Source of the DNA: a virus
Length of the DNA: 45,302 nucleotides
Virus record (IMG/VR): IMGVR_UViG_3300021400_000002
Span: 1-45,302 of that record
Reading direction: 5' to 3' (one strand)
Part shown: positions 1 to 45,302 of the stretch, in pieces
Position numbering within the stretch: position 1 is the stretch's first letter
How the letters are laid out: each line of letters starts with the position of its first letter
Position numbers and translations under genes: made by a program
The notes under the pieces: generated by a model
Seen by the model: only the letters and a program-made list of their open reading frames with translations
Databases searched by the model: none
What the model was told of the DNA's origin: nothing

Positions 1-107
1 GTACTCTTCCACATGGCTGGAATAATACCGCGATAACGCCTCAGATACCCTCTCTGTGGCTTTCTCTGCCCACTCGGCTAACTTATCGGCTGATATCCTT
101 TCGGCGG
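1..107. repeat. Terminal direct repeat, identical to 45196-45302 (circular-assembly overlap or terminal redundancy); unit length 45,195 bp
   Basis: Both copies read gtactcttccacatggctgg...tatcctttcggcgg. An ORF continues in frame across the junction. Confidence 0.9.
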
Positions 108-228
108 TTACAGGCTTGTCTGTGTAGCTCTGAGCCGCTATCTGTTCAACTTCGGTCAGTTCCCTTGTCGGATAGTAGATACCATCAACAGGTATCATGC
201 TTGTATGCGTTATCTGTTTCCTAGCCAT
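1..228 (-). CDS. Hypothetical early protein, first 76 codons of an 81-aa ORF that crosses the circular junction
   Basis: ATG at 228 gives MARKQITHTSMIPVDGIYYPTRELTEVEQ...SSHVEEY. Base 1 ends a codon, and the last codons KGGFV plus TAA lie at 45178-45195. Confidence 0.6.
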   Translation of the reverse strand, partial: MARKQITHTSMIPVDGIYYPTRELTEVEQIAAQSYTDKPVTAERISADKLAEWAEKATERVSEALSRYYSSHVEEY

Positions 229-249
229 TTCATTCACTCCTGTTCGTTT

Positions 250-483
250 TCAGCTCAAACCGTAACGGTCGCGCATCTCCTTTTCACACCTCTTGTCACC
301 ACAGCTTACGGTTGATTCTAACTGCAAGCAAAGTGTTTCAGGGTCTATCACTGTATCAAGCGAGATTTGATGTTCTTTGCCACATATCGGGCATTTCGTC
401 CAGATACCGTCACTCTCTATGGGGATGTTAATGTCTGTCCCAAACTCGGTGCGGAGTTTAATGTAGAAATTGCTCTCGATCAT
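250..483 (-). CDS. Small zinc-ribbon-like protein (CPICGKE...CGDKRC)
   Basis: 77-aa ORF in track with two Cys pairs; tightly packed in the leftward early operon. Confidence 0.6.
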   Translation of the reverse strand: MIESNFYIKLRTEFGTDINIPIESDGIWTKCPICGKEHQISLDTVIDPETLCLQLESTVSCGDKRCEKEMRDRYGLS

Positions 484-498
484 TGATATCCCTCCTAT

Positions 499-1227
499 CT
501 AACTCAACAACTCTCTAAACTTCTCAACAGCCTTATCGTTATATTTAAACGAATCGACTTCTTTGCATGAATAGCGTGATTTATCACGATACCACTCACC
601 AAACTCTTCTGTTTTCATGCCATGTTTGTTGGATATTGAACCTATCCTTTGGGCTGATACTCCAAACATTGCGCCGATTTCAGTCGCTGTATACATCTTT
701 TGTTCGGAATGTGGAAGAGGAAAAATTTTTTCACCTGAAAGCACTTCTGCCGCTTTAGCTATCAATATGTTTTTATATTCCGCTGACAGTGTATCGACAT
801 TTGCAAGTTTAAGAAGTTGGTTTGACATTCTGACCTTTGCGTTCATCAGTTTTGCATCAACAGCTTTTGACTTATCAGAGTTGTCATAGTTATTAGGCAC
901 GGTGTAACTGCCTGTCTTGCGAATACTAGGCAGGATTTCACTTGTAACCCAGTGCTTAAATTCTTTTGCTTTCGGGAGCTTACTTGAAAGGATAAGACTG
1001 TAAAGTCCGCTTTCGTTGATAAGCCAACCGCCACGCTGTCCTAAACTCGATAACGTTTCGTTATTGAGTTTGTCGTATTCATCTACATGGTCTGCAAGTG
1101 CCTTGCTTGCATTCTGATACCCCAGTATTTCTGCCACATCCTTACCTACAAAGTAAGGCTCTCCGTTTACATCAAGTGTTCTTACCTTTCCAAAGTCGGG
1201 ATTCTCAAAAATTTTGATATTATCCAC
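499..1227 (-). CDS. Phage antirepressor (Bro-N/KilA-N-type N-terminus plus Ant-like C-terminus)
   Basis: N-terminus IKIFENPDFGKVRTLDVNGEPYFVGKDVAEILGY is the classic Bro-N motif. It lies directly downstream of the cro-like gene and ends in TAG. Confidence 0.85.
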   Translation of the reverse strand: MDNIKIFENPDFGKVRTLDVNGEPYFVGKDVAEILGYQNASKALADHVDEYDKLNNETLSSLGQRGGWLINESGLYSLILSSKLPKAKEFKHWVTSEILPSIRKTGSYTVPNNYDNSDKSKAVDAKLMNAKVRMSNQLLKLANVDTLSAEYKNILIAKAAEVLSGEKIFPLPHSEQKMYTATEIGAMFGVSAQRIGSISNKHGMKTEEFGEWYRDKSRYSCKEVDSFKYNDKAVEKFRELLS

Positions 1228-1244
1228 ATTTCATTCCCCTTTCT

Positions 1245-1481
1245 TCATCTCTCGTTTTCCCATTTCTGGGAAGGTTTGGCTAAAAAAATAGCCGCTTTTT
1301 CGTCATTGCTGGAAATGCCCAATATCTCACAAATTCTGTCTATCTCATCAGTGTCAAAACATGATCTGCCATTAACACGGCTCGACATCGTATTTGCGGA
1401 CATTTCAAGCTTTGCTGCAAGAGTGTCCTGCGTATATCCCTGCCTAACAATGACACTCTTAAAAAGATTTTTGTCTAACAA
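1245..1481 (-). CDS. cro: Cro-like XRE-family HTH regulator
   Basis: 78 aa with HTH GYTQDTLAAKLEMSANTMSSRVNG; divergent from the repressor gene across an operator-rich gap. Confidence 0.8.
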   Translation of the reverse strand: MLDKNLFKSVIVRQGYTQDTLAAKLEMSANTMSSRVNGRSCFDTDEIDRICEILGISSNDEKAAIFLAKPSQKWENER

Positions 1482-1506
1482 ATTATCACCCTTTCGTGTA
1501 AAATAT

Positions 1507-1614
1507 TTCCCACTTTTGGGAACAAGTACATTATATCACACATTTTGTGATTTGTCAACCCATTTTTGGGAAATTCTCAAAATTATTTTTTATTTGCTAT
1601 TGCAATTTTGGGAT
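1507..1614. promoter_or_regulatory. Three related operators of the genetic switch
   Basis: TTCCCAcTTTTGGGAA (1507-1522, palindromic), AACCCAtTTTTGGGAA (1557-1572, overlaps the leftward -35) and GCAATTTTGGGAT (1602-1614, inside the rightward spacer). Confidence 0.6.
1530..1558 (-). promoter_or_regulatory. Leftward early promoter
   Basis: Minus strand reads TTGACA, a 17-nt spacer, then TATAAT (-35 at 1553-1558, -10 at 1530-1535). Confidence 0.75.
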
Positions 1615-1628
1615 ATTTATGTTATAAT
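1600..1628 (+). promoter_or_regulatory. Rightward repressor promoter
   Basis: TTGCAA (1600-1605), 17 nt, TATAAT (1623-1628), followed by SD AGGAGGTGA and ATG at 1656. Confidence 0.7.
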
Positions 1629-1655
1629 GGTGTCACAGTCAGGAGGTGACTATAT

Positions 1656-2027
1656 ATGACAATTCAGGAGATTCAGGAATTACGCGCTAAAAGATTAAGT
1701 ATTGCAATTGAAAAGAGCGGATTAAGCTACCCAGAACTTGAAAAGCTTACTGGTATTCCTAAATCCTCTTTACAACGCTATGCAACAGGGGCTACAAAAA
1801 AGATTCCAATTGATTACATGGAAAAGATGGCAGATGCTTTAAATATAGATGCCAAATACTTGACCTTTGGAGAAAATGAAGAAAAGCCCGCCCCCACCGA
1901 TGATGAGAACGAGCTTTTAAAAGTTGTTAAAGAACTGAATGCGGAATATAAGTACACCGATTCACAGATCAGCCGTATTGCTAGCTATATGCGTTTTGTC
2001 GGAAACGAGGATAGCAGTGAAGAGTGA
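1656..2027 (+). CDS. cI: CI-like repressor (XRE HTH N-terminal domain)
   Basis: 123 aa with HTH LSYPELEKLTGIPKSSLQRYATG and a strong SD; same strand as the integrase. Confidence 0.85.
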   Translation: MTIQEIQELRAKRLSIAIEKSGLSYPELEKLTGIPKSSLQRYATGATKKIPIDYMEKMADALNIDAKYLTFGENEEKPAPTDDENELLKVVKELNAEYKYTDSQISRIASYMRFVGNEDSSEE

Positions 2028-2132
2028 TGCTATTTCTGCTTTATCGTCCGCGGTATATCCTAAAGCTATAAGCCCCCGCACGATTTCAGCAAATGCTTTC
2101 TCTTTTTCATCTTCCGTTAAAACGATATTCAT
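1962..2132 (-). CDS. Small hypothetical protein (56 aa) convergent with cI, overlapping its last 66 nt
   Basis: ATG at 2132 preceded by GGAGTG. Product MNIVLTEDEKEKAFAEIVRGLIALGYTADDKAEIAS... Driven by a consensus promoter at 2169-2197. Confidence 0.45.
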   Translation of the reverse strand: MNIVLTEDEKEKAFAEIVRGLIALGYTADDKAEIASLFTAILVSDKTHIASNTADL

Positions 2133-2168
2133 ACACTTCACACTCCATTCAATATTTAATGTGCTTAC

Positions 2169-2197
2169 ATTATAGCACATTTGTTCCTAAAATTCAA
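2169..2197 (-). promoter_or_regulatory. Strong minus-strand promoter firing into the 3' end of cI
   Basis: Minus strand reads TTGAAT (2192-2197), a 17-nt spacer, TGcTATAAT (-10 at 2169-2174). Confidence 0.7.
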
Positions 2198-2300
2198 TAG
2201 TTAACAGGGTATTAAATTACTCTGTAAAAAGTATATCAAACAAATAGGATTTATTCAAGACAAAAATTAGTAAACTTTCGGACAAAATTTCAACTTATTT

Positions 2301-2828
2301 TTGCAAAGGGGGATGATTCCATTGGAAAAAACCATGAAAGAACGTTTGAAAACTATTCAGTACATAGCTGATGTACACAACTTGACACCCGATGTAATAG
2401 CCGATATCGTGTACGAAAACGGAGGCACAGTTTCTACAGGCACTATCAAAAAGATGCTGAGTGAAGATGCAGAGAAAAAAGGATACCATTATCAGACTGT
2501 TGCTGACGTTCACAACGCTCTTGTAGCAAAATTCGGAGAAGATTACAATATCAACGATCTTGAAACGCTCCAACGGATCATCAAAGAGCGTGATAGGCAG
2601 ATTGACAGCCTTATGATGCAGAATGAGGAACTGCAAGAAGCCAATGGCAGTGATTTTGAGCGCAGATTGCGTGTGTTTGACGAACGAAAAACAGCTTATG
2701 AACACACTATAGCAATATTGGAACAGCAGATAGATAGGCTTTTTGTTCGCCTTGATGATCGTGAAAAGGTTATAGCCCACAAAGATGAGATTATTGAAAA
2801 GATGTTAGAAAGACTATGCAAGGAGTGA
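2301..2828 (+). CDS. Hypothetical lysogeny-arm protein with a helical N-domain and a long coiled coil; start ambiguous (2313, 2322 or 2334)
   Basis: 175-aa ORF. C-terminal half is heptad-rich (RDRQIDSLMMQNEELQEANG...EQQIDRLFVRLDDRE). The opposite-strand ORF 2295-2780 looks like a shadow. Confidence 0.7.
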   Translation: MQRGMIPLEKTMKERLKTIQYIADVHNLTPDVIADIVYENGGTVSTGTIKKMLSEDAEKKGYHYQTVADVHNALVAKFGEDYNINDLETLQRIIKERDRQIDSLMMQNEELQEANGSDFERRLRVFDERKTAYEHTIAILEQQIDRLFVRLDDREKVIAHKDEIIEKMLERLCKE

Positions 2829-2832
2829 TAAT

Positions 2833-3387
2833 ATGAATAAGAAGTTAGCAAGTATTTTAGCAATAGCATTATGTTTATCGTCCTGCGGCTCAACCGGGAC
2901 AAGCACTCCATCTCAGGCAGAGACTACCACAACAGCGGCAAGTGAAGCAGACAGCCAACAGTACGAAGACTTGACCATAGATGATATTATCTTCCCGGGA
3001 GAAATCAAAACCGAAATAAAATATAAAAGAACAGGATATTATAGGATATCTATTGATGGCAAATGGGATTTGATGCTTGATGAGAGGGCACAAGATGGGG
3101 ATATCTTGTGGGACACGGAAGAAGATGATGCAAGGCTTAATTTTGTGATGATGGTATCCTCCGAGTCAGACTACGATACTCTTGTCAACACAAAAGTTGA
3201 TACTACGAAATCCGATGTAAACGGCTATACAGTCTATGTTTTTAAGTACAATGGCAAAACTTGCTATACTGCTTGCCGTATACTGGGCGATAGCAAGTAT
3301 ATGCTTTCGGTTGATGATACAATATACGATATTCCCTCTGAAGAAGAATTCAATTCAGTAATTGAAAAGCTGAAAATAGCACCATAA
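2833..3387 (+). CDS. Prophage lipoprotein
   Basis: Signal peptide with lipobox MNKKLASILAIALCLSS|CGS; ATG lies 5 nt after the upstream stop. Confidence 0.8.
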   Translation: MNKKLASILAIALCLSSCGSTGTSTPSQAETTTTAASEADSQQYEDLTIDDIIFPGEIKTEIKYKRTGYYRISIDGKWDLMLDERAQDGDILWDTEEDDARLNFVMMVSSESDYDTLVNTKVDTTKSDVNGYTVYVFKYNGKTCYTACRILGDSKYMLSVDDTIYDIPSEEEFNSVIEKLKIAP

Positions 3388-3436
3388 AAAAGCCCATCAG
3401 TAAATCTGGTGGGCTAATCTATAAAGGAGTGATTGA

Positions 3437-4858
3437 ATGAAAATAGCAGCCGCATATATCCGTGTATCAACCGATGATCAGACGGAGTTGTCTCCGGACA
3501 GTCAGATCAAGCAGATACGCGAATATGCAAAGTCCCATGACTACATCGTTCCCGAAGAGTTTATTTACCGCGATGACGGCATATCTGGACGTAAGACCAA
3601 GAACCGACCTGCATTTGCCCAAATGATAGCAACAGCGAAATCAAAAAAGCCACCTTTTGAGGCTATCTTAGTATGGAAGTTTAGCCGTTTTGCAAGAAAC
3701 AGAGAGGATAGCATAGTCTACAAGTCCATGCTGAAGAAGCAGGGCATTGACGTTATCAGCATATCTGAGCCTGTCGGTGACGATAAGATGTCAGTGCTCA
3801 TTGAAGCCATGATTGAAGCTATGGACGAGTACTATTCGCTTAACCTTTCGGAAGAGGTAACAAGAGGTATGCTTGAAAAGCTTTCACGCGGCAAATGCGT
3901 TAACTCTGCTCCACTCGGCTACTACTTCAAGGATGGCGAACTGGTCATAGACGAGGAAAAGGCTGAGATAGTCCGCTGGATATACGCAGATTTCCTTGAT
4001 GGTGTTCCTATAGTACAGATAGCACGAAATCTAAACGCTGAGGGCATAAAAACGCTATATGGCAAGCAATTTGAGAACCGCAGTATAGAATATATACTTC
4101 GAAATCCGCTGTACTGTGGCAAGCTACGTTTTACCAAGGGTGGAGGTTCTAAGAGCCACTACCATAAATGCGAGGATGTGATGATTGTAGACGGCACACA
4201 TGAACCTATAATCGCGCTTGACGATTGGAATAGAGCTGCCGAAAAGATACAAGCCATAAAAGCAAAGCACCGTAAATATTATCACGAATACGCCAACAAA
4301 CACACTCTGATGCTTACCGGGCTTTTGCGATGCTCAACGTGCGGAGCATCACTCACGCATTCCGCAGACGGATATCAGTGCATCAAGTATATTCACGGAT
4401 TCTGCAATGTATCGCATTATGTCAGCCAAAACAAGATACACAAAGCTGTTATCGCAGCCCTGAGCGATGCATCTATCGGAGATATCCACATCTCTCCCAA
4501 AGTGCAAAAGCCAAAGACCACCGACAACACAGCAAAGCTGATAGCACGTGAAGAAGCCAAGCTTGATAGAGTAAAGGATGCTTATGCCGCTGGCATAGAC
4601 ACTCTTGAGGAATACAAGGAAAACAAGCAAAAGATAATTGCTGAGATAGAAAGACTTAAATCCACACAGGCACAAGAAAAGCCTGCTGCCATCAACATGG
4701 AAGACATACAGGCTAAGAGGCTATCGTTCTTAGAAATGGCAAGTGATCCCGAAGCATCACCTGAGATGCTGAACAGCGCACTCAAAGAATTCATTGATTA
4801 CATCGTATACGACAAGGCAAGTGAGCATATCACTATTTTTTATTCTCGCACATTATAA
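3437..4858 (+). CDS. int: Large serine recombinase (integrase)
   Basis: N-terminus AAYIRVSTDDQ...SPDSQ (resolvase catalytic motif), a recombinase domain, a Cys-rich zinc ribbon CSTCGASL...C and a C-terminal coiled coil; 473 aa. Confidence 0.92.
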   Translation: MKIAAAYIRVSTDDQTELSPDSQIKQIREYAKSHDYIVPEEFIYRDDGISGRKTKNRPAFAQMIATAKSKKPPFEAILVWKFSRFARNREDSIVYKSMLKKQGIDVISISEPVGDDKMSVLIEAMIEAMDEYYSLNLSEEVTRGMLEKLSRGKCVNSAPLGYYFKDGELVIDEEKAEIVRWIYADFLDGVPIVQIARNLNAEGIKTLYGKQFENRSIEYILRNPLYCGKLRFTKGGGSKSHYHKCEDVMIVDGTHEPIIALDDWNRAAEKIQAIKAKHRKYYHEYANKHTLMLTGLLRCSTCGASLTHSADGYQCIKYIHGFCNVSHYVSQNKIHKAVIAALSDASIGDIHISPKVQKPKTTDNTAKLIAREEAKLDRVKDAYAAGIDTLEEYKENKQKIIAEIERLKSTQAQEKPAAINMEDIQAKRLSFLEMASDPEASPEMLNSALKEFIDYIVYDKASEHITIFYSRTL

Positions 4859-4967
4859 CATTTTGCAATAAGTCCCACCAAACTACAAATTGTTATAGTA
4901 CTCTAAAACCGCCTATTTTGGGGAGTTTTCTTTGATGTCATTTTCAAGCAATCAACGATGAGCGCAT

Positions 4968-5150
4968 TCAATCTTTTTCCATAGCTTCATCTATCACCCT
5001 GTTAATAAATCCATTCATGCTTTCGTTATGGCGGTCTGCATAATCTTTTATTCGTTCCTTTTTCCCTTTAGGCATTCTGATCTGATAGATGTCATAGTTG
5101 TTTTTGACATACTTAGCAACAGCCTTTTGTTGTGCTTTACTTGCTGGCAT
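4968..5150 (-). CDS. Ribbon-helix-helix (Arc/CopG-like) DNA-binding protein
   Basis: 60 aa. YQIRMPKGKKERIKDYADRHNESMNGFINRVIDEAM fits a beta-strand plus two-helix RHH. SD AGAGGGTGA. Divergent from the operator array. Confidence 0.65.
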   Translation of the reverse strand: MPASKAQQKAVAKYVKNNYDIYQIRMPKGKKERIKDYADRHNESMNGFINRVIDEAMEKD

Positions 5151-5175
5151 TATATCACCCTCTTTCTATAATAAA

Positions 5176-5204
5176 ATTGTACCATAAATCTATATTGAAT
5201 ACAA
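5176..5204 (-). promoter_or_regulatory. Candidate promoter for the RHH gene
   Basis: Minus strand reads TTGTAT (5199-5204), 17 nt, TACAAT (5176-5181). The -35 is overlapped by operator 1. Confidence 0.5.
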
Positions 5205-5273
5205 TATACAAATTGCATAATATATTGAATGCAATATCATCTATTTTGCCTATTGATATATTGAATTCAATAT
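5192..5273. promoter_or_regulatory. Three 16-bp palindromic operators ATATTGAAnnCAATAT
   Basis: 5192-5207 ATATTGAATACAATAT; 5222-5237 ATATTGAATGCAATAT; 5258-5273 ATATTGAATTCAATAT (perfect palindrome). Confidence 0.7.
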
Positions 5274-5281
5274 GCTATAAT
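5253..5281 (+). promoter_or_regulatory. Promoter for the two small plus-strand ORFs
   Basis: TTGATA (5253-5258), 17 nt, TGcTATAAT (-10 at 5276-5281). The perfect palindrome fills the spacer. Confidence 0.7.
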
Positions 5282-5324
5282 ATAGACAAGATAAGAGATA
5301 ACCCAAGACCAAGGAGGTATTCAT

Positions 5325-5483
5325 ATGAAACTTATAATTACTAGAGTAAGAATAATAAAGGTCATGGATACTTATCAGGTATCTCATGATGGAAATCTTG
5401 TAGGTACATTTTACAACAAGAAAGATGCAAAAGAGTTCGCTGATATGCTGAACAAAATGTACGGATATATCAAGGAGGTATGA
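5325..5483 (+). CDS. Small hypothetical protein (52 aa)
   Basis: SD AAGGAGG 5 nt upstream of ATG 5325. Product MKLIITRVRIIKVMDTYQVSHDGNLVGTFYNKKDAKEFADMLNKMYGYIKEV. Below the ORF-track cutoff. Confidence 0.6.
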   Translation: MKLIITRVRIIKVMDTYQVSHDGNLVGTFYNKKDAKEFADMLNKMYGYIKEV

Positions 5484-5486
5484 ACC

Positions 5487-5660
5487 ATGAACATCACATA
5501 CAAGCGCAGCACAGATGATGCTTTCATCCTTGAAGCATACATAGACAATGAGCCATTCGCATGGATAAGAGAGATTGAGACAGGATTTGCAGTCTATACC
5601 GCGATATCGGTCAAAAAGTTCAAGACACTTGCAGAAGCCCTTGAATACATCGAAAGATAA
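5487..5660 (+). CDS. Small hypothetical protein (57 aa)
   Basis: SD AAGGAGG inside the end of the previous ORF; ATG 5487. Product MNITYKRSTDDAFILEAYIDNEPFAWIREIETGFAVYTAISVKKFKTLAEALEYIER. Confidence 0.6.
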   Translation: MNITYKRSTDDAFILEAYIDNEPFAWIREIETGFAVYTAISVKKFKTLAEALEYIER

Positions 5661-5664
5661 GACA

Positions 5665-5696
5665 AACTCCCGAGGATTTCTCGGGAGTTGCTTTTC
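5665..5696. terminator. Bidirectional intrinsic terminator
   Basis: 10-bp stem AACTCCCGAG/CTCGGGAGTT with loop GATTT, T-rich on both sides. It sits between convergent genes ending at 5660 (+) and 5695 (-). Confidence 0.8.
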
Positions 5697-6024
5697 ATTC
5701 TGATAATCGCCGCATTACGCTCCTATAAAGCGGCTTATCAATTGCATAGAGTGTAGCCATAAGTTCTTCGATGATGCTCCATGCTTGCATACTGTTCATG
5801 CCGCTAACTGCTTGACCGAATTCGCTCTCACTCGAATAGGTCACAGTGTCAATACCGCCCGAATCAGCTGAATATCCGCGTGTTGTCGGTATCTGTTCGG
5901 AAATCCCGAACAGTTCATGCTGAATGGTATAGTATGCTGCCAGTTTGTAGCAAGTATGAGCATCAGGATCACGTTCTCCGAGACATTCGGCAATAGCCGC
6001 TTGTAACTCTTGCTCAGTAATCAT
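5695..6024 (-). CDS. Hypothetical cargo protein (109 aa)
   Basis: ORF in track, MITEQELQAAIAECLGERDPDAHTCYKLAAYYTIQHELFG...; last gene of the accessory operon. Confidence 0.7.
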   Translation of the reverse strand: MITEQELQAAIAECLGERDPDAHTCYKLAAYYTIQHELFGISEQIPTTRGYSADSGGIDTVTYSSESEFGQAVSGMNSMQAWSIIEELMATLYAIDKPLYRSVMRRLSE

Positions 6025-6042
6025 CGGCTATCACCTGCCCTG

Positions 6043-6474
6043 TTACATTTCGCCGAGCTTTTTCATGAAGCGTTTGATTTCCTGCTTTTTCTCAGGCTCA
6101 TCAACCATGTTCATATACTCATGGAGCTTGCCCATCAAGTCATCTTCGGCTTCATCTCGGCTGTATCTACCCATGTCATCACGGCGTACATTACCCATTC
6201 TGCCTCTGGCATTGCTCATGCCTCTCATATCGCCGTCATAGCTTCTGCCACCGCGAGTATTACTGCGATTGCCGTTTCTGTTGTACTCATAGCCCCTGCC
6301 ATCGTTTGAGTAGTCGATTTCATTTTCCATAGCTTCATTGGTAAGCAGAGCCATTTTCAGCTTTGCGAGGTTTTTTGCATACTCAATTTCACGTTCGCTG
6401 AGGTCTCCTGTTGTCTCAACTTTGCGATCCATCTTTTCAAGTTCTCGGTCTGTATAATTGCATAATCCGTGCAT
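6043..6474 (-). CDS. Hypothetical cargo protein with an Arg/Gly/Asn/Met-rich low-complexity core (143 aa)
   Basis: Helical ends flank GRGYEYNRNGNRSNTRGGRSYDGDMRGMSNARGRMGNVRRDDMGRY. Confidence 0.7.
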   Translation of the reverse strand: MHGLCNYTDRELEKMDRKVETTGDLSEREIEYAKNLAKLKMALLTNEAMENEIDYSNDGRGYEYNRNGNRSNTRGGRSYDGDMRGMSNARGRMGNVRRDDMGRYSRDEAEDDLMGKLHEYMNMVDEPEKKQEIKRFMKKLGEM

Positions 6475-6487
6475 ATGTATCCTCCTT

Positions 6488-6943
6488 TCAGGCTATTCTT
6501 GTAACACTTATCGATGCTCCACGCCTTACCGCAAGCGAGGGAGTAGGTGTAACAGCCGCATCATCTACCGTTGCATCAACGTATGCTGCTGACACGGATA
6601 CACAGCATCCGCAAGGTACTGTGATCGGGATAGATGTGTTGATGTGCCAGTATTCTCCTACTGCCGCAGGAGTAACTATCGCAATGCTATCGGGGATAGC
6701 AACACCATTGATCGTAATAGCAACAGCTATCGGTGTTACTTCTCCGTCTTCAGGTATCGCGATGTTACCCTGAACTGTTACCTCATATCTTGCGAAGCGG
6801 TTAGTCGTGTTGCCCTTCAAGGTAAGAACTCCTGTAGTAATAGGGATTACATTTCCTTTACTACATGGGATAGATACAATGTCAAATGGAATAGTGCCAT
6901 TCAAAGCAACATTATTGTCAGTTGACGTAATATACCTCGGCAT
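6488..6943 (-). CDS. Beta-rich protein, tentatively BclA C-terminal/C1q-TNF-like jelly roll (151 aa)
   Basis: Alternating beta pattern, ...AVAITINGVAIPDS... and C-terminal ASISVTRIA resemble my recollection of the BclA C-terminal domain. Contains a PCGCC motif. Confidence 0.45.
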   Translation of the reverse strand: MPRYITSTDNNVALNGTIPFDIVSIPCSKGNVIPITTGVLTLKGNTTNRFARYEVTVQGNIAIPEDGEVTPIAVAITINGVAIPDSIAIVTPAAVGEYWHINTSIPITVPCGCCVSVSAAYVDATVDDAAVTPTPSLAVRRGASISVTRIA

Positions 6944-6956
6944 GATATCACCTCAC

Positions 6957-7946
6957 TTAACCGTTGGCAAAACCATAGCCGCCACAGCCACAGCCTGCAT
7001 TACTGCCTGCTACGTTCTGTGAACAAGTAAAGATAGGCTGATTACCATATACGGGCACGGTGTTTACAGGACAGTTCTTCAGCCTGTTATACAGAGCATC
7101 TATCTCATTGTTCTGTCCTGCAAGGATAGTTGCTGTCTGAGCTGTCTGTGAAGCCTGCATGTTAGCCATGTTGACAGCGTTCTGAAGACCGATATTTTCT
7201 CTCTGAGCCTGTGCGAGCTGAGATTTCACGCCGTCAAGTTCAAGAGCACACAGCTTGTCAAGGATTGCCTGTGTGCCTCTGGTCTGACTGTCTATGATGT
7301 CTCTTGTGTTGTTTGCATCCGCAAAGCGTGTTGCGTTGCCCTCGTTCTGCACGATGTTCTGGGTCTGGCAAGTAGCAAGCCTGTTGTCACAGCAGCACTG
7401 AGCCAGCTGTGAGGACAGATTGGTCAGCCCCTGAGTGTTAGCTGTCTGAGCCGCGAAGGATCTCTCCAGTGCAGCTATCTCGTTACCATACATCTGCTGT
7501 GTAAGTGCGTTCTGTGCGCCTGTGATAGCGGATACAATGCCATTGCCTGTCTGGCTTATGTTCTGGTTAACTCCTGCAAAGCCTCCGCAGAGTGCTGTCT
7601 GAACGTCACCGAAGCCGCTTGTTACCGCGTTCTGGATACTGTTAACGCTGGTGTTCAGCATCTGCTCCCTGAAACCGTCATTGATGTTCTGGCTATTGTT
7701 CAGCCAAGGATAGAGACCGAAGCCGTCCATCATGCCCATTCCCATCATTGCACCGTAACCGCCGCCAAAGCCACCAAAGCCGAAGCCGCCATTACACAGC
7801 GCGATCAGGAACAGGATTCCAAGCCAACTGTCTCCGCCATTGCCGAACAGTCCGCCGCCAAAGTTGCCGCCATAGGGCATTGAGTAAGCTGGTGCTACTG
7901 GCATATTGAAGCCTACACCGTTTTCATCTGTAAGTGCCATATGCAC
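6957..7946 (-). CDS. Gly-rich, membrane-anchored, Gln/Asn-rich and Cys-cluster protein of unknown function (329 aa)
   Basis: N-terminus GGNFGGGLFGNGG, then hydrophobic WLGILFLIALC, then GGFGFGGFGGGYG. Long Q/N-rich helical region with QCCCDNRLATC. C-terminus GCGCGGYGFANG. Confidence 0.7.
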   Translation of the reverse strand: MHMALTDENGVGFNMPVAPAYSMPYGGNFGGGLFGNGGDSWLGILFLIALCNGGFGFGGFGGGYGAMMGMGMMDGFGLYPWLNNSQNINDGFREQMLNTSVNSIQNAVTSGFGDVQTALCGGFAGVNQNISQTGNGIVSAITGAQNALTQQMYGNEIAALERSFAAQTANTQGLTNLSSQLAQCCCDNRLATCQTQNIVQNEGNATRFADANNTRDIIDSQTRGTQAILDKLCALELDGVKSQLAQAQRENIGLQNAVNMANMQASQTAQTATILAGQNNEIDALYNRLKNCPVNTVPVYGNQPIFTCSQNVAGSNAGCGCGGYGFANG

Positions 7947-7954
7947 TCCTTTCT

Positions 7955-8004
7955 CCCCAAATTGTTAGGGGTCAGCGACTATCTCCTAAGTTTTGTGATA
8001 GTCG
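7955..8004 (-). promoter_or_regulatory. Structured 5' UTR upstream of the Gly-rich gene
   Basis: 8-bp inverted repeat CGACTATC/GATAGTCG (7976-7983 and 7997-8004) and CCCC/GGGG (7955-7958 and 7968-7971), just upstream of SD GAAAGGAG. Confidence 0.4.
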
Positions 8005-8060
8005 GTTTATATCAAGGCTTATGCCTAGATATCATTAAGACCAAGATTTGCGTTTTTCTT

Positions 8061-8106
8061 ACAAAAAAGAGCATTAAGAAACTCAAAATCAGCCGTTTTT
8101 GAGTTT
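8061..8106 (-). terminator. Candidate intrinsic terminator splitting the cargo operon
   Basis: 10-bp stem AAACTCAAAA/TTTTGAGTTT (8079-8106) overlapping the stop of the 75-aa gene; U tract a few nt downstream on the minus strand. Confidence 0.45.
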
Positions 8107-14812: not shown

Positions 14813-17094
14813 TAGTCATCACCTCCGGTCGGTTCTGATCGTTTCGTCAGGCCGAGATCAAAGCATTTCTCTGCAAGGCTGTCTAGCATAACACAGCTGT
14901 AGGTACTCGATTCGGAAGAACCTAACAAATATATGGTCGATGAACCGTTTTCAACATGTATATTGCTAGCGCTCGTTGAATCTACACCACCAAACATAAA
15001 ACGCATCTGATTTCCCTCTACATATCCGTATGGCGTTGATACCCCTGCATAAGTTGAGTTAAAACCAATCCTTGAAACTCGTGGAATTATAAACAGATCT
15101 GACGGGTTAGAAAATGAAGTGTTGGCTCTCTGCGCTGTAGAACTGGATGATATCAGATCTCCAGTCGCTTGATTGTATCGTGAGTGTGTTATTGCCAATA
15201 TATACCGATATACGCCGTTTGACGTTACCGACAGCTGTGTCATAACAAGCTCAATTTTCAGCTTGCAAAGCAGCGGTGTAGCGCTCGAAGATGCTCGGTA
15301 AATTACATTATCCAGCTCTATGACAGTGCCAAAGCTATCGGAATAGGATATGGCAGGTGCTGTACCTGTATCCCACTGACAAGAATATCCTTGCAACGCT
15401 ACCAGCGCTTGCCTTCCACCATAAAGAAGCTTTGTATTAGGATTAATGTCCGCCATAAGCTCCTGTTGTGCTACCCATTGATGTACGTTATTCGCATCTA
15501 GCACCGCAGCCGTCTCAACTTCCCACCCACCATCCGAAAAAACTATAGGTTCATCACCCATGTAAGCCTTCCATGTACCATCGCCTTGATCAGCATAGTG
15601 TACGGTCGTTGGATTTCGACTTGTCATAGCTGCATATCTTGCCGCCGTTGTCCTCATTACCGCTGAGTTGTCCAGCCGTGTAGAAATCATGTTCTCAACA
15701 TTGTATATTCTCCCTGATGTACTGACCTGTCTGCTCTTAGTAAGGTTTGTTTGGCTTGTCTGTCCTTTGGCAAATTCAAGTTTAGGATTCCAAGGCTGCG
15801 ACAAATCTGTTACCTTGCGAACAAGCCTGAAAGTATCATCAAGCCCGAAGAAGTCATTGACTATGCGATGATAGTTACCTATTTGGAACTTATGAGCGTT
15901 GTTATATCCAGCCTCATAGAGGTCTACCGCTTCGATGGATATGCTTGTAATGCCTCCGCTGAGTGCATCAGCTTCAGCCTTGCCTCTGCGGTACAGTTCC
16001 TGTATCATAGCATTGACTTCGGCTTCTGTCTTGTTTCCGTTATCAACGAGGTCTTCATGCAGTGATACCTTGTCTATGTGTCCGTAAGTGATGGATAAGA
16101 ATTCGTTTGAGATTGCCTTTTCGTAAGAAGGGTCTGTCCATCCTTCATGATACTGAGGTATGCTTGATACATCGAGCCTTCTTCCGTTTACTCCTATACC
16201 TCCGAGAGGTACGATTCGTGTTATCCTGCCGTTTGATGTCGGTGAGGTCTCGATTTTCAGCGATTTCATGTTTGTCGAAATCGTTATCGGGTCTCCTGTT
16301 GTGCCTGTAGCTGTGCCATACCACATATTCAGTACATTGTAGCCAAATGCCCATGTCGGGTCACCGCCAACAGGTACAGCTTCGTCATTGTACGTTACCC
16401 AGATGTCCATACCGAGATTATTGATAAGGATATCCTGTATTAATGCCCATGTGGTGTCAACATCTCCACTGAAGGATTCATTAATGCTTGGTGCAGGGTA
16501 ACAAGTACTCGGATAGTTGTACGATTCTGTTTCATCATTCCACGTACTGTTAGGTGGCATAAAGCCCTTTTTAAGTGTTGCAGCGATACTCTCTGCATTG
16601 ATATGATGCAATTCAAGCATAGTTATAAGCACATCACGTGCATTCATGCCGCGATTATACTGCTGCAGTCGGTCTTCAACCTCTTTGGTATCGCAGATGC
16701 TGTCGCAGAGATAGGCAAGTTCGTTTTCGCATTGCACAGTGCGGTAAAGAATGCCGTCAGAACCCATATTCTCGGTAACATCGGCTACCCTGCCATTGAA
16801 GATGTACTTCTGCTCTTTTTCGCTCCATAAGCGTACAGCCGTTCTTGCCGGGAAGAACACATCCCAGCAAGGTGAGCCATAGTATACGTTAAATGTAAAT
16901 GTAGATATGCCATTCCATACCTCATCAAGAGTGCCATTGATCTCAGTGCTGTTCATGGTGTTCCTGTAAGTTGTCCATGAATAGATGTAATTGCCCGGAT
17001 GATCGGGGTCACGCGTTACCACGATATCGGGGTTTGCTGCATCTGGATCATATACCCCTGTATGCTTAATCTGTAAGCTATACAACGTCAGCAC
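14812..17094 (-). CDS. Tail tip / baseplate hub protein (Tal-like, prophage tail endopeptidase family)
   Basis: 760 aa, immediately after the Dit-like gene and TMP, which is the canonical siphovirus order. Confidence 0.7.
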   Translation of the reverse strand: MLTLYSLQIKHTGVYDPDAANPDIVVTRDPDHPGNYIYSWTTYRNTMNSTEINGTLDEVWNGISTFTFNVYYGSPCWDVFFPARTAVRLWSEKEQKYIFNGRVADVTENMGSDGILYRTVQCENELAYLCDSICDTKEVEDRLQQYNRGMNARDVLITMLELHHINAESIAATLKKGFMPPNSTWNDETESYNYPSTCYPAPSINESFSGDVDTTWALIQDILINNLGMDIWVTYNDEAVPVGGDPTWAFGYNVLNMWYGTATGTTGDPITISTNMKSLKIETSPTSNGRITRIVPLGGIGVNGRRLDVSSIPQYHEGWTDPSYEKAISNEFLSITYGHIDKVSLHEDLVDNGNKTEAEVNAMIQELYRRGKAEADALSGGITSISIEAVDLYEAGYNNAHKFQIGNYHRIVNDFFGLDDTFRLVRKVTDLSQPWNPKLEFAKGQTSQTNLTKSRQVSTSGRIYNVENMISTRLDNSAVMRTTAARYAAMTSRNPTTVHYADQGDGTWKAYMGDEPIVFSDGGWEVETAAVLDANNVHQWVAQQELMADINPNTKLLYGGRQALVALQGYSCQWDTGTAPAISYSDSFGTVIELDNVIYRASSSATPLLCKLKIELVMTQLSVTSNGVYRYILAITHSRYNQATGDLISSSSTAQRANTSFSNPSDLFIIPRVSRIGFNSTYAGVSTPYGYVEGNQMRFMFGGVDSTSASNIHVENGSSTIYLLGSSESSTYSCVMLDSLAEKCFDLGLTKRSEPTGGDD

Positions 17095-17545
17095 CTCCTG
17101 TCAAGCTTCTCCGAAATGGATACGCTGTAAATGTAGCCGTCAAATACGCCATGTTGAGATAGCCCTCTGACTTGTTTTCAACCTTGATTTCGGTGCATTC
17201 GCAGTCATCGAAGTAATATCCTGCCTCAAAGTTGTCAACTATACGGTCTGTGTCATGGCTGTACAGCCAAGCTTCGACCTGTGATATCTTAGTTCTCAAA
17301 GCCTGCGGTGTATCTTCAATGATTTTGAATTCGTATGTAAGCACACGCTCATCAAACATCAACACACCTGAGGCGCGTGAAGCCCTCACACGCCCCTGCC
17401 TGTATGGAAGTTTAATAGAGGGAGTGCGAGGCTTTGTATCGTTTACTTTTGTATTCTTTGTTATAAGTAAGTTAAAATCAGTCAGCGAATTCTTTCCATT
17501 AAAGGTTATATTTCGCAGACCTGTTAATGTAGCAAAACTCCTCAT
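17078..17545 (-). CDS. Distal tail protein (Dit-like, short form)
   Basis: 155 aa, overlaps the TMP stop. ITFNGKNSLTDFNLLI...PRTPSIKLPYRQG is typical of siphovirus tail-family N-termini. Confidence 0.6.
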   Translation of the reverse strand: MRSFATLTGLRNITFNGKNSLTDFNLLITKNTKVNDTKPRTPSIKLPYRQGRVRASRASGVLMFDERVLTYEFKIIEDTPQALRTKISQVEAWLYSHDTDRIVDNFEAGYYFDDCECTEIKVENKSEGYLNMAYLTATFTAYPFRRSLTGGADVV

Positions 17546-20500
17546 AGCTGTCTACCTCTCGTTGCAAGCATTATGTTTCTGCCGCTGATAACGTCAAGCA
17601 AAGGTGCAAGCACAGATGCCATCAGCTGTCCGTCAACGCTCAGATTGATAGTAGCCTGCCTGTCTAGCTGGCTGTCAGCCGCCTGTGTGTTAGCTGTTAT
17701 GCTTCCAACACTAGGCTCGATATATGCACTCTCAGCCGCTGAATTTGCCATCATCATAGCCGATTCTTCTGCCATGCCTGCATTATCGTTGATACCAAGT
17801 GCAAAGCCTTCGGAGAAGAATCCGCCTAACTTTCGGAGCACCTTTGACGGAGAATGTTCGTCAAGAGCCTCTCTCACGCTTGCTATGGCTTCATTTGCCA
17901 TATTTCTAGCTGCTGTGGATATCTCTGACATCACGCTTTCATCGTTCATACCGAGTGCAAAGCCTCTTGCGACCATACGTCCGATATCCTCAAATCGCCT
18001 TGACGGTGAGTGTGCATCCAATGTGGTCATGGTATCATCTATGGCTTCTTGTGCCATGTCTGAACCTGACTTTGCAGCTTCTTTCAGTTGTGCTTCAACG
18101 CCCTTTGCAAAGCCCTCATCAGCAGCAATACCCATACTGTAGTAAGCTTGCTTGAAGTCCTCTATATGCCCTTCTGGTACGCCTGCAAGTTCTCTCAGCT
18201 GATTCTCTATAGATGCTTTCTGACCTGCTACCATTCGGTCAGTTACGTTCTGTACGCTGGCTTTTGTATCATCCCAAAGCTTAGAGTATGCAGCCAGTTG
18301 TTCATCAGATGCATGATATAGAGCCATTACATAGCCATAGCTATCCAAGCCCATGTCCTTTAACTCTTGCAGTAATGATCCCGATATATCACGGCTTTCA
18401 AGTTGTTCGATACCTGTTGCCCAATTGGTCAAGCCGTCAGCGGTCTGATCAAGGTTTTCCCACATAGTATCAAAGCCTGCGTTGGTCTTTTCAAAGCCGC
18501 CAAAGAAGTTTATAGAGCTTTCAATGGCATTTCTTTGTTTTTCGACTAACTGATCATAAGTATCAAGCAGTGCGCCTATACTTGTAGCTGTTGATTCCGA
18601 GAGATCAACCATTTTTCCGTTAAGGCTTAGTGTTACACCTGCGATACCGTTGACTTCATCGTAGAATGTTTGAGCCGCACTACTGATCTGATTCGTATGC
18701 ACAGCAACAAGTTCAACCGCTGAAGCAGTTGCATCCTCAACAGCTTCTTGCTCTTTAACGATCTGATCAGCAGATTTGCCGATGATAGCTGTCATATCAT
18801 CGATTTCACCATTTATTTCTCTCAGATTAGCGCTGGCTGTTGTAAATGTATTATTTAAGCCGTTTTGTCCGCCGAGTTGCTTATTGACGGATTCAAGCTG
18901 CTTGTCAACTTCTTTTAACGCATAATCTGCGTTTGAAATTGCTTCATGCTTACTAGTTGGATCATCAAGAACTTTCTGCAGTCTTTCCTGTGTTCTGTAC
19001 AGTTCATTTCGTCTGTATATAAGCTTGTTACGCTCAGAATTGGCATCATTATATGCCTTTTCGGCTGATATCTGCTTTTTCATCAAATCAACAAGATTTT
19101 CTCTTGCCGCTTCGACTTTAGCCTGTTTAAGATAGCTGTCCATAAGTTCATCAACAGCTTCTTTGTTGTTCTTTAGCTTGCCTGTCTGCTCATCGAACTG
19201 GAGATTTAAGCCTTTTACCTTGCCATTGAGTTCTTCAACAATTGCAGCCATCTGAGCCTTCTGCATGGATGACAGTTCTTCCATTTCGTTGAGCCGCCAC
19301 AGCTGGTTATACAGATTCTTCGTTTCCTCTGCATCATCGGCTGTCTGTTGCATACGATCTTTGCTTGCCTGTACGCCTTCATTTACAGCTTTGTTGGTTT
19401 CCTCAATGCTGGCTACCAATTCCTTTTGTGCATCGGTCATAGCATTATCGCCATCAACAGTTACATCTATTGCATCTGTTTGTGCGTTGATATACGACCT
19501 CAGAGCCACTCCAGCCGCCACTACGCCAGCCGCAATTGCCGCGTAAGGGTTAAGTGCTGTAACAGCGTTGAACGCTTCCTGCGCCGTTGTAGCCGCCTGT
19601 ATAGCCTTTACTGTTGTCATTATAGCTTGTACAGCCGCCGTACCCTTGACAACAGCCTGATAGGTCAGAAATGCCGCTACAGCACCCTTGACAGCCGCTT
19701 CTACGCCGAATATGTGCTTTGCCGTACTTCCCATTTCCTGTCCTATCGTAAGGTGGAGAGCTTCCATAGCACCTGATAATCCATCACGCCCAAAGCCCTT
19801 AGACATCTCACTGACAGCCTTTGAGCCGAACTGTGTAAACTTCCTAAGTGAAGGTGTTAAACGGTCTGAAACGGCTATCTGTGCGCCCTCAACGGCAGAT
19901 TTGAACAGCGTGATATCACCTTGCAGGTTATCTAACTGTGTGTTAGCCATATCCTGCGCCGCTCCTGCAGCATCGTCTATCTTTCCGCTGAGTTCTTCGT
20001 ACCTGTCACCGACATTGGCTATCATAGCCTCTGCAGCCTTCATATCACGTGCATTGAATATGCTTGTAATGACCTGATCTCGTTCAGCCTGAGTAGCAAG
20101 GCTATCCATGCCGTTTCTGAGGTCTATAAACACATCGTTAAGGCTTCTCATGTTGCCTTCCGAATCGTACAGAGATACTCCAAGCTTCTCCATCATCGCT
20201 GTTGCATCTTTGGTCGGGGACATCAGAGATGTAAGCATATTACGGAGATGTGTGCCGCCCTCTGCACCCTTCATACCATTGTCAGCGAGCATTCCGAGAA
20301 TGGTTGTTAACTCTGTTGTGCCACCTTTCAGCTTCTTTGCTGAACCGCCTATCTGGAGCATAGCTTCACCAAGTTGTGATACGCTTGTATTTGATGAGGA
20401 TGCGGTTTTAGCCATCTTGTTTACCAGCTCTGTGGTCTCGTCCATAGACAAGCCCAAAGCCGATTGAGCATCGGTTATCATGTCTGAGGCTCTAGCCAAG

Positions 20501-20592
20501 TCCATACCGCCCGAAGCCGCAAGATTTAACACATTCGGGAGCATCGTCATTGACTTTTCGGCATCATAGCCTGCAAGAGCCATGTAATTCAG
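17542..20592 (-). CDS. Tape measure protein, exon 2 (1016 codons)
   Basis: Begins LNYMALAGYDAEKSMTMLPNVLNLAASGGMDLARASDMITDAQSALGL (TMP core), then a long Ala/Gln-rich coiled coil. The track ORF starts one codon earlier at ATG 20595. Confidence 0.85.
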   Translation of the reverse strand: MNYMALAGYDAEKSMTMLPNVLNLAASGGMDLARASDMITDAQSALGLSMDETTELVNKMAKTASSSNTSVSQLGEAMLQIGGSAKKLKGGTTELTTILGMLADNGMKGAEGGTHLRNMLTSLMSPTKDATAMMEKLGVSLYDSEGNMRSLNDVFIDLRNGMDSLATQAERDQVITSIFNARDMKAAEAMIANVGDRYEELSGKIDDAAGAAQDMANTQLDNLQGDITLFKSAVEGAQIAVSDRLTPSLRKFTQFGSKAVSEMSKGFGRDGLSGAMEALHLTIGQEMGSTAKHIFGVEAAVKGAVAAFLTYQAVVKGTAAVQAIMTTVKAIQAATTAQEAFNAVTALNPYAAIAAGVVAAGVALRSYINAQTDAIDVTVDGDNAMTDAQKELVASIEETNKAVNEGVQASKDRMQQTADDAEETKNLYNQLWRLNEMEELSSMQKAQMAAIVEELNGKVKGLNLQFDEQTGKLKNNKEAVDELMDSYLKQAKVEAARENLVDLMKKQISAEKAYNDANSERNKLIYRRNELYRTQERLQKVLDDPTSKHEAISNADYALKEVDKQLESVNKQLGGQNGLNNTFTTASANLREINGEIDDMTAIIGKSADQIVKEQEAVEDATASAVELVAVHTNQISSAAQTFYDEVNGIAGVTLSLNGKMVDLSESTATSIGALLDTYDQLVEKQRNAIESSINFFGGFEKTNAGFDTMWENLDQTADGLTNWATGIEQLESRDISGSLLQELKDMGLDSYGYVMALYHASDEQLAAYSKLWDDTKASVQNVTDRMVAGQKASIENQLRELAGVPEGHIEDFKQAYYSMGIAADEGFAKGVEAQLKEAAKSGSDMAQEAIDDTMTTLDAHSPSRRFEDIGRMVARGFALGMNDESVMSEISTAARNMANEAIASVREALDEHSPSKVLRKLGGFFSEGFALGINDNAGMAEESAMMMANSAAESAYIEPSVGSITANTQAADSQLDRQATINLSVDGQLMASVLAPLLDVISGRNIMLATRGRQL

Positions 20593-20818
20593 CATTGTGT
20601 TATCGTAAAGGCTTTTTATCCCTTACTTCTTACAGTTCAATTCCTGTAAGTTCAGCATACATTTTCACTTTCGTGTCGGGCACTCTTGGACAGATTATAT
20701 TTATTCACTGTCTATGCGTTACACTGTCTTATCGCCTTTCGCTATCGATAAGATTAGCACGGTGTTGGCATCTCAGCGTTCACCGTTTTTGCCCGATTTA
20801 TAGACACCCTGTATATTA
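20593..20818 (-). ncRNA. Putative self-splicing group I intron (226 nt, no internal ORF) inside the tape-measure gene
   Basis: 5' exon ends GACGCU and pairs with guide GGUGUC (intron nt 11-16), giving a U-G wobble at the splice site. P10 is CAG/CUG. The last nt is G. P3, P4, P6, P7, P7.1, P8, P9 and P9.1 can be drawn in canonical order (see finding). Confidence 0.75.
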
Positions 20819-21226
20819 AGCGTCTGCTGCCTGGGTTGCACTAAACGCCGTTGAAGCACCCATATCCTGTGCGAAATCACGCAGTTCCTGCACTTCATCA
20901 ACAGTTACGCCCATTGTAGCCGCTACCTGAGACATAGAACTGTCAAAGGTCATGCCTGCGCCGATTGATTCTTTTCCAAAGTCAACGATTGCACTTGTAG
21001 CACTCTTGATAGCACTTGCCATCAGATTTCCTATCATCGAGGCTTTCTGCATCTGTGATGCCAGCTCACTGGTCGATGATTGCGCCGTATTCATGCCTGT
21101 TGAGACCTGACTAAGATTGCTTGTGACGTTACTGCCAGCGTTCACAGCATTGTGCAAAGCCGCTTCATACTGCGATGTGTCAAGCGTTAACCTAGCTGAT
21201 AGGCTCATTACATCAACATTAGCCAT
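20819..21226 (-). CDS. Tape measure protein, exon 1 (136 codons)
   Basis: ATG 21226 after SD AAGGAGGG. Product MANVDVMSLSARLTLDTSQYEAAL...DFAQDMGASTAFSATQAADA, followed immediately by TAA, the first intron bases. Confidence 0.8.
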
Positions 21227-21557
21227 TGTTCGCCCTCCTTCCACATATTTTAGAGAATATATCGTTTGCGACATCAAGCGGATTTTGTTCTTCTTCCGGG
21301 GCTTCTTCTACTATCTGAGGTTCAACTATATCACGGTAACTTACCTTCATATAGTTGCCGCCATATGCTTTCGCTGTGTTCTGTGCTATGGCATTCAGCA
21401 CATCGGTCAGATAGTATCTGTATGCGTTTTCCCTTGTTACAGACCGTATAGCATCACGGAAGTATTCCTGCCCGAATATCGCGTATTTATCGAGGTCTAA
21501 CGATGTTATCAGTTCGCCGAACCGAATAGTCCCCAGACACTCAACGCCGAAAAAAAA
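21219..21557 (-). CDS. Tail assembly chaperone -1 frameshift extension (T part of the G-T fusion)
   Basis: The -1 frame is open from the T8 run to TAA at 21219 (FFFGVECLGTIRFGELITSLDLDKYAIFGQEYFRDAIRSV...) and has no SD-preceded start near its beginning (the first in-frame start is a GTG at 21401, used by the ORF track). Confidence 0.75.
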   Translation of the reverse strand, partial: FFFGVECLGTIRFGELITSLDLDKYAIFGQEYFRDAIRSVTRENAYRYYLTDVLNAIAQNTAKAYGGNYMKVSYRDIVEPQIVEEAPEEEQNPLDVANDIFSKICGRRANNG

Positions 21558-21934
21558 TCATTTATCCGCTGATTGCCAAGGAGGAGGATAGCTAAGTTAG
21601 TGATCTCGGTCGGAGACAGCTTTTCTATTTCTGCAGGTGTTGTAAAACACATTTTTGCTATGATATCCATAGTCATTTCCGTATTTTCAACGAATGTAGC
21701 CTTAAAAATATCGTCCCAGACCTTTTCAACGTGCTGCTTTTCGGCAGCTTTTTTTTCTTCTTCGGTCTCATTGCCTGTAAGTTCTATTCTTTGTCTGCGT
21801 ATTTCTGAAATTTTCGTTGTTTTCAGAAACTTTTCGACATCGCCCTTTATTTTGTTTGCCTGCACCAGAAATTCTGTGTTAGTACAGTCCATGAGCGTTT
21901 TCATTTCGCTGACCTTTTCGGCTTTCTTTGCCAT
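21509..21934 (-). CDS. Tail assembly chaperone (gpG-like)
   Basis: 141 aa, acidic, located between the major tail protein and TMP; carries the slippery run near its 3' end. Confidence 0.8.
   Translation of the reverse strand: MAKKAEKVSEMKTLMDCTNTEFLVQANKIKGDVEKFLKTTKISEIRRQRIELTGNETEEEKKAAEKQHVEKVWDDIFKATFVENTEMTMDIIAKMCFTTPAEIEKLSPTEITNLAILLLGNQRINDFFSALSVWGLFGSAN
21550..21557 (-). other. Slippery site U UUU UUU for the G/GT -1 programmed frameshift
   Basis: Minus strand reads gaT TTT TTT tcg in the zero frame of the chaperone, 13 codons before its stop. Confidence 0.75.
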
Positions 21935-21991
21935 CGTTTTTCCTCCTATAAAAAATCAGCCTCCGCTTTTACACGGAGGCTTGGTTATCGA

Positions 21992-22825
21992 TTATTCCTC
22001 GGCATTTACAACGATAGTGCAAGTATCGTTGAACTCTACGTTATCAACAGTGATCTGTGCTGTGATAATGGTGTCGCCCTCGCCTTCAGCAGTTACAACG
22101 CCGTTAGATACGGTTGCAACGCTTGAAGAGCCTGTTGACCATGTTACAACAGCATCAGCAGGATATGTGGTTGCTACCAGAGTTACGCTATCGCCATCGT
22201 TGAGTGTTACTGTGTGATGGTTCAGTTCGATTGCGCCCTGAACCTCGCCACTCTGAGGCGGTATCAGATAGTATTCCATAGGCATATCACTCTGTGCTGT
22301 TGCAGATACAAAGCCTGTCAGTGTGATGCCTGCTGTACCCTTGCTATCCTTTGTCGACTGGATAGACAGACCGTCTGTGGAGAAGGCATTCTTCAGCTTG
22401 ATAGCAAGTGCGCCGCCGTTCAGCATATCGGTTACCCACCAAATATCTTTGAAGTCGGTCATTGCGATGTCCTTGCGAGGTACTATCTTCTTAACGCCGT
22501 TAGCCATCGTTGTTACTGTGGTTGCACCTATACCACGTTTGATGTTATCCTCGTTAAAGGAAATAGAGGTAAAGCCCATTGTGCAAGTATAGCCTGTTAT
22601 CTCCTGACCTTCCATTGTGTTGTTAGGTGCGTTGTCTACGTCCTCAAAGAAGTCCTGCATAGTAGGTGTGCAAACAGGATTGATACCGCCTGTTGTTGCG
22701 CCGATAATATCAGCGTTGTTAGGCGGAGTATAGGGATTTGTAGGATCGAATGCACTCAGCAGTACGCCTGCATTCTTTTGAATCTGTTCTCTTATGTCAC
22801 TGGGAATTATAGTAAACATTGACAT
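21992..22825 (-). CDS. Major tail protein with a C-terminal Ig-like (Big_2-type) domain
   Basis: 277 aa. C-terminus VTLNDGDSVTLVATTYPADAVVTWSTGSSSVATVSNGVVTAEGEGDTIITAQ is a Big_2 signature. Confidence 0.8.
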   Translation of the reverse strand: MSMFTIIPSDIREQIQKNAGVLLSAFDPTNPYTPPNNADIIGATTGGINPVCTPTMQDFFEDVDNAPNNTMEGQEITGYTCTMGFTSISFNEDNIKRGIGATTVTTMANGVKKIVPRKDIAMTDFKDIWWVTDMLNGGALAIKLKNAFSTDGLSIQSTKDSKGTAGITLTGFVSATAQSDMPMEYYLIPPQSGEVQGAIELNHHTVTLNDGDSVTLVATTYPADAVVTWSTGSSSVATVSNGVVTAEGEGDTIITAQITVDNVEFNDTCTIVVNAEE

Positions 22826-22844
22826 AATCTCATAACTCCTTTCG

Positions 22845-23210
22845 TTATGTAGTGAAAAATTCCGCTGAGATGCTTAAAAGCATTCTGCGTATATTCTTGT
22901 TAGGATCGCTCATTCTCTGAGCGAATGGTGTTCGGCGTTTAAACCAGATATAGCCTGTATCGGTCTTTATCTCAGTGCCGCCGAAACCTATATTGTTGCT
23001 TATAAAGTCTGTCTTAGCAGTTATTTCAGCCCACGAATTGCCAGAATACCACACAGAAGCCGTCAAGGGGACATCGCCATCCTCAAAGCTTGCTATGGCT
23101 ACCTCATACGTAATGTACGGAAGTACAGCATTCTGTGGTACTGTATTCTCATCGTACGCCCTAAGCCCGAAGCTGTTCCAGAATGCGTTTATCGCTTGCG
23201 CTCTATCCAA
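22845..23210 (-). CDS. Tail terminator / tail completion protein
   Basis: 121 aa, immediately upstream of the major tail gene; MDRAQAINAFWNSFGLRAYDENTVP... is typical of this slot. Confidence 0.6.
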   Translation of the reverse strand: MDRAQAINAFWNSFGLRAYDENTVPQNAVLPYITYEVAIASFEDGDVPLTASVWYSGNSWAEITAKTDFISNNIGFGGTEIKTDTGYIWFKRRTPFAQRMSDPNKNIRRMLLSISAEFFTT

Positions 23211-23562
23211 TACAGCCAGCCTCCTTCCATGTATTGTAGATTTTCTGCCCTTGCAAAGCTATCCAATCTACAATTTCTTCATTTCTTGCCCAGCTAGTTG
23301 CATCGTGTGAATTGTCAGCAAGCCCACTTTCGTTCAAATAAGCATGAACTATCTCATGCCTATACGTTAATGCTTCCTGTTTCTTTATTGTTGTGGGGTC
23401 TTCTTTGTCCCAATCAGGAAAGGTGGACATATCGCACAGAACAATTGATTTTAAGAATCCATTGCAATATCCTGCTGCGTTATACTCCTTAAATTTCGGG
23501 TCTTCATCATATTTTTTTCTTTCAATATGATATTCAGTACCGAGAATGTTAAGTTTATCCAT
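23203..23562 (-). CDS. Small HExxH-motif protein (putative Zn-metallopeptidase-like) embedded in the neck module
   Basis: 119 aa with LTYRHEIVHAYLNESGL; overlaps both neighbours by 8 nt (translational coupling). Confidence 0.5.
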   Translation of the reverse strand: MDKLNILGTEYHIERKKYDEDPKFKEYNAAGYCNGFLKSIVLCDMSTFPDWDKEDPTTIKKQEALTYRHEIVHAYLNESGLADNSHDATSWARNEEIVDWIALQGQKIYNTWKEAGCIG

Positions 23563-23953
23563 CTGTCACCGCCCCTGTCAGTGCGTATTCCTCTGCTTTG
23601 ACTTCTCGCATATTCATCGGCGTTGTACTCGGAGTTGCGTGTTCATCTTTGCTAGTCACTCGATAAACGGCATTCGTTCCCTTACGCCTGAATATCTTAT
23701 GCCATGTAAGAGGTACACTCTTATCCGTTGTCAGCGTATACACGCCTTTAACGCCGTCCTGCTCTGCTTTTTGGGCTTGTATGCTATCGTCAAGTACAAG
23801 CACAGCATCAAACGTTGCACCGGCTGTATAGGCTGTTGTATAGCCGCCGTAGCCATCATCTACAGTGCTTTCGTTGATAAACTCAAACTGACCATAGTTC
23901 TCGTTAGCCTGCATCAGTATCGGTAAACTCATACGCTGTTCAGCCTCCTCCAC
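23555..23953 (-). CDS. Head closure / head-tail adaptor (SPP1 gp16-like)
   Basis: 132 aa, position and size; ...YRVTSKDEHATPST... beta-rich. Confidence 0.55.
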   Translation of the reverse strand: MEEAEQRMSLPILMQANENYGQFEFINESTVDDGYGGYTTAYTAGATFDAVLVLDDSIQAQKAEQDGVKGVYTLTTDKSVPLTWHKIFRRKGTNAVYRVTSKDEHATPSTTPMNMREVKAEEYALTGAVTDG

Positions 23954-24396
23954 TTCCGCAGTCTATCAGCGAATACGCTCATATAGTCTGTTGAGTTGTA
24001 GCCATCAGCACCGCTTTGAGAGCCTTTAGAATAGCTGTAGCCTGCAAAGCTTTCTGACTGATACGGTGACATCGCTACGCTGTCAACGCTGTTGTATTTG
24101 GCTTTCCAGTCCTCGACATCCTTGCAATCCGCTAAAAATGCCTTAGATGGTGTCATTGCCCAGATACTGCCGCTGAATGCTTCGGGGACAAGTTCCGCAA
24201 GGACATCTGCCTTGTTTTCATAAACTCCATCATTAAACTTACTGCCTTTTATCCGAAACCACTGATTATCCGCAAGGAAGTCAATGTCAGATATCTGTCC
24301 GTTTTCGATGGTGTATGTTCCCGAATATATATCATCGTCTGTGCAGAAGAAGTTCTTGCACTCCAAACATATTTCGTAAACGTTTAAGTAGTCCAT
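23929..24396 (-). CDS. Head-tail connector (gp6/gp15-like)
   Basis: 155 aa; first gene after the capsid block; SD GAGGGCGGTGA. Confidence 0.55.
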   Translation of the reverse strand: MDYLNVYEICLECKNFFCTDDDIYSGTYTIENGQISDIDFLADNQWFRIKGSKFNDGVYENKADVLAELVPEAFSGSIWAMTPSKAFLADCKDVEDWKAKYNSVDSVAMSPYQSESFAGYSYSKGSQSGADGYNSTDYMSVFADRLRKWRRLNSV

Positions 24397-24420
24397 TTGT
24401 CACCGCCCTCATAGAAAGAT

Positions 24421-24450
24421 AGCCGCCTGCGCTCTCACTCACAGACGGCT
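24421..24450 (-). terminator. Hairpin after the capsid block (attenuator or weak terminator)
   Basis: Minus strand reads AGCCGTCTG-12 nt-CAGGCGGCT (one G-U pair) followed by TATCTTTCT. Confidence 0.4.
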
Positions 24451-24455
24451 TATTA

Positions 24456-24620
24456 TTATTTATCAGCTTTACGCCTTCTTTTAGGCTTTTCGGCTTTTAC
24501 TTCTGTATCGATTGTAGGGGCTTTTTCAGCCGCCTTTTCCTCTGCCTTAGTGTTTACACTAGCGAGGTCGGAATCAGCCTGTATGGGCTTGTCTATGCGC
24601 TTAACGCCAGCAAATACCAT
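24456..24620 (-). CDS. Small Lys/Glu-rich protein (54 aa)
   Basis: ATG 24620 with SD GAGGAGG upstream. Product MVFAGVKRIDKPIQADSDLASVNTKAEEKAAEKAPTIDTEVKAEKPKRRRKADK. Below the track cutoff. Confidence 0.55.
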   Translation of the reverse strand: MVFAGVKRIDKPIQADSDLASVNTKAEEKAAEKAPTIDTEVKAEKPKRRRKADK

Positions 24621-24622
24621 GC

Positions 24623-24877
24623 TTACTCCTCCTCACAAGTCAGACCACTTAAGTCAAAGGTCTGATAGCTGGTAAACGAACCGTTAGAAGTTACGATCTT
24701 AAACTTTTGTGTATCCTTGTCGGTAATCTTGAATACGCCCATCTTGTCAGGATCGTTGATTATCTCAACAAGACCGCTGCCCTGTGAAGGTTCAAGACCT
24801 ACCTTAACGGATGTTGCATCCGGGTCAATATCGCTGAATGCCAGTGCAAGGAAGTTGCCTGCACCCCAGTCAGTCAC
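24623..24877 (-). CDS. Capsid-associated beta-rich domain. The frame is open upstream to 25033, so it is probably expressed as a -1 frameshift extension of the major capsid protein
   Basis: The track ORF starts at GTG 24877, but the same frame continues without a stop and without ATG/GTG/TTG back into the capsid gene (..DFWGTPASDLQTGVTVANNAITGTLKYLAEGQL-VTDWGAGNFLALAF..). Confidence 0.6.
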   Translation of the reverse strand: MTDWGAGNFLALAFSDIDPDATSVKVGLEPSQGSGLVEIINDPDKMGVFKITDKDTQKFKIVTSNGSFTSYQTFDLSGLTCEEE

Positions 24878-25008
24878 AAGCTGTCCCTCTGCAAGGTATT
24901 TCAGCGTACCAGTGATGGCATTGTTAGCTACTGTTACTCCTGTCTGGAGATCACTTGCAGGTGTCCCCCAAAAATCCGTGTCACCGTCTGGAGCATCTAC
25001 GGCAACAC

Positions 25009-25908
25009 TTAGGAAGGGTTTATTGTGCCCTTTACAACGCCAGCCGCATACTCAACAAGGATATCGATACCGCAAGCAACGAGGGTCTCAACCTGCATTC
25101 TCTCATTGGTTGCATAGCCAGAGTTGATGCCGATGAAGCCTGTCTCATCTGTGGTCAGACCAAATGCCTTAGAGAGATCACCGTTCATATTCAGATAGTA
25201 CATTACAAGGTTTTCCTTTGCAGTTGCAAGGAATGTACCCTGAGTTACCTGAGATGTGATTACCACAGTGCCGAGACCAAGAAAATCCTCGATGTAGTTC
25301 AGACCGAATGCGTTCTGAGTTGTAATAGCAGCTGCGCCGAGATATGTTGCGATATCCATAGGATTAACGAAATATACAGGTTCTGCCGCATCATTCTCAA
25401 ACTTAGTCTGAAGCTGTCCCCAAGCAGCAGCCAGTGCGCTCTGGAGGTCTACACCTGTAGCAGTTGAAGCACCTGTGATAGTGCCGTTCATGAATGTGAA
25501 CAGTTCACTTCTCACGTATGCCTGTGCATCTCTCAGCATCTTAGCATCGGTATCTCTTACTGCAGACTCATAGCCGCTCTTAACGATAGCTTCAGCGGAT
25601 GCAGCTTTTCTCCACTTCTTAAGGGAGATAGCACCAACTGCTGTCTTTGTCTGCTCATACTCAGACAGAGGGATGATCTCGCCTTCTGCTACATCGCCGT
25701 CTTCCAGTGTGCCATCGATGGTGTACATATACAGTGTAGTGCCTTCCTGCATGGGAATTCTTCTTGTTACACCGATTACCTCAAGGAACTTGTTGAGGTT
25801 TGTGTGGGTAAATCTTCTAACGAAGTCTACCTCTCTTACTTTCTTCATGTTGTCAGCAACGATCAGGTTCTCTTCTGCTGCGTTAGTTACGTTGATAGGA
25901 TCAGCCAT
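25009..25908 (-). CDS. Major capsid protein
   Basis: 299 aa, directly after the scaffold gene. MADPINVTNAAEENLIVADNMKKVREVDFVRRF...; appropriate size and position. Confidence 0.8.
   Translation of the reverse strand: MADPINVTNAAEENLIVADNMKKVREVDFVRRFTHTNLNKFLEVIGVTRRIPMQEGTTLYMYTIDGTLEDGDVAEGEIIPLSEYEQTKTAVGAISLKKWRKAASAEAIVKSGYESAVRDTDAKMLRDAQAYVRSELFTFMNGTITGASTATGVDLQSALAAAWGQLQTKFENDAAEPVYFVNPMDIATYLGAAAITTQNAFGLNYIEDFLGLGTVVITSQVTQGTFLATAKENLVMYYLNMNGDLSKAFGLTTDETGFIGINSGYATNERMQVETLVACGIDILVEYAAGVVKGTINPS
25027..25033 (-). other. Candidate -1 slippery heptamer A AAG GGC near the end of the capsid gene
   Basis: Zero frame gtA AAG GGC aca. The -1 frame opens 6 codons upstream (after a TGA) and runs to 24623. 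Confidence 0.45.
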
Positions 25909-25927
25909 AGTTTAATACTTCCTTTCT

Positions 25928-26593
25928 CTATTTCCCGATTCCGAGTGCCTTCATGTTCTTTGCCATTGCCAGCTGTCTCTGTTCGGGGTCTTTTATTTTG
26001 TCGATTTCGTCCCAAGTCATGCCGGCATTTCCACCGCCATTTGCAGGAGGTGTAGCAGGATTTGTGCCTGTTGTCTTCTGTTTTGGCGTGTACTGAGGAT
26101 ATGCAGTTGTTATCTCGCTGAGTATATCTGCAAGGTTAGTCGCCTTGCCATCCTCACCGAATTCAACCTTGCTCGCATAGTCCTTCTTACTGTCGAAAAT
26201 TACCGTCATGGCTTCGTCTGAATACTTGCCGTTTTTCAACTCTGCTCTCAAAGCGTTTTCCTTCTTAGATGCAGTTTCCTTTGCCTCATAGTCAGATTTC
26301 AGCTTTTCGATGTCCGCCGCTGTGATCTCAGACTTCGACTTGTATTCGTCCCTGTCCTTCTCAGCCGCTGTGAGTTTGTCTTCAACATCCTTAAGACTTT
26401 TCTTTGTCTCTTTGAGTTCGTCCTTTACCTTGTCAAACTCAGATGCCTTGTTATTTGCGGTCTCAAGTTCGGTTTCAAGGTCTGATATTTTGGATTTCAG
26501 TGCTGTCGTTGTCGCAGTGTGTTCTGCGATAAGCTCGTCAATCTGATCAGGCTCATAGCCCTTGCTTTTTAACCACGATCTCGTCATTGCCAT
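25928..26593 (-). CDS. Scaffolding protein (GP20-like)
   Basis: ATG 26593 after SD AAGGAG. Highly charged coiled coil (KSKISDLETELETANNKASEFDKVKDELKETKKSLKDVEDKL). Confidence 0.8.
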   Translation of the reverse strand: MAMTRSWLKSKGYEPDQIDELIAEHTATTTALKSKISDLETELETANNKASEFDKVKDELKETKKSLKDVEDKLTAAEKDRDEYKSKSEITAADIEKLKSDYEAKETASKKENALRAELKNGKYSDEAMTVIFDSKKDYASKVEFGEDGKATNLADILSEITTAYPQYTPKQKTTGTNPATPPANGGGNAGMTWDEIDKIKDPEQRQLAMAKNMKALGIGK

Positions 26594-26731
26594 AGATATT
26601 ACTCCTTTTCTTCGGTGGCAGTTCTTCGCCACTATGGTCTTTGTTGTCAAACTGCGACTCTTTGCAGCTTGTATCAACCATTTCCGCTTTGGAAATAGTT
26701 CATATAAACAGCAAAGATAAAGAGCGAACCA

Positions 26732-27217
26732 TCAAAGTTCGCCCTTTAAAACCGTTTCAATTAATCGCTTGTATTCGTCTTTGTGTTCACTCACTGCATC
26801 ACGGAGAAAGCGGTTAGCTTCCATTGTACCGCCATTCGGCAGATGCGCTCCCTCATGTACATAGATACCATATTCCACATTTGTCCCTACGTAAACGCTA
26901 TGTTCGCCTTCTGCCTTTGCTATCTTGCCTTGATATGATCCGCTTACTACAGGTACTGGATTGCCATGCTTATCGTGTCCGTCATTCTGATAGGTCTGCC
27001 CATGCGTTTTCAGCACTATCGGTATCTCTCCTGCAATGGCATAAGCTATGGAGTTACGCAGTAAGCCTGTATCAACTCTTCTAGGGTCTCTTTCAAGGTT
27101 GAGTATCGCATAGCCTGCCGCTTGCACACCTACAGCTTCAAGGGCTTTGTCGATGTTTTGATTAAGCGCATTGAGGATATCTCCGCTGTGGTCTTCAATG
27201 TGTATATCAATACTCAC
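26732..27217 (-). CDS. HK97 gp10-like family protein
   Basis: 161 aa with motifs VDTGLLRNSI and GTNVEYGIYVHEG. Unusual position between the MuF and scaffold genes. Confidence 0.55.
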   Translation of the reverse strand: MSIDIHIEDHSGDILNALNQNIDKALEAVGVQAAGYAILNLERDPRRVDTGLLRNSIAYAIAGEIPIVLKTHGQTYQNDGHDKHGNPVPVVSGSYQGKIAKAEGEHSVYVGTNVEYGIYVHEGAHLPNGGTMEANRFLRDAVSEHKDEYKRLIETVLKGEL

Positions 27218-28308
27218 TTTTTCAGCCTCCTTTGTGCTTCTCTCGCATTACGCTTGTACTTCTGGATATGAGCGCCGCGTATAGCATTACCGACTTTCTC
27301 TTGATGTAAGATATCCTGCGATTGCGGCTTTGCTTTACGCCATTCATCGTAGGTCATCTGTGTGCCATCATCGTTATATGCGCCCATTGCTCGATTAGCG
27401 TTGATATCACGCTCAAAGCCCTGTATCTGGGCTATCAGAGTGCATCTGCAGTTATATATATCAGCTGGGTCTCCTGCTGGGTCTCCCGGATACTTCAACT
27501 CTCCGTACTCGGTCACAAACACATCATCATTCTGTATTGTTACGCCGTCTAGCAATCTGTGAGCGTGTCTTGTCCTGCTGTCAAGCGTTGCCACCCACGT
27601 CTTTTTCATCTTAATACCCTTGCTTTCGGCTCGATTAAAAGCATCCATGCGCCCTGCATTTTGTGCTGTTGTAGCCATTGTTCTTGCATTTCTGATGCTT
27701 GCTTTGCGGTTTCGGTCTGCTACTTCCGTCCTCAGCCGCTTTGCAAGCTTTGGTATGCTCTCGCCTTGCAGTATCCCTTGAAGCATAACAGATTGTATCT
27801 GCTGATTATTCCATAGGATATCTTTCCCTGCTGCTATTCTTTCTGAAAGAGCCTTGCCGGGCATTGGCAAAAGCCGCGGATTCTCTCGCATGATGTTTTC
27901 AACCGCTTCACGGCTGTATAGCGTGTATGAGGTATTAATACCGCTCCCGACCTCACAGAGATATGTGCCATAATCGTGATTGATAGCGTACACTTCGGGC
28001 ATATAGCCGTCAATAATGCTTCTTGCTATCAGATTGGTATTATGCATATCTCTTGCAAGCTGATTCCTCAACTTTATCCATCGTTCACCGACTATCAGCT
28101 GACCTCTTCGCCATTCCTGATACTCTTTTGGTGTTATCAGACCTGCTTTCAGTTCATCGCGCTTCAGCTTGTCTTTCACAGAAAACCGCCTGAAATAGTC
28201 ATCGCACTTCTCGGATATCTCTTTGCTTGCCTGCCGATATACCTTGTTGATGCGTTTCTCCATCTGCTTGATGATCTTGTCGGTATCTTCATGTCCTATA
28301 TCAGCCAT
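27214..28308 (-). CDS. Minor head protein (Mu F / SPP1 gp7-like head morphogenesis)
   Basis: 364 aa. ...LDSRTRHAHRLLDGV...YPGDPAGDPADIYNCRCTL is the Mu F signature. Confidence 0.85.
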   Translation of the reverse strand: MADIGHEDTDKIIKQMEKRINKVYRQASKEISEKCDDYFRRFSVKDKLKRDELKAGLITPKEYQEWRRGQLIVGERWIKLRNQLARDMHNTNLIARSIIDGYMPEVYAINHDYGTYLCEVGSGINTSYTLYSREAVENIMRENPRLLPMPGKALSERIAAGKDILWNNQQIQSVMLQGILQGESIPKLAKRLRTEVADRNRKASIRNARTMATTAQNAGRMDAFNRAESKGIKMKKTWVATLDSRTRHAHRLLDGVTIQNDDVFVTEYGELKYPGDPAGDPADIYNCRCTLIAQIQGFERDINANRAMGAYNDDGTQMTYDEWRKAKPQSQDILHQEKVGNAIRGAHIQKYKRNAREAQRRLKK

Positions 28309-28355
28309 GCTATCAGTCCTCTGTTATCAGTCCTTCTCCGAGATGGATATCATCT

Positions 28356-29771
28356 TCATTCATCGTCTGTATCCTCCTGCATCTGTGCCATTGCCATAGC
28401 TTCAGCTATCTTTGCCTGCTGTATATTTTCAAACTCATCTATCTTGCCCTGTATCTCGCAGAGTGTCTTTGTGGTTGCTTCATCTCCTAAGAATGGAGCT
28501 GCCGCTATAGCGTTGTTTGTAGCCTCTGTCGGATTAATAGATACATCGCGCTGATAATGCCATGTTTGATTTTCAAAGCCTAATAGCTCAAACAAGTCTG
28601 TCAAGAACTGATCTACATAGCTTTCCATCTTGTCACACTTGCGATTCAGTGAGGAATACGCCGATTTGATTTCTGTTGCTGTCATGTTCGCCGTTGTGTG
28701 CGATACGTCAACGCCCTCCATATCCTCAAAGAGCTGTTTTCTCAGCCTGTCAAGCAGTTGTCCTCTTGCATCATGCTGTATCTGTATTTCATGTGGCGTT
28801 GCTGTTGCTTCTCCGCTTGTATGCAGTACGTGAGTTTTAATGAGGTCTGCAAGGAAATTGACATCATCTTGCTGTGACATACCGTCAGCATTGTTTATGA
28901 TCCAATACAATAAATTCCAATCAACCTGATTTGCAAAGCCTGACAGCGCCATGTTATAGGCTGTTATCGTTGCTTCATTGCCTATCAGTGAGGATTGATT
29001 GTTGATATAGCCCATACGCACAATAGGCAGAGAGCCGTAATTTTTGCCCTCAGCCGCATAAACGCCCTGCACATCATTTGACAGATTATCAACGATATAT
29101 GCGCGCTTTTCCTGTGATACATACAGCGATACTCTTTCACTGCCATCTTCACCGATTTCTTTGTATTCGGTGTACTCTGTGTAGCCGTCAACCTCATAGA
29201 GCGTTACCATGAGCGGTTTATCGGGTGCTAATCTCCAGTACTTAATGCCCGCCATTACAGCGCCTGAGCGCTCATCTTTCAGCGGTATAAAGTAAGGCTC
29301 ATTGCCATCTATCTGACAGGCTATACACATCGGCACAATGCCATCAGTTTCAACAAGGGCATAACTTTCACCGTCATTTGCCGCATATCGTACAAGCTTT
29401 TTGATATCGTGGTCAAGGTTGTTCGATAAACGCTCTTTTACTGCTTCATCGTCAAAGCTGATACCATTACCAAGCAGATATTCAACAGCTTGATCTATCA
29501 GTACAGCGTAAAAGTTACACATGATCTTATGATTTGGGCTTACCTCATCAACGTGCGGTCTGCCTTGGATGTCATACACTATGTTCTGATATGCCTCTAT
29601 GTTCGGATCATGATGTCTATAAAACAATCCTGCTTTGTGTCCCTCGCGAAATACAACGCTGTTTTCATGGTCACTTATGCAGGCATAAATAAAAGAGATA
29701 CGGTTTGTTTCATTCTCACCGCATCTCTGTAAATCCTGATATGTTTTTATTGGTCTCGCCTCCCTAGCCAT
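28356..29771 (-). CDS. Portal protein (SPP1 gp6-like)
   Basis: 471 aa, overlaps the terL stop, acidic C-terminus. Confidence 0.85.
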   Translation of the reverse strand: MAREARPIKTYQDLQRCGENETNRISFIYACISDHENSVVFREGHKAGLFYRHHDPNIEAYQNIVYDIQGRPHVDEVSPNHKIMCNFYAVLIDQAVEYLLGNGISFDDEAVKERLSNNLDHDIKKLVRYAANDGESYALVETDGIVPMCIACQIDGNEPYFIPLKDERSGAVMAGIKYWRLAPDKPLMVTLYEVDGYTEYTEYKEIGEDGSERVSLYVSQEKRAYIVDNLSNDVQGVYAAEGKNYGSLPIVRMGYINNQSSLIGNEATITAYNMALSGFANQVDWNLLYWIINNADGMSQQDDVNFLADLIKTHVLHTSGEATATPHEIQIQHDARGQLLDRLRKQLFEDMEGVDVSHTTANMTATEIKSAYSSLNRKCDKMESYVDQFLTDLFELLGFENQTWHYQRDVSINPTEATNNAIAAAPFLGDEATTKTLCEIQGKIDEFENIQQAKIAEAMAMAQMQEDTDDE

Positions 29772-30987
29772 ATCTGCCGAAGCCGCGTGTTGGCTTGTTA
29801 TCTAATCGCGGCTTTAATATCGAGAATGCAAAGTACCTCAAATCGTCCATAGCGTGATCGTTCTCTTTGATAACGCTGTCAACGCTTGATTTGTCATTCC
29901 AAGAGTACAAGCCGAATTCGCGTATGATGTTTACACAGCTTCTGTGTATCTTTATATTGCCATTCTTCAGCATCGTTGAAGTGCATCGGATACCGTCAAG
30001 CACATCATTGTTAGCTTTTAACACGGCGTATCCTCGCCGCCTCAGCGTTGTAATAAAGCTTGCCGCTGATGGGTCACATACTACCTTGCTAATGTTAAAG
30101 CCCTCTGCAAGCTGATCTATATCATCTGCGTATTCTTCATCGGTTTTAAGCACCTGTTCACTTCTGCCCGAATAGTAATACTCTTTGATTCTTACCGCCT
30201 TATTGCCTGTTACACTCCAAAGCCCGGCACTGAATGCATTCAATGTACCATAGTCTATTGATATAAAGTATTCAGCGCCTTTTGGCTGTTCATCGGTTAT
30301 ATTATCTTCATCGAATTGATATACAAGCCCCTCTGCAAGCACCCATTCACCAAGAATGTACCGCTGATAGAATATCCCTGTATACCATGATTTGTATTCA
30401 GCAATTTTATCTTCACTCAATGACGGATTATCTTCCAGCAGGAAATGCAAATGTAAAGCGTTATGCGCTTCTGGCTGCATTATCCATTCATTGTAAAACC
30501 AATGTGACGGGCTTTCGGGGTTGCAGTTGAACCATAGCCGTGAACCTGTCACAGAACATCGAGAAATAGCCTGTAATACAAAATTCTGAGGCATAAGGGC
30601 TACTTCATCAAGCAGAATTCCCGCCAATGTACGACCTTGTATAAGCTGATATGAGCTTTCATCTTTTCCGCCGAATATTTCAAACACGTTTCGCTTGTTT
30701 CCGCAAGTGATCGTCATTGTTTTATCTGAGGTATTCCAGCGGATATCATATCTTTTTTTATCATACCTAACTGAAAGATACGGTTCAATGATGTTCTTTC
30801 TCGCTGAGTTAACGGTCTTACCACAGATACCAAACCGCTGACCGTTGAAGTTTTCCATAGCCCAGCGAACAAATGACATTATCATGAACATCGTTTTGCC
30901 TGAACGGATAGCGCCGTCAGCTATAATGCAAGTATATGAGGTATAAGGAAATGCTAATATTGCTTTCTGCTTATCACTTATCGGCAT
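29764..30987 (-). CDS. terL: Terminase large subunit (PBSX/Terminase_3-like)
   Basis: Walker A ADGAIRSGKT. ATG 30987 after GGTGAGGA, inside the end of terS. C-terminal nuclease-like DHAMDDLRY. Confidence 0.9.
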   Translation of the reverse strand: MPISDKQKAILAFPYTSYTCIIADGAIRSGKTMFMIMSFVRWAMENFNGQRFGICGKTVNSARKNIIEPYLSVRYDKKRYDIRWNTSDKTMTITCGNKRNVFEIFGGKDESSYQLIQGRTLAGILLDEVALMPQNFVLQAISRCSVTGSRLWFNCNPESPSHWFYNEWIMQPEAHNALHLHFLLEDNPSLSEDKIAEYKSWYTGIFYQRYILGEWVLAEGLVYQFDEDNITDEQPKGAEYFISIDYGTLNAFSAGLWSVTGNKAVRIKEYYYSGRSEQVLKTDEEYADDIDQLAEGFNISKVVCDPSAASFITTLRRRGYAVLKANNDVLDGIRCTSTMLKNGNIKIHRSCVNIIREFGLYSWNDKSSVDSVIKENDHAMDDLRYFAFSILKPRLDNKPTRGFGRYG

Positions 30988-31492
30988 TATCCTCACCCTT
31001 TTCAAGTGTCCCTGCAAACTCTTTCAGTGATTGAGTGAGAGGGTCATCTTCAACCTCATTGCCTATATCATTAATTTCGGGCATATCACCAACAAGCGCC
31101 TTGTAAGATTGTGCAAGGTCGTTAAGTCGGTATTTCTTACCTGATACTATCTTAGCACCGTCCTCTGTTCGCTTTGTCTTTTCGTGATATGTTTCTGTTC
31201 CCATGTCTTCTGGTAAAGCATCGACTTCTTTTTCAATGCGCCTTAAAAGCTTCTGTTTTATGCGTAAAGCGATCGTTGCATTGTCTGCTGCAATGTTTGC
31301 TACTTTTTGTGTTGATTTTATCATGCTTTTATCATGTGCGGTTTCTCTTTGCTTAGCCCACTCTTCTCTTCTGGCACGGTCAAGCAAAGTCCCCATTGGA
31401 ACATTATGTTTCTGTGCAAGTGCCCTCTGGCTAATTCCACCGCCTATATATTCAGAACGAATAGCATTCCAATCAACCTTTTTATCAGCCAT
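30974..31492 (-). CDS. terS: Terminase small subunit
   Basis: 172 aa. N-terminal HTH IRSEYIGGGISQRALAQKHNVPMGTLLDRARREEW; directly upstream of terL. Confidence 0.85.
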   Translation of the reverse strand: MADKKVDWNAIRSEYIGGGISQRALAQKHNVPMGTLLDRARREEWAKQRETAHDKSMIKSTQKVANIAADNATIALRIKQKLLRRIEKEVDALPEDMGTETYHEKTKRTEDGAKIVSGKKYRLNDLAQSYKALVGDMPEINDIGNEVEDDPLTQSLKEFAGTLEKGEDNADK

Positions 31493-31565
31493 TGATCATC
31501 ACTTCACTTATTCGGCATTCAAGCAAGCCGAATGTTGTATAAGGCTTTCCGCCTGCTTTTGCCAT
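31485..31565 (-). CDS. 26-codon leader ORF coupled to terS
   Basis: SD GAGGTGAGAAT-ATG at 31565. Its TGA overlaps the terS ATG (AATGGCTGA). Product MAKAGGKPYTTFGLLECRISEVMING. Confidence 0.35.
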   Translation of the reverse strand: MAKAGGKPYTTFGLLECRISEVMING

Positions 31566-31584
31566 ATTCTCACCTCATTTGAGT

Positions 31585-31615
31585 ATAAAAATAGCACCCC
31601 GCCGAAGCAGAGTGC
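31585..31615 (-). terminator. Intrinsic terminator upstream of terS
   Basis: Minus strand reads GCACUCUGC-UUCG-GCGGGGUGC (9 bp, UUCG loop) followed by UAUUUUUAU. Confidence 0.7.
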
Positions 31616-31624
31616 ATTGTGCCT

Positions 31625-32242
31625 TTAATCCCATTTAAGTTTGTTTTTAAGCCATTTCTTGCCCATATCTGTTGTTAATGTTCTGCCTTTTGATACTGAT
31701 GGGTCAAGTTGACGTACAAGTTCGTCTCCTAACTTGCTTATTGTATTTCTATCTCGCAGGAGATTTCGCTTGTCGATGACAGATGATGCGTTTTGAGTTT
31801 CGCTCAGCATCGCAGTAAATGAGTTTCTAAGCACCTTTGCAGCTTCTCTTTTGCCGCTGTCTGTCTTTTGTGCATCTGCTTTTTCTCTCGCGTTGATTGC
31901 TTGTGTTTGCGGATTAAGGAATGTATACTTAATGTCTTTATTGCCATTAAGATAGTCAGAGAGATTATTCTCTTCACGTGTTCTGTTTGCATCAAGCTTC
32001 TGATTGTATGCATTAGATGCAGATAACTCCCATGCATCAATGTTTCTGTAAACGTCTTGTTCTATGTCTCTAGCATATTGTTTCTGCTTCTCTGAACCAT
32101 CATGGTTAAGAGTCGAGACCATTTCATCAACGTTTGTCTGATTTGTTTTAATATACAGGTCATCATAAGATGGTGTTGCTCCGTTTCCTCCGCCACCAGA
32201 ACCACCTGCTCTACTTGCACCCCAATTCGGCATATTACTCAC
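31625..32242 (-). CDS. Hypothetical protein (205 aa), Gly-rich N-terminus with a polar helical body
   Basis: MSNMPNWGASRAGGSGGGGNGATPSYDD...; start overlaps the radical SAM stop (coupled). Confidence 0.7.
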   Translation of the reverse strand: MSNMPNWGASRAGGSGGGGNGATPSYDDLYIKTNQTNVDEMVSTLNHDGSEKQKQYARDIEQDVYRNIDAWELSASNAYNQKLDANRTREENNLSDYLNGNKDIKYTFLNPQTQAINAREKADAQKTDSGKREAAKVLRNSFTAMLSETQNASSVIDKRNLLRDRNTISKLGDELVRQLDPSVSKGRTLTTDMGKKWLKNKLKWD

Positions 32243-33264
32243 TCCTTAAAGTTGTCTCTGCATTGTCTGTACCAATCAATGATGTATTGCCCTTTTTCGA
32301 TCATCAAGTCCGCAAAGGATTTGCCTTCCACTGTTTTGGCAAATATCTGGTTTTGCCCAATAGCCTTGAATGGTCTGTAAGTGTCTGTTCGCTTCATTGC
32401 TTCTGTCGGTTCAGGTGGTATATCGTTCAATGCGAGGTAATTTGTGTTGTACTTGTTACGCCTAAAGCCCTCTAAGCCGTTTGTAGCGCAGCATCCGCAT
32501 TCATCTGTCCAATGCCCCATGCCATCTTCGCAAAACACATTCTGCAAGCCGTATTTGTGGCATTCTTGTTTGATTTCGCGGTATTTTGGCACAAGCAGTT
32601 CAAGTGGAAAGAAGTAATTGCCGCCATACCGTGTCATGCCTTTGGTCTTCTTTTTGGTGATATAAGAGCCTACCATAACAGCATAAGCACCTGCCTCTGC
32701 GTATCTTGGTATCTCAGCCATTATCTGCTTGTGGCAATCCGGGAAGTAAGGCACAACGCATACTACGATCCTCGGCACTTTGTCCGAGAGAAACGTTATA
32801 GCCTTCAGGCGTTCTTCATAGCTTGGTGCGCCTTTTTCCAACTTGTCATACTTACTGCAAGCCATTGATACTTGCAGATTGACGTTGCATTGCTTTATCA
32901 ATGTCAAATACGGTTCTTCCGTCAGCATCACTGGATTTTTTGTCCGAATGATAAACGGATACTTGCTTTCTGCAAATACCTTTAAGCACTCCAGAGATAT
33001 CTTGTATTCACGCTCAGCCACTTGAAAAGGGTCTGTATTGCCGCCCATTTTAAGCGGTATATCCCAATCGCACCAGCGTGTATCACAGCCTCTTCTACCC
33101 TCTGTGAAGTGTTTAAGCTGTGTTACCGATGATAAAGGCTCAACAGTGTCTATCGTGTGCTTCTGCTTTACAAAGCAGTATAAGCAGTTATGCGAACAGC
33201 CTCGATATGTGTCAAGATTGATAGGATAATCGCAGGTTAGGCATTGTAATCCGCAGGAGATCAT
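32239..33264 (-). CDS. Radical SAM enzyme, SPL/SplB-like (COG1533-type)
   Basis: INLDTYRGCSHNCLYCFV (CxxxCxxC cluster in the PYRGC.H.C.YC context) and later GGNTDPFQ..E; 341 aa; extra C-terminal Cys cluster DECGCC. Confidence 0.8.
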   Translation of the reverse strand: MISCGLQCLTCDYPINLDTYRGCSHNCLYCFVKQKHTIDTVEPLSSVTQLKHFTEGRRGCDTRWCDWDIPLKMGGNTDPFQVAEREYKISLECLKVFAESKYPFIIRTKNPVMLTEEPYLTLIKQCNVNLQVSMACSKYDKLEKGAPSYEERLKAITFLSDKVPRIVVCVVPYFPDCHKQIMAEIPRYAEAGAYAVMVGSYITKKKTKGMTRYGGNYFFPLELLVPKYREIKQECHKYGLQNVFCEDGMGHWTDECGCCATNGLEGFRRNKYNTNYLALNDIPPEPTEAMKRTDTYRPFKAIGQNQIFAKTVEGKSFADLMIEKGQYIIDWYRQCRDNFKE

Positions 33265-33815
33265 GTGCCATCATCCTCCGCCTCCTTGATTATCCTCTCA
33301 ATAACATCATTCTGATGCTTACTGAGATAGCTTATTATTGCTTTTTTCTTATCTATCGGGAATGTAAACGTCTTGTTAAAGAAGTCCCTGTCATCATCGT
33401 TCTTGTCATATCCGCCGAAATCCTGTATATCATCAACAGAGAACATATCGGGGATATCGATGTCAAAATCGTCCATGTCTATATCTTCGATTTTGTCTAA
33501 TTCCTCACTGAATAAGTCCCAATCCGTATCACCTTTGGCTATCTCGTTATCAATTAGCCTGTATGCCCTTATTTCATCCTCTGTGAGGTCATCGACTAAC
33601 TCACAAGGCACAGATACCATGCCTAATCTCTGCGCCGCTAAGAGCCTGCCATGTCCACATACAACCACATTGTCAGCATCGATGACAATAGGCTGTCGAA
33701 GTCCGTGTGTCAGCGTAATTGACTTAATTATCTGCTGTATCTGCTTTTCTGTATGTATTTTCGGATTGTTTTCATACGCTATCAGATCAGCTATCGGCTT
33801 TTCGACTATGTTCAT
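33261..33815 (-). CDS. ParB N-terminal (ParB/Srx-fold) domain protein
   Basis: IADLIAYENNPKIHTEKQIQQIIKSI...GLRQPIVID..NVVVCGHGRLLAAQRLG; acidic C-terminal half; 184 aa. Confidence 0.8.
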   Translation of the reverse strand: MNIVEKPIADLIAYENNPKIHTEKQIQQIIKSITLTHGLRQPIVIDADNVVVCGHGRLLAAQRLGMVSVPCELVDDLTEDEIRAYRLIDNEIAKGDTDWDLFSEELDKIEDIDMDDFDIDIPDMFSVDDIQDFGGYDKNDDDRDFFNKTFTFPIDKKKAIISYLSKHQNDVIERIIKEAEDDGT

Positions 33816-33833
33816 GGGCTCACCTCTTTTGGC

Positions 33834-33866
33834 ATAAAAATCACCGCCCCGATTTTTCGGAGCGGT
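33834..33866 (-). terminator. Strong intrinsic terminator immediately upstream of the ParB gene RBS
   Basis: Minus strand reads ACCGCUCCGA-AAAA-UCGGGGCGGU (10 bp including one G-U) followed by GAUUUUUAU. Confidence 0.75.
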
Positions 33867-33914
33867 TAAAGGAGAATTAAATGAAATGGTTAGAAAAAGA
33901 TGGAAGGATAGATA

Positions 33915-33998
33915 GGGAGAACCGAGGATTTGAACCTCTCGCTGCTAGTGCGGATAACAGCTTTGCACAGACCTGATGCTCATGGTCTTACGTTCTCC
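33915..33998 (-). ncRNA. tRNA-like element (canonical acceptor stem and T-arm, non-canonical core)
   Basis: 7-bp acceptor GGAGAAC/GTTCTCC. T-arm GAGG-TTCAAAT-CCTC. Discriminator C, no encoded CCA. 5-bp AGACC/GGTCT stem with a 10-nt loop lacking GG. No 5-bp/7-nt anticodon arm found by eye. Confidence 0.45.
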
Positions 33999-34268
33999 AT
34001 AGCCTCCGGGTACTACAACATAATGAGGATTATGTTCCGGGGGCGTTTACTATGCAAGAAAAAGAAATTTCCTAGCCCCGAAGGGCTGTACAGCTTTTGA
34101 CGAACTGCATTAAACGTCGGATTTTTTAACTATGATATATAGATTTTGGGGTGAGAATATCCGCAAACTCATTGCCGTCTTTGGTATCTGAATCCCTCAA
34201 CGGCAAAATTTCCTTGAAGGAGGTGAATGTGTACTATCTGCACTCTCTTTATCTGTTTTCCCATTATA

Positions 34269-34297
34269 AATATACCATAGGATTTTCGGACATTCAA
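34269..34297 (-). promoter_or_regulatory. Candidate late promoter
   Basis: Minus strand reads TTGAAT (34292-34297), a 17-nt spacer, TATATT (34269-34274), with TATAAT 3 nt further on. Confidence 0.6.
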
Positions 34298-34324
34298 GTA
34301 CTTCCTTTAGACATTCTTAGACAT
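34286..34324 (-). promoter_or_regulatory. Direct repeats ATGTCTAA x2 (10-bp phasing) plus ATGTCCGA at the late promoter
   Basis: Minus-strand copies at 34317-34324 and 34307-34314, with a third copy at 34286-34293 overlapping the -35 and spacer. Confidence 0.5.
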
Positions 34325-34338
34325 CCAATGTAGAAAAA

Positions 34339-34734
34339 TTAAAGATTAGTTTGTTCAATTTGTTTAATATAACGAGCAACATATCTCTGCAAAGCTACTT
34401 CGCTCTCTTCGCCCATTGCGTGTGCCGTGTTTCTCCAGCTTAATCCTTCTTTGCAGTTGAGTTCCAGTGCCTTGCGTACTCGGTATACAGGTATAGCCGC
34501 TATGTAGTCATCTATCTCCGCTATCTTGCGTTCAAGTTCCTTCCTCTGGGCAAGCAGATTGATCGTGCCTATACCGTGAATGTAGCCTTCCACCGATACT
34601 GTCACCTGTTCATGTGCTGGTTCACCGCTGTCACCTAACACAGCATCATGTATCTCCTTGCTTTCAAGTTGTCTATCAACACAGTCCAGCATCTCGGTCA
34701 ATGCTCTATGCTGTCTTAACTCTTCGATTTTCAA
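34339..34734 (-). CDS. Late-gene transcription regulator candidate (sigma region-4-like HTH at the C-terminus)
   Basis: C-terminus IPVYRVRKALELNCKEGLSWRNTAHAMGEESEVALQRYVARYIKQ. TTG 34734 preceded by GGGAGGTGA (the track ORF starts at a GTG at 34752 with no SD). Confidence 0.6.
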   Translation of the reverse strand: MKIEELRQHRALTEMLDCVDRQLESKEIHDAVLGDSGEPAHEQVTVSVEGYIHGIGTINLLAQRKELERKIAEIDDYIAAIPVYRVRKALELNCKEGLSWRNTAHAMGEESEVALQRYVARYIKQIEQTNL

Positions 34735-34871
34735 TTTATCACCTCCCTTCACATCGCGAGAATTGCGCTCTATGACGTTTGTTTTTTAGCTAGGTGTTTA
34801 TACTAGCTTTGCCCTTACGCTTGAATATGGGCTATCTCCATTCGTTCTGTGATGTATTATTATTTGCTTTC

Positions 34872-35105
34872 TTATACATCCCAAGACCGTCCGTATAGAC
34901 CTCTATAGCCATCTGGTTCATTAACCCTGTTCTCACAGCATACTGCCTGTGACTTTTGCTCTTTCAGCGGACACCAGAAAGGACGATAAACCTGTGTTGT
35001 TCTGCCTTCCTTATCTGCTTGGCATCTGCCATTCTCGTGATCTGCGCAAGGGCAATCATAGCAATTTTCAGGTATTTCTTCCATTGTTGATATTATTATA
35101 CTCAT
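34872..35105 (-). CDS. Small Cys-rich protein (77 aa)
   Basis: ATGA overlap with the upstream stop. Product MSIIISTMEEIPENCYDCPCADHENGRCQADKEG...WCPLK. Confidence 0.65.
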   Translation of the reverse strand: MSIIISTMEEIPENCYDCPCADHENGRCQADKEGRTTQVYRPFWCPLKEQKSQAVCCENRVNEPDGYRGLYGRSWDV

Positions 35106-35314
35106 GGTTCTGCCTCCTCGTTCAAGAATTTTTGTATACAATCATCACAATCATGCTCATCCATAATGCATCTTTCACGATTTATTCCTATCTGATACTC
35201 CCCTGTGATACATTCGATGATACAGGCATAGTCACCACTTTGTATACTGATGTTTAGATCCCTCATCTTGTCATATGTATCACGGTTCAAGTCGTACTTC
35301 TCACGGTTTGTCAT
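35102..35314 (-). CDS. Small hypothetical protein (70 aa)
   Basis: ATG 35314 after GAGGAAGGTGA. Product MTNREKYDLNRDTYDKMRDLNISIQSGDYACIIECITGEY... Confidence 0.6.
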   Translation of the reverse strand: MTNREKYDLNRDTYDKMRDLNISIQSGDYACIIECITGEYQIGINRERCIMDEHDCDDCIQKFLNEEAEP

Positions 35315-35684
35315 CGTTGTCACCTTCCTCGCTTTTGACCCATTCTTCAAGGGTTATTTCTTTTACAACTCGATGATTTGTCCAGCCGATAATATTGCGG
35401 ATATACTGACACAGCAATTCACGTATATCTTTTTCAAGATAACCGTATCCCATGTCCAGACGATTGAGAAAGTCATGAGATATTAACCCTTCATCTGTGT
35501 ACCTCTGAGTTACGCCTATATTGTCCGGGCTTATATTAATAGGCAAGATTCTGACTTCAATAACTTTTCCTCCAAAGGCCGAATTATATTCATATTTACG
35601 AATACAATACCTCGTACTTATTCCGTTTACTTCCTTTGGTATCTGTTCTTCACAAATATTTTCAAGTGCTTCTTCAATTGTCAT
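35301..35684 (-). CDS. Hypothetical protein (127 aa)
   Basis: ORF in track; ATGA-coupled to the upstream gene. Confidence 0.65.
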   Translation of the reverse strand: MTIEEALENICEEQIPKEVNGISTRYCIRKYEYNSAFGGKVIEVRILPINISPDNIGVTQRYTDEGLISHDFLNRLDMGYGYLEKDIRELLCQYIRNIIGWTNHRVVKEITLEEWVKSEEGDNDDKP

Positions 35685-35887
35685 TCGCCGTCACCGTCCT
35701 CTCCATACATCGCTCTTATAACTTCAAGAGCTTCCCACATATCATCGTATCCGTGCAGTACCGCCATATGAATAGCCGCGATATCTTTAACTTCGTAAAT
35801 ATGCCCATTAACTATGGCACTGTGTTCGGCTTGCTTAAGCATAGCAAGTATCTCATCAAGTTCTCTGTTAAGTCTTTCATCATTCAT
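35681..35887 (-). CDS. Hypothetical protein (68 aa)
   Basis: ORF in track; ATGA-coupled on both sides. Confidence 0.6.
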   Translation of the reverse strand: MNDERLNRELDEILAMLKQAEHSAIVNGHIYEVKDIAAIHMAVLHGYDDMWEALEVIRAMYGEDGDGE

Positions 35888-36261
35888 TTGTTGTCACCGT
35901 CCTTTTTCTTTTCGACTACTATGTCATTATGTTCGAGCAAATACTCCCCATTGAACTCAAACGCATTTAGAGATACAGATGTGATACTGTTTGATTCTAT
36001 CTGTACTCCGCAGAATGGGCAGCCGCAGTTCGGGCAATAGTTGTCGTTAGCCCAGTTGTGGAAAGTGCAACCACATTCACTACACATATAGTGTTCATTG
36101 ATGTTTTGTCCCGGGTCGCTGTTTTCAATCCACCGCCCATGCTTCACAGGCTGAACGTCTGCGGTCGGCTGTTCATCAATCAATTCTCTTGCTGTTACCT
36201 CATTATCATAAAAGCGCGTTAAGTCTTTTTTAAGTGCATCTGCATCAATATATCTCGGCAT
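35884..36261 (-). CDS. Hypothetical protein with an IDADALK N-terminal motif and a zinc ribbon (125 aa)
   Basis: MPRYIDADALKKDL...CSECGC...CPNCGCPFC; SD GGAGGTAA. Confidence 0.65.
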   Translation of the reverse strand: MPRYIDADALKKDLTRFYDNEVTARELIDEQPTADVQPVKHGRWIENSDPGQNINEHYMCSECGCTFHNWANDNYCPNCGCPFCGVQIESNSITSVSLNAFEFNGEYLLEHNDIVVEKKKDGDNK

Positions 36262-36291
36262 TATTCATTACCTCCGTCATAACTATTCTCC

Positions 36292-36492
36292 TTAGTGTTC
36301 TTTGGTTTCAGGCAATCTATCATCAACGCTTATCCAGCCGTTTACAAGCTCGGCTTCGATGGTAGGCATACTATCAATCGTGTCTGCTATCACACACCCA
36401 TACACCGTGTCTGTTGCATCTGGCTTGCAATCTTGTTCATCACAGTGTTTACAAAACTTCTCTTTCAGCGCATCAGCATCAATTAGTCTCAT
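36292..36492 (-). CDS. Hypothetical protein, paralogous IDADALK N-terminus, ends at a WISVDDRLPE (DUF551-like) motif (66 aa)
   Basis: ATG 36492 (ATGA overlap). Product MRLIDADALKEKFCKHCDEQDC...NGWISVDDRLPETKEH. Confidence 0.55.
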   Translation of the reverse strand: MRLIDADALKEKFCKHCDEQDCKPDATDTVYGCVIADTIDSMPTIEAELVNGWISVDDRLPETKEH

Positions 36493-36830
36493 GAATAATA
36501 CCTCCCGTCTGTACATATTCCGCTTATCTCGCAATATGCTCTATAATCGCTCTCTAACATAAGAACAGTGTCATATCGTTTGTATTTTTTACATAAGTCA
36601 CGACACATCTTCACGGGTTCTTTGCGACATATAGTGTCGTCATATCCGTGATAAGACATATCATCAAGTGTATAAAGTTCCGCATCGTCAAGGACTTCGG
36701 TGTATCCTCCGAAACAACGTTCCTCGTCATCTTTTGTGCGCTTGTATCCCCATAGCGTGCAAGGCTGCCCGAAACGCCACTTGTATTCAGTGTGCTTAAT
36801 ACTAATAGCTACATATTTTCTGTCACTCAT
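36489..36830 (-). CDS. Hypothetical protein (113 aa)
   Basis: ORF in track; ATGA-coupled. Confidence 0.65.
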   Translation of the reverse strand: MSDRKYVAISIKHTEYKWRFGQPCTLWGYKRTKDDEERCFGGYTEVLDDAELYTLDDMSYHGYDDTICRKEPVKMCRDLCKKYKRYDTVLMLESDYRAYCEISGICTDGRYYS

Positions 36831-37525
36831 TGTTTTCCCTCCATCTCATCAACATATTGTCCCCACTGCTCTGCCATAGCTTCTGCGATACCCTCAAAAG
36901 TTTTAGACCTCTGCCGTGCACGGTCTGTTGTGAACATTCCTCTGTGCTTTTCTCCGTGTTTTTTGGAATAACTTCCAGAGGGACACCATGTCGCGACAGG
37001 CTCAACAACATTTGTTGCTTGCAGCGGTGGCAGATTTTTCAGCCATAAACACGTTCTTTTAGTGTAGGGATGCCCAAACATATAAGGCTGAATTATCTGT
37101 GTGTATTTCGGCAAGCAGAATACAGATGAAGGTATAGGATTTTCGACCGCTATTTTATCACAGTTCGCCCAGAGAAAGCGCAAAAAGAAGTGTGATGCTT
37201 CAATCCCTTGCCTTAATCGTTCCTCATTTAGCGTATGAGTGCCGCCTCTATAGAGATGTCTTGCACCTGCATTGCTGATATATGTGCAAGGCGGATGCGC
37301 TATCAGTATATCCCACTTAGGCACAATGTGATACTTTCCGTCCATCGTCTGAAACGATATCCCCCCCGCATTTGAGCCGATGAGTTCTAGTGCATCACCC
37401 TGAATGTGCCACTCGGGATGTCCTCCGCTAGGCTCTTGAATATCACAGCTATACGCTTCATGTCCCCGCTTACGAAAGGCTATACATACTCTTTGACTTT
37501 CCTCACAAGCTACTAAAACTCTCAT
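36827..37525 (-). CDS. Putative DNA methyltransferase-like protein (short C5-MTase-like family with a PPC motif)
   Basis: MRVLVACEESQRVCIAFRKRGHEAYSCDI...ILIAHPPCTYISNAGARH; the family assignment is from memory only. Confidence 0.5.
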   Translation of the reverse strand: MRVLVACEESQRVCIAFRKRGHEAYSCDIQEPSGGHPEWHIQGDALELIGSNAGGISFQTMDGKYHIVPKWDILIAHPPCTYISNAGARHLYRGGTHTLNEERLRQGIEASHFFLRFLWANCDKIAVENPIPSSVFCLPKYTQIIQPYMFGHPYTKRTCLWLKNLPPLQATNVVEPVATWCPSGSYSKKHGEKHRGMFTTDRARQRSKTFEGIAEAMAEQWGQYVDEMEGKQ

Positions 37526-37674
37526 GTGCTATCCTCACCATCTTTCTTGAAATCAGCCGTCATGTCGAAGTATCGGTAAATCCAGGGGTTAAACTTTCTC
37601 CCGCGTTCCGCTTTCTTGTACTCCTGCTTGCGTTTTTTCTCTTGCCGCTTAGGTCGGTTTTTATTCTTGCTCAC
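37522..37674 (-). CDS. Small basic protein (50 aa)
   Basis: GTG 37674 overlaps the upstream TGA (GTGA) and its TGA overlaps the downstream ATG (ATGA). Product SKNKNRPKRQEKKRKQEYKKAERGRKFNPWIYRYFD... Confidence 0.45.
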   Translation of the reverse strand: MSKNKNRPKRQEKKRKQEYKKAERGRKFNPWIYRYFDMTADFKKDGEDST

Positions 37675-38027
37675 TTTTGTACCTCAACCCTCACAGGAAA
37701 CTCCTTGACAACGTCAATTCCGTACTTTTCCTTGACTACATCTATCAGATCGGTCGGGTCAAACTTGTGATGCAATCTTGACGGATTTTCCATAAGTTCG
37801 TCAATGTCGTGTATGTGTTCACAGAACCGTTTCAGCCGCTTCTCGCCGTACCCCTCGCACGTTGCCAACGTATACAAGACCATAGCGTATAACTGCGGTA
37901 TAATCTCGGCAGCGTGTTTCTTGAAGTACTCAGGCTCAAGCCTTTCCATCTCAGCCACAACTTCTCGCTTGATCTGAGGGAAAGTTGTCGGCGGAGTGTG
38001 AGCCTTAACGTGCTTATGTGCTTTCAT
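37671..38027 (-). CDS. Hypothetical protein (118 aa)
   Basis: ORF in track. Confidence 0.65.
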   Translation of the reverse strand: MKAHKHVKAHTPPTTFPQIKREVVAEMERLEPEYFKKHAAEIIPQLYAMVLYTLATCEGYGEKRLKRFCEHIHDIDELMENPSRLHHKFDPTDLIDVVKEKYGIDVVKEFPVRVEVQK

Positions 38028-38045
38028 GATATCACCTCTAAGCCT

Positions 38046-38660
38046 TCAAATTTGTTCTGTATGGCGTTTGTTTTCTTCTAGGGTAACTTTACCGCCCTGC
38101 GTATTAAAATCGATTCTAGGCGGTTCTCCGTTCGTCTGACGGCGTTTTATAGCATCAACGTCCGCTGAACTTGCTTTCCGCCACTTATGCTCACTGTTAT
38201 CCTGCCGGCTTCTCATGTGCGCTGCTTGCTTCACAAGATACTCATAGCACTCAGCGCACAGCTTGCCGCTCTCAATCGGCTTGTAACATCGTGTGCAGTA
38301 TCCCTCGCCTCTCAACTCTATCGGCATCATACCTTGCCGGCGATTGTACTCACGCTGTTCACTGCGTTTAAGTGCTCGGCACACAGCACAATGAGCGTGT
38401 TCGCCGTCCGTCTTGCGCTTTCCGCATCTTGTGCAAATGCCCGATGCCTTAAGTTCCTCTCGGCGCTTTTTGCTATATTCTCTCTGGTATTCTCTCTGGT
38501 ATGCTTTGCGCTCTTCGGATATTGGCTTGTTCCTATGAGCCTCATTGTCTTTCATTCGACACTCCAAGCATCTCTTGTATCCTTTTTGCAGGTCGTTTCT
38601 GCCGCAATGTGGGCAGATGCCGTGTGCAAGATACCATTCTCTGCGTTCTTTGTCGGTCAT
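38046..38660 (-). CDS. Multi-zinc-ribbon protein (204 aa)
   Basis: Three CxxC...CxxC units (CPHCG..CLEC; CTRCG..CAVC; CTRCY..CAEC) separated by basic helices. Confidence 0.7.
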   Translation of the reverse strand: MTDKERREWYLAHGICPHCGRNDLQKGYKRCLECRMKDNEAHRNKPISEERKAYQREYQREYSKKRREELKASGICTRCGKRKTDGEHAHCAVCRALKRSEQREYNRRQGMMPIELRGEGYCTRCYKPIESGKLCAECYEYLVKQAAHMRSRQDNSEHKWRKASSADVDAIKRRQTNGEPPRIDFNTQGGKVTLEENKRHTEQI

Positions 38661-38666
38661 ACTGCC

Positions 38667-39014
38667 TCACGTTTCCTTAAACACAAACTTACCATCTCTG
38701 CAATACTTGTTCTTCAACAGCTTGCGCTTGATGATGTAGTCCTTGGTCTTATGTCCTTTGCTGTCTTCGATTACTGTTACGCCGTTCTGCACATACACGA
38801 AGTCCGCTATGTAGTCTATCTTGCGCTCATTCGGCATATTCTCATACTGCCTTGCCGGAAGAAGTTCAAACTTGACCTGTGTCTGCAAACTGCGTATCTC
38901 TCCTGCCCTCTGCATCAGATGCAGTTCGTTACATCGTATAGCCTCACGCTTGCTGTCGTGTATATGTCCTGATCCGCATTTAGTTTTATTGCTATGATAT
39001 TTGGTCATTTCCAT
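38667..39014 (-). CDS. DUF1064-type protein (putative endonuclease/resolvase-like)
   Basis: KYHSNKTKCGSGHIHDSKREAIRCNELHLMQRAGEIRSLQTQVKFEL...YIADFVYVQNGVTVIEDSKG fits the DUF1064 pattern. Confidence 0.7.
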   Translation of the reverse strand: MEMTKYHSNKTKCGSGHIHDSKREAIRCNELHLMQRAGEIRSLQTQVKFELLPARQYENMPNERKIDYIADFVYVQNGVTVIEDSKGHKTKDYIIKRKLLKNKYCRDGKFVFKET

Positions 39015-39850
39015 GCTCCTTGTATTTTCCTTCGGTCTTCTCCATTGAGTTCTATAGGATAGCCATATTGATATATTCGTGACATGATTCTTTCAAGCTG
39101 TTTGTCTTTGGGATTTACCGTCTCTTCTGTTGTCATATTTGTGGTTATTATCATCGGCTTCTTCGCAAGATATCGGTCGTTAATAACCTGGTACAGTATT
39201 TCGTACATATAGCCGTTCTTGCGCTCGGCTGCCAGATCATCAAGCACAAGAACATCATAGCTTTCGTATTTCTTGTATACTGCCATCTTGTCCTCGCTAC
39301 CGAATACCTCAGCTTCGATGTCAGCTGCATTCGCCATCTTCACAGAGTATCCTTTTGCCAGCATCGCATTTGCGATACACGCCGCATAGAACGTTTTGCC
39401 CGTTCCTGTCCCGCCATAATAGAATATCCATGATATAGGCTTGCCCGACAGTACATTGCGCTCGTAGTTGTTCACCCATCTTCGAGCGAGATTCGATGCT
39501 TCAATGGTCGGGCTGTCGTCATGGTCGAAGGTCATAGATGCCATGCTGGGGCTCTTAAAGCACTCGGCTTTGATTCTCGGCATTTCCGCCTGCCTTTCGA
39601 GCCTTGCAATTTCAGCCTTGATCTGCTTGCGTTCTTCTTCTTTGCATTTGCAGATACACCAAACTTCCATGCCGTGTGGATATACCTTGAGCATAGCAGG
39701 CGATTTGAAGTACTTTATGTTTTTGACGATCTCGCCGCATTTCTTGCATCTATACGCGCCACTTGCGTCCTTATACGTCTTGATGCCATCATTCAGCTTT
39801 TTGGCTTTATCGCTTGATTCCTGAAAAATATTCTTTATTTCATTTTCCAT
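39005..39850 (-). CDS. DnaC/IstB-like AAA+ helicase loader with an N-terminal zinc ribbon
   Basis: Walker A GGTGTGKTF, Walker B VLVLDDLAAER, N-terminal CKKCGE...CICKC. Confidence 0.85.
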   Translation of the reverse strand: MENEIKNIFQESSDKAKKLNDGIKTYKDASGAYRCKKCGEIVKNIKYFKSPAMLKVYPHGMEVWCICKCKEEERKQIKAEIARLERQAEMPRIKAECFKSPSMASMTFDHDDSPTIEASNLARRWVNNYERNVLSGKPISWIFYYGGTGTGKTFYAACIANAMLAKGYSVKMANAADIEAEVFGSEDKMAVYKKYESYDVLVLDDLAAERKNGYMYEILYQVINDRYLAKKPMIITTNMTTEETVNPKDKQLERIMSRIYQYGYPIELNGEDRRKIQGAWK

Positions 39851-39868
39851 AGTTTCACCTTTTTCGGT

Positions 39869-40672
39869 TTAGAATGGCAGGTTATCCCAGTCGATTTCTC
39901 TGTGTTTTGGCTGTTCTTCTTTTTTTTCATCGTCTTTGTCATTGAAATTGCCGTCAAGCACCTTGCAGAAGTTAGTGTCATTCATCAGCCAATCGAAGTT
40001 TGCACTCCAGTTCCGCTTGTTGCTCCCTTTGAGGAATGAACTTCTTTCTGCCTTCTCAAAAACTTCTCTGACTTCATCCATGCTGTGAGTTCTCAGCCTT
40101 GCATTGATAGCTTTACGTCTGTTATCAGATATTGATCGTACTCTCGGATAGCTTTTGCAGATATCATGATAAAGATTTACCACATCAGTGGCTGAGATTT
40201 TCGGCTGTGGGTCAACGCCAGTTGACGAAGAATACGTAGTATTCTCTTCTAACCTATCCTTACCTATCCTATCCTTACCTAACCTATCCTCGGTTGTCAT
40301 TTGGTTGTCAGTTGGTTGACAGATGGTTGTCAGTTGGTTGACAGATGGTTGATTTGTAACAATCTGTACTTTCAAATCTCTGTATATCCCAGCATGATAC
40401 CTGTCTTTTCGTATTGAGTTGTTAGCCTCCCAATCAGTTAAGTAAGCTATCAAGTCTTCGTCATCAAGGATTTGAACATATCCTTTAGCTACAAGCACTC
40501 TGAGATCATCTTCTCTGGCATTTGTTAGCCGCATTACGTTCCATGCTTCAACTACGCCGTCATCATCTGCCGCCATACCCATCTGAAAGTATAGTTCTCT
40601 TGATGATACTGGCATTTTCAGAAATCTGCTACCTTGAACTATTGACTTTGCAAACATTCTTCTCTCTGCCAT
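39869..40672 (-). CDS. Phage replisome organiser (N-terminal rep_org domain)
   Basis: MAERRMFAKSIVQGSRFLKMPVSSRELYFQMGMAADDDGVVEA...; contains DNA iterons in its middle. Confidence 0.8.
   Translation of the reverse strand: MAERRMFAKSIVQGSRFLKMPVSSRELYFQMGMAADDDGVVEAWNVMRLTNAREDDLRVLVAKGYVQILDDEDLIAYLTDWEANNSIRKDRYHAGIYRDLKVQIVTNQPSVNQLTTICQPTDNQMTTEDRLGKDRIGKDRLEENTTYSSSTGVDPQPKISATDVVNLYHDICKSYPRVRSISDNRRKAINARLRTHSMDEVREVFEKAERSSFLKGSNKRNWSANFDWLMNDTNFCKVLDGNFNDKDDEKKEEQPKHREIDWDNLPF
40251..40352. repeat. Probable origin of replication: iterons inside the organiser gene
   Basis: Four tandem 10-mers (A/T)ACCTATCCT-type at 40251-40290, then GGTTGTCAGTTGGTTGACAGAT x2 (40303-40324 and 40325-40346), each holding the inverted pair TGTCA/TGACA, plus partial copies. 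Confidence 0.7.
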
Positions 40673-41094
40673 TATCCGTTATATCCTCCGAAGCCTCCAA
40701 AGCTTGCTTCATAGCTGTTTTCGCTATTAATATAGCCACTATCATTTGAAGCAGGGTCTGTCCCATAGTTATTTGCCTTTTCGCCTGTGAATGATGCACT
40801 GTCCACATATACCTCAGTGATATAGTGCTTTGTGCCGTTCTTATCTTCGTAGGTTCTTGACCTGAGTTCGCCCTCAACAGCTATCATCTTGCCCTTGCCA
40901 AAGTATTTGTTGATAAACTCGGCTTTTTCTTTCCATGCTACACACGATATAAAGTCGGTGTCATACTCGCCGTTCTGGTTTTTAAAGCCCCTATCCACAG
41001 CCACCGTGAACTGCAGGCAGGCTACACCGTTCTGTGTCTGCTTGACTTCAAGGTCGTTTACTATCCTGCCAAGAACTATACATACATTCAACAT
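40672..41094 (-). CDS. ssb: Single-stranded DNA-binding protein
   Basis: OB-fold N-terminus MLNVCIVLGRIVNDLEVKQTQNGVACLQFTVAVDR...ISCVAWKEKAE. C-terminus ends FGGFGGYNG rather than an acidic D-D-D-x-P-F tip. Confidence 0.88.
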   Translation of the reverse strand: MLNVCIVLGRIVNDLEVKQTQNGVACLQFTVAVDRGFKNQNGEYDTDFISCVAWKEKAEFINKYFGKGKMIAVEGELRSRTYEDKNGTKHYITEVYVDSASFTGEKANNYGTDPASNDSGYINSENSYEASFGGFGGYNG

Positions 41095-41736
41095 TTATAT
41101 TACCCCTTTTCTTATTTGTGTTCTTCTTGTTGCAATGATATCTCGTGAACAATTGTATTTTTTCATTAATTCTGAGTTTGTAAGTCCGTTTTCAATGTCT
41201 TTTTTTAATTCATCTATTGGTATTTCATATTTTGTTCCAATATGAACTGGGATCTCATATTCATCAAGATATCTTTTTACTCTATAGTTACTTATGTGAT
41301 TTTCTTTTGCAATTTTTGATATTCCTTTATGTTCTTCCACATACATCTGAATCATGTCATCTTTTGATAATTTTTTCAGTTTCCTTAATCCAGTTCGTAT
41401 TGCGTGTTCATTATTTTCTTTTTGTGTACACCATTCGAGATTTGTAATGTGGTTATTTAACCTATTTCCATCAATATGATTGATGTAAGGCTTGTTTTCT
41501 GGATTTGGTAAAAACGCAAATGCAACTAAACGATGAATTCTATGTGTCTTTCTTTGGTTATCTTTTATAAGGTCGATTCTATAGTATCCGTTTGTAGTTA
41601 GTGTTGGTGTAATAAAATGTTCTCTACCAATCTTTTGATTATTGCCAAATGTTTGATAGCTTTTCACTCTGCCGATGTTACTTATTTTATAAAGTCCTTC
41701 ATATCCTTTAATATCTCGCCATTCTTCCATCTTCAT
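41095..41736 (-). CDS. Free-standing HNH homing endonuclease (NUMOD4 + HNH_3-type)
   Basis: EEWRDIKGYEGLYKISNIGRVKS (NUMOD4) and INHIDGNRLNNHITNLEWCTQKENNEHA (HNH). Visibly AT-richer than its neighbours; abuts ssb and the TAG-broken gene with 0-1 nt spacing. Confidence 0.85.
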   Translation of the reverse strand: MKMEEWRDIKGYEGLYKISNIGRVKSYQTFGNNQKIGREHFITPTLTTNGYYRIDLIKDNQRKTHRIHRLVAFAFLPNPENKPYINHIDGNRLNNHITNLEWCTQKENNEHAIRTGLRKLKKLSKDDMIQMYVEEHKGISKIAKENHISNYRVKRYLDEYEIPVHIGTKYEIPIDELKKDIENGLTNSELMKKYNCSRDIIATRRTQIRKGVI

Positions 41737-42026
41737 CACTCCTCCTCTAAATAATTACGCCCGAATATCTCCCTGAATTGGTCTATTGACCATCCTTGTT
41801 CTTTCATGGCTTTTTCCTGTCCGTATCTGTGCAACATTGCTGCTGTCTGCTTGTTGTGATGAACGCCGTATGGTTGTTCATTGTGGCAGTAATGGCACAG
41901 ATAAACCACAAGACCGTATTTTTCGGATAGTTTTCTGTTTGCGCCGCCGAAAATGTGCTAATGGTGACGTTCAAGCCCTCCAGCGTGTCTGTTCCGCTGG
42001 CAAATAAAGCATCGTCTATCGTCCAT
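41736..42026 (-). pseudogene. Small HNH-motif Cys/His protein interrupted by an in-frame TAG (41958-41960)
   Basis: MDDRRCFICQRNRHAGGLERHH-TAG-HIFGGANRKLSEKYGLVVYLCHYCHNEQPYGVHHN...FGRNYLEEE. SD GAGGG 8 nt upstream of ATG 42026. The stop sits inside the HH catalytic motif. Confidence 0.6.
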
Positions 42027-42154
42027 CTGCATCACCCTCTTTCGTGCCGTCAAATATAAGCGTGTTTTTAGCCCTTTTGTATGTTCGTAGGGTAATTATA
42101 CTAGGTACACCCCGAAAACGCCACAGCGTGGCTAATTTTGCCCTCACAGGCGAT

Positions 42155-42658
42155 TCATTTGTTATCCCATGCTTGCAACATTGTTTCCAGTTCGCTTTGG
42201 TCATACGTTTCAATGTCGTATTCCTTGCAATCCTGCACTACCATGTCGATTAGCCTTGACATTTGGGCTTTATCATAAGTTGACGATCCGTAGTATAAGA
42301 CTACATTCACGCACTTAGGCATCTTACTTGCCATTCGTTCCGTTTGAAATCCTATGCCCTTGCTTTCCCAGTTCTCACACAGCTTGTCTGCTGCCTTTTC
42401 CAGTACGCACACGGTATCGGATACTCCGCCTATCTCCTTGATATACTGTTTGTATATCTCGGTCTTTTCGATGTTAAGCTTTACTGCAAGCTTATCGGCT
42501 AACGTCCAAAAATAGGCGTTTGAATCAAGGCTTCGGCGCGGTTTTCGCTCTTTTACAGTCACTGTATACTCTTTATCATCTGCAAGCGTATCAGCATAAG
42601 AAGCTAACCACGCCACAGCCTTAATGCGGTCAATTCCTTTGAATTTCAGCTCGTTCAT
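42155..42658 (-). CDS. NinB/Orf-family recombination mediator
   Basis: VTVKERKPRRSLDSNAYFWTLADKLAVKL parallels the lambda Orf motif ERNRSLDQN..LW; 167 aa. Confidence 0.65.
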   Translation of the reverse strand: MNELKFKGIDRIKAVAWLASYADTLADDKEYTVTVKERKPRRSLDSNAYFWTLADKLAVKLNIEKTEIYKQYIKEIGGVSDTVCVLEKAADKLCENWESKGIGFQTERMASKMPKCVNVVLYYGSSTYDKAQMSRLIDMVVQDCKEYDIETYDQSELETMLQAWDNK

Positions 42659-43260
42659 TTACTCTGTCCTGCGATAAAGCACTGAACACAAGCGCCTTTG
42701 CACATCTTTTGCACTTCCCAAGGATTACGAAAGATGCCGTTATCATCTTTTGCACCCTGTATTGGATTGCCGCACACCTTGCAGACTGGAGGCTGCTGTG
42801 TCTGCTGATTACCTGTGTTCTGCTGTTTGTCATACTTTGTTTGTCCGTCTGCATTCCAGTAAACATCGCTTGCGAATCCAAGTGCTTTGCAAGCTACCGA
42901 AATAGCATCTGTCAGCGCCATTTTGTAACATTCATCTGACGTATACAAGCCGTTTTTCTCTTTAGCTATAAAAGCTGAGCCGCCTGTGCCCTGAATCGGC
43001 TTGCTCCATTCATCTCCCACCTTGATATACAGGTCTATATTGCAGAATGCGGATATCTCGCCATTAGCGCCTGTTTCAAGCCACTGCCTAGTGATATCGT
43101 AGTACCAGCCTATACCGCAAGCCCCGAAGTTCTCCGTCAGTGCCTTGATACGCCACATAGGATTGATATCTGACTTGCCTTTGAGCCTGCCTGCTTGAAT
43201 CTGTCTTAGTGCGTTGTCAGGACATTTACGCACTTTTTCGTAGAGTTCCATGTTATCCAT
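42655..43260 (-). CDS. Rad52/Sak-type single-strand annealing protein with a C-terminal zinc ribbon
   Basis: RQIQAGRLKGKSDINPMWRIKALTENFGACGIGWYY. ATG 43260 after GTGAGGT. C-terminus CKVCGNP...CKGACVQC. Confidence 0.7.
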   Translation of the reverse strand: MDNMELYEKVRKCPDNALRQIQAGRLKGKSDINPMWRIKALTENFGACGIGWYYDITRQWLETGANGEISAFCNIDLYIKVGDEWSKPIQGTGGSAFIAKEKNGLYTSDECYKMALTDAISVACKALGFASDVYWNADGQTKYDKQQNTGNQQTQQPPVCKVCGNPIQGAKDDNGIFRNPWEVQKMCKGACVQCFIAGQSK

Positions 43261-43268
43261 ATTGTACC

Positions 43269-43730
43269 TCACTTAATGGTCATGCTTATGCTATCAACGA
43301 GTTCTGCGCCCTCAATGCTGATACCGTCCTTTATAGCCGCAGTGATAGCTACTTTGTCCGGTGTCGGTGCGCTATATCTCAGATAATCATCAGGTATCTT
43401 GTCAAGATTAGTGATCTCGACCTTCTGCGACTTCTTGAAAGAGCAAACAGCCCTTGAAGTCTCGAACCTCTTCCCGGCAAGTTCCTTTTTCAGATAATCC
43501 TTTATACTTTCTGCCCTGCGTTCTTTTTTCTGTCTGCGTTTTGCAAGGGCTTCCTCCTCAGCCTTGATAGCCACAGCTTCAGCTTTTAACTCCTTTACCC
43601 ACAAGGCTAGATTTTCAAGCTTTTCATCCCTCATCATTAAGAGTTCGTCAAGCTTTTCGGGGTCTGCCTCGCCTGTTTCGGGGTCTACGCAATTGAGGAT
43701 AGCCTCATTGATCTCGTACAGTTTCATCAT
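43269..43730 (-). CDS. Siphovirus Gp157-like protein
   Basis: MMKLYEINEAILNCVDPETGE...LENLALWVKELKAEAVAIKAEEEALAKRRQ; located upstream of the SSAP, as is typical. Confidence 0.65.
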   Translation of the reverse strand: MMKLYEINEAILNCVDPETGEADPEKLDELLMMRDEKLENLALWVKELKAEAVAIKAEEEALAKRRQKKERRAESIKDYLKKELAGKRFETSRAVCSFKKSQKVEITNLDKIPDDYLRYSAPTPDKVAITAAIKDGISIEGAELVDSISMTIK

Positions 43731-43892
43731 TTACCTCGCTTTCCAAAATGCGTACACTCGCTCCCCTGTCAAGGCTTCAAAGTATCCTTTCGGGTCTTTT
43801 TCATCGGCTGGGATGAGATATGGTATATACTCGCATTCCTCATCGCCAGCATATAGGCAAGCGAAGGTGTACAGTATCTTATCTTCCGCCAT
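43731..43892 (-). CDS. Small hypothetical protein (53 aa)
   Basis: ATG 43892. Its TAA abuts the ATG of the next gene. Product MAEDKILYTFACLYAGDEECEYIPYLIPADEKDPKGYFEALTGERVYAFWKAR. Confidence 0.45.
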   Translation of the reverse strand: MAEDKILYTFACLYAGDEECEYIPYLIPADEKDPKGYFEALTGERVYAFWKAR

Positions 43893-44097
43893 GTCCATTC
43901 TTCTCCATCATACGGTTGAGCGCCCTTGCAATCAGCATATCTGCATGATCCCCAAGTCCGAGCATCTCATACTCAGCCCTGCTCATCAGTATAGGCTTTT
44001 CGGTTAGATGCTGAACAAACCTGTCGTACATCTCAGCCTTCTTAGCTATCTCAGCATCACGCTTGATAGCCTCGTTTTCGATATCAGGATATTTCAT
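43879..44097 (-). CDS. Hypothetical protein (72 aa)
   Basis: ATG 44097 after GAGGAAAAGAACG. Product MKYPDIENEAIKRDAEIAKKAEMYDRFVQHL... Confidence 0.6.
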   Translation of the reverse strand: MKYPDIENEAIKRDAEIAKKAEMYDRFVQHLTEKPILMSRAEYEMLGLGDHADMLIARALNRMMEKNGHGGR

Positions 44098-44257
44098 CGT
44101 TCTTTTCCTCATTTTTAACGCCGAGATAGTACAGTATATCATCAGCTGTAACTATTTCCTTCCGAACATAGTCCACAACGAACTGTACTTTCGCCTCTGT
44201 CTTGATCAGTTCTTCAAATCTTTCTCTTGGTATCAGTATCATATCAGCGTTCATCAT
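44084..44257 (-). CDS. Hypothetical protein (57 aa)
   Basis: ATG 44257 after GAGGAGGATA. Product MMNADMILIPRERFEELIKTEAKVQFVVDYVRKEIV... Confidence 0.55.
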   Translation of the reverse strand: MMNADMILIPRERFEELIKTEAKVQFVVDYVRKEIVTADDILYYLGVKNEEKNDEIS

Positions 44258-44372
44258 TATCCTCCTCAGTATCATCATCAATGTCTGTGTGCAATGCGTG
44301 TAAGATAATAAGCGTTGCAAGTATCGCAGCGCCTACAGCTTCAAATAGAGGTATCAGTGCTATCAGCATCAT
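44244..44372 (-). CDS. Small membrane peptide (42 aa)
   Basis: SD AAGGAGGAAG-ATGATG. Product MMLIALIPLFEAVGAAILATLIILHALHTDIDDDTEEDNDER (one TM helix plus an acidic tail). Confidence 0.45.
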   Translation of the reverse strand: MMLIALIPLFEAVGAAILATLIILHALHTDIDDDTEEDNDER

Positions 44373-44488
44373 CTTCCTCCTTTTCAGCTACTTCTCGGAT
44401 AGCATGGATATCTGCTTTAAGGCTCTCATCAATACCAGTACCATACTCTTCCAATAATGCGATTAACATATCATAGCCCCATGCTTTC

Positions 44489-44740
44489 CTAGTCATCATG
44501 ATTGATCGCCTCCTGCATCAACTTTTCCGCGTTCTTCTGATACCGCTTTCTTCTTCGTTTTTCAGCCTCAATCTTGGCATCCGCATTTAGAATTGCTATC
44601 AATATAGCTGTAGCGCAGCCCATAAGCATAAGCCCGATTGGTTTGCTGATCCCTGCTGCGATAAAAATTCCGCTGTGAAAGGCTATGCTCCACAATACAA
44701 CAGCCAGTCCAGCTCTTCCTTCGTCAGACATTTCATTCAC
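44489..44740 (-). CDS. Small membrane protein (two TM helices, basic tail)
   Basis: 83-aa ORF. LAVVLWSIAFHSGIFIAAGISKPIGLMLMGCATAILIAIL then EAEKRRRKRYQK. No clear SD. Confidence 0.55.
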   Translation of the reverse strand: MNEMSDEGRAGLAVVLWSIAFHSGIFIAAGISKPIGLMLMGCATAILIAILNADAKIEAEKRRRKRYQKNAEKLMQEAINHDD

Positions 44741-44752
44741 ACTGCTACTAAA

Positions 44753-44776
44753 AACATATACAAAAGTGTATATGTT
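44753..44776. repeat. Perfect 10-bp inverted repeat AACATATACA-aaag-TGTATATGTT (operator or weak AT-rich terminator)
   Basis: On the minus strand it is followed by TTTTTAG and lies 13 nt upstream of the 44740 start. Confidence 0.6.
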
Positions 44777-45177
44777 AGATGATTCGCTACAATCTCACGA
44801 TTTGTAGTTACTGCTTCACCGTGTATGCTTTTGCAGTTACAAGTAACATACTACTCACAAGTTCTTGTACACTCCACAGTCGTTAATTCCCGAAATAGCC
44901 TTCGGTACATATCCATATCGCCTTGTATGTGGCATAATATGGATTTCATCTAAATAGTAGACTCTCCTTTCTTAATATTTTAATTTGCTACTTGGTTTTT
45001 GTAGTCTTATACCATTACTCAAACACAACCATCAGGTTTCTACACCATAGTTAGCAGGACTTTTTCAAACTGCTCTGGTATTTCCTGTGTTTTCAGTGGT
45101 TTTAAGTTACCAACTAATACTCTGGGTTTTGAGTATCTTTGAGTATATTTACTCACATTTGATAATATTATTAGTTA

Positions 45178-45302
45178 CTTAACAAAACCTCCTTTGTACT
45201 CTTCCACATGGCTGGAATAATACCGCGATAACGCCTCAGATACCCTCTCTGTGGCTTTCTCTGCCCACTCGGCTAACTTATCGGCTGATATCCTTTCGGC
45301 GG
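45178..45302 (-). CDS. 3' end of the junction-spanning early ORF (same gene as 1-228)
   Basis: ...SRYYSSHVEEYKGGFV-TAA; stop at 45178-45180. Bases 45196-45302 duplicate 1-107. Confidence 0.55.
45196..45302. repeat. Second copy of the 107-bp terminal repeat
   Basis: Identical by eye to bases 1-107. Confidence 0.9.

Follow-up and report, generated by a model that had tools for sequence, protein, structure and literature searches.

The tape-measure protein (TMP) gene in the window analysed here (the whole stretch of 45,302 nucleotides of IMG/VR record IMGVR_UViG_3300021400_000002) is interrupted on the minus strand by a 226-nt insert at positions 20593–20818. With a probability that we put at about 90%, this insert is an ORF-less, IA-like group I intron, located in the TMP motif A|LNYMALAGY (the bar marks the junction) and predicted to be spliced out to give a TMP of 1152 residues. 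The assignment to group I is supported by the collinearity of the flanking exons with uninterrupted homologues, by an empty site in the closest relative (L128), by covariation that includes the P3/P7 pseudoknot, and by homology to the introns of Lactobacillus delbrueckii phage JCL1032. A group I intron had been predicted at this position from the sequence alone; that call is borne out, and nearly all of the accompanying helix assignments hold. The host is a temperate, siphovirus-like gut phage of about 45.2 kb, of Clostridia and probably of Oscillospiraceae. The features of the interrupted gene are collected in Table 1.

Table 1. The interrupted TMP gene and the predicted elements of the insert (nt numbers count from the first nucleotide of the insert on the minus strand)
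Feature	Positions	Strand	Elements and basis
TMP exon 1, 136 codons	20819..21226	-	MANVDV...TQAADA; ORF, Shine-Dalgarno, collinear with 120 uninterrupted TMPs
Predicted ORF-less group I intron, 226 nt	20593..20818	-	sequence and fold, absent from L128, family covariation
Guide region	20803..20811	-	GGUGUC (nt 11-16, 20808-20803) and CAG (nt 8-10, 20811-20809)
P3	20676..20796	-	UCGGGCA nt 23-29 (20796-20790) / UGCCCGA nt 137-143 (20682-20676)
P4 and short P5	20759..20786	-	ACGGUG nt 33-38 / CACCGU nt 55-60; GC nt 42-43 / GC nt 50-51
P6 and P6a	20723..20758	-	GCU nt 61-63 / AGU nt 94-96; CUUAUCG nt 67-73 / CGAUAAG nt 85-91
P7	20655..20717	-	GCAUA nt 102-106 (20717-20713) / UAUGC nt 160-164 (20659-20655)
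P7.1-type hairpin	20689..20712	-	GACAG nt 107-111 / CUGUC nt 126-130, loop UGAAUAAAUAUAAU
P8	20666..20675	-	CAC-GAAA-GUG nt 144-153, then J8/7 AAAAUG
P9 and P9.1	20605..20650	-	CUUACAG nt 169-175 / CUGUAAG nt 184-190; GUAAGGG nt 193-199 / CCUUUAC nt 208-214
TMP exon 2, 1016 codons and stop	17542..20592	-	LNYMALAGY...RGRQL; ORF, identity to L128

Insertion point and empty site

Exon 1 is preceded by a strong Shine-Dalgarno sequence (GGAAGGAGGG), and the two exons rejoin across A|LNYMALAGY as a single ORF of 1152 residues, as had been proposed when the TMP was first described as lying in two pieces. Alignment to uninterrupted TMP homologues confirms the insertion point: in all of the best 120 (52–88% identity) the junction is gap-free and reads ...A[D/E]A|LNYMALAGY..., and none of these best homologues is split there into two genes. 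The split falls within the most conserved motif of the protein. The insert begins with U (20818) and ends with G (20593), the omega-G expected from the original prediction, and the combination of U(-1) and G226 is the only one that restores GCU|CUG, i.e. the A|L pair seen in all homologues. Protein collinearity and the empty site in L128 each fix the splice site on their own, and the exact splice sites proposed earlier are supported at the level of sequence.

In L128, the segments that correspond to window positions 21057–20820 and 20593–20267 abut directly at L128 positions 5575/5576, with 85% nucleotide identity on the exon-1 side (L128 5338–5575) and 83% on the exon-2 side (L128 5576–5902). 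L128 is without exactly the 226-nt insert and represents an empty site, its allele being an example of the intron-less sequence GCAGACGCNCTGAATTACATGGC. A search of genome contigs with the TMP returned only three prophages, all in metagenome-assembled genomes (MAGs) of Oscillospiraceae; their TMPs are continuous in one frame and uninterrupted at the A|LNYMALAGY site. An apparent 282 extra nt in a MAG prophage TMP proved to be a coiled-coil insertion and not an intron.

The junction pattern GATAACANAATGYTNAAYTAYATGGC had no match in IMG/VR, and no intron-less allele with identical exons was found, both being weak negatives from exact-pattern searches. A looser junction pattern, again searched exactly, matched only one contig of 1056 nt in the JGI metagenomes; this contig agrees with the window at 100% identity over its initial 445 nt, and most likely derives from the same phage. 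No close relatives turned up in INPHARED when 20 kb of the window were searched by Megablast, the sole match being a 37-nt stretch in which the 3' end of the insert aligns inside the TMP gene of BMBtp13.

The insert had been described as ORF-less, which is correct. No sense-strand ORF for an intron-encoded homing endonuclease lies inside the 226 nt, and the only overlapping ORFs are one of 42 aa, out of frame, and one of 89 aa, antisense, the latter without a Pfam match. Neither a promoter-like nor a terminator-like site was found on the minus strand within the insert.

Fold, covariation and family of the RNA

The minimum free energy of the insert RNA is -59.1 kcal/mol, compared to -40.2 +/- 3.8 kcal/mol in 200 dinucleotide shuffles (z = -4.94; none of the 200 as good), and the corresponding fold recovers P3, P4, P6a, P7.1, P8, P9 and P9.1. 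Every helix named in the original prediction was found at its position, and the core helices are all intact, with no mismatches. P1, proposed as a pairing of the exon-1 end GACGCU (20824–20819) with the guide, comprises 6 bp including the U(-1).G11 wobble at the splice site. The proposed P10, between CAG and the first bases of exon 2 (CUG), is present but has only 3 bp, and is plausible but weak since a wobble of U1 with G10 competes with it. P3 encloses P4–P6, the 5' strand of P7 and the P7.1-type hairpin; J4/5 is A-rich; and P7, presumably the guanosine-binding helix, is pseudoknotted with P3. The helix originally labelled P6 exists, but corresponds to P6a (with a conserved CGAAAG loop), the true P6 being the GCU/AGU pairing directly after P4'. 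Similarly, the P8 hairpin is present, but it has only 3 bp and is length-variable and poorly aligned across the family. P2 is absent. Between P7 and P3' there is one covarying hairpin (nt 107–130), whose loop is a family signature, and no second hairpin. Overall, the intron appears IA-like. Since P8 and P10 have 3 bp each and P2 is missing, its activity could be weak or cofactor-dependent.

A blastn search with the insert matched 115 INPHARED records. The matches cover the intron and not the exons (67–77% identity over about 90% of the length) and lie in unrelated genes of unrelated phages, examples being terL of the crAss-like phages cr7_1 (E = 1e-30 against the whole phage collection) and cr131_1, terL of Staphylococcus phage SA2, and Leptolyngbya phage Lbo-JY46. 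At least 120 IMG/VR stretches contain a 24-nt signature of the family, and a covariance model made from seven members gave 115 matches in 100 sources. Genes for terL, capsid and TMP are among the ORFs that members of the family interrupt in unrelated phages. A profile HMM of 100 IMG/VR members, from which the window and JCL1032 had been left out, matched the insert with E = 2.9e-50 in nhmmer (Z = 2300 Mb; profile positions 26–249 of 257), and the JCL1032 terL and TMP introns with E = 1.3e-37 and E = 3.9e-12, respectively. By this profile match, the window's intron belongs to the JCL1032-type phage intron family as defined here.

In the family alignment, 89.5% of cells are paired, compared with 66.5% after shuffling. 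Covariation scores 0.528, a value that drops to 0.158 on shuffling and does not exceed 0.117 when partners are slid, and 49 of the 53 pairs show double changes. P3 is 93.3% paired, with all seven pairs changed on both sides; P4 is 92.8% paired; P6a is 99.3% paired, with 7/7 pairs compensatory; P6 proper covaries (CG/GC/AU); and P9 and P9.1 are 97–99% paired, with many compensatory changes. Both P7 and the P7.1-type hairpin are 100% paired. All five pairs of the latter are compensatory, whereas in P7 the two inner pairs switch between CG and AU and between GC and AU, CG or UA, a signal which is unbiased since P7 was not part of the search model. The P8 region of the alignment is length-variable, with an equivocal covariation signal. 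RNAalifold independently predicts P3, P4, P5, P6, P6a, P7.1, P8, P9 and P9.1. The helix order P3-P4-P5-P6-P7-P3'-P8-P7'-P9, with a P3/P7 pseudoknot supported by covariation, is that of the group I core.

When checked by hand, the guide was found to match its own exon in six other members besides the window (GACGCU/GGUGUC), making seven examples: cr7_1 (CCCGU/GCGGG), SA2 (GACGGU/GCCGUC), JCL1032 terL (AACGGU/GCCGUU), TPWB06 (UGGGU/GCCCA), BMBtp13 (UUCGGU/GCCGAA) and JCL1032 TMP (AGCCGU/GCGGCU). A strict automated P1 scan gave a candidate in 14 of 87 sequences and placed the site in the window 1 nt off, owing to the extra U1.G10 wobble. A loose scan for P1 and ORF continuity reached 36% against a baseline of 31%; neither scan was discriminating, since P1/P2 geometry and insertions of homing endonuclease genes (HEGs) vary within the family.

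A search with the Rfam group I model RF00028, which had been suggested as a check, did yield a match, but one of 15.8 bits, with E = 0.16 over the 601 nt searched, below the gathering score of 50. This match is partial, spanning P3-P6-P3' only, and assigns the same P3, P4 and P3'. Lack of a covariance-model match had been named as one part of the evidence that would speak against an intron. Such a rule would mislead, since at E <= 1 RF00028 also fails to detect the JCL1032 terL intron and the family members in three further sequences (L001, L002 and L004), and the low score therefore reflects a sensitivity gap in the model rather than counter-evidence. With the same model, an unrelated intron of the BMBtp13 TMP gene (L127) reaches 97 bits. 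At gathering score, the only Rfam match in the window is RAGATH-18, elsewhere in the window; no group II model matched at gathering score over the window, nor at E <= 10 over positions 20400–21000. RF00028 at its gathering score misses a family that occurs commonly in phages. In several GenBank records the genes that it interrupts appear as truncated CDS or as separate ones, and a dedicated covariance model for this intron family would correct many phage annotations.

Splicing of the TMP transcript and alternative readings

According to the general group I model, the late transcript would run through the intron, and P1, with its U.G wobble, would arise from pairing of the guide GGUGUC with GACGCU at the end of exon 1. 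Exogenous guanosine bound in P7 would attack the 5' splice site, after which the terminal G (20593) would occupy the guanosine site and the 3'-OH of exon 1 would attack the 3' splice site. Ligation to GCU|CUG would produce an mRNA for one 1152-aa TMP, in which the joined exons would read GCAGCAGACGCU|CUGAAUUACAUGGC and the junction peptide ...TQAADALNYMALAGYDAEK. We infer that the intron is removed from this transcript and that a functional TMP depends on its removal.

The alternative that survives best, albeit an improbable one, is that the insert is a decayed relic that does not splice, the TMP being made as 136 aa plus about 1017 aa, or as the large piece alone, and this being tolerated or compensated. 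The absence of an endonuclease ORF, the short P8 and P10 and the missing P2 would fit such decay, but the core without a single mismatch would not, nor would a profile score that is no worse than that of the JCL1032 terL intron, for which self-splicing is cited. The split TMP is called as two genes by gene finders, and an in-frame ATG exactly at the end of the spacer opens the exon-2 ORF (1017 aa in its split form). This ATG, however, lacks a Shine-Dalgarno sequence and coincides with the ...AAUG 3' end that is conserved in the intron family whatever the host gene. Moreover, the relic would have to split the most invariant TMP motif, which is unsplit in 120/120 of the best homologues. Finally, the allele recurs unchanged: 10 contigs carry an identical exon-2 ORF, with three samples represented among the places covered, and wherever these include upstream DNA the 136-aa exon-1 ORF and the gap precede it.

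A structured intergenic RNA, of a small-RNA or regulatory kind, between two naturally separate tail genes would account for the strong fold and for the absence of any Rfam family at gathering score over the insert. This reading is effectively refuted by the homologous proteins, which are never two genes, and by L128, which lacks precisely the 226 nt. In addition, the same RNA splits terL, capsid and TMP genes in unrelated phages with a guide that matches each upstream exon, and its helix order and P3/P7 pseudoknot are those of group I. An intein, ribosomal bypass or frameshift across the gap would explain why both ORFs specify parts of a single protein and nothing more, and is refuted by the sequence much as the original prediction had argued against an intein or linker: the length of 226 nt is not divisible by 3, the exon frame meets TAA at the first spacer codon and then several further stops, Hint and endonuclease domains are absent, and the spacer is homologous to RNA introns.

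With the insert spliced out as a group I intron, this phage would make a single TMP of 1152 aa, and not a 136-aa 'hypothetical' protein followed by a 1017-aa TMP. Since tails scale in length with the TMP, comparisons of tail length or gene content made from the split ORFs would be wrong.

Mobility and relation to known phage introns

A free-standing HNH endonuclease had been noted some 20 kb from the insert, and could be identified as an ORF with NUMOD4 and HNH_3 domains at 41095–41739 on the minus strand, about 20.3 kb away. It has no significant similarity to the intron-borne HNH of BMBtp13 or to the intron ORF of L128. Relatives of the intron carry an HNH ORF (BMBtp13, in the P5 loop) or have adjacent LAGLIDADG or GIY-YIG ORFs. 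Lacking an endonuclease gene, the window's intron is probably passed on vertically along with its phage or occasionally moved by recombination, as a degenerate stage in the usual cycle of gain, HEG loss and intron loss. A broader proposal, which we consider unlikely as a whole, is that minimal introns of this type (about 226 nt, no P2) form a large, coherent family missed by Rfam, and that free-standing endonucleases, the NUMOD4-HNH protein encoded at 41095–41739 for example, mobilise ORF-less copies such as the present one in trans. If such an Rfam-missed family exists, interrupted terL, capsid and TMP genes would be silently mis-annotated by the hundreds in phage and metagenome records.

The classical introns of T4 (td, nrdB and sunY), of the SPO1 DNA polymerase gene and of Twort orf142 are of IA type and self-splicing and, like the window's intron, are phage-borne and lie in conserved coding motifs. 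They share with the window's intron the extra hairpin(s) between P7 and P3'. Unlike it, they have P2 and usually both P7.1 and P7.2, and many carry homing endonuclease ORFs. Targeting of the most conserved motifs in late phage genes by group I introns is a pattern described since the 1990s–2000s; the present intron is one more example of it and opens no new question.

Within the family defined here, an intron of Arcanobacterium phage TPWB06 also splits the TMP gene, but it is 254 nt long and has a P2 hairpin, and its P10 is a clean 5 bp (UUAUU/AAUAA) where that of the window has only 3 bp. Exon 2 starts with AAUAACAUGGCU in TPWB06 and with (CUG)AAUUACAUGGCU in the window. BLASTP gave no alignment between the two TMPs, which are too divergent, and for this reason no same-site claim is made. 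The introns in TPWB06 TMP, SA2 terL and cr7_1 terL are unannotated family members, the pieces of the interrupted genes being recorded as separate or truncated genes. The intron in the JCL1032 TMP gene (ORF17) and one of the BMBtp13 TMP introns belong to the same family, but both are larger than the window's (about 304 nt in JCL1032; with the HNH ORF in BMBtp13) and occupy other sites. The JCL1032 TMP site (...ELANRG... / ...AGTGLR...) lies about 520 codons into the gene and, by motif resemblance only, looks like the site of the interruption in L128; the BMBtp13 TMP is interrupted at KLFG|TMYEDQG.

The terL and TMP introns of JCL1032 are cited as proven self-splicing (Riipinen & Alatossava 2004, Arch Virol 149:2013, via PMC6669764). 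Application of the P1 and omega-G rules to JCL1032 terL predicts a 226-nt intron and an in-frame TerL of 603 aa, in which the Walker A motif GRKNG|KT is rejoined, in agreement with the annotated two-piece CDS. This intron is, like the window's, 226 nt long, ORF-less and without P2, with the same helix set and the same 3' end (...GAUAACA..AUG). The two introns align end to end, with about 69% identity over the 3' three-quarters (76% of the intron covered), and each interrupts a late gene, structural or for packaging, at its most conserved motif. They differ in site (Walker A GRKNG|KT versus TMP A|LNYMALAGY) and in guide (GCCGUU versus GGUGUC).

TMP genes have been known since 2004–2008 to carry group I introns. 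TMP-IVS1, -2 and -3 of B. cereus-group prophages are group I introns in TMP genes (Tourasse & Kolsto 2008, PMC2504315). They are described there as IA1/IA2, with conserved target sites and an internal guide sequence (IGS) that adapts per site; some are without a complete endonuclease gene, so that HEG-less introns in TMP genes are already published as well. The novelty initially attached to the intron is not sustained, as TMP introns are in this literature and RefSeq (NC_019456) already gives a joined CDS for each of the JCL1032 genes TMP and terL. Since group I introns, those in TMP genes included, are already known, the window's intron is an ordinary new family member. In pattern scans an intron at A|LNYMALAGY was seen in no other lineage, which is apparently a new insertion site for TMP group I introns; what is added here to the known systems is one more member of a known intron family, apparently at a new site.

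An interrupted tape-measure gene and its genome

The 226-nt spacer that splits the tape-measure protein (TMP) gene of the window phage is a real group I intron, and the original prediction delimited it correctly. The TMP frame is indeed broken into two pieces that rejoin at AADA/LNYMALAGY to give a single ORF of 1152 residues, and the spacer closes the exon frame with a TAA as its first codon. A search with the N-terminal 381 residues of the spliced TMP returned 784 homologues, and in all of the 120 best of these (52-88% identity) the junction is gap-free, reading A[D/E]ALNYMALAGY. An alternative 3' splice site 3 bases downstream would remove the Leu residue, and is ruled out since 120/120 of these best homologues keep it. 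The TMPs of three Oscillospiraceae MAG prophages are also uninterrupted at this junction. In the closest relative found, a 9-kb contig (L128) carrying P0023 (88% identical), window segments 21057-20820 and 20593-20267 directly adjoin at 5575/5576, with 85% and 83% DNA identity; L128 is therefore an empty site lacking precisely these 226 nt, its last exon-1 codon being GCG versus GCU in the window. Alignment to uninterrupted homologues, which had been proposed as a check, thus gives an exact insertion point with which the empty site agrees.

No Shine-Dalgarno sequence precedes the ATG with which the ORF finder starts the second piece, and by comparison across the intron family this ATG corresponds to the ...AAUG terminus common to all members, in any host gene. 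No minus-strand promoter-like or terminator-like sites were found inside the spacer, which is consistent with read-through transcription of a late operon. Standard guanosine-initiated two-step transesterification would join GCU to CUG, and one TMP would be translated from the spliced mRNA. An antisense ORF without Pfam hit that covers the entire intron is most likely spurious. An identical allele with the intron is present on 10 contigs, the places displayed representing three samples. In a metagenome contig of 1056 nt (ODAJ011846260.1), the first 445 nt are 100% identical to window 20827-20383 (intron and start of exon 2), while the other 611 nt show no alignment with the part compared (window 20001-21400); a chimera or a recombinant variant is a possible explanation.

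Features of the window phage discussed in the text
Feature	Positions	Strand	Remarks
TMP exon 1	21226-20819	minus	136 codons (MANVDV...TQAADA); GGAAGGAGGG upstream
TMP intron	20818-20593	minus	226 nt
TMP exon 2	20592-17542	minus	starts LNYMALAGY
Antisense ORF	20550-20819	plus	89 aa; TTG start
NUMOD4 + HNH_3 (+ weak HTH) endonuclease	41095-41739	minus	replication module, immediately upstream of SSB (40672-41094)
Large serine recombinase	3437-4858		
Adjacent ORFs matching radical SAM and ParB_N	32239-33815	minus	just upstream of terminase genes; 24.7 bits (cut-off 29.5) and 25.6 bits (cut-off 26.3)
RAGATH-18 RNA	44808-44880	minus	RF03064; 72.4 bits (GA 44.9); E = 1e-12

The ends of the window share an exact direct overlap of 107 nt (1-107 and 45196-45302); it is therefore a circular assembly of ~45.2 kb (about 45,195 bp), and the genome is probably complete. 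Genes for a large serine recombinase, GH25 lysin, SPP1-type portal, TerL, SSB and Gp157 are present, and the phage looks temperate and siphovirus-like. No close relatives were found in INPHARED, and Oscillospiraceae MAGs hold its nearest TMP homologues. According to PMC11061315, RNAs derived from RAGATH-18 serve IS607 TnpB nucleases as guides; no TnpB-like ORF was found upstream of the copy in the window, where 44881-45302 is stop-rich in all frames and a Bro-N gene follows past the junction of the circular genome, so that this RNA looks like an orphan copy. The matches to radical SAM and ParB_N are both narrowly under the curated cut-offs.

Fold, guide pairing and covariation

The spacer has a minimum free energy of -59.1 kcal/mol, compared to -40.2 +/- 3.8 in dinucleotide shuffles (z = -4.94; none of 200 shuffles as good), and the corresponding structure contains P3, P4, P6, P7.1, P8, P9 and P9.1 as originally proposed. 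All proposed helices were found at their positions, and one label needed correction: a covarying GCU/AGU pair (nt 61-63/94-96) directly after P4' is P6, which makes the helix first called P6 into P6a. For P10, a 3-bp pairing is possible, with a U1/G10 wobble competing. RNAalifold independently predicted a P1-like helix, P3, P4, P5, P6, P6a, P7.1, P8, P9 and P9.1 from seven sequences, with compensatory changes in 43/56 pairs.

When the proposed helices were scored on a 115-sequence alignment, 89.5% of cells were paired (66.5% in shuffled alignments, 33-44% with partners slid) and the covariation score was 0.528 (0.158 shuffled, at most 0.117 slid), with changes on both sides in 49/53 pairs. P7, which forms a pseudoknot with P3 and constitutes an unbiased test because it lies outside the search model, is 100% paired, with CG<->AU and GC<->AU/CG/UA switches; P8 varies in length and aligns poorly across the family. 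The covariation thus supports a group I core with a P3/P7 pseudoknot. Since the variable P1/P2 region prevents family-wide alignment of P1, this helix was checked by hand in seven introns residing in different exons, and each guide complements its own exon, ending in a U.G wobble. The window intron, whose guide matches exon 1, ends in G.

P1 pairing in seven introns of the family
Host gene	Exon end	Guide
Window TMP	GACGCU	GGUGUC
cr7_1 terL	CCCGU	GCGGG
SA2 terL	GACGGU	GCCGUC
JCL1032 terL	AACGGU	GCCGUU
TPWB06 TMP	UGGGU	GCCCA
BMBtp13 TMP	UUCGGU	GCCGAA
JCL1032 TMP	AGCCGU	GCGGCU

A phage intron family missed by the Rfam model

The Rfam group I model RF00028, suggested as a check in the original prediction, fell below its gathering score (15.8 versus 50 bits; E = 0.16 in a 601-nt search), while its alignment spans P3-P4-P5-P6-P3' with the same helix assignments. 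Taken alone this would be weak support, but the score has to be reread because the model, at E <= 1, also misses the terL intron of Lactobacillus delbrueckii phage JCL1032 and the family members of TPWB06, cr7_1 and SA2. The JCL1032 introns are cited in the literature as having proven self-splicing activity, and in RefSeq terL and TMP of this phage are both annotated as two-piece CDS. Applying the same P1 and omega-G rules to its terL gave a 226-nt intron and an in-frame TerL of 603 residues with the Walker A motif rejoined; size and architecture are the same as in the window. From 100 IMG/VR members, with the window and JCL1032 excluded, a sequence profile was built that matched the window intron (E = 2.9e-50) and the JCL1032 terL (E = 1.3e-37) and TMP (E = 3.9e-12) introns (Z = 2300 Mb). 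As this independent profile matches all three, the window element is, at the sequence level, homologous to the introns of JCL1032.

With the 226-nt intron alone, blastn matched 115 phage records. In the best matches ~90% of the intron aligned at 67-77% identity and the exons did not align; these were crAss-like cr7_1 and cr131_1 (terL), Staphylococcus SA2 (terL), Leptolyngbya Lbo-JY46 and Bacillus PJN02. For JCL1032 terL, 76% of the intron aligned at 69% identity, and further matches fall under capsid, TMP, dUTPase or HNH annotations. A 24-nt signature of the P7.1 loop matched at least 120 IMG/VR stretches. A covariance model built from seven members (R1) had one hit in the window; it matched 115 times in an initial set of 100 sources and 35 times in a subsequent set of 28. 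Several IMG/VR loci contain three (L027, L104) or two (L011, L060, L065, L077, L081, L114) copies within a few kilobases, which points to genes or gene clusters with several interruptions. We consider the most useful by-product to be that RF00028 misses a common phage intron family.

Insertion sites and endonucleases compared with known phage introns

Phage TMP genes are already established hosts of group I introns. Tourasse & Kolsto 2008 (PMC2504315) describe three insertion sites in TMPs of B. cereus-group prophages, with introns of subclasses IA1 and IA2, some without complete homing endonuclease gene (HEG), and guide sequences fitted to the respective site; the JCL1032 TMP intron is among the homologues in their table. 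Group I introns are also reported to be dense in crAss-like phages. The window site, A/LNYMALAGY at codon 136/137, differs from that in JCL1032 TMP (in the ...ELANRG... / ...AGTGLR... stretch) and from KLFG/TMYEDQG in Bacillus phage BMBtp13. TPWB06 and related 92-kb Staphylococcus/Mammaliicoccus phages have an unannotated family member in TMP, and their exon 2 opens with AAYWACAUGGCU, similar to the window, but these TMPs are too divergent for the sites to be called homologous. Exact-pattern scans for the window junction found it elsewhere only in the contig ODAJ011846260.1, whose matching part is 100% identical to the window phage; because such scans are a weak negative, we propose only that the site may be new. 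L128 has an insert after ...LADNGMKG, ~100 codons downstream of the window site, where the window is uninterrupted (LADNGMKGAEGGTHLRN). This insert (5900-7072) comprises another intron-like sequence, more distantly related (R1 28 bits, ending at the contig edge), and an ORF of 248 aa with no Pfam hit and a weak HNH-like motif.

In GenBank and RefSeq records, the intron-family members of TPWB06, cr7_1 and SA2 are unannotated: TPWB06 TMP appears as a 'hypothetical protein' plus TMP, the cr7_1 TerL CDS ends at the intron, and SA2 terL consists of two CDS flanking a GIY-YIG ORF. For BMBtp13 (KX190832, 2486-4169), the TMP annotation comprises three 'tape measure' CDS and an HNH nuclease. The gene carries two different, unrelated group I introns, one scoring 97 bits with RF00028 and the other belonging to the family of the window intron, with its last 37 nt 97% identical.

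As predicted, the window intron has no endonuclease ORF, and a free-standing HNH gene (NUMOD4 + HNH_3) is present elsewhere in the window. Comparison of the protein of the latter with two intron-associated ORFs, those of BMBtp13 and L128, gave no significant similarity, and nothing was found that ties its gene to the TMP intron site. In BMBtp13 an HNH ORF lies inside the P5 loop, and other relatives have adjacent LAGLIDADG (as in Leptolyngbya Lbo-JY46) or GIY-YIG ORFs. Because these relatives carry or adjoin endonuclease ORFs, whereas the window intron has none of its own, the window copy looks, by analogy, as if it were at the stage of the usual cycle in which the HEG is absent.

Follow-up and report, generated by a model that had tools for sequence, protein, structure and literature searches.

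Recoding at the 3' ends of phage capsid genes

Extension of a capsid protein by a frameshift-appended Ig-like domain is a known theme in phages, as in T3, Lactobacillus phage A2 and Listeria phages A118 and A500. In phages T3 and T7, ribosomes shift by -1 close to where the major capsid gene (10A/10B) ends, which generates a minor, C-terminally extended subunit, and the extension of T3 10B is Ig-like (PMC5009743). For phage A2 (gp5A/gp5B), a -1 shift in the final codons of the head gene, combined with a downstream stem-loop, is reported to add an Ig-like extension; the extended head protein is a second component of the capsid (Garcia et al. 2004, J Bacteriol 186:1714, as cited in PMC5009743 and PMC10885494). 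In Listeria phages, 3'-terminal recoding affects capsid and tail-tube genes, including the cps genes of A118 and A500 (-1), the cps gene of PSA (+1) and the tsh genes, and the +1 shifts take place on Pro codons by a stop or a structure, such as AAA CCC_UGA (PMC5009743). More generally, Ig-like domains form a promiscuous beta-sandwich module on the C-termini of capsid and tail-tube proteins, where the module may be fused in frame or added through a frameshift (Fraser et al. 2006, J Mol Biol 359:496, as cited in PMC5009743).

The DNA analyzed here, hereafter the window, is a stretch of 45,302 nucleotides comprising positions 1 to 45,302 of IMG/VR virus record IMGVR_UViG_3300021400_000002. Judging from the sequence and its homologues, a programmed -1 frameshift at a slippery heptamer A_AAC_CCT very probably appends a C-terminal domain to the major capsid protein (MCP) of this rumen Clostridia phage. 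As in T3 and T7, the predicted product is a C-extended minor capsid subunit made by a -1 shift; T3 and T7 differ in their enterobacterial hosts, in the MCP family, in the slip site and in the extension, which here belongs to phrog_31690 and has no Pfam family. Phage A2 is a Firmicute siphophage with the same layout of a -1 shift and an appended domain of another family, and it represents a single characterised phage, whereas the signal described below recurs across at least six head families. The slippery sequence of A2 is reportedly of the C_CCA_AAA type. The Listeria phages share with the present case the Firmicute host, the 3'-terminal position and a Pro codon at the shift site; in tsh and PSA cps, however, the shift on the Pro codon is +1, while here it would be -1 at A_AAC_CCY. 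The Ig-like domains of the class surveyed by Fraser and colleagues belong to the I-set, FN3 and Big_2 families of Pfam, and the domain of the window belongs to none of these, the likeness being only at the general level of the fold (best Z 7.3).

Overlap of the MCP gene with a start-less reading frame

The MCP gene lies on the minus strand at 25009..25908, downstream of a scaffold gene. Its open reading frame and translation give a protein of 299 aa (32.4 kDa) with the C-terminal sequence ...VVKGTINPS, followed by TAA at 25011-25009. In a PHROG profile search it matched phrog_544, major head protein (E 1.6e-51), and it shares 62% identity with the Butyrivibrio virus Ceridwen head protein. Neither the MCP nor the appended domain gave a match in Pfam, even at E <= 1.

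A second frame on the same strand, offset by -1 from that of the MCP gene, stays open from stop to stop over 142 codons (25051..24623). The earlier note had described a start-less frame overlapping the end of the capsid gene in this register, and the ORF list and the sequence bear this out. The only ATG, GTG or TTG in the frame is GTG at 24877, its codon 59, so that 58 open codons precede the first canonical start; the 52 codons counted in the note are those from a heptamer A_AAG_GGC onward. The overlap with the capsid gene includes the stop codon as the note had stated, and amounts to 43 nt with 13 sense codons, slightly above the 11 given there. Two further elements were found as described: A_AAG_GGC (25033..25027) is present in the zero-frame phase, with the -1 frame opening 6 codons upstream of it, and GAGGG is located 7 nt before GTG 24877. 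If the shift takes place at A_AAC_CCT, the part of the -1 frame to be read would be 24623..25015 on the minus strand, encoding 130 residues (FLSVAVDAPDGDTDFWGT...LTCEEE) up to TAA at 24625-24623.

Sequence and predicted fold of the appended domain

The translated -1 frame matched phrog_31690, a family of unknown function, over the full profile (1-107 of 107; E 1.5e-10) with residues 35-142, and the match begins 24 residues upstream of GTG 24877. A total of 1694 homologues were collected; they align well upstream of this GTG, and the motif TVxAxDGxTDFWGT is conserved among them. In the AlphaFold2 model (mean pLDDT 95.6), the domain is an all-beta sandwich, of which three strands and a short helix lie upstream of the GTG.

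These data bear on the simplest alternative to frameshifting, namely independent initiation at the GTG of the ORF track (24875..24877, minus strand), by which a free 84-aa protein would be made and the upstream codons would not be translated. No other canonical start occurs in the frame, and a GAGGG-like Shine-Dalgarno sequence precedes this GTG at a suitable distance. However, the 46 residues before it (FLSVAVDAPDGDTDFWGTPASDLQTGVTVANNAITGTLK..., 25015-24878) are conserved in the 1694 homologues and lie partly inside the phrog_31690 profile, as the protein-like appearance of these codons had suggested in the earlier note. Since initiation at the GTG would drop three strands and the helix of a single modelled domain, the 84-aa product would be a truncated fold. 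Furthermore, GTG is kept at this position in only 10 of 92 homologous loci, the others having GTA, GCA, GTT or other codons, and GAGGG itself represents the Glu-Gly codons of a conserved motif, EGQLV. The GTG is thus best read as an internal Val codon of the domain, and initiation there, ranked in the note as the less likely alternative, is very unlikely.

The domain is confidently modelled as a beta-sandwich, which is Ig/FN3-like only at the general level of the fold. A Foldseek search against PDB gave no match at E <= 0.001 (best E 0.014). An exhaustive VIA fold search yielded generic beta-sandwich matches, including FN3, PKD and Ig-like modules (Z 6-7.3), which reflect a common arrangement and not a specific relative, and matches in BFVD were confined to uncharacterised metagenomic phage proteins. 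The I-set, fn3 and Big_2 families gave no match to the domain above the Pfam threshold. In a tblastn search of 50,697 GenBank phage records the domain was not detected, so that it is absent from the cultured phages among these records. We infer that the domain probably serves weak adhesion to glycans or to the surfaces of cells or particles in the gut.

Homologous junctions in other phages

IMG/VR and GTDB genomes provided 98 distinct junctions for comparison. Of these, 63 were assigned to -1 overlaps with a head gene, 19 to in-frame fusions and 1 to a +1 arrangement, and about 13 were stand-alone domain genes. One of the 63, L106, has its own Shine-Dalgarno sequence and ATG, leaving about 62. 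Head genes of the -1 loci are of unrelated kinds and belong to at least six PHROG families (phrog_544, 10, 3270, 422, 2729 and 283). About two thirds of the junctions keep the -1 arrangement across at least seven head-gene groups separated by BLAST, the representatives of which match six PHROG families. The start-less stretch is therefore not a matter of chance, because it encodes a conserved protein and the arrangement recurs in about 62 distinct loci.

The in-frame fusions that were checked join the domain to capsid proteins of the PF05065, Phi29_MCP and Phage_cap_E families and to major tail (tail-tube) proteins of phrog_88/885. Phi29 gp8 capsid protein carries an in-frame C-terminal BIG2 domain. 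In L034 the domain is found in frame at the same C-terminal position of a Phi29_MCP-family capsid protein (PF25622); like the gp8 fusion, it is made without recoding, and its Ig-like domain is of another family. Another relative, L001, looks PSA-like, with ACA CCC TGA and a +1-frame Big_2 ORF after it. The stand-alone versions have their own ATG and an extra N-terminal segment of 45-70 aa that is missing in the -1 ORFs. The existence of stand-alone genes implies that the domain can function without being covalently attached.

In-frame fusions in other phages could also be taken to mean that the offset of the window is an assembly or sequencing indel, or a sign of decay, in an originally in-frame MCP-domain fusion. 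However, about 62 distinct and independently assembled loci share the -1 offset, an intact stop for the short product, the heptamer and the hairpin, and such an origin is extremely unlikely.

The proposed slip site

The proposed shift site of the window is the heptamer A_AAC_CCT (25015..25021, minus strand), which is in the zero-frame phase, 12 nt downstream of A_AAG_GGC, and is conserved in the -1 junctions. An in-phase A_AAC_CCN was detected in 48 of the 63 distinct -1 junctions, with T (28 loci), C (17), G (2) or A (1) as the last nucleotide. Including the 8 loci with other heptamers, namely A_AAT_TTN (3), G_GGA_AAN (3), T_TTC_CCN (1) and A_AAA_AAN (1), an in-phase X_XXY_YYZ is present just before the stop in 56 of the 63 loci, against a chance expectation that we roughly estimate at a few per cent. 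As a negative control, the heptamer is missing in Butyrivibrio virus Ceridwen, a relative without the domain, in which the MCP ends with ...KGTIGTGA.

In E. coli, C_CCY was measured to shift better than C_CCR (PMC4066793), and the occurrence of T or C at the last position in 45 of the 48 A_AAC_CCN loci agrees with this preference. A_AAC_CCA stayed below the threshold in E. coli even with the IS3 pseudoknot (PMC4066793). A_AAC_CCN is thus not strong as an E. coli motif, an observation that counts against reading the site as a frameshift signal. How efficiently the site shifts in this phage would depend on which tRNAs its Clostridia host has. A full-text literature search for A_AAC_CCU/C/T together with frameshifting returned only one paper, on an insect virus and unrelated. 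Transcriptional slippage was rejected on established knowledge, as the site contains only AAACCC and no long homopolymer run.

The earlier note had placed the slip at A_AAG_GGC (25027..25033, minus strand), with the junction ...VVK-GHNKPFLSV.... This heptamer is in phase and within the open -1 window, and it is moderately shift-prone in E. coli, being among the motifs with more than 0.1% shifting in the absence of a stimulator (PMC4066793). It is not conserved, however, among relatives with the same MCP family, which have GTA GTA GGT, GTT GTT GGT, GTG AAA GGA or GTT AAG GGT in its place. L002, the closest relative, has TAA in its -1 frame exactly there, so that the shift in that phage must come further downstream. 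In addition, the conserved hairpin described below is 18 nt from A_AAG_GGC, beyond the usual spacing of 5-9 nt. A_AAG_GGC as the main site of shifting is therefore improbable; it is at most a minor, secondary site, which may contribute to a small extent in this one phage. With the conserved site at A_AAC_CCT, the predicted junction becomes ...VVKGTINP-FLSVAV.... The region 25000-25060 put forward in the note for reporter assays contains both heptamers, but it cuts through the hairpin.

Translation of the domain without any frameshift was also considered, by which termination at the MCP stop would be followed by reinitiation at a near-cognate codon, giving a free protein of about 130 aa that decorates the capsid non-covalently. 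The ATGA/TTGA stop-start overlaps that are common elsewhere also have this -1 register, and stand-alone versions of the domain do exist. Translational coupling is possible at 9 of the 56 loci with a heptamer, in which a canonical start, TTG (8 loci) or ATG (1 locus), directly follows it in the -1 frame, at the point where a 4-nt overlap of this type would have its start. In the other 47, however, this codon is CTG, TTA, TTC, CTC or similar, the window having TTC followed by CTA and AGT, and no start codon precedes TDFWGT in 31 of the 63 -1 loci. Shine-Dalgarno-like sequences upstream, which could serve coupling or act as a dnaX-type stimulator, are not enriched (10 of 56 loci versus 16% in controls). 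Coupling also leaves unexplained why heptamers of differing sequence all keep the in-phase X_XXY_YYZ form, and why the hairpin is kept only where the two frames differ. The N-terminal segment of the stand-alone forms sets these apart from the -1 ORFs, and the in-frame fusions indicate that the domain works when covalently joined to MCP C-termini. Taken together, we regard reinitiation as quite improbable.

Downstream hairpin and candidate pseudoknot

Downstream of A_AAC_CCT, a hairpin proposed as the stimulator is formed by 24978..25008 (minus strand), with a 10-bp stem pairing 25008-24999 with 24987-24978 and a loop of 11 nt. The spacer between heptamer and hairpin is 6 nt (TCCTAA) and includes the MCP stop. 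The folding energy of the hairpin is -12.1 kcal/mol (z -2.79); the whole junction region of 141 nt folds no better than shuffled sequences (z -0.11), the signal being confined to the 31-nt hairpin.

Most of 44 loci have the hairpin, at a spacing of 3-8 nt after the heptamer. In the alignment, 76-78% of cells are paired compared with 63% in shuffles (0/500), and covariation is 0.44 compared with 0.13-0.21 in slid controls, which only partly remove the effects of relatedness and coding constraint; double changes occur at 7 of the 10 pairs. For the homologous segment, the mean folding energy of -1 loci is -15.4 kcal/mol; in-frame fusions have a mean of -13.6 and stand-alone forms one of -9.3 (Mann-Whitney p = 6e-6). 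The canonical hairpin is gone from most in-frame and stand-alone forms, and the segment is less stable there.

The hairpin may be extended to a pseudoknot, for which the sequence offers a candidate stem 2 (24966..24993, minus strand) between the loop CUCCA (24993-24989) and UGGGG (24970-24966). Most relatives have GCCGAA and UUCGGC as the corresponding partners. When stem 2 was tested alone on 55 sequences, 75.8% of cells were paired, compared with 68.2% after shuffling (0/500) and 24-54% when the register was slid, and double changes were found at 4 of 6 pairs. Because both arms are also coding, this evidence is only suggestive.

Proposed model of frameshifting and capsid decoration

Based on these observations, we propose that most ribosomes would terminate at TAA 25011-25009 to give the 299-aa MCP, while a fraction would slip back by 1 nt. 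The ribosome would pause on A_AAC_CCU (25021-25015), its P site occupied by AAC (Asn) and its A site by CCU (Pro), held by the 10-bp hairpin 6 nt downstream (25008-24978), possibly in its pseudoknot form. The Asn-tRNA would re-pair from AAC to AAA and the Pro-tRNA from CCU to CCC, after which reading would resume in the -1 frame with TTC (25015-25013) and run to TAA 24625-24623. The predicted fusion is a protein of 428 aa (46.1 kDa) with the junction ...GTINP-FLSVAVDAPDGD... (...GTINP-FLSVAV). Its trans-frame peptide would read GTINPFLSVAVDAPDGDTDFWGTPASDLQ..., and the tryptic peptide across the junction would be GTINPFLSVAVDAPDGDTDFWGTPASDLQTGVTVANNAITGTLK, with the general form ...NP and then L-T/S-G-V/L-T-V. 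The 46-kDa MCP would co-assemble as a minority capsid subunit, with the domain displayed on the outer surface. In its essence, the proposal of the earlier note that the MCP gains a beta-rich C-terminal domain by a -1 frameshift is thus strongly supported, with an appended part of about 130 aa, by the -1 overlap in at least six head families, the in-frame fusions, the start-less loci, the heptamer and the covarying hairpin.

The heptamer represents the junction itself and the hairpin lies within the first 15 codons of the domain. We tentatively suggest, at a little short of even confidence, that slip site, hairpin (or pseudoknot) and domain form one portable recoding cassette. Recombination could then graft a ready-made unit onto the 3' ends of head genes that are unrelated to each other, so that a minority of the subunits, at a fixed proportion, would be decorated. 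Such a cassette would explain both the -1 arrangement across head-gene groups and the excess of head-family switches in the domain tree, which requires two times as many such switches as the minimum.

Implications

For annotation, the 84-aa ORF call is wrong and we propose a joined MCP CDS of 428 aa. Hundreds of homologues in public protein sets share the start error, their called starts being spread over about 50 codons. In the family, one frameshift signal, the unusual heptamer A_AAC_CCY with a covarying hairpin, is available in more than 50 natural examples that diverged independently, together with in-frame and stand-alone versions that lack the hairpin and serve as natural controls; frameshift-prediction tools, and rules on how efficient slippery sites are outside E. 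coli, can therefore be tested on it directly. If the portable cassette is true, A_AAC_CCY, which is weak in E. coli, would be an efficient shift site in Clostridia. For the phages themselves, the finding points to a new and abundant surface-display domain on the capsids and tails of Clostridia phages from the rumen and gut, which may be relevant to phage adhesion to fibre, mucus or cells.

Gene organization and the −1 reading frame

All genes of the window's head region are on the minus strand, in the order minor head protein (28308-27214), a phrog_5 protein of 161 aa, scaffold protein (26677-25928, phrog_194), the major capsid protein MCP (25908-25009, 299 aa; phrog_544, E 1.6e-51), the ORF for the C-terminal domain and small head-tail genes. 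The domain ORF, open stop-to-stop from 25051 to 24623 (142 codons) directly after MCP, is in the −1 register relative to MCP, overlaps it by 43 nt, and contains no ATG, GTG or TTG ahead of GTG 24877, its codon 59. The earlier note had described a start-less ORF overlapping the capsid gene in the −1 frame, as confirmed here with slightly different counts, and its proposal that MCP gains a beta-rich C-terminal domain by −1 frameshifting is supported by the recurrent −1 overlap, heptamer, hairpin and in-frame fusions. Judged from the sequences, a −1 programmed frameshift very likely yields an MCP-domain fusion. A Lys/Glu-rich ORF of 54 aa (24456-24620, minus strand), with its ATG at 24620, 2 nt past the domain-ORF stop, gave no match to PHROG families.

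The start-less part of the −1 frame codes for protein. The match to the phrog_31690 profile (107 positions, no known function) begins at residue 35 of this frame, which is 24 residues before the GTG, and a search of 5.8 billion proteins gave 1694 homologues of 104-154 aa, with annotated N-termini spread across about 50 codons. The earlier note had asked whether the domain of homologues starts at the GTG; the alignment of these 1694 proteins extends the conserved motif TVxAxDGxTDFWGT, conserved in those long enough to include it, far upstream of that position. In the AlphaFold2 model (83-sequence alignment), residues 13-142 form a single compact beta-sandwich (mean pLDDT 95.6), in which three strands and a short helix precede the GTG codon, and GTG is present at this position in only 10 of the 92 homologous loci. 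Independent initiation at GTG 24877, offered earlier as the alternative, is thus extremely improbable, because it would produce a truncated fold and is not a trait of the family.

Arrangement of the domain in homologous loci

Domain-encoding loci (numbered with the prefix L) were collected from IMG/VR (80 loci) and GTDB genomes (29 loci); MAGs of Ruminococcus, Lachnospiraceae and other Clostridia from the rumen and gut make up most of the genomes. The 98 distinct junctions include 63 classed as a −1 overlap, in which the domain ORF overlaps a preceding ORF (200 aa or longer) at its 3′ end; L106 is counted here but is actually an independent gene that has an SD and ATG. The others are in-frame fusions to a long protein (19), a +1 frame (1), truncated loci (2) and other arrangements (13); most of the last group are stand-alone genes extended at the N-terminus by another 45-70 aa (for example, MTVVKSL...IAGGIAFGSSNVTV). 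Stand-alone genes with their own ATG (L040, L050, L059, L062, L079, L092, L102 and L106) may specify non-covalent decoration proteins; the one at L092 is preceded by an exonuclease gene (phrog_284) instead of a head gene. At L074 (643-1914), the −1 frame is open for 423 codons through the entire MCP gene, which led our script to count it among the in-frame fusions; with its RKPF junction and hairpin, it is probably an ordinary frameshift locus. Four GTDB contigs (L095, L097, L098 and L105) carry the cassette in MAGs labelled Bacteroidaceae, Gastranaerophilaceae, Akkermansia and Coriobacteriales, which may reflect mis-binned phage contigs or a wider host range.

Probable slip site

Of the 63 −1 junctions, 56 have an in-phase X_XXY_YYZ heptamer just ahead of the head-gene stop, the distance from its end to the end of the stop codon being 3 nt (43 loci), 6 nt (6 loci) or 12 nt (7 loci). 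The sequence is A_AAC_CCN in 48 loci (N = T in 28, C in 17, G in 2 and A in 1), A_AAT_TTN in three, G_GGA_AAN in three, and T_TTC_CCN and A_AAA_AAN in one each. Since these varied heptamers all retain the tandem-slippage form and phase, two-tRNA slippage is favoured over a protein-level Asn-Pro motif. In the window the heptamer is A_AAC_CCT (25021-25015, minus strand), and this site together with the hairpin downstream is likely to be the main frameshift signal. In E. coli, tetramers of the form C_CCY tend to shift and A_AAC_CCA shifts poorly (PMC4066793); the strong T/C bias at the last position fits these rules, though in Clostridia the efficiency of A_AAC_CCY may differ. The heptamer travels with the domain and not with the capsid gene, because Butyrivibrio virus Ceridwen, a relative without the domain (MCP 62% identical), has the MCP end ...KGTIGTGA without a heptamer, followed 5 nt on by the ATG of the next gene.

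The −1 shift near the MCP end proposed in the earlier note is supported, and A_AAG_GGC (25033-25027) does lie in correct phase inside the overlap, but the conserved A_AAC_CCT lies 12 nt downstream, and slippage mainly at A_AAG_GGC is highly unlikely. This heptamer is moderately shift-prone in E. coli (PMC4066793), yet the same position reads GTA GTA GGT in L046 and GTT GTT GGT in L060, and the closest relative, L002 (MCP 73% and domain 68% identical), has TAA in the −1 frame exactly there. A_AAG_GGC may add a small contribution in the window phage alone.

Six −1 junctions without a strict X_XXY_YYZ (L012, L028, L038, L069, L075 and L076) end in GAT TTT TAA, AAT TTT TAG, TCT TTA TAA or TCG GGG GAA TRA, and all except L028 have the downstream hairpin. 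These are candidates for single-tRNA (P-site) slippage beside the stop codon.

Coupling of the ATGA/TTGA type uses the same register as the −1 overlap, and a free domain protein could then arise by reinitiation beside the MCP stop, with no frameshift. The −1-frame codon after the heptamer, however, is CTG (18), TTA (14), TTG (8), TTC (8, including the window), CTC (2), or, once each, GTC, ATG, GTA, ATA, TCT and CCA, that is, mostly Leu, Phe, Met or Val (conserved K-P-L/F) and not start codons. A canonical start before TDFWGT is missing in 31 of the 63 −1 loci, and SD-like motifs upstream are not enriched (10 of 56 loci vs 16% of control windows). Reinitiation is thus very improbable.

RNA structure downstream of the heptamer

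A hairpin of 10 bp (25008-24978, minus strand; delta-G −12.1 kcal/mol, z −2.79) starts 6 nt past the heptamer, the spacer TCCTAA including the stop codon. Most of 44 loci inspected have an equivalent hairpin with another stem sequence and a spacer of 3-8 nt. In the gapless alignment of these 44 sequences, 76.4% of cells are paired vs 63.0% in shuffles (0/500), 66 cells vs 19 are changed on both sides, and the covariation score is 0.437 vs 0.13-0.21 in slid registers; an alignment of 55 sequences repeats this picture. The mean fold energy of the homologous 48-nt segment is −15.4 kcal/mol in −1 loci (n=62), −13.6 in in-frame fusions (n=19) and −9.3 in stand-alone genes (n=15), stability being higher where a frameshift is needed (Mann-Whitney p = 6e-6). 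The canonical hairpin is lost in most in-frame and stand-alone forms, though the encoded peptides are similar; several exceptions (L074, L047, L073 and L042) look like misclassified frameshift loci.

A candidate H-type pseudoknot helix pairs the loop (CUCCA, 24993-24989) with UGGGG (24970-24966; both minus strand), which lies 8 nt past the hairpin; the pairing in most relatives is GCCGAA with UUCGGC. Taken by itself, the helix shows 75.8% pairing vs 68.2% in shuffles (0/500) and 24-54% in slid registers, which we rate as suggestive, given the relatedness of the sequences and the coding function of both arms.

Predicted product and spread of the domain

A shift on A_AAC_CCU would join MCP residues 1-298 (...VVKGTINP) to FLSVAVDAPDGD... 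through ...LTCEEE, giving a predicted fusion of 428 aa and 46.1 kDa (MCP alone, 32.4 kDa). The domain is acidic (pI 4.05), and its modelled fold bears only a generic likeness to FN3, PKD and Ig-like modules and to glycoside-hydrolase beta-sandwich modules (Z 6-7.3; Foldseek E 0.014 or worse); its BFVD matches are all uncharacterised gut phage proteins. Ig-like domains occur on other phages (Fraser 2006, as reviewed in PMC5009743), and by analogy we infer that a minority of subunits would display the domain on the capsid exterior, where it may mediate weak adhesion.

At the −1 loci, the ORF preceding the domain comes from one of several unrelated families of head proteins, phrog_544 (the window's type), phrog_10/PF05065 (HK97-like), phrog_3270 (protease-MCP fusions), phrog_422, phrog_2729 and phrog_283. 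In-frame partners include capsid proteins (PF05065, Phi29_MCP [PF25622] and Phage_cap_E [PF03864]), phrog_2729 and major tail proteins (phrog_88 and phrog_885), demonstrating that MCP C-termini tolerate covalent attachment of the domain. From this diversity of partners, the domain is a promiscuous module attached C-terminally to capsid and tail-tube proteins, and it decorates tail tubes besides capsids, as follows from the in-frame fusions to major tail proteins at L021 (865-1866) and L036 (913-1890). At L006, L026 and L061, the upstream ORFs of about 505 aa are head maturation protease-MCP fusions (phrog_3270 plus a C-terminal MCP-like part) ending in A_AAC_CCG/T, with the same −1 domain cassette as elsewhere. 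In a quick maximum-likelihood analysis of the domain (127 columns, short search), the tree needs 18 switches of head-gene family (minimum 9, shuffled mean 35), and some well-supported clades contain mixed head families, compatible with repeated movement of heptamer, hairpin and domain as a cassette.

Frameshifting to extend MCP at its C-terminus is established for gene 10 of T3 and T7, for Lactobacillus phage A2 and for the Listeria phages A118 and A500 (−1) and PSA (+1) (PMC5009743); the window's case belongs to this class. At L001 (3860-3960; IMGVR_UViG_3300031867_002056), a phrog_544-type MCP (52% identical) ends in ...ACA CCC TGA, resembling the +1 CCC_UGA shift sites of PSA, and is followed in the +1 frame by a Big_2-like Ig ORF. 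For that ORF there is also an ATG 35 nt upstream, lacking any obvious SD. What is new is a domain family without a Pfam model and one unit of heptamer, hairpin and domain behind at least six unrelated head-gene families; a non-exhaustive literature search found no A_AAC_CCY heptamer in a capsid-frameshift context. For experiments on the rules of slippery sites in Firmicutes, this family is an unusually good subject, and it allows correction of a widespread annotation error.

Follow-up and report, generated by a model that had tools for sequence, protein, structure and literature searches.

A ParB-fold protein and a radical SAM enzyme form a conserved gene pair beside the terminase genes of phages, accompanied in one clade by genes that share an exchangeable N-terminal tag

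The DNA analyzed here is a stretch of 45,302 nt (IMG/VR record IMGVR_UViG_3300021400_000002, hereafter the window) from a phage of gut Clostridia, for which no DNA similarity to known phages was found. Its packaging region begins with a gene for a ParB/Srx-fold protein, followed by a gene for a radical SAM (rSAM) enzyme and a third gene, all upstream of terS and terL (Table 1). A preliminary description, made from the sequence alone, had reported three translationally coupled genes flanked by hairpins, and this layout is real: the open reading frames (ORFs) lie as described, the ParB stop overlaps the rSAM start in an ATGA, and both hairpins are present. The third gene had been started at a GTG codon. 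This start, which overlaps the rSAM stop, is possible, but the ATG at 32233 is preferred, with a perfect AAGGAG (32248–32243) 8 nt upstream as the Shine-Dalgarno sequence; moreover, the 202-aa form starting with MPNWG is the entry for this gene in the protein database. As for the hairpins, the region contains 5 terminator-like matches against 3.4 ± 1.9 expected from shuffles, i.e., no excess, and the two listed in Table 1 are the strongest of the five. A hairpin of different sequence occupies the equivalent position before the ParB gene in two relatives (L220, 4842–4866; L010, 5370–5389), whereas L220 has only a weak counterpart of the downstream hairpin and L010 has none. A 520-nt region ahead of the ParB gene gave no Rfam match to a riboswitch or leader RNA.

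Table 1. Features of the ParB–rSAM locus, in positions of the window
Feature	Position	Strand	Remarks
ParB/Srx-fold gene	33261..33815	(−)	184 aa
Radical SAM gene	32239..33264	(−)	341 aa
Third-gene ORF	31625..32242	(−)	205 aa from GTG 32242, overlapping rSAM stop
Tagged protein, probable cargo	31625..32233	(−)	202 aa from ATG 32233
N-terminal peptide tag of third gene, MPNWGASRAGGSGGGGNG	32180..32233	(−)	Ends just before the ATPSYDDLY body
GC-rich hairpin with T-run, terminator-like	33843..33866	(−)	10 bp, 7 GC; 27 nt upstream of ParB start codon
Terminator-like hairpin between tagged gene and terS	31594..31615	(−)	9 bp, 6 GC
Terminase small subunit (context)	30974..31492	(−)	PHROG 1206, 1.5e-10
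Terminase large subunit (context)	29764..31017	(−)	PF03237 7.5e-15, PHROG 2 8.6e-49

The product of the first gene belongs to the ParB/Srx superfamily, as had been proposed for its N-terminal domain. Specifically, it matches PHROG 620 (3.5e-38), and a Foldseek search with its AF2 model returned the CTP-binding N-domains of Noc/ParB (E = 3e-6, 24–27% identity) as well as Srx and SerK. The Pfam model PF02195 scores 25.6 bits against a GA of 26.3, and a match to this model is precomputed for all listed ParB homologues. The protein (pI 4.3) consists of an N-domain (residues 1–92), an acidic disordered linker (~111–138), and a C-terminal "FTFP..." strand and helix (149–183). Within the N-domain, the residues G54-H55-G56-R57 are invariant in the ParB family alignment and represent the GxxR phosphate-binding motif. 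The C-terminal module recurs across the rSAM-linked ParB partners examined and is missing from an rSAM-free homologue; its identity as an RHH domain was not significant (RHH_7, E = 0.045). A bona fide partition ParB or Noc protein was considered and rejected: only ~100 to 117 N-terminal columns align to ParB/Noc structures, the AF2 model has no HTH domain, the rest of it being the disordered linker and one helix, the TIGR00180 score (26.6) lies below the cutoff of 58.45, and no ParA was found in the gene neighborhood. The protein also matches the N-terminal regions of DNA methyltransferases, i.e., PHROG 498 (1.5e-34 over 159 residues) and the N-terminus of PADLOC MTase_II (4.8e-19).

The second gene encodes a member of the radical SAM superfamily. 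Its AF2 model (pLDDT 92.6) matched many solved rSAM enzymes at a Foldseek probability of 1.0, and the columns of the cluster motif CX3CX2C (C23/C27/C30) and of GGNTDPFQ are invariant in the family alignment. PF04055 scores 24.7 bits on the window protein, under the GA of 29.5, whereas family members pass (34.6 and 39.4). The top PDB matches by structure were SkfB, SuiB, PylB, DesII, MiaB, and PFL-AE, with TMq not exceeding 0.49, which is the level of a generic barrel. By sequence search, neither the protein nor the family profile gave a relevant PDB match, and a structural search of BFVD returned generic phage rSAM proteins only. The SplB-like/COG1533 signature described previously is borne out in that the quoted motifs are present and the core is nearest to this branch. 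In NCBIfam (hmmscan, E ≤ 1), the nearest named families are Rv2578c (NF038135, 1.3e-24) and PA0069 (NF033668, 1.3e-18), and apart from these and mobile-pair-B, only unrelated families were hit. The scores of 86.8 (cutoff 430) and 67.2 (cutoff 360), respectively, cover residues 16–209 only, and the rSAM is related to these families but not a member of either.

In comparison with spore photoproduct lyase (SPL) and the SplB-like/COG1533 branch (Rv2578c, PA0069, "mobile pair B"), the rSAM thus shares CX3CX2C, a GxxxDPFQ-type motif, and the barrel core (16–209), but its C-terminal third, a family-specific domain (~245–341), is unique, and it has four extra invariant cysteines, namely an N-terminal pair (C4 and C11) and a CC dyad (C258 and C259). 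An "extra C-terminal Cys cluster" had been noted before; the C258-C259 dyad of it is invariant, but the rest is not. These four residues probably form a second Fe-S or metal site. With a pI of 8.7, the rSAM core is basic. Searches of Pfam and NCBIfam identified no SPASM, twitch, or RRE domain in the rSAM, and no PADLOC defense-system model matched either the rSAM or the third gene.

The pair is common, with 300 relatives in IMG/VR and 463 in JGI metagenome contigs; the rSAM alone accounts for 253 clusters at 50% identity among 1.84 billion representatives (E ≤ 1e-30). Phages of human-gut Clostridia carry the pair especially often. The preliminary description had treated ParB and rSAM as a functional pair and suggested surveying the rSAM neighborhoods for ParB-fold genes and terminases. 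In a first set of 88 loci, we found the ParB gene upstream of the rSAM gene in 83, overlapping or not more than 20 bp away in 71 of these, and terL 365 to 1533 bp downstream in 69. When the rSAM lineages were dereplicated at 90% identity (n = 68), 63 retained a same-strand ParB gene at a distance of at most 1.5 kb, and in 54 it abutted the rSAM gene. The pair usually lies just upstream of terS/terL, and the two genes remain together also when located between terL and the portal gene. Hosts are mostly Clostridia, but the pairing extends from gut Clostridia as far as Planctomycetes-type bins. This linkage of ParB and rSAM is a robust result, in agreement with the proposed functional pair.

Fusions of the two proteins were absent among the best 150 representatives, in which long rSAM matches reflected read-through or an unrelated C-terminal extension. 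In INPHARED, only two protein-level matches were found, both weak; one of them (MT835521) is a more distant 278-aa rSAM beside a C5-methylase-like ORF, with no ParB. In one lineage (L076, L079, L089, and L177), the rSAM and a tagged gene (see below) are located in the tail module with no ParB gene within 1.5 kb and, as checked for L076 via L225, none in ~9 kb more upstream; the rSAM can therefore persist without ParB. Conversely, a related phage (L229) carries the ParB gene in the same slot but neither an rSAM gene nor tags. The occupants of the pre-terminase slot vary (a methylase, an ATPase with a GNAT protein, or a PLP enzyme), and the rSAM gene is followed by a PALP/D-Cys desulfhydrase-like gene in 87 loci and by a MetK-like gene in L195.

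The third gene had been counted among the first cistrons of the packaging operon, but as a family it is not conserved in the module: jackhmmer found no homologue in 89 related loci, only 6 homologues of its body were present among 5.8 billion proteins, and pairwise alignment of the downstream genes likewise spoke against a conserved family. Profile searches of Pfam, PHROG, NCBIfam, and PADLOC-type models gave no family match. The body is basic (pI 8.9), and the Gly-rich N-terminus noted earlier is real. What had been overlooked is that this N-terminus is a swappable tag common to arrays of unrelated genes around the rSAM gene. Phages of one rSAM clade (see below) have one to six tagged genes, whose bodies are unrelated and whose phage-specific tag spans ~8 to 18 residues, of the types MGxC..., MCxNMG..., and MPNWG...GGSGGGG; the body of the third gene itself carries other tags in other phages (MGSHGGSRAGSSGGGGG, MCTSRGNGGGRGGGGNR, and MGNCLLAVSNGGSRAGGG). 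Among paralogues, the tag peptide is conserved through synonymous codon switches (Ser AGT<->TCA, Arg CGG<->AGA), while the DNA upstream of the tags is not conserved, showing that selection acts on the tag peptide. No single residue is invariant in the tag across phages, and the tag in the window has no Cys.

Within one monophyletic rSAM clade, virtually all members have tagged genes flanking the rSAM gene, the largest array (L008) comprising six genes that all abut the module, and they persist beside it even in the ParB-less lineage of the tail module. A second clade, which includes most rSAM lineages, has no tagged genes within ±6 kb; 45 invariant rSAM residues are common to both clades. The third gene is one of a lineage-specific, hypervariable tagged set kept beside the rSAM gene rather than a fixed subunit. 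The tagged proteins are probably virion-delivered cargo. T4 internal proteins, which carry a capsid targeting sequence (PMC3012670, PMC9958956), are likewise unrelated, fast-evolving small proteins with one short N-terminal peptide, encoded beside head/packaging genes, and the sharing of such a peptide by otherwise unrelated proteins of one phage is observed here too. However, the tag differs in sequence from that of T4, as do the phage type and the host, no prohead protease was identified in the window, and in T4 nothing corresponds to the tight link with a radical SAM enzyme.

The gene context suggests DNA as a candidate substrate of the pair. ParB-fold proteins are paired with a DNA-modifying enzyme in IbrB/IbrA, DndB/DndC, and DpdB/DpdA (PMC10853773), and the gene linkage typical of these systems and of ParB::methyltransferase fusions is also found here. 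The preliminary description had mentioned a ParB–methylase pairing near the terminase genes, and we indeed found the same ParB type (N-domain and acidic linker) fused to DNA methyltransferases (PHROG 498, PADLOC MTase_II) in the same slot beside terS/terL and in the same late expression context; in L008 and L099, a ParB::N6_N4-MTase fusion coexists with the pair. Unlike these fusions, the partner here is a separate radical SAM enzyme instead of a fused SAM-dependent methylase, and the ParB protein has a C-terminal module of its own. With IbrAB, DndBC, and DpdAB, the pair shares the logic of a ParB-superfamily accessory and an Fe-S or nucleotide-dependent enzyme, which in the present case would act on DNA, and the optional PLP sulfur-type enzyme beside it recalls DndA of Dnd systems. 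In contrast to those systems, the partner is a radical SAM enzyme and not a PP-loop/PAPS-reductase or TGT protein, and DndD/E-like proteins are lacking.

We tentatively favor a late-expressed system in which phage DNA undergoes radical modification with the assistance of ParB. The two-protein core module would be transcribed with the late/packaging genes, and the target of the pair would most likely be the DNA of the phage itself, just before it is packaged or in the course of packaging. The rSAM, with its SplB-like/COG1533-type core, own C-terminal domain, and probable second Fe-S or metal site, would make a radical-based covalent change on DNA. Its acidic, probably NTP-binding, translationally coupled ParB/Srx-fold partner may serve as a DNA-engaging or NTP-driven accessory subunit, a role that ParB-fold domains have for DNA methylases (in the same-slot fusions), IbrA, DndC, and DpdA. 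The reaction could be stoichiometric, SAM-consuming, and possibly sulfur-inserting, since the auxiliary cysteines and the D-cysteine-desulfhydrase-like PLP or MetK-like neighbor genes would fit such chemistry.

DNA modification is supported by the ParB–rSAM linkage across diverse hosts, and it is further suggested by the kinship of the ParB partner with the domains fused to DNA methylases, by an rSAM active site that is the same with or without tags, and by the basic rSAM core. Among the nearest named families, Rv2578c carries a LexA site and is induced in a RecA-dependent manner (PMC3381160), and SplB-like rSAMs are located in SOS/repair neighborhoods (PMC3765255). Several observations point the other way. 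The ParB protein is very acidic and has no HTH, the rSAM model shows no specific similarity to SPL, its best (generic) matches being the peptide-modifying SkfB and SuiB, the tail-module lineage keeps the rSAM and a tagged gene without ParB, and no other hypermodification genes were found within the window.

The main rival to DNA modification, which we regard as somewhat unlikely, is that the rSAM is a protein maturase that modifies the N-terminal tag of the neighboring cargo proteins. The reactive residue would be a conserved Cys, Trp, His, or Tyr at position 2–4, and the product could be a cross-link, a thioether, or a mark licensing capsid or tail loading. The association of tagged genes with the rSAM throughout one clade, including the ParB-less sister lineage, argues for a maturase, as do the arrays of up to six adjoining tagged genes, the selection on the tag as a peptide, the occurrence of one body with different tags, and the phage that has ParB in the same slot but neither rSAM nor tags (L229). 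Moreover, the extra invariant cysteines resemble those of auxiliary-cluster rSAM maturases, SkfB and SuiB lead the PDB matches, and Srx and Ser kinases likewise have the ParB fold. RiPP-type maturases (SkfB, SuiB, and sactipeptide/ranthipeptide synthases) likewise combine an rSAM bearing extra cysteines with adjacent genes that have a conserved N-terminus and a variable rest. However, the neighbors here are proteins of 60–250 aa and not short peptides, the rSAM lacks SPASM and RRE (and also twitch) domains, TM is 0.49, and the extra cysteines are arranged otherwise. The tag-free clade, i.e., most lineages, retains the invariant rSAM residues and ParB with no tagged genes nearby; there, the rSAM might act on the ParB-fold protein itself, which would be a kinase-like helper or the substrate. 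A maturase is also difficult to reconcile with tags that have no invariant residue across phages and, in the window, no Cys. Tags and rSAM could be adjacent because they insert at a common hot spot and are inherited together, and the tail-module case is one lineage and therefore one event only. A specific form of tag modification, which we consider unlikely, is that the rSAM modifies the tag, aided in an NTP-dependent manner by the ParB/Srx-fold protein in phages that have it, and thereby licenses the tagged protein to be packed into the virion and delivered along with the DNA, or couples it to the DNA itself. The tag would then read M-small-x-Cys/Trp/His/Tyr followed by a Gly/Ser-rich run, carried by exchangeable effectors, some toxin-like.

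It is improbable that the genes share no chemistry at all, with ParB as a packaging accessory (a nuclease or pac-site factor, likened to the HNH proteins of cos phages) and the rSAM and tagged genes as independent morons at a permissive site. ParB N-domain genes do fill the pre-terminase slot without an rSAM gene (L229), and the slot hosts a methylase, an ATPase with a GNAT protein, or a PLP enzyme, but in 54 of the 68 lineages, spread over phages and hosts that diverge widely, the two genes still abut or overlap at start and stop, they also relocate as a pair, and the C-terminal module of rSAM-linked ParB proteins is missing from the rSAM-free homologue. With regard to SPL, no reliable alignment with it was obtained; to our knowledge, it has no counterpart of the four extra cysteines and unique C-terminal domain, and we know of no obligate ParB partner for it. 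The earlier "SPL-type" label, by which the rSAM would repair UV/dry-state thymine dimers in the phage DNA of spore-forming hosts, draws on the relation of the core to the SplB-like/COG1533 branch, on the mostly clostridial hosts, and on published contexts that tie this branch to repair (PMC3381160, PMC3765255), but it is highly improbable, as no SPL model matched at E ≤ 1, no solved structure, SPL included, matched by sequence at E ≤ 10, SPL fell outside the 50 best Foldseek matches, the four invariant cysteines and the C-terminal domain set the rSAM apart, and a late-operon site beside the terminase is ill-suited to an enzyme that would be required as the phage enters a new cell.

Literature searches on phage ParB together with radical SAM proteins, on the mobile pair of radical SAM genes, and on ParB-like methylases near terminase genes gave nothing about the module and, in the literature searched, no papers on a DNA-modifying or tag-maturing role of the pair. 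The ParB–rSAM pair is widely conserved and, in the sources searched, undescribed and without a functional name. If the rSAM modifies DNA, radical chemistry would join the short list of packaging-time modifications of phage DNA, with a bearing on restriction evasion, the detection of modified bases in gut viromes by sequencing, and enzyme discovery. Should the tags be its substrate instead, this would be the first route in which the tagging of cargo proteins delivered by virions depends on an enzyme, and the tag, being short and portable, could serve to load phage particles with foreign proteins. In both cases, the tag provides a simple sequence handle for many unannotated candidates for phage effector or anti-defense proteins.

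Among the related phage and prophage loci (229 fetched, 219 used for linkage analysis), the ParB gene lay upstream of the radical SAM (rSAM) gene on the same strand in 83 of the 88 loci of the first set, overlapping it or at most 20 bp away in 71 of those 83, and terL followed 365–1533 bp downstream in 69 of the 88. After rSAM was dereplicated at 90% identity and over-extended ORFs were corrected, 63 of 68 informative lineages carried a ParB gene within 1.5 kb of rSAM (abutting in 54). This linkage, with the pair still together at another position (between terL and portal in loci L006–L009), is strong evidence that ParB and rSAM form a two-component unit. A ParB::N6_N4 methylase fusion adjoins the pair in L008 and L099, no ParB-rSAM fusion protein was found among the 150 best representatives, and a literature search on the unit returned no paper describing it.

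In the window, the three ORFs of the preliminary description proved real and lie upstream of the terS, terL and portal genes. The claimed ParB/rSAM overlap is an ATGA with GGAGG upstream. For the third gene, a GTG start overlapping the rSAM stop is possible; a perfect AAGGAG lies 8 nt before ATG 32233, the start of the database form of the protein (MPNWG..., 202 aa). The two hairpin/T-run sites proposed to bracket the genes are the strongest pair in the region, where hairpin/T-run sites are altogether no more numerous than chance would give. In diverged relatives, a hairpin of another sequence occupies the same position just 5′ of ParB; the one preceding terS is weak in L220 and missing from L010. 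A second hairpin and T-run (CAGCCCTTCGGGGCT...TTTCTTTTTCTT) follows a regulator-like ORF (weak PHROG 36 match), so the spacer 5′ of ParB holds two terminator-like elements. This 520-nt spacer also contains a tRNA-like fragment with a 7-bp acceptor-like stem (GGAGAAC/GTTCTCC) and a canonical T-arm (GGTTCAAATCC); neither ARAGORN nor Rfam called it, and it might represent a degenerate tRNA or the remains of an att site.

Coordinates of features in the window and in related loci
Feature	Sequence	Coordinates	Strand
ParB-fold ORF, 184 aa	window	33815-33261	minus
rSAM ORF, 341 aa	window	33264-32239	minus
Third ORF, 205 aa	window	32242-31625	minus
terS, after third ORF	window	31492-30974	
terL, after terS, portal gene next	window	31017-29764	
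tRNA-like fragment	window	33915-34012	minus
Second hairpin and T-run	window	34060-34095	minus
Regulator-like ORF, 137 aa	window	34752-34339	
DNA methyltransferase	window	36827-37525	minus
RAGATH-18 RNA	window	44808-44880	minus
PLP enzyme	L052	7005-7850	
MetK-like gene	L195	7027-7812	
Tagged-protein region	L222	2-948	
Tagged-protein region	L221	401-1092	
Body-motif carrier	L015	4138-4707	
Body-motif carrier	L079	6993-7475	
Body-motif carrier	L079	7766-8206	
Body-motif carrier	L177	5068-5535	
ParB N-domain gene and neighbours	L229	5001-7101	
Distant rSAM (278 aa) and methylase-like ORF	L224 (MT835521.1)	4258-5780	

The rSAM family has an invariant CX3CX2C and 42 further invariant columns, C4, C11, C258 and C259 among them (25 sequences aligned, down to 42% identity). 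Of the named families, Rv2578c (1.3e-24) stands closest to it, then PA0069 (1.3e-18) and "mobile pair B" (1.1e-8), with alignments confined to residues 16–209 and scores far under the family cut-offs. A confident structure model (pLDDT 92.6) matched solved structures only at the level of a generic rSAM barrel (TM at most 0.49), the nearest being SkfB (1e-6), SuiB, PylB, DesII, MiaB and PFL-AE; spore photoproduct lyase (SPL) was not within the 50 best matches, and sequence and family-profile searches gave no solved relative. Given these distant core matches and no SPL structure match, "SplB-like core" is a fair label, and the "SPL-type enzyme" proposed earlier is not. With a pI of 8.7 the core is basic, and with one of 5.4 the C-terminal domain is acidic. 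Relatives numbered 249 in a database clustered at 90% (hardly any of them named), 253 as clusters at 50% identity (E ≤ 1e-30), 300 in IMG/VR and 463 on JGI metagenome contigs; hosts among GTDB genomes are mainly gut Clostridia. Some homologues (P0250 and P0279, 413–426 aa) have a real C-terminal extension of ~90 aa (..G[TH]HY[FL][GS].SQ....P[ST]..E....) with no Pfam family match. The human-gut phage L224 encodes a more distant rSAM (24% identity, PHROG 13321 type) in its early region, immediately 3′ of a cytosine-5 methylase-like ORF and with no ParB gene.

The third protein (205 aa) matched no family in Pfam, PHROG, NCBIfam or PADLOC and had no homologue in 89 related loci, and six homologues were found among 5.8 billion proteins. 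Across the window protein and these homologues, the body A[TI]PSYDDLYIKT... is constant and the N-termini differ (MPNWGASRAGGSGGGGNG in the window; MGSHGGSRAGSSGGGGG, MCTSRGNGGGRGGGGNR and MGNCLLAVSNGGSRAGGG elsewhere). Conversely, one N-terminal peptide, or tag, sits on unrelated bodies inside a single phage: six genes in L008 (five MGACRG[ST]GG, one MGTCRSSGS), five in L011 (MGTCNS[NS][GS]K), three in L012 (MC[GS]NMG[SG]G), and two each in L220 (MGSHGGSRAGGSGGGG), L006 (MASY) and L170 (MGDCNFTYK), with MANWGSSR and MPNWGGSR in L223. A regular expression for two tag types gave 59 matches in 16,412 ORFs, nearly all at residue 1 of rSAM-flanking genes, and an unbiased within-locus search for common N-terminal 9-mers returned almost exclusively these tags. 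Because paralogue tags keep their residues despite synonymous and six-fold codon switches, and upstream DNA differs, it is the peptide that is under selection and not a recombination sequence. Metallopeptidase and nuclease-toxin folds are weakly indicated for tagged bodies, one of which has a small immunity-like ORF after it. In L222 and L221, a tag-bearing protein of 231 aa (..MGCSSSSRL..), toxin-like in its C-terminal part, has its stop overlapped by an 83-aa ORF; the two lie directly upstream of rSAM in an arrangement reminiscent of a toxin-immunity pair. The body motif G[ST]EKQ[VI]xWA[NQ][DS]I turns up in a number of tagged proteins whose rSAM lineages differ, so some cargo bodies recur across phages.

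In a neighbor-joining tree of rSAM, all tag-bearing phages fell in one clade, whose sole member without tags is L099. Within it, a sister lineage (L076/L079/L089/L177) has no ParB within 1.5 kb, and its rSAM and a tagged gene are flanked by tail-chaperone-like genes on one side and the tape-measure gene on the other. The other large clade had no tags within ±6 kb of rSAM; there, rSAM is often followed by a 281-aa PLP enzyme (87 loci, L052 and 86 others), which matched PF00291 at threshold and, best in NCBIfam, the D-cysteine desulfhydrase/ACC deaminase family (2e-9). In one case, a Peptoniphilaceae prophage (L195), a truncated MetK-like gene (7e-12) follows rSAM.

The ParB/Srx N-domain proposed for the first gene was upheld by PHROG 620 (3.5e-38), with Pfam ParB_N just below threshold (25.6 vs 26.3). 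Over its first 159 residues the protein matches the N-terminal region of phage fusions between ParB and a DNA methylase (PHROG 498, 1.5e-34; PADLOC MTase_II, 4.8e-19), and the 120 homologues listed are standalone proteins of 105–225 aa with PF02195 alone, bar P0240, which has PF14386 as well. An AF2 model of modest confidence (pLDDT 67) predicts the N-domain at residues 1–92, then a very acidic disordered linker and a C-terminal helix. In Foldseek the N-domain alone aligned, with Noc and ParB CTP-binding domains as the top matches (E 3e-6, 24–27% identity), followed by sulfiredoxin and free-serine kinases; neither model nor search revealed an HTH domain. The family pI is 4.1–5.2. A C-terminal "hTFxF(P)...helix" module is common to rSAM-linked ParB proteins from Clostridia to Planctomycetes bins and missing from a close N-domain homologue in the same slot without rSAM; an RHH identity for it was tempting but not significant. 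In the related phage L229, a ParB gene 68% identical over the N-domain fills the same pre-terS slot; where rSAM would stand there are genes for an ABC-type ATPase and a GNAT-like protein, with no tags, which may be another ParB-partner combination.

As for substrate, the evidence for DNA and that for protein pull opposite ways. We rank first, tentatively, ParB-assisted radical modification of phage DNA. Pointing to DNA are the near-universal ParB partner, its methylase-fused type, the place beside packaging genes (which suggests late expression of the module), and invariant rSAM residues all common to both clades. Moreover, the only named rSAM relatives come from DNA-repair contexts: Rv2578c belongs to the LexA regulon (PMC3381160), and SplB-like rSAMs occur in SOS neighbourhoods (PMC3765255). 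Ranked second, and rather unlikely, is maturation of the tags or another protein by rSAM, which accords with the co-inheritance of rSAM and tags over a deep clade and their joint relocation, with an acidic ParB protein devoid of HTH, and with extra rSAM cysteines like those of maturases. Less likely than either, mere co-location, set against linkage in so many lineages, is improbable, and SPL-type repair, by an enzyme with no SPL structure match, more so. For DNA modification, we speculate that the rSAM chemistry would be stoichiometric and possibly sulfur-inserting, as hinted by the extra cysteines, the PLP enzyme and the MetK-like gene.

The window is otherwise an ordinary temperate siphovirus-type genome (DnaD/DnaC-type loaders, SSB, HNH, Gam, exonuclease, NinB, one DNA methylase), with no hypermodification pathway among its genes. 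The methyltransferase is standalone and in the early region (PHROG 757, 3.5e-60); methylation detected in virion DNA has to be told apart from any rSAM-dependent signal. The window also carries a RAGATH-18 RNA (72.4 bits, E 1e-12, above the Rfam gathering score).

The module falls outside SPL, the Rv2578c/PA0069 families and true ParB. In logic it is like ParB::methylase fusions and the IbrB/IbrA, DndB/DndC and DpdB/DpdA pairs, but the enzyme that serves as catalytic partner belongs to another superfamily. The likeness of the tags to T4 capsid-targeting sequences is one of logic alone, and the tag-rSAM association could prove categorically new.

What the first reader, a model, noticed from the sequence alone, without database searches (positions are those of the whole stretch)
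33816..34338. 523-nt gene-free late leader with a tRNA-like element, several clean helices and a terminal terminator
The gap between the late-regulator gene and the ParB/rSAM/terminase operon is the largest gene-free gap in the window. Reading the minus strand:

1. There is a near-consensus promoter, TTGAAT-17-TATATT. It is preceded by ATGTCTAA twice, exactly 10 bp apart, with a third ATGTCCGA overlapping the -35 and spacer. These look like activator sites.
2. A leader of about 400 nt follows with no SD-preceded ORF. It contains well-formed helices: UUGCCGU/ACGGCAA (7 bp), AGCCC-UUCG-GGGCU, and AACAUAAU-CCUC-AUUAUGUU (8 bp).
3. An 84-nt element (33915-33998) has a perfect 7-bp acceptor stem (GGAGAAC/GUUCUCC), a T-arm with the canonical UUCAAAU loop and discriminator C. 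Its D-like stem is 5 bp with a 10-nt loop lacking GG, and I cannot fold a 5-bp/7-nt anticodon arm.
4. A 10-bp GC-rich terminator plus U-tract ends the unit, right before the ParB ribosome-binding site.

A 7-nt acceptor complement at tRNA spacing beside a perfect T-loop is unlikely by chance. The element could be a degenerate or decoy tRNA, part of a larger structured phage RNA (large ornate prophage RNAs are often tRNA-associated), or a PR'-tR'-style leader that an antiterminator must read through.
Basis: seen in the sequence. Interest (0 to 1): 0.75.

Follow-up and report, generated by a model that had tools for sequence, protein, structure and literature searches.

The report
Structured phage late-leader RNA with tRNA mimic
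The gap holds a conserved, highly folded non-coding RNA of rumen phages, not found in Rfam, whose tRNA-shaped part is not a tRNA but a conserved mimic of the acceptor/T-arm half, sitting where a relative carries a real tRNA-Gln gene.

Summary
Window 33816-34338 (minus strand) has no conserved ORF. It carries a TG-extended promoter with phased upstream repeats, several helices, an 83-nt tRNA-shaped element and a 10-bp terminator just before the ParB start.

Comparison with about 11 diverged versions from rumen metagenomes shows a conserved, modular RNA unit. It always follows the gene for a small regulator with a sigma-region-4-like fold.

- **5' core (34175-34071):** a hairpin whose loop pairs with the adjacent AUCCG (pseudoknot), plus two more hairpins, supported by covariation.
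- **tRNA-like element (33998-33916):** supported by covariation; 96.6% of cells pair and 6 of 12 pairs change on both sides.
- **Not a tRNA:** ARAGORN and Rfam reject it in the window and in six relatives. The family T-loop is UGCAANU; the window's UUCAAAU is a one-base variant. The inner arms vary from two to none.
- **What is kept:** the 7+5-layer acceptor/T minihelix.
- **Synteny:** one relative (L087) has a real tRNA-Gln after the same 5' core.

My best reading, which is inferred, is a tRNA-mimic processing handle (RNase P/Z) inside a late-leader RNA whose terminator must be read through. An att relic and a dead tRNA are unlikely. No Rfam family matches. Function is untested.

The parts
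34339..34752 (-). Gene of the small late regulator (131-137 aa) that always precedes the RNA unit
   Evidence: ORF. No Pfam hit; phrog_36 'transcriptional regulator', E 4e-4. AF2 model has pLDDT 75.7. Its C-terminal ~60 aa match sigma region 4 (-35-binding) domains: Foldseek prob 0.97-0.98, but E only 0.26-0.9. Homologues at 31-97% identity sit directly upstream of the homologous leader in L074, L076, L078, L083, L084, L087, L088, L095 and L098.
34286..34324 (-). Three phased ATGTCYRA repeats (34324-34317, 34314-34307, 34293-34286), candidate regulator sites
   Evidence: Read. Relatives have a pair of direct repeats 10-12 nt apart in the same place. The repeat sequence changes with the regulator type: ATGTCG in L076/L078, AATGTTC in L088/L095, AATGTCAC in L083, TACGGTC / TTACCGT in L082/L084.
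34263..34297 (-). Promoter: -35 TTGAAT (34297-34292), 17 nt, TG-extended -10 TATATT (34274-34269), then a second -10-like hexamer TATAAT (34268-34263). Transcription probably starts at GGG 34262-34260.
   Evidence: Consensus scan. The tandem hexamers followed by ATGG are kept in every relative, e.g. TATAAT-TAAAAT-GG in L078 and TATAAT-TATAAT-GG in L088 and L083. The start site is inferred, not mapped.
34216..34224 (-). CACCUCCUU block (identical to the anti-Shine-Dalgarno end of 16S rRNA; complementary to the ParB SD GAGGUG)
   Evidence: Read. Also present in L074, L076 and L078; variants in L088/L095 (UACCUC) and L083 (UUCUCCU). Role untested.
34172..34206 (-). Hairpin D1: UUGCCGU / ACGGCAA, with a conserved GAGG...CCAAAG loop
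   Evidence: The stem covaries: GCCGU/ACGGC (window, L083), CGCCGC/GCGGCG (L098), GCGGC/GCCGC (L076), GGCGGC/GCUGCC (L078); sequences.
34071..34175 (-). 5' core motif. Hairpin P1 (34171-34152) has the conserved loop UUUGCGGAUAUU. Loop bases CGGAU pair with AUCCG at 34122-34118 (pseudoknot). Hairpin P3 (34109-34089) has the conserved loop GUUCGUCAAAA. Hairpin P4 is AGCCC-UUCG-GGGCU (34087-34074).
   Evidence: Covariance model R2 hits the window at 80.5 bits. It also hits L074, L076, L078, L083, L084, L087, L088, L095/96, L097-101 and L079/81, with no credible hit elsewhere in 355 kb (two weak chance-level matches, L086 E 0.18 and L008 E 0.6). Pair count: 87.4% of cells paired, 9 of 17 pairs changed on both sides, score 0.329 against 0.138 in shuffles (0/500). 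The pseudoknot is 100% paired, with one C-G to U-A swap (L076) and one G-U (L088). P1 stems covary.
34002..34044 (-). Middle hairpin D5: GCC-CCGG / CCGG-A-GGC enclosing AACAUAAU-CCUC-AUUAUGUU, with a GUAGUAC internal loop
   Evidence: L098 has the same design with different stems (CCGCUCAU/AUGAGCGG and CGAUAA/UUAUCG) and the same CCUC loop. A GUACUGUA-type internal loop recurs in L083, L088 and L095. The homology break with L074 lies at 34010.
33916..33998 (-). tRNA-like four-way junction. Acceptor-like stem 33998-33992 / 33922-33916; arm 1 at 33991-33965; arm 2 at 33961-33941 (loop UCCGCAC); T-like arm 33938-33924 (loop UUCAAAU). C33915 sits in the discriminator position.
   Evidence: Model R1 finds homologues in L076, L078, L083, L088, L095, L097-101 and L032 (5' cut), but not the genuine tRNAs of L001, L036 and L087. 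Acceptor and T stems: 96.6% of cells paired, 6 of 12 pairs changed on both sides, score 0.548 against 0.206 (0/500), slid controls 0.125 or lower. Both inner arms differ from L098 by compensatory changes. Not accepted by ARAGORN or any Rfam model at E <= 10.
33867..33915 (-). G-free C/U-rich tract with conserved UUCUCCU (33876-33870) just before the terminator
   Evidence: Read. CUCCU/CCUCC is kept before the terminator in L076, L078, L098, L088/95, L033, L084 and L079. The weak sub-threshold Rfam hits here are to sRNAs with a CU-rich seed plus terminator; they are not significant.
33835..33866 (-). Intrinsic terminator: ACCGCUCCGA-AAAA-UCGGGGCGGU (33866-33843) followed by GAUUUUUA
   Evidence: A terminator in the same position, with covarying stems, is found in 10 of 11 relatives examined.
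33813..33826 (-). ParB Shine-Dalgarno GAGGUG (33826-33821) and start codon (33815-33813), the first gene of the ParB / radical-SAM / terminase array
   Evidence: L077 has the same kind of promoter only 30 nt before this SD, with no leader.
31594..31615 (-). Second strong same-strand terminator, between the 205-aa ORF and terS
   Evidence: Others at 26748, 24450 and 21981 are also intergenic. They bear on the read-through question.

Best explanation
The gap is one transcription unit for a conserved, modular, highly folded phage RNA. It runs about 420 nt, from the promoter at 34297-34269 to the terminator at 33866-33843. In a group of rumen siphophages (one copy is binned with a Ruminococcus MAG), this unit always lies directly downstream of the gene for a small sigma-region-4-like regulator.

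The RNA has three parts: a pseudoknotted 5' core, a middle hairpin, and a tRNA-shaped 3' domain followed by a CU-rich tail.

The tRNA-shaped domain is not a decoding tRNA. Selection keeps only the coaxial acceptor/T-arm half of a tRNA: 7 + 5 layers, a 7-nt T-loop U[G/U]CAANU, and G1-C and G2-C pairs. One relative has a genuine tRNA-Gln directly after the same 5' core, where the others carry the middle hairpin and then the mimic.

I therefore think it acts as a tRNA-mimic handle for the host tRNA-end enzymes: RNase P on the 5' side, RNase Z on the 3' side. These would cut the primary transcript and release the 5' folded RNA from the 3' tail. In transcripts that read through the terminator, the cut would separate it from the ParB/terminase mRNA. 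Expression of the late genes from this promoter requires read-through of the terminator.

Shown here: the anatomy, the conservation, the covariation, the synteny with a real tRNA, and non-membership in tRNA and Rfam families.

Inferred: transcription from this promoter, cleavage by RNase P/Z, and read-through.
For: - Promoter and terminator bracket the unit, and both are kept in relatives.
- The acceptor and T stems covary strongly. The inner arms covary between the window and L098, whose regulator is only about 40% identical.
- By my reading of the sequences, seven of eight members keep 12 stacked layers (7 acceptor + 5 T). All full-length members start GG.
- The inner hairpin is deleted in L088, a lineage seen in 13 contigs, while the minihelix stays intact.
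- L087 has regulator homologue, promoter and 5' core followed by tRNA-Gln(UUG).
- L001 and L036 carry tRNA genes upstream of the ParB operon.
- G-U pairs occur only in the sense orientation, and no ORF is conserved. The constraint is therefore on the minus-strand RNA.
- From the literature: RNase P and RNase Z recognise the acceptor/T minihelix by length (PMC4919913), and tRNA-like 't-elements' set mRNA ends in plant mitochondria (PMC1920247).
Against: - There are no expression or cleavage data at all.
- A T-loop with G at position 55 and no D-loop partner is a poorer RNase P substrate than a real tRNA.
- L078 has only 11 layers.
- L084, L079/81 and L074 carry the 5' core without the tRNA-like module. 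The core's function therefore does not depend on it.
- The arm-2 loop of the window and L098 is conserved and complementary over 8 nt to the core loop. This suggests a structural docking role rather than, or as well as, a processing role.
- In L098 an opposite-strand gene cassette lies between the terminator and ParB. There the unit looks like a free-standing RNA gene rather than a 5' UTR.
Confidence: 0.42

Rival explanations
1. Antitermination leader. The unit is the phage's PR'-tR' equivalent: an active promoter makes a short terminated RNA, and late genes are expressed only when RNA polymerase becomes terminator-resistant. Resistance would come either from the regulator encoded just upstream (Q-like in function) or from the folded leader RNA acting in cis (like HK022 put or B. 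subtilis EAR). The tRNA-like domain would be part of that RNA's fold. This is compatible with the best explanation and could be true together with it.
For: - Gene order is regulator, promoter, about 420-nt leader, terminator, late operon, with no room for a promoter between the terminator and the ParB SD.
- The promoter is near-consensus with an extended -10. It may therefore not need an activator.
- Four further strong same-strand terminators lie in intergenic positions of the late array, at 31615, 26748, 24450 and 21981.
- In ten of the eleven core-bearing leaders examined, a terminator follows within about 90-320 nt of the end of the core (100-328 nt from the start of the P1 loop); the exception is L087, where tRNA-Gln follows. 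This includes the unrelated context of L079/81.
- A -10-like hexamer directly follows the -10 in all relatives.
Against: - The regulator has no Q-family Pfam hit, and its confident part is a sigma-region-4 fold, as expected for a promoter-binding activator.
- The second hexamer lies upstream of the probable start, not in the initially transcribed region where sigma-dependent pause elements lie.
- Rfam (which I recall includes EAR; the model list was not checked) gives no hit at E <= 10.
- Terminator-like sites overall are not more frequent than in shuffles (18 against 14.6 +/- 4.4).
- L077 drives ParB from the same type of promoter with no leader or terminator.
Confidence: 0.3
2. Free-standing trans-acting phage RNA. 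The unit is an RNA gene in its own right, comparable in setting to GOLLD and ROOL (large ornate RNAs found in prophages next to tRNAs). The tRNA-like domain would dock on the 5' core through a loop-loop contact, within one molecule or between molecules. The terminated RNA would be the functional product during the lytic cycle.
For: - The RNA has at least seven conserved helices and a pseudoknot.
- It travels with the regulator gene, not with ParB. It is followed by a different terminase module in L074, by another gene in L087, and by an opposite-strand cassette in L098.
- The core loop UGCGGAUA has an 8-nt complement in the conserved arm-2 loop of the window and L098. L083 and L088/95 have 7-nt complements elsewhere.
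- GOLLD and ROOL are described as often near tRNAs and in prophages (PMC5737381) and as forming RNA-only assemblies (PMC12286853).
Against: - There are no Rfam GOLLD or ROOL hits in the window or in 20 related loci.
- At about 420 nt it is smaller, and much of it (middle part, inner arms) is variable or dispensable.
- The loop complementarity is only moderately unlikely by chance (about 0.04 for the 8-mer, 0.19 per 7-mer) and is absent in L076 and L084.
- In the window the terminator abuts the ParB SD, as in a 5' leader.
Confidence: 0.18
3. Decaying tRNA gene or decoy tRNA. The element would be a phage tRNA gene on its way to loss, or a non-decoding tRNA copy that soaks up a host tRNA-directed defence nuclease.
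For: - Relatives carry real tRNA genes in or near the slot.
- The window copy has a canonical UUCAAAU T-loop and a 7-bp acceptor stem.
Against: - Decay should break stems. Instead 96.6% of cells pair, with compensatory changes, across lineages whose flanking proteins are 40-60% identical.
- The family T-loop has G55, which real tRNAs lack by general knowledge.
- No member has an anticodon-type loop with U33.
- The inner arms range from two to none. A decoy for an anticodon nuclease is therefore excluded. A decoy for an acceptor/T-arm binder is not excluded.
Confidence: 0.07
4. Attachment-site relic. The 3' 25 nt would be a copy of a host tRNA 3' end used as an integration core.
For: Many integrases target tRNA genes, and L083 has a tyrosine integrase about 1.2 kb upstream of the element.
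Against: - A 5' strand complementary over 7 of 7 bases is present and covaries.
- The family T-loop (UGCAANU) is not that of a tRNA.
- The 23-mer has no exact match in IMG/VR, and there is no second copy in the window within 3 mismatches.
- The window's integrase is a large serine recombinase at 3437-4858, with its own adjacent non-coding stretch.
- Host tRNA genes could not be searched.
Confidence: 0.02

Closest known systems
tRNA-like processing signals (plant mitochondrial t-elements; mascRNA-type elements)
   Same: A non-decoding acceptor/T-arm mimic is embedded in a longer transcript, at a place where a real tRNA can also sit. Such elements are cut by RNase P and RNase Z to make RNA ends (PMC1920247 for t-elements; mascRNA from my own knowledge).
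   Different: This one is bacterial and phage-borne. Cleavage is not shown. The T-loop has G at position 55 in most members. It forms part of a larger conserved RNA with a pseudoknotted 5' core.
Lambda Q / PR' / 6S RNA / tR' late control
   Same: The regulator gene lies directly upstream. A strong promoter is followed by a short non-coding leader that ends in an intrinsic terminator just before the late (terminase) operon. Further terminators lie downstream.
   Different: The regulator is sigma-region-4-like with no Q-family signature. The leader is about twice as long and conserved as a folded RNA. No sigma-dependent pause element is evident in the transcribed part.
GOLLD and ROOL large ornate RNAs
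   Same: Multi-helix, pseudoknotted non-coding RNAs of prophages, often next to tRNA genes (PMC5737381). ROOL was first found in rumen data.
   Different: There is no covariance-model match. This RNA is smaller, and the tRNA-like part is inside the unit rather than a neighbouring gene. There is no evidence of oligomers.
Ltr super-family late activators (RinA, ArpU, LtrC) of Gram-positive phages
   Same: A small protein is encoded just upstream of the packaging genes and is thought to act at the late promoter (PMC3753634, PMC3152322). Here phased repeats change together with the regulator type.
   Different: Pfam's Ltr-type models give no hit. The described systems have no long structured, terminated leader between the promoter and terS.
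Cis-acting antitermination RNAs (HK022 put, B. subtilis EAR)
   Same: A folded RNA early in an operon, upstream of intrinsic terminators that must be passed.
   Different: No sequence or model similarity. The activity is untested here.

Membership tests
tRNA (decoding) | Recognised as a cloverleaf by standard detectors | tested here: not met
   ARAGORN at default settings finds 0 genes in the window and in all leader-bearing relatives. Only at 80% threshold does it give a different 93-nt fold with a poor D arm. Rfam tRNA RF00005 gives no hit at E <= 10 in the window or E <= 5 in six relatives, while it scores 54-66 bits on the real tRNAs of L001, L036 and L087.
tRNA (decoding) | 7-nt anticodon loop with U33 and purine 37; D loop with G18 G19 | tested here: not met
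   The arm-2 loop UCCGCAC has C at position 33. The arm-1 loop AUGAGCAUCA has no GG. Arm 1 is absent in L076, L078, L083 and L095, and both arms are absent in L088.
tRNA (decoding) | 7-bp acceptor stem stacked on a 5-bp T stem with a 7-nt T-loop (U54, U55, C56, R57, A58) | tested here: inconclusive
   The geometry is met: 7+5 layers in 7 of 8 members, by my reading of the sequences. The loop is UUCAAAU in the window. Position 55 is G in all seven other members.
tmRNA | tRNA-like ends enclosing a tag reading frame and pseudoknots | tested here: not met
   ARAGORN in tmRNA mode finds nothing. The two acceptor strands are only 44-93 nt apart.
GOLLD / ROOL | Match to the family covariance model | tested here: not met
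   No hit at gathering score in the window or 20 related loci. None at E <= 10 in 33750-34400.
GOLLD / ROOL | Prophage setting, next to tRNA genes | tested here: met
   Phage genes flank the unit. tRNA-Gln follows the same core in L087. This is context only, not membership.
Y RNA-like (YrlA) | Match to the Rfam models; tRNA-like domain internal to a Ro-binding stem | tested here: not met
   No Rfam hit. Here the acceptor-like stem closes the element. The presence of an Rsr/Ro gene was not examined.
Lambda-type Q antitermination unit | Regulator gene, then promoter, then short non-coding RNA ending at a terminator, then the late operon | tested here: met
   (sequence anatomy only).
Lambda-type Q antitermination unit | Regulator belongs to a Q protein family | tested here: not met
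   No Pfam family at E <= 0.01. No PDB sequence relative. The best structural matches are sigma region 4 domains.
Lambda-type Q antitermination unit | Sigma-dependent pause element in the initially transcribed region, and terminator read-through that depends on the regulator | not testable with these tools
   A second -10-like hexamer abuts the -10 (34268-34263), but it probably lies upstream of the start. Transcription assays are needed.
Ltr late activators (RinA / ArpU / LtrC) | Match to the family models | tested here: not met
   No hit to Pfam's Ltr-type models, and no informative NCBIfam hit: the best was an RNA polymerase sigma factor equivalog (PRK09047) at E 0.011, 15 bits against a cut-off of 173. 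Only phrog_36 'transcriptional regulator' at E 4e-4.
Ltr late activators (RinA / ArpU / LtrC) | Encoded just upstream of the packaging genes and acting at a promoter with specific sites | tested here: inconclusive
   The position is met. Phased direct repeats change with the regulator type. Binding is not tested.
tRNA-like processing element (t-element type) | Acceptor/T-arm minihelix without decoding features, conserved in a longer transcript | tested here: met
tRNA-like processing element (t-element type) | Cleavage by RNase P and/or RNase Z at its borders | not testable with these tools
   Needs end mapping or enzyme assays.
Intrinsic terminator | GC-rich hairpin followed by a U run, on the transcribed strand, conserved | tested here: met
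attP core copied from a host tRNA | Exact identity to a host tRNA 3' end, next to the integrase, and repeated at the prophage ends | tested here: inconclusive
   There is no second copy in the window and no exact 23-mer in IMG/VR. The integrase is a serine recombinase 29 kb away. The host genome was not available.

The most novel reading that the evidence does not exclude
The unit is a new class of phage ribonucleic machine: a roughly 420-nt RNA whose tRNA-mimic domain docks on a pseudoknotted core through an 8-bp loop-loop contact. It would act without a dedicated protein. It could work in cis as an RNA that makes RNA polymerase read through the string of late-operon terminators, or as a GOLLD/ROOL-like particle made at high level late in infection. 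Genuine tRNA-Gln and the mimic would be interchangeable modules.
Probability: 0.22. Interest if true: 0.85.

Novelty: new variant of a known kind. Interest (0 to 1): 0.62.

Why it matters
If the reading is right, these phages keep half a tRNA purely as a handle for the host's tRNA-end enzymes, inside the control region of their packaging and structural genes. Processing signals of this kind are described for plant mitochondria and animal nuclei, but to my knowledge they are not an established feature of phage late control.

The work also yields a well-defined new RNA motif pair with ready covariance models: the pseudoknotted 5' core and the minihelix. The family shows modular swapping (mimic, real tRNA, or nothing), which makes function directly testable by comparing natural variants.

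It adds a case to the unexplained link between large structured phage RNAs and tRNA genes. It also flags a possible antitermination circuit in rumen Firmicute phages, a group with almost no experimental genetics.

Tried and rejected
- **tRNA and tmRNA detection.** ARAGORN in default, intron, tmRNA, mitochondrial and lowered-threshold modes gave no credible tRNA. The 93-nt 'tRNA-Thr' at 80% threshold uses a 5' strand (GGAGGCU) that is not conserved in L098.
- **Rfam.** At gathering and at E <= 10, the only significant hit in the window is RAGATH-18, elsewhere.
- **BLAST against GenBank phages.** The leader and the core gave no match.
- **Exact 23-mer of the T arm plus acceptor in IMG/VR.** None found.
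- **Regulator homologues in GTDB genomes.** The protein scan found none. The core DNA pattern found one Ruminococcus MAG contig.
- **Protein-coding reading of the gap.** Open frames of 35 aa or more on both strands were compared among 10 leaders. Similarities jump between frames and strands, so there is no conserved ORF.
- **Anti-SD sequestration of the ParB SD.** The MFE fold pairs the SD with a weak, non-conserved U-rich stretch. I did not pursue it.
- **Second helix GACG/CGUC around P3.** Variation is not clearly compensatory, so I left it out.
- **P1 outer pairs in the automatic alignment.** They were misaligned (62% paired). I re-read them by outward extension.
- **TnpB next to RAGATH-18.** No long ORF lies in 44881-45302.
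Full report
**What is in the window.** On the minus strand, the gap between the stop of a 137-aa ORF (34339-34752) and the ParB start (33815) is 523 nt. The downstream genes are a ParB_N protein, a radical-SAM protein, a 205-aa ORF, a small terminase (HTH_psq; PHROG terminase small subunit) and a large terminase.

The consensus scan finds TTGAAT-17-TATATT with a TG extension at 34297-34269. It also finds one terminator: a 10-bp stem (7 G-C pairs) at 33866-33843, followed by a U run.

The leader folds better than shuffled versions (z = -2.5). The 84-nt element folds alone into a four-way junction (z = -4.0, 0 of 200 shuffles as good).

ARAGORN finds no tRNA or tmRNA in the window. Rfam finds only RAGATH-18 near the other end of the window. 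Nothing meaningful appears in 33750-34400 at E <= 10.

One side claim fails. 4859-5694 is a longer stretch without an ORF of 80 aa or more.

**Where it comes from.** The ParB protein occurs with exactly this sequence on 11 metagenome contigs, and their leaders are identical to the window. Several record names point to rumen samples. The only genome-collection hit of the core motif is a contig binned as 'uncultured Ruminococcus sp.'. GenBank phages hold nothing similar.

**Relatives show a conserved, modular RNA unit.** I collected diverged copies through ParB and regulator homologues. A 131-138-aa regulator homologue is followed by a 430-600-nt stretch without a conserved ORF in L033, L074, L076, L078, L082, L083, L084, L088, L095 and L098; L087 carries the same regulator-promoter-core unit over a shorter stretch that ends in a tRNA-Gln gene.

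Open frames in these stretches match each other only across shifting frames and both strands. That is the signature of nucleotide-level conservation, not protein conservation.

All copies share these features:
- a pair of direct repeats 10-12 nt apart, whose sequence changes with the regulator type;
- a -35 element and a TG-extended -10;
- a second -10-like hexamer directly after the -10, followed by ATGG.

All type-1 copies examined except L087 also end in a GC-rich terminator with covarying stems.

L077 has the same kind of promoter only 30 nt before the ParB SD, with no leader. The leader therefore behaves as an optional cassette.

L074 shares 93.6% identity over leader positions 1-329. It then diverges just upstream of the tRNA-like element (8 nt before the minihelix) and runs into a different terminase module.

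In L098 the unit ends at its terminator. An opposite-strand HTH cassette follows before ParB.

The unit is therefore linked to the regulator gene rather than to ParB.

**The 5' core.** A covariance model (R2) built on the stretch homologous to 34175-34071 finds the motif at 45-93 bits in the window and in L074, L076, L078, L083, L084, L087, L088, L095/96, L097-101 and L079/81. It has no credible hit elsewhere in 355 kb.

The motif has three hairpins:
- **P1** has a conserved 12-nt loop, UUUGCGGAUAUU. Loop bases CGGAU pair with AUCCG a few bases downstream.
- **P3** is short, with the conserved loop GUUCGUCAAAA.
- **P4** is a GC-rich hairpin.

On the model-guided alignment, 87.4% of cells pair and 9 of 17 pairs change on both sides. 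The covariation score is 0.329 against 0.138 in shuffles (0/500). The pseudoknot is fully paired, with one C-G to U-A swap and one G-U. P1 and the upstream hairpin D1 also covary.

**The tRNA-like element.** Homologues exist in L076, L078, L083, L088, L095, L097-101 and L032 (5' cut).

- **Stems.** The acceptor-like stems differ but stay paired: GGAGAAC/GUUCUCC, GGGGAUU/AAUCCCC, GGUGUUU/AGGCACC, GGGUAAU/GUUACCC, GGAUAGU/GCUAUCC. So do the T stems.
- **Pair counts.** 96.6% of cells pair, and 6 of 12 pairs change on both sides. The score is 0.548 against 0.206 (0/500), and slid controls give 0.125 or lower. The alignment was fitted to the model, and there are only eight sequences, so these numbers are supportive rather than final.
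- **Layers.** Seven of eight members have 7 + 5 stacked layers.
- **T-loop.** It is always 7 nt and reads UGCAA(A/C/U)U. Only the window has UUCAAAU.
- **Inner arms.** The window and L098 have two; both differ by compensatory changes while the arm-2 loop UAUCCGCAC is kept. L076, L078, L083 and L095 have one. L088 has none.
- **Detectors.** No member is accepted by ARAGORN or the Rfam tRNA model, which score the real tRNAs of relatives at 54-66 bits.
- **Strand.** G-U pairs occur in the sense orientation only. This places the constraint on the minus-strand RNA.

**Synteny with real tRNAs.** In L087 a regulator homologue (31% identity) is followed by the same promoter type and the 5' core. A tRNA-Gln(UUG) recognised by both ARAGORN and Rfam comes immediately after. 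L001 and L036 carry tRNA-Gln, plus tRNA-Leu in L036, upstream of their ParB operons. The slot therefore accepts a tRNA, a tRNA mimic, or neither (L084, L074, L079/81).

**The regulator.** It has no Pfam or PDB sequence relative and only a weak PHROG 'transcriptional regulator' hit. An AlphaFold model (pLDDT 75.7) has a C-terminal three-helix unit. Its best PDB matches are sigma region 4 (-35-binding) domains: probability 0.97-0.98, but E only 0.26-0.9. Together with the repeats that change with regulator type, this suggests a promoter-binding protein. It is not evidence for or against antitermination.

**How it most likely works.**

*Shown:* a promoter-like site and a terminator bracket a conserved folded RNA with a tRNA-half mimic.

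*Inferred:* the mimic keeps exactly the features that RNase P, RNase Z and the CCA-adding enzyme measure on tRNAs, namely the 12-layer acceptor/T helix and the T-loop (PMC4919913). It is interchangeable with a real tRNA. I therefore read it as a processing handle, like the t-elements that set mRNA ends in plant mitochondria (PMC1920247). Cutting there would detach the 5' folded RNA from the CU-rich tail, or from the late mRNA.

The terminator lies 13 nt before the ParB SD, with no room for a promoter. Four more strong same-strand terminators lie between late genes. Late expression from this promoter therefore needs read-through. Whether the regulator, the RNA itself, or simple leakiness provides it is open.

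These two ideas are compatible. I give the composite 0.42 and the antitermination reading 0.30 as the main function.

**Rejected or unlikely.**
- **Decaying tRNA.** This is contradicted by the compensatory changes.
- **Anticodon-nuclease decoy.** This is contradicted by the dispensable inner arms.
- **Attachment-site relic.** This is made unlikely by the covarying 5' strand, the non-tRNA family consensus, the absence of a second copy, and a serine recombinase 29 kb away. Host tRNAs could not be searched.
- **GOLLD, ROOL, YrlA, tmRNA, EAR and all other Rfam families.** None matched.

**Unexplained.** The core loop UGCGGAUA (34164-34157) is complementary over 8 nt to the conserved arm-2 loop UAUCCGCA (33956-33949) in the window and L098. 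L083 and L088/95 have 7-nt complements at other places. This may be a long-range or intermolecular contact, or an alternative to the local pseudoknot. The statistics are modest.

**Verdict.** The finding is real and more interesting than a stray pseudo-tRNA. It is a conserved, modular phage RNA with no Rfam match and a tRNA-half mimic. Its kind has precedents: a structured late leader, a tRNA-like processing element, and ornate phage RNAs near tRNAs. I therefore rate it a new variant of a known kind, with interest 0.62. All functional statements await end mapping and enzyme or transcription assays.

Noticed in passing
window 44808-44880 (-): RAGATH-18 RNA (RF03064, 72.4 bits; gathering score 44.9). 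The literature links RAGATH-18-derived RNAs to IS607 TnpB nucleases as guide RNAs (PMC11061315). No long ORF lies in 44881-45302 on either strand, so it is either an orphan or its partner lies beyond the window end.
   Followed up: partly
window 31594-31615 (-); also 26718-26748, 24421-24450, 21958-21981 (-): Strong intrinsic-terminator-like hairpins on the late-gene strand, each in an intergenic position of the co-directional late array. The first lies between the 205-aa ORF and terS.
   Followed up: partly
window 3437-5694: A large serine recombinase (Resolvase, Recombinase and Zn_ribbon_recom domains) at 3437-4858 (+), followed by 836 nt without an ORF of 80 aa or more. This is a likely attP region.
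   Followed up: no
L084 1136-1205; L016 2331-2400: int-alpA RNA (RF02996, 47-51 bits, above gathering score) sits in the same regulator-to-ParB slot of two relatives. In L084 it lies downstream of the core motif and its terminator. The slot seems to collect structured RNAs.
   Followed up: no
L087 864-937 (-); L001 1350-1423 and 1738-1812; L036 244-315 and 730-811: tRNA-Gln(UUG) recurs in three related phages in or near this slot (twice in L001). L036 adds tRNA-Leu(UAA). Why Gln(UUG) recurs is unknown.
   Followed up: partly
L078 2189-2500: A ParB-like start (MNIVEKPIADLIAYENNP) right after the leader is followed by about 300 nt of unrelated sequence before the called ParB gene at 2501. This is a duplicated 5' end or an inserted element.
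   Followed up: no
L077 2440-2500: A relative with ParB 79% identical has a consensus promoter (TTGACA-17-TATGAT, TG-extended) 30 nt before ParB and no leader. Its 5' UTR resembles the first 30 nt of the window's leader fused to the ParB SD. AAAGAG is present at both ends of the window's cassette.
   Followed up: partly
window 34164-34157 and 33956-33949 (-): There is 8-nt complementarity between the conserved core loop and the conserved arm-2 loop of the tRNA-like element, also in L098. L083 and L088/95 have 7-nt complements elsewhere.
   Followed up: partly
window 41095-41739 (-), 499-1227 (-), 43269-43730 (-), 36827-37525 (-): A NUMOD4/HNH homing endonuclease, a Bro-N protein, Sipho_Gp157 and a DNA methyltransferase (PHROG 757) in the early region.
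   Followed up: no
L079 / L081 (core at L079 809-892): The 5' core motif also occurs outside the regulator context. It lies after an ORF ending in an acidic tail that looks like a small terminase subunit (judged by eye, not searched), and is again followed by CCUCCU and a terminator. L079 is binned as an uncultured Ruminococcus MAG.
   Followed up: partly
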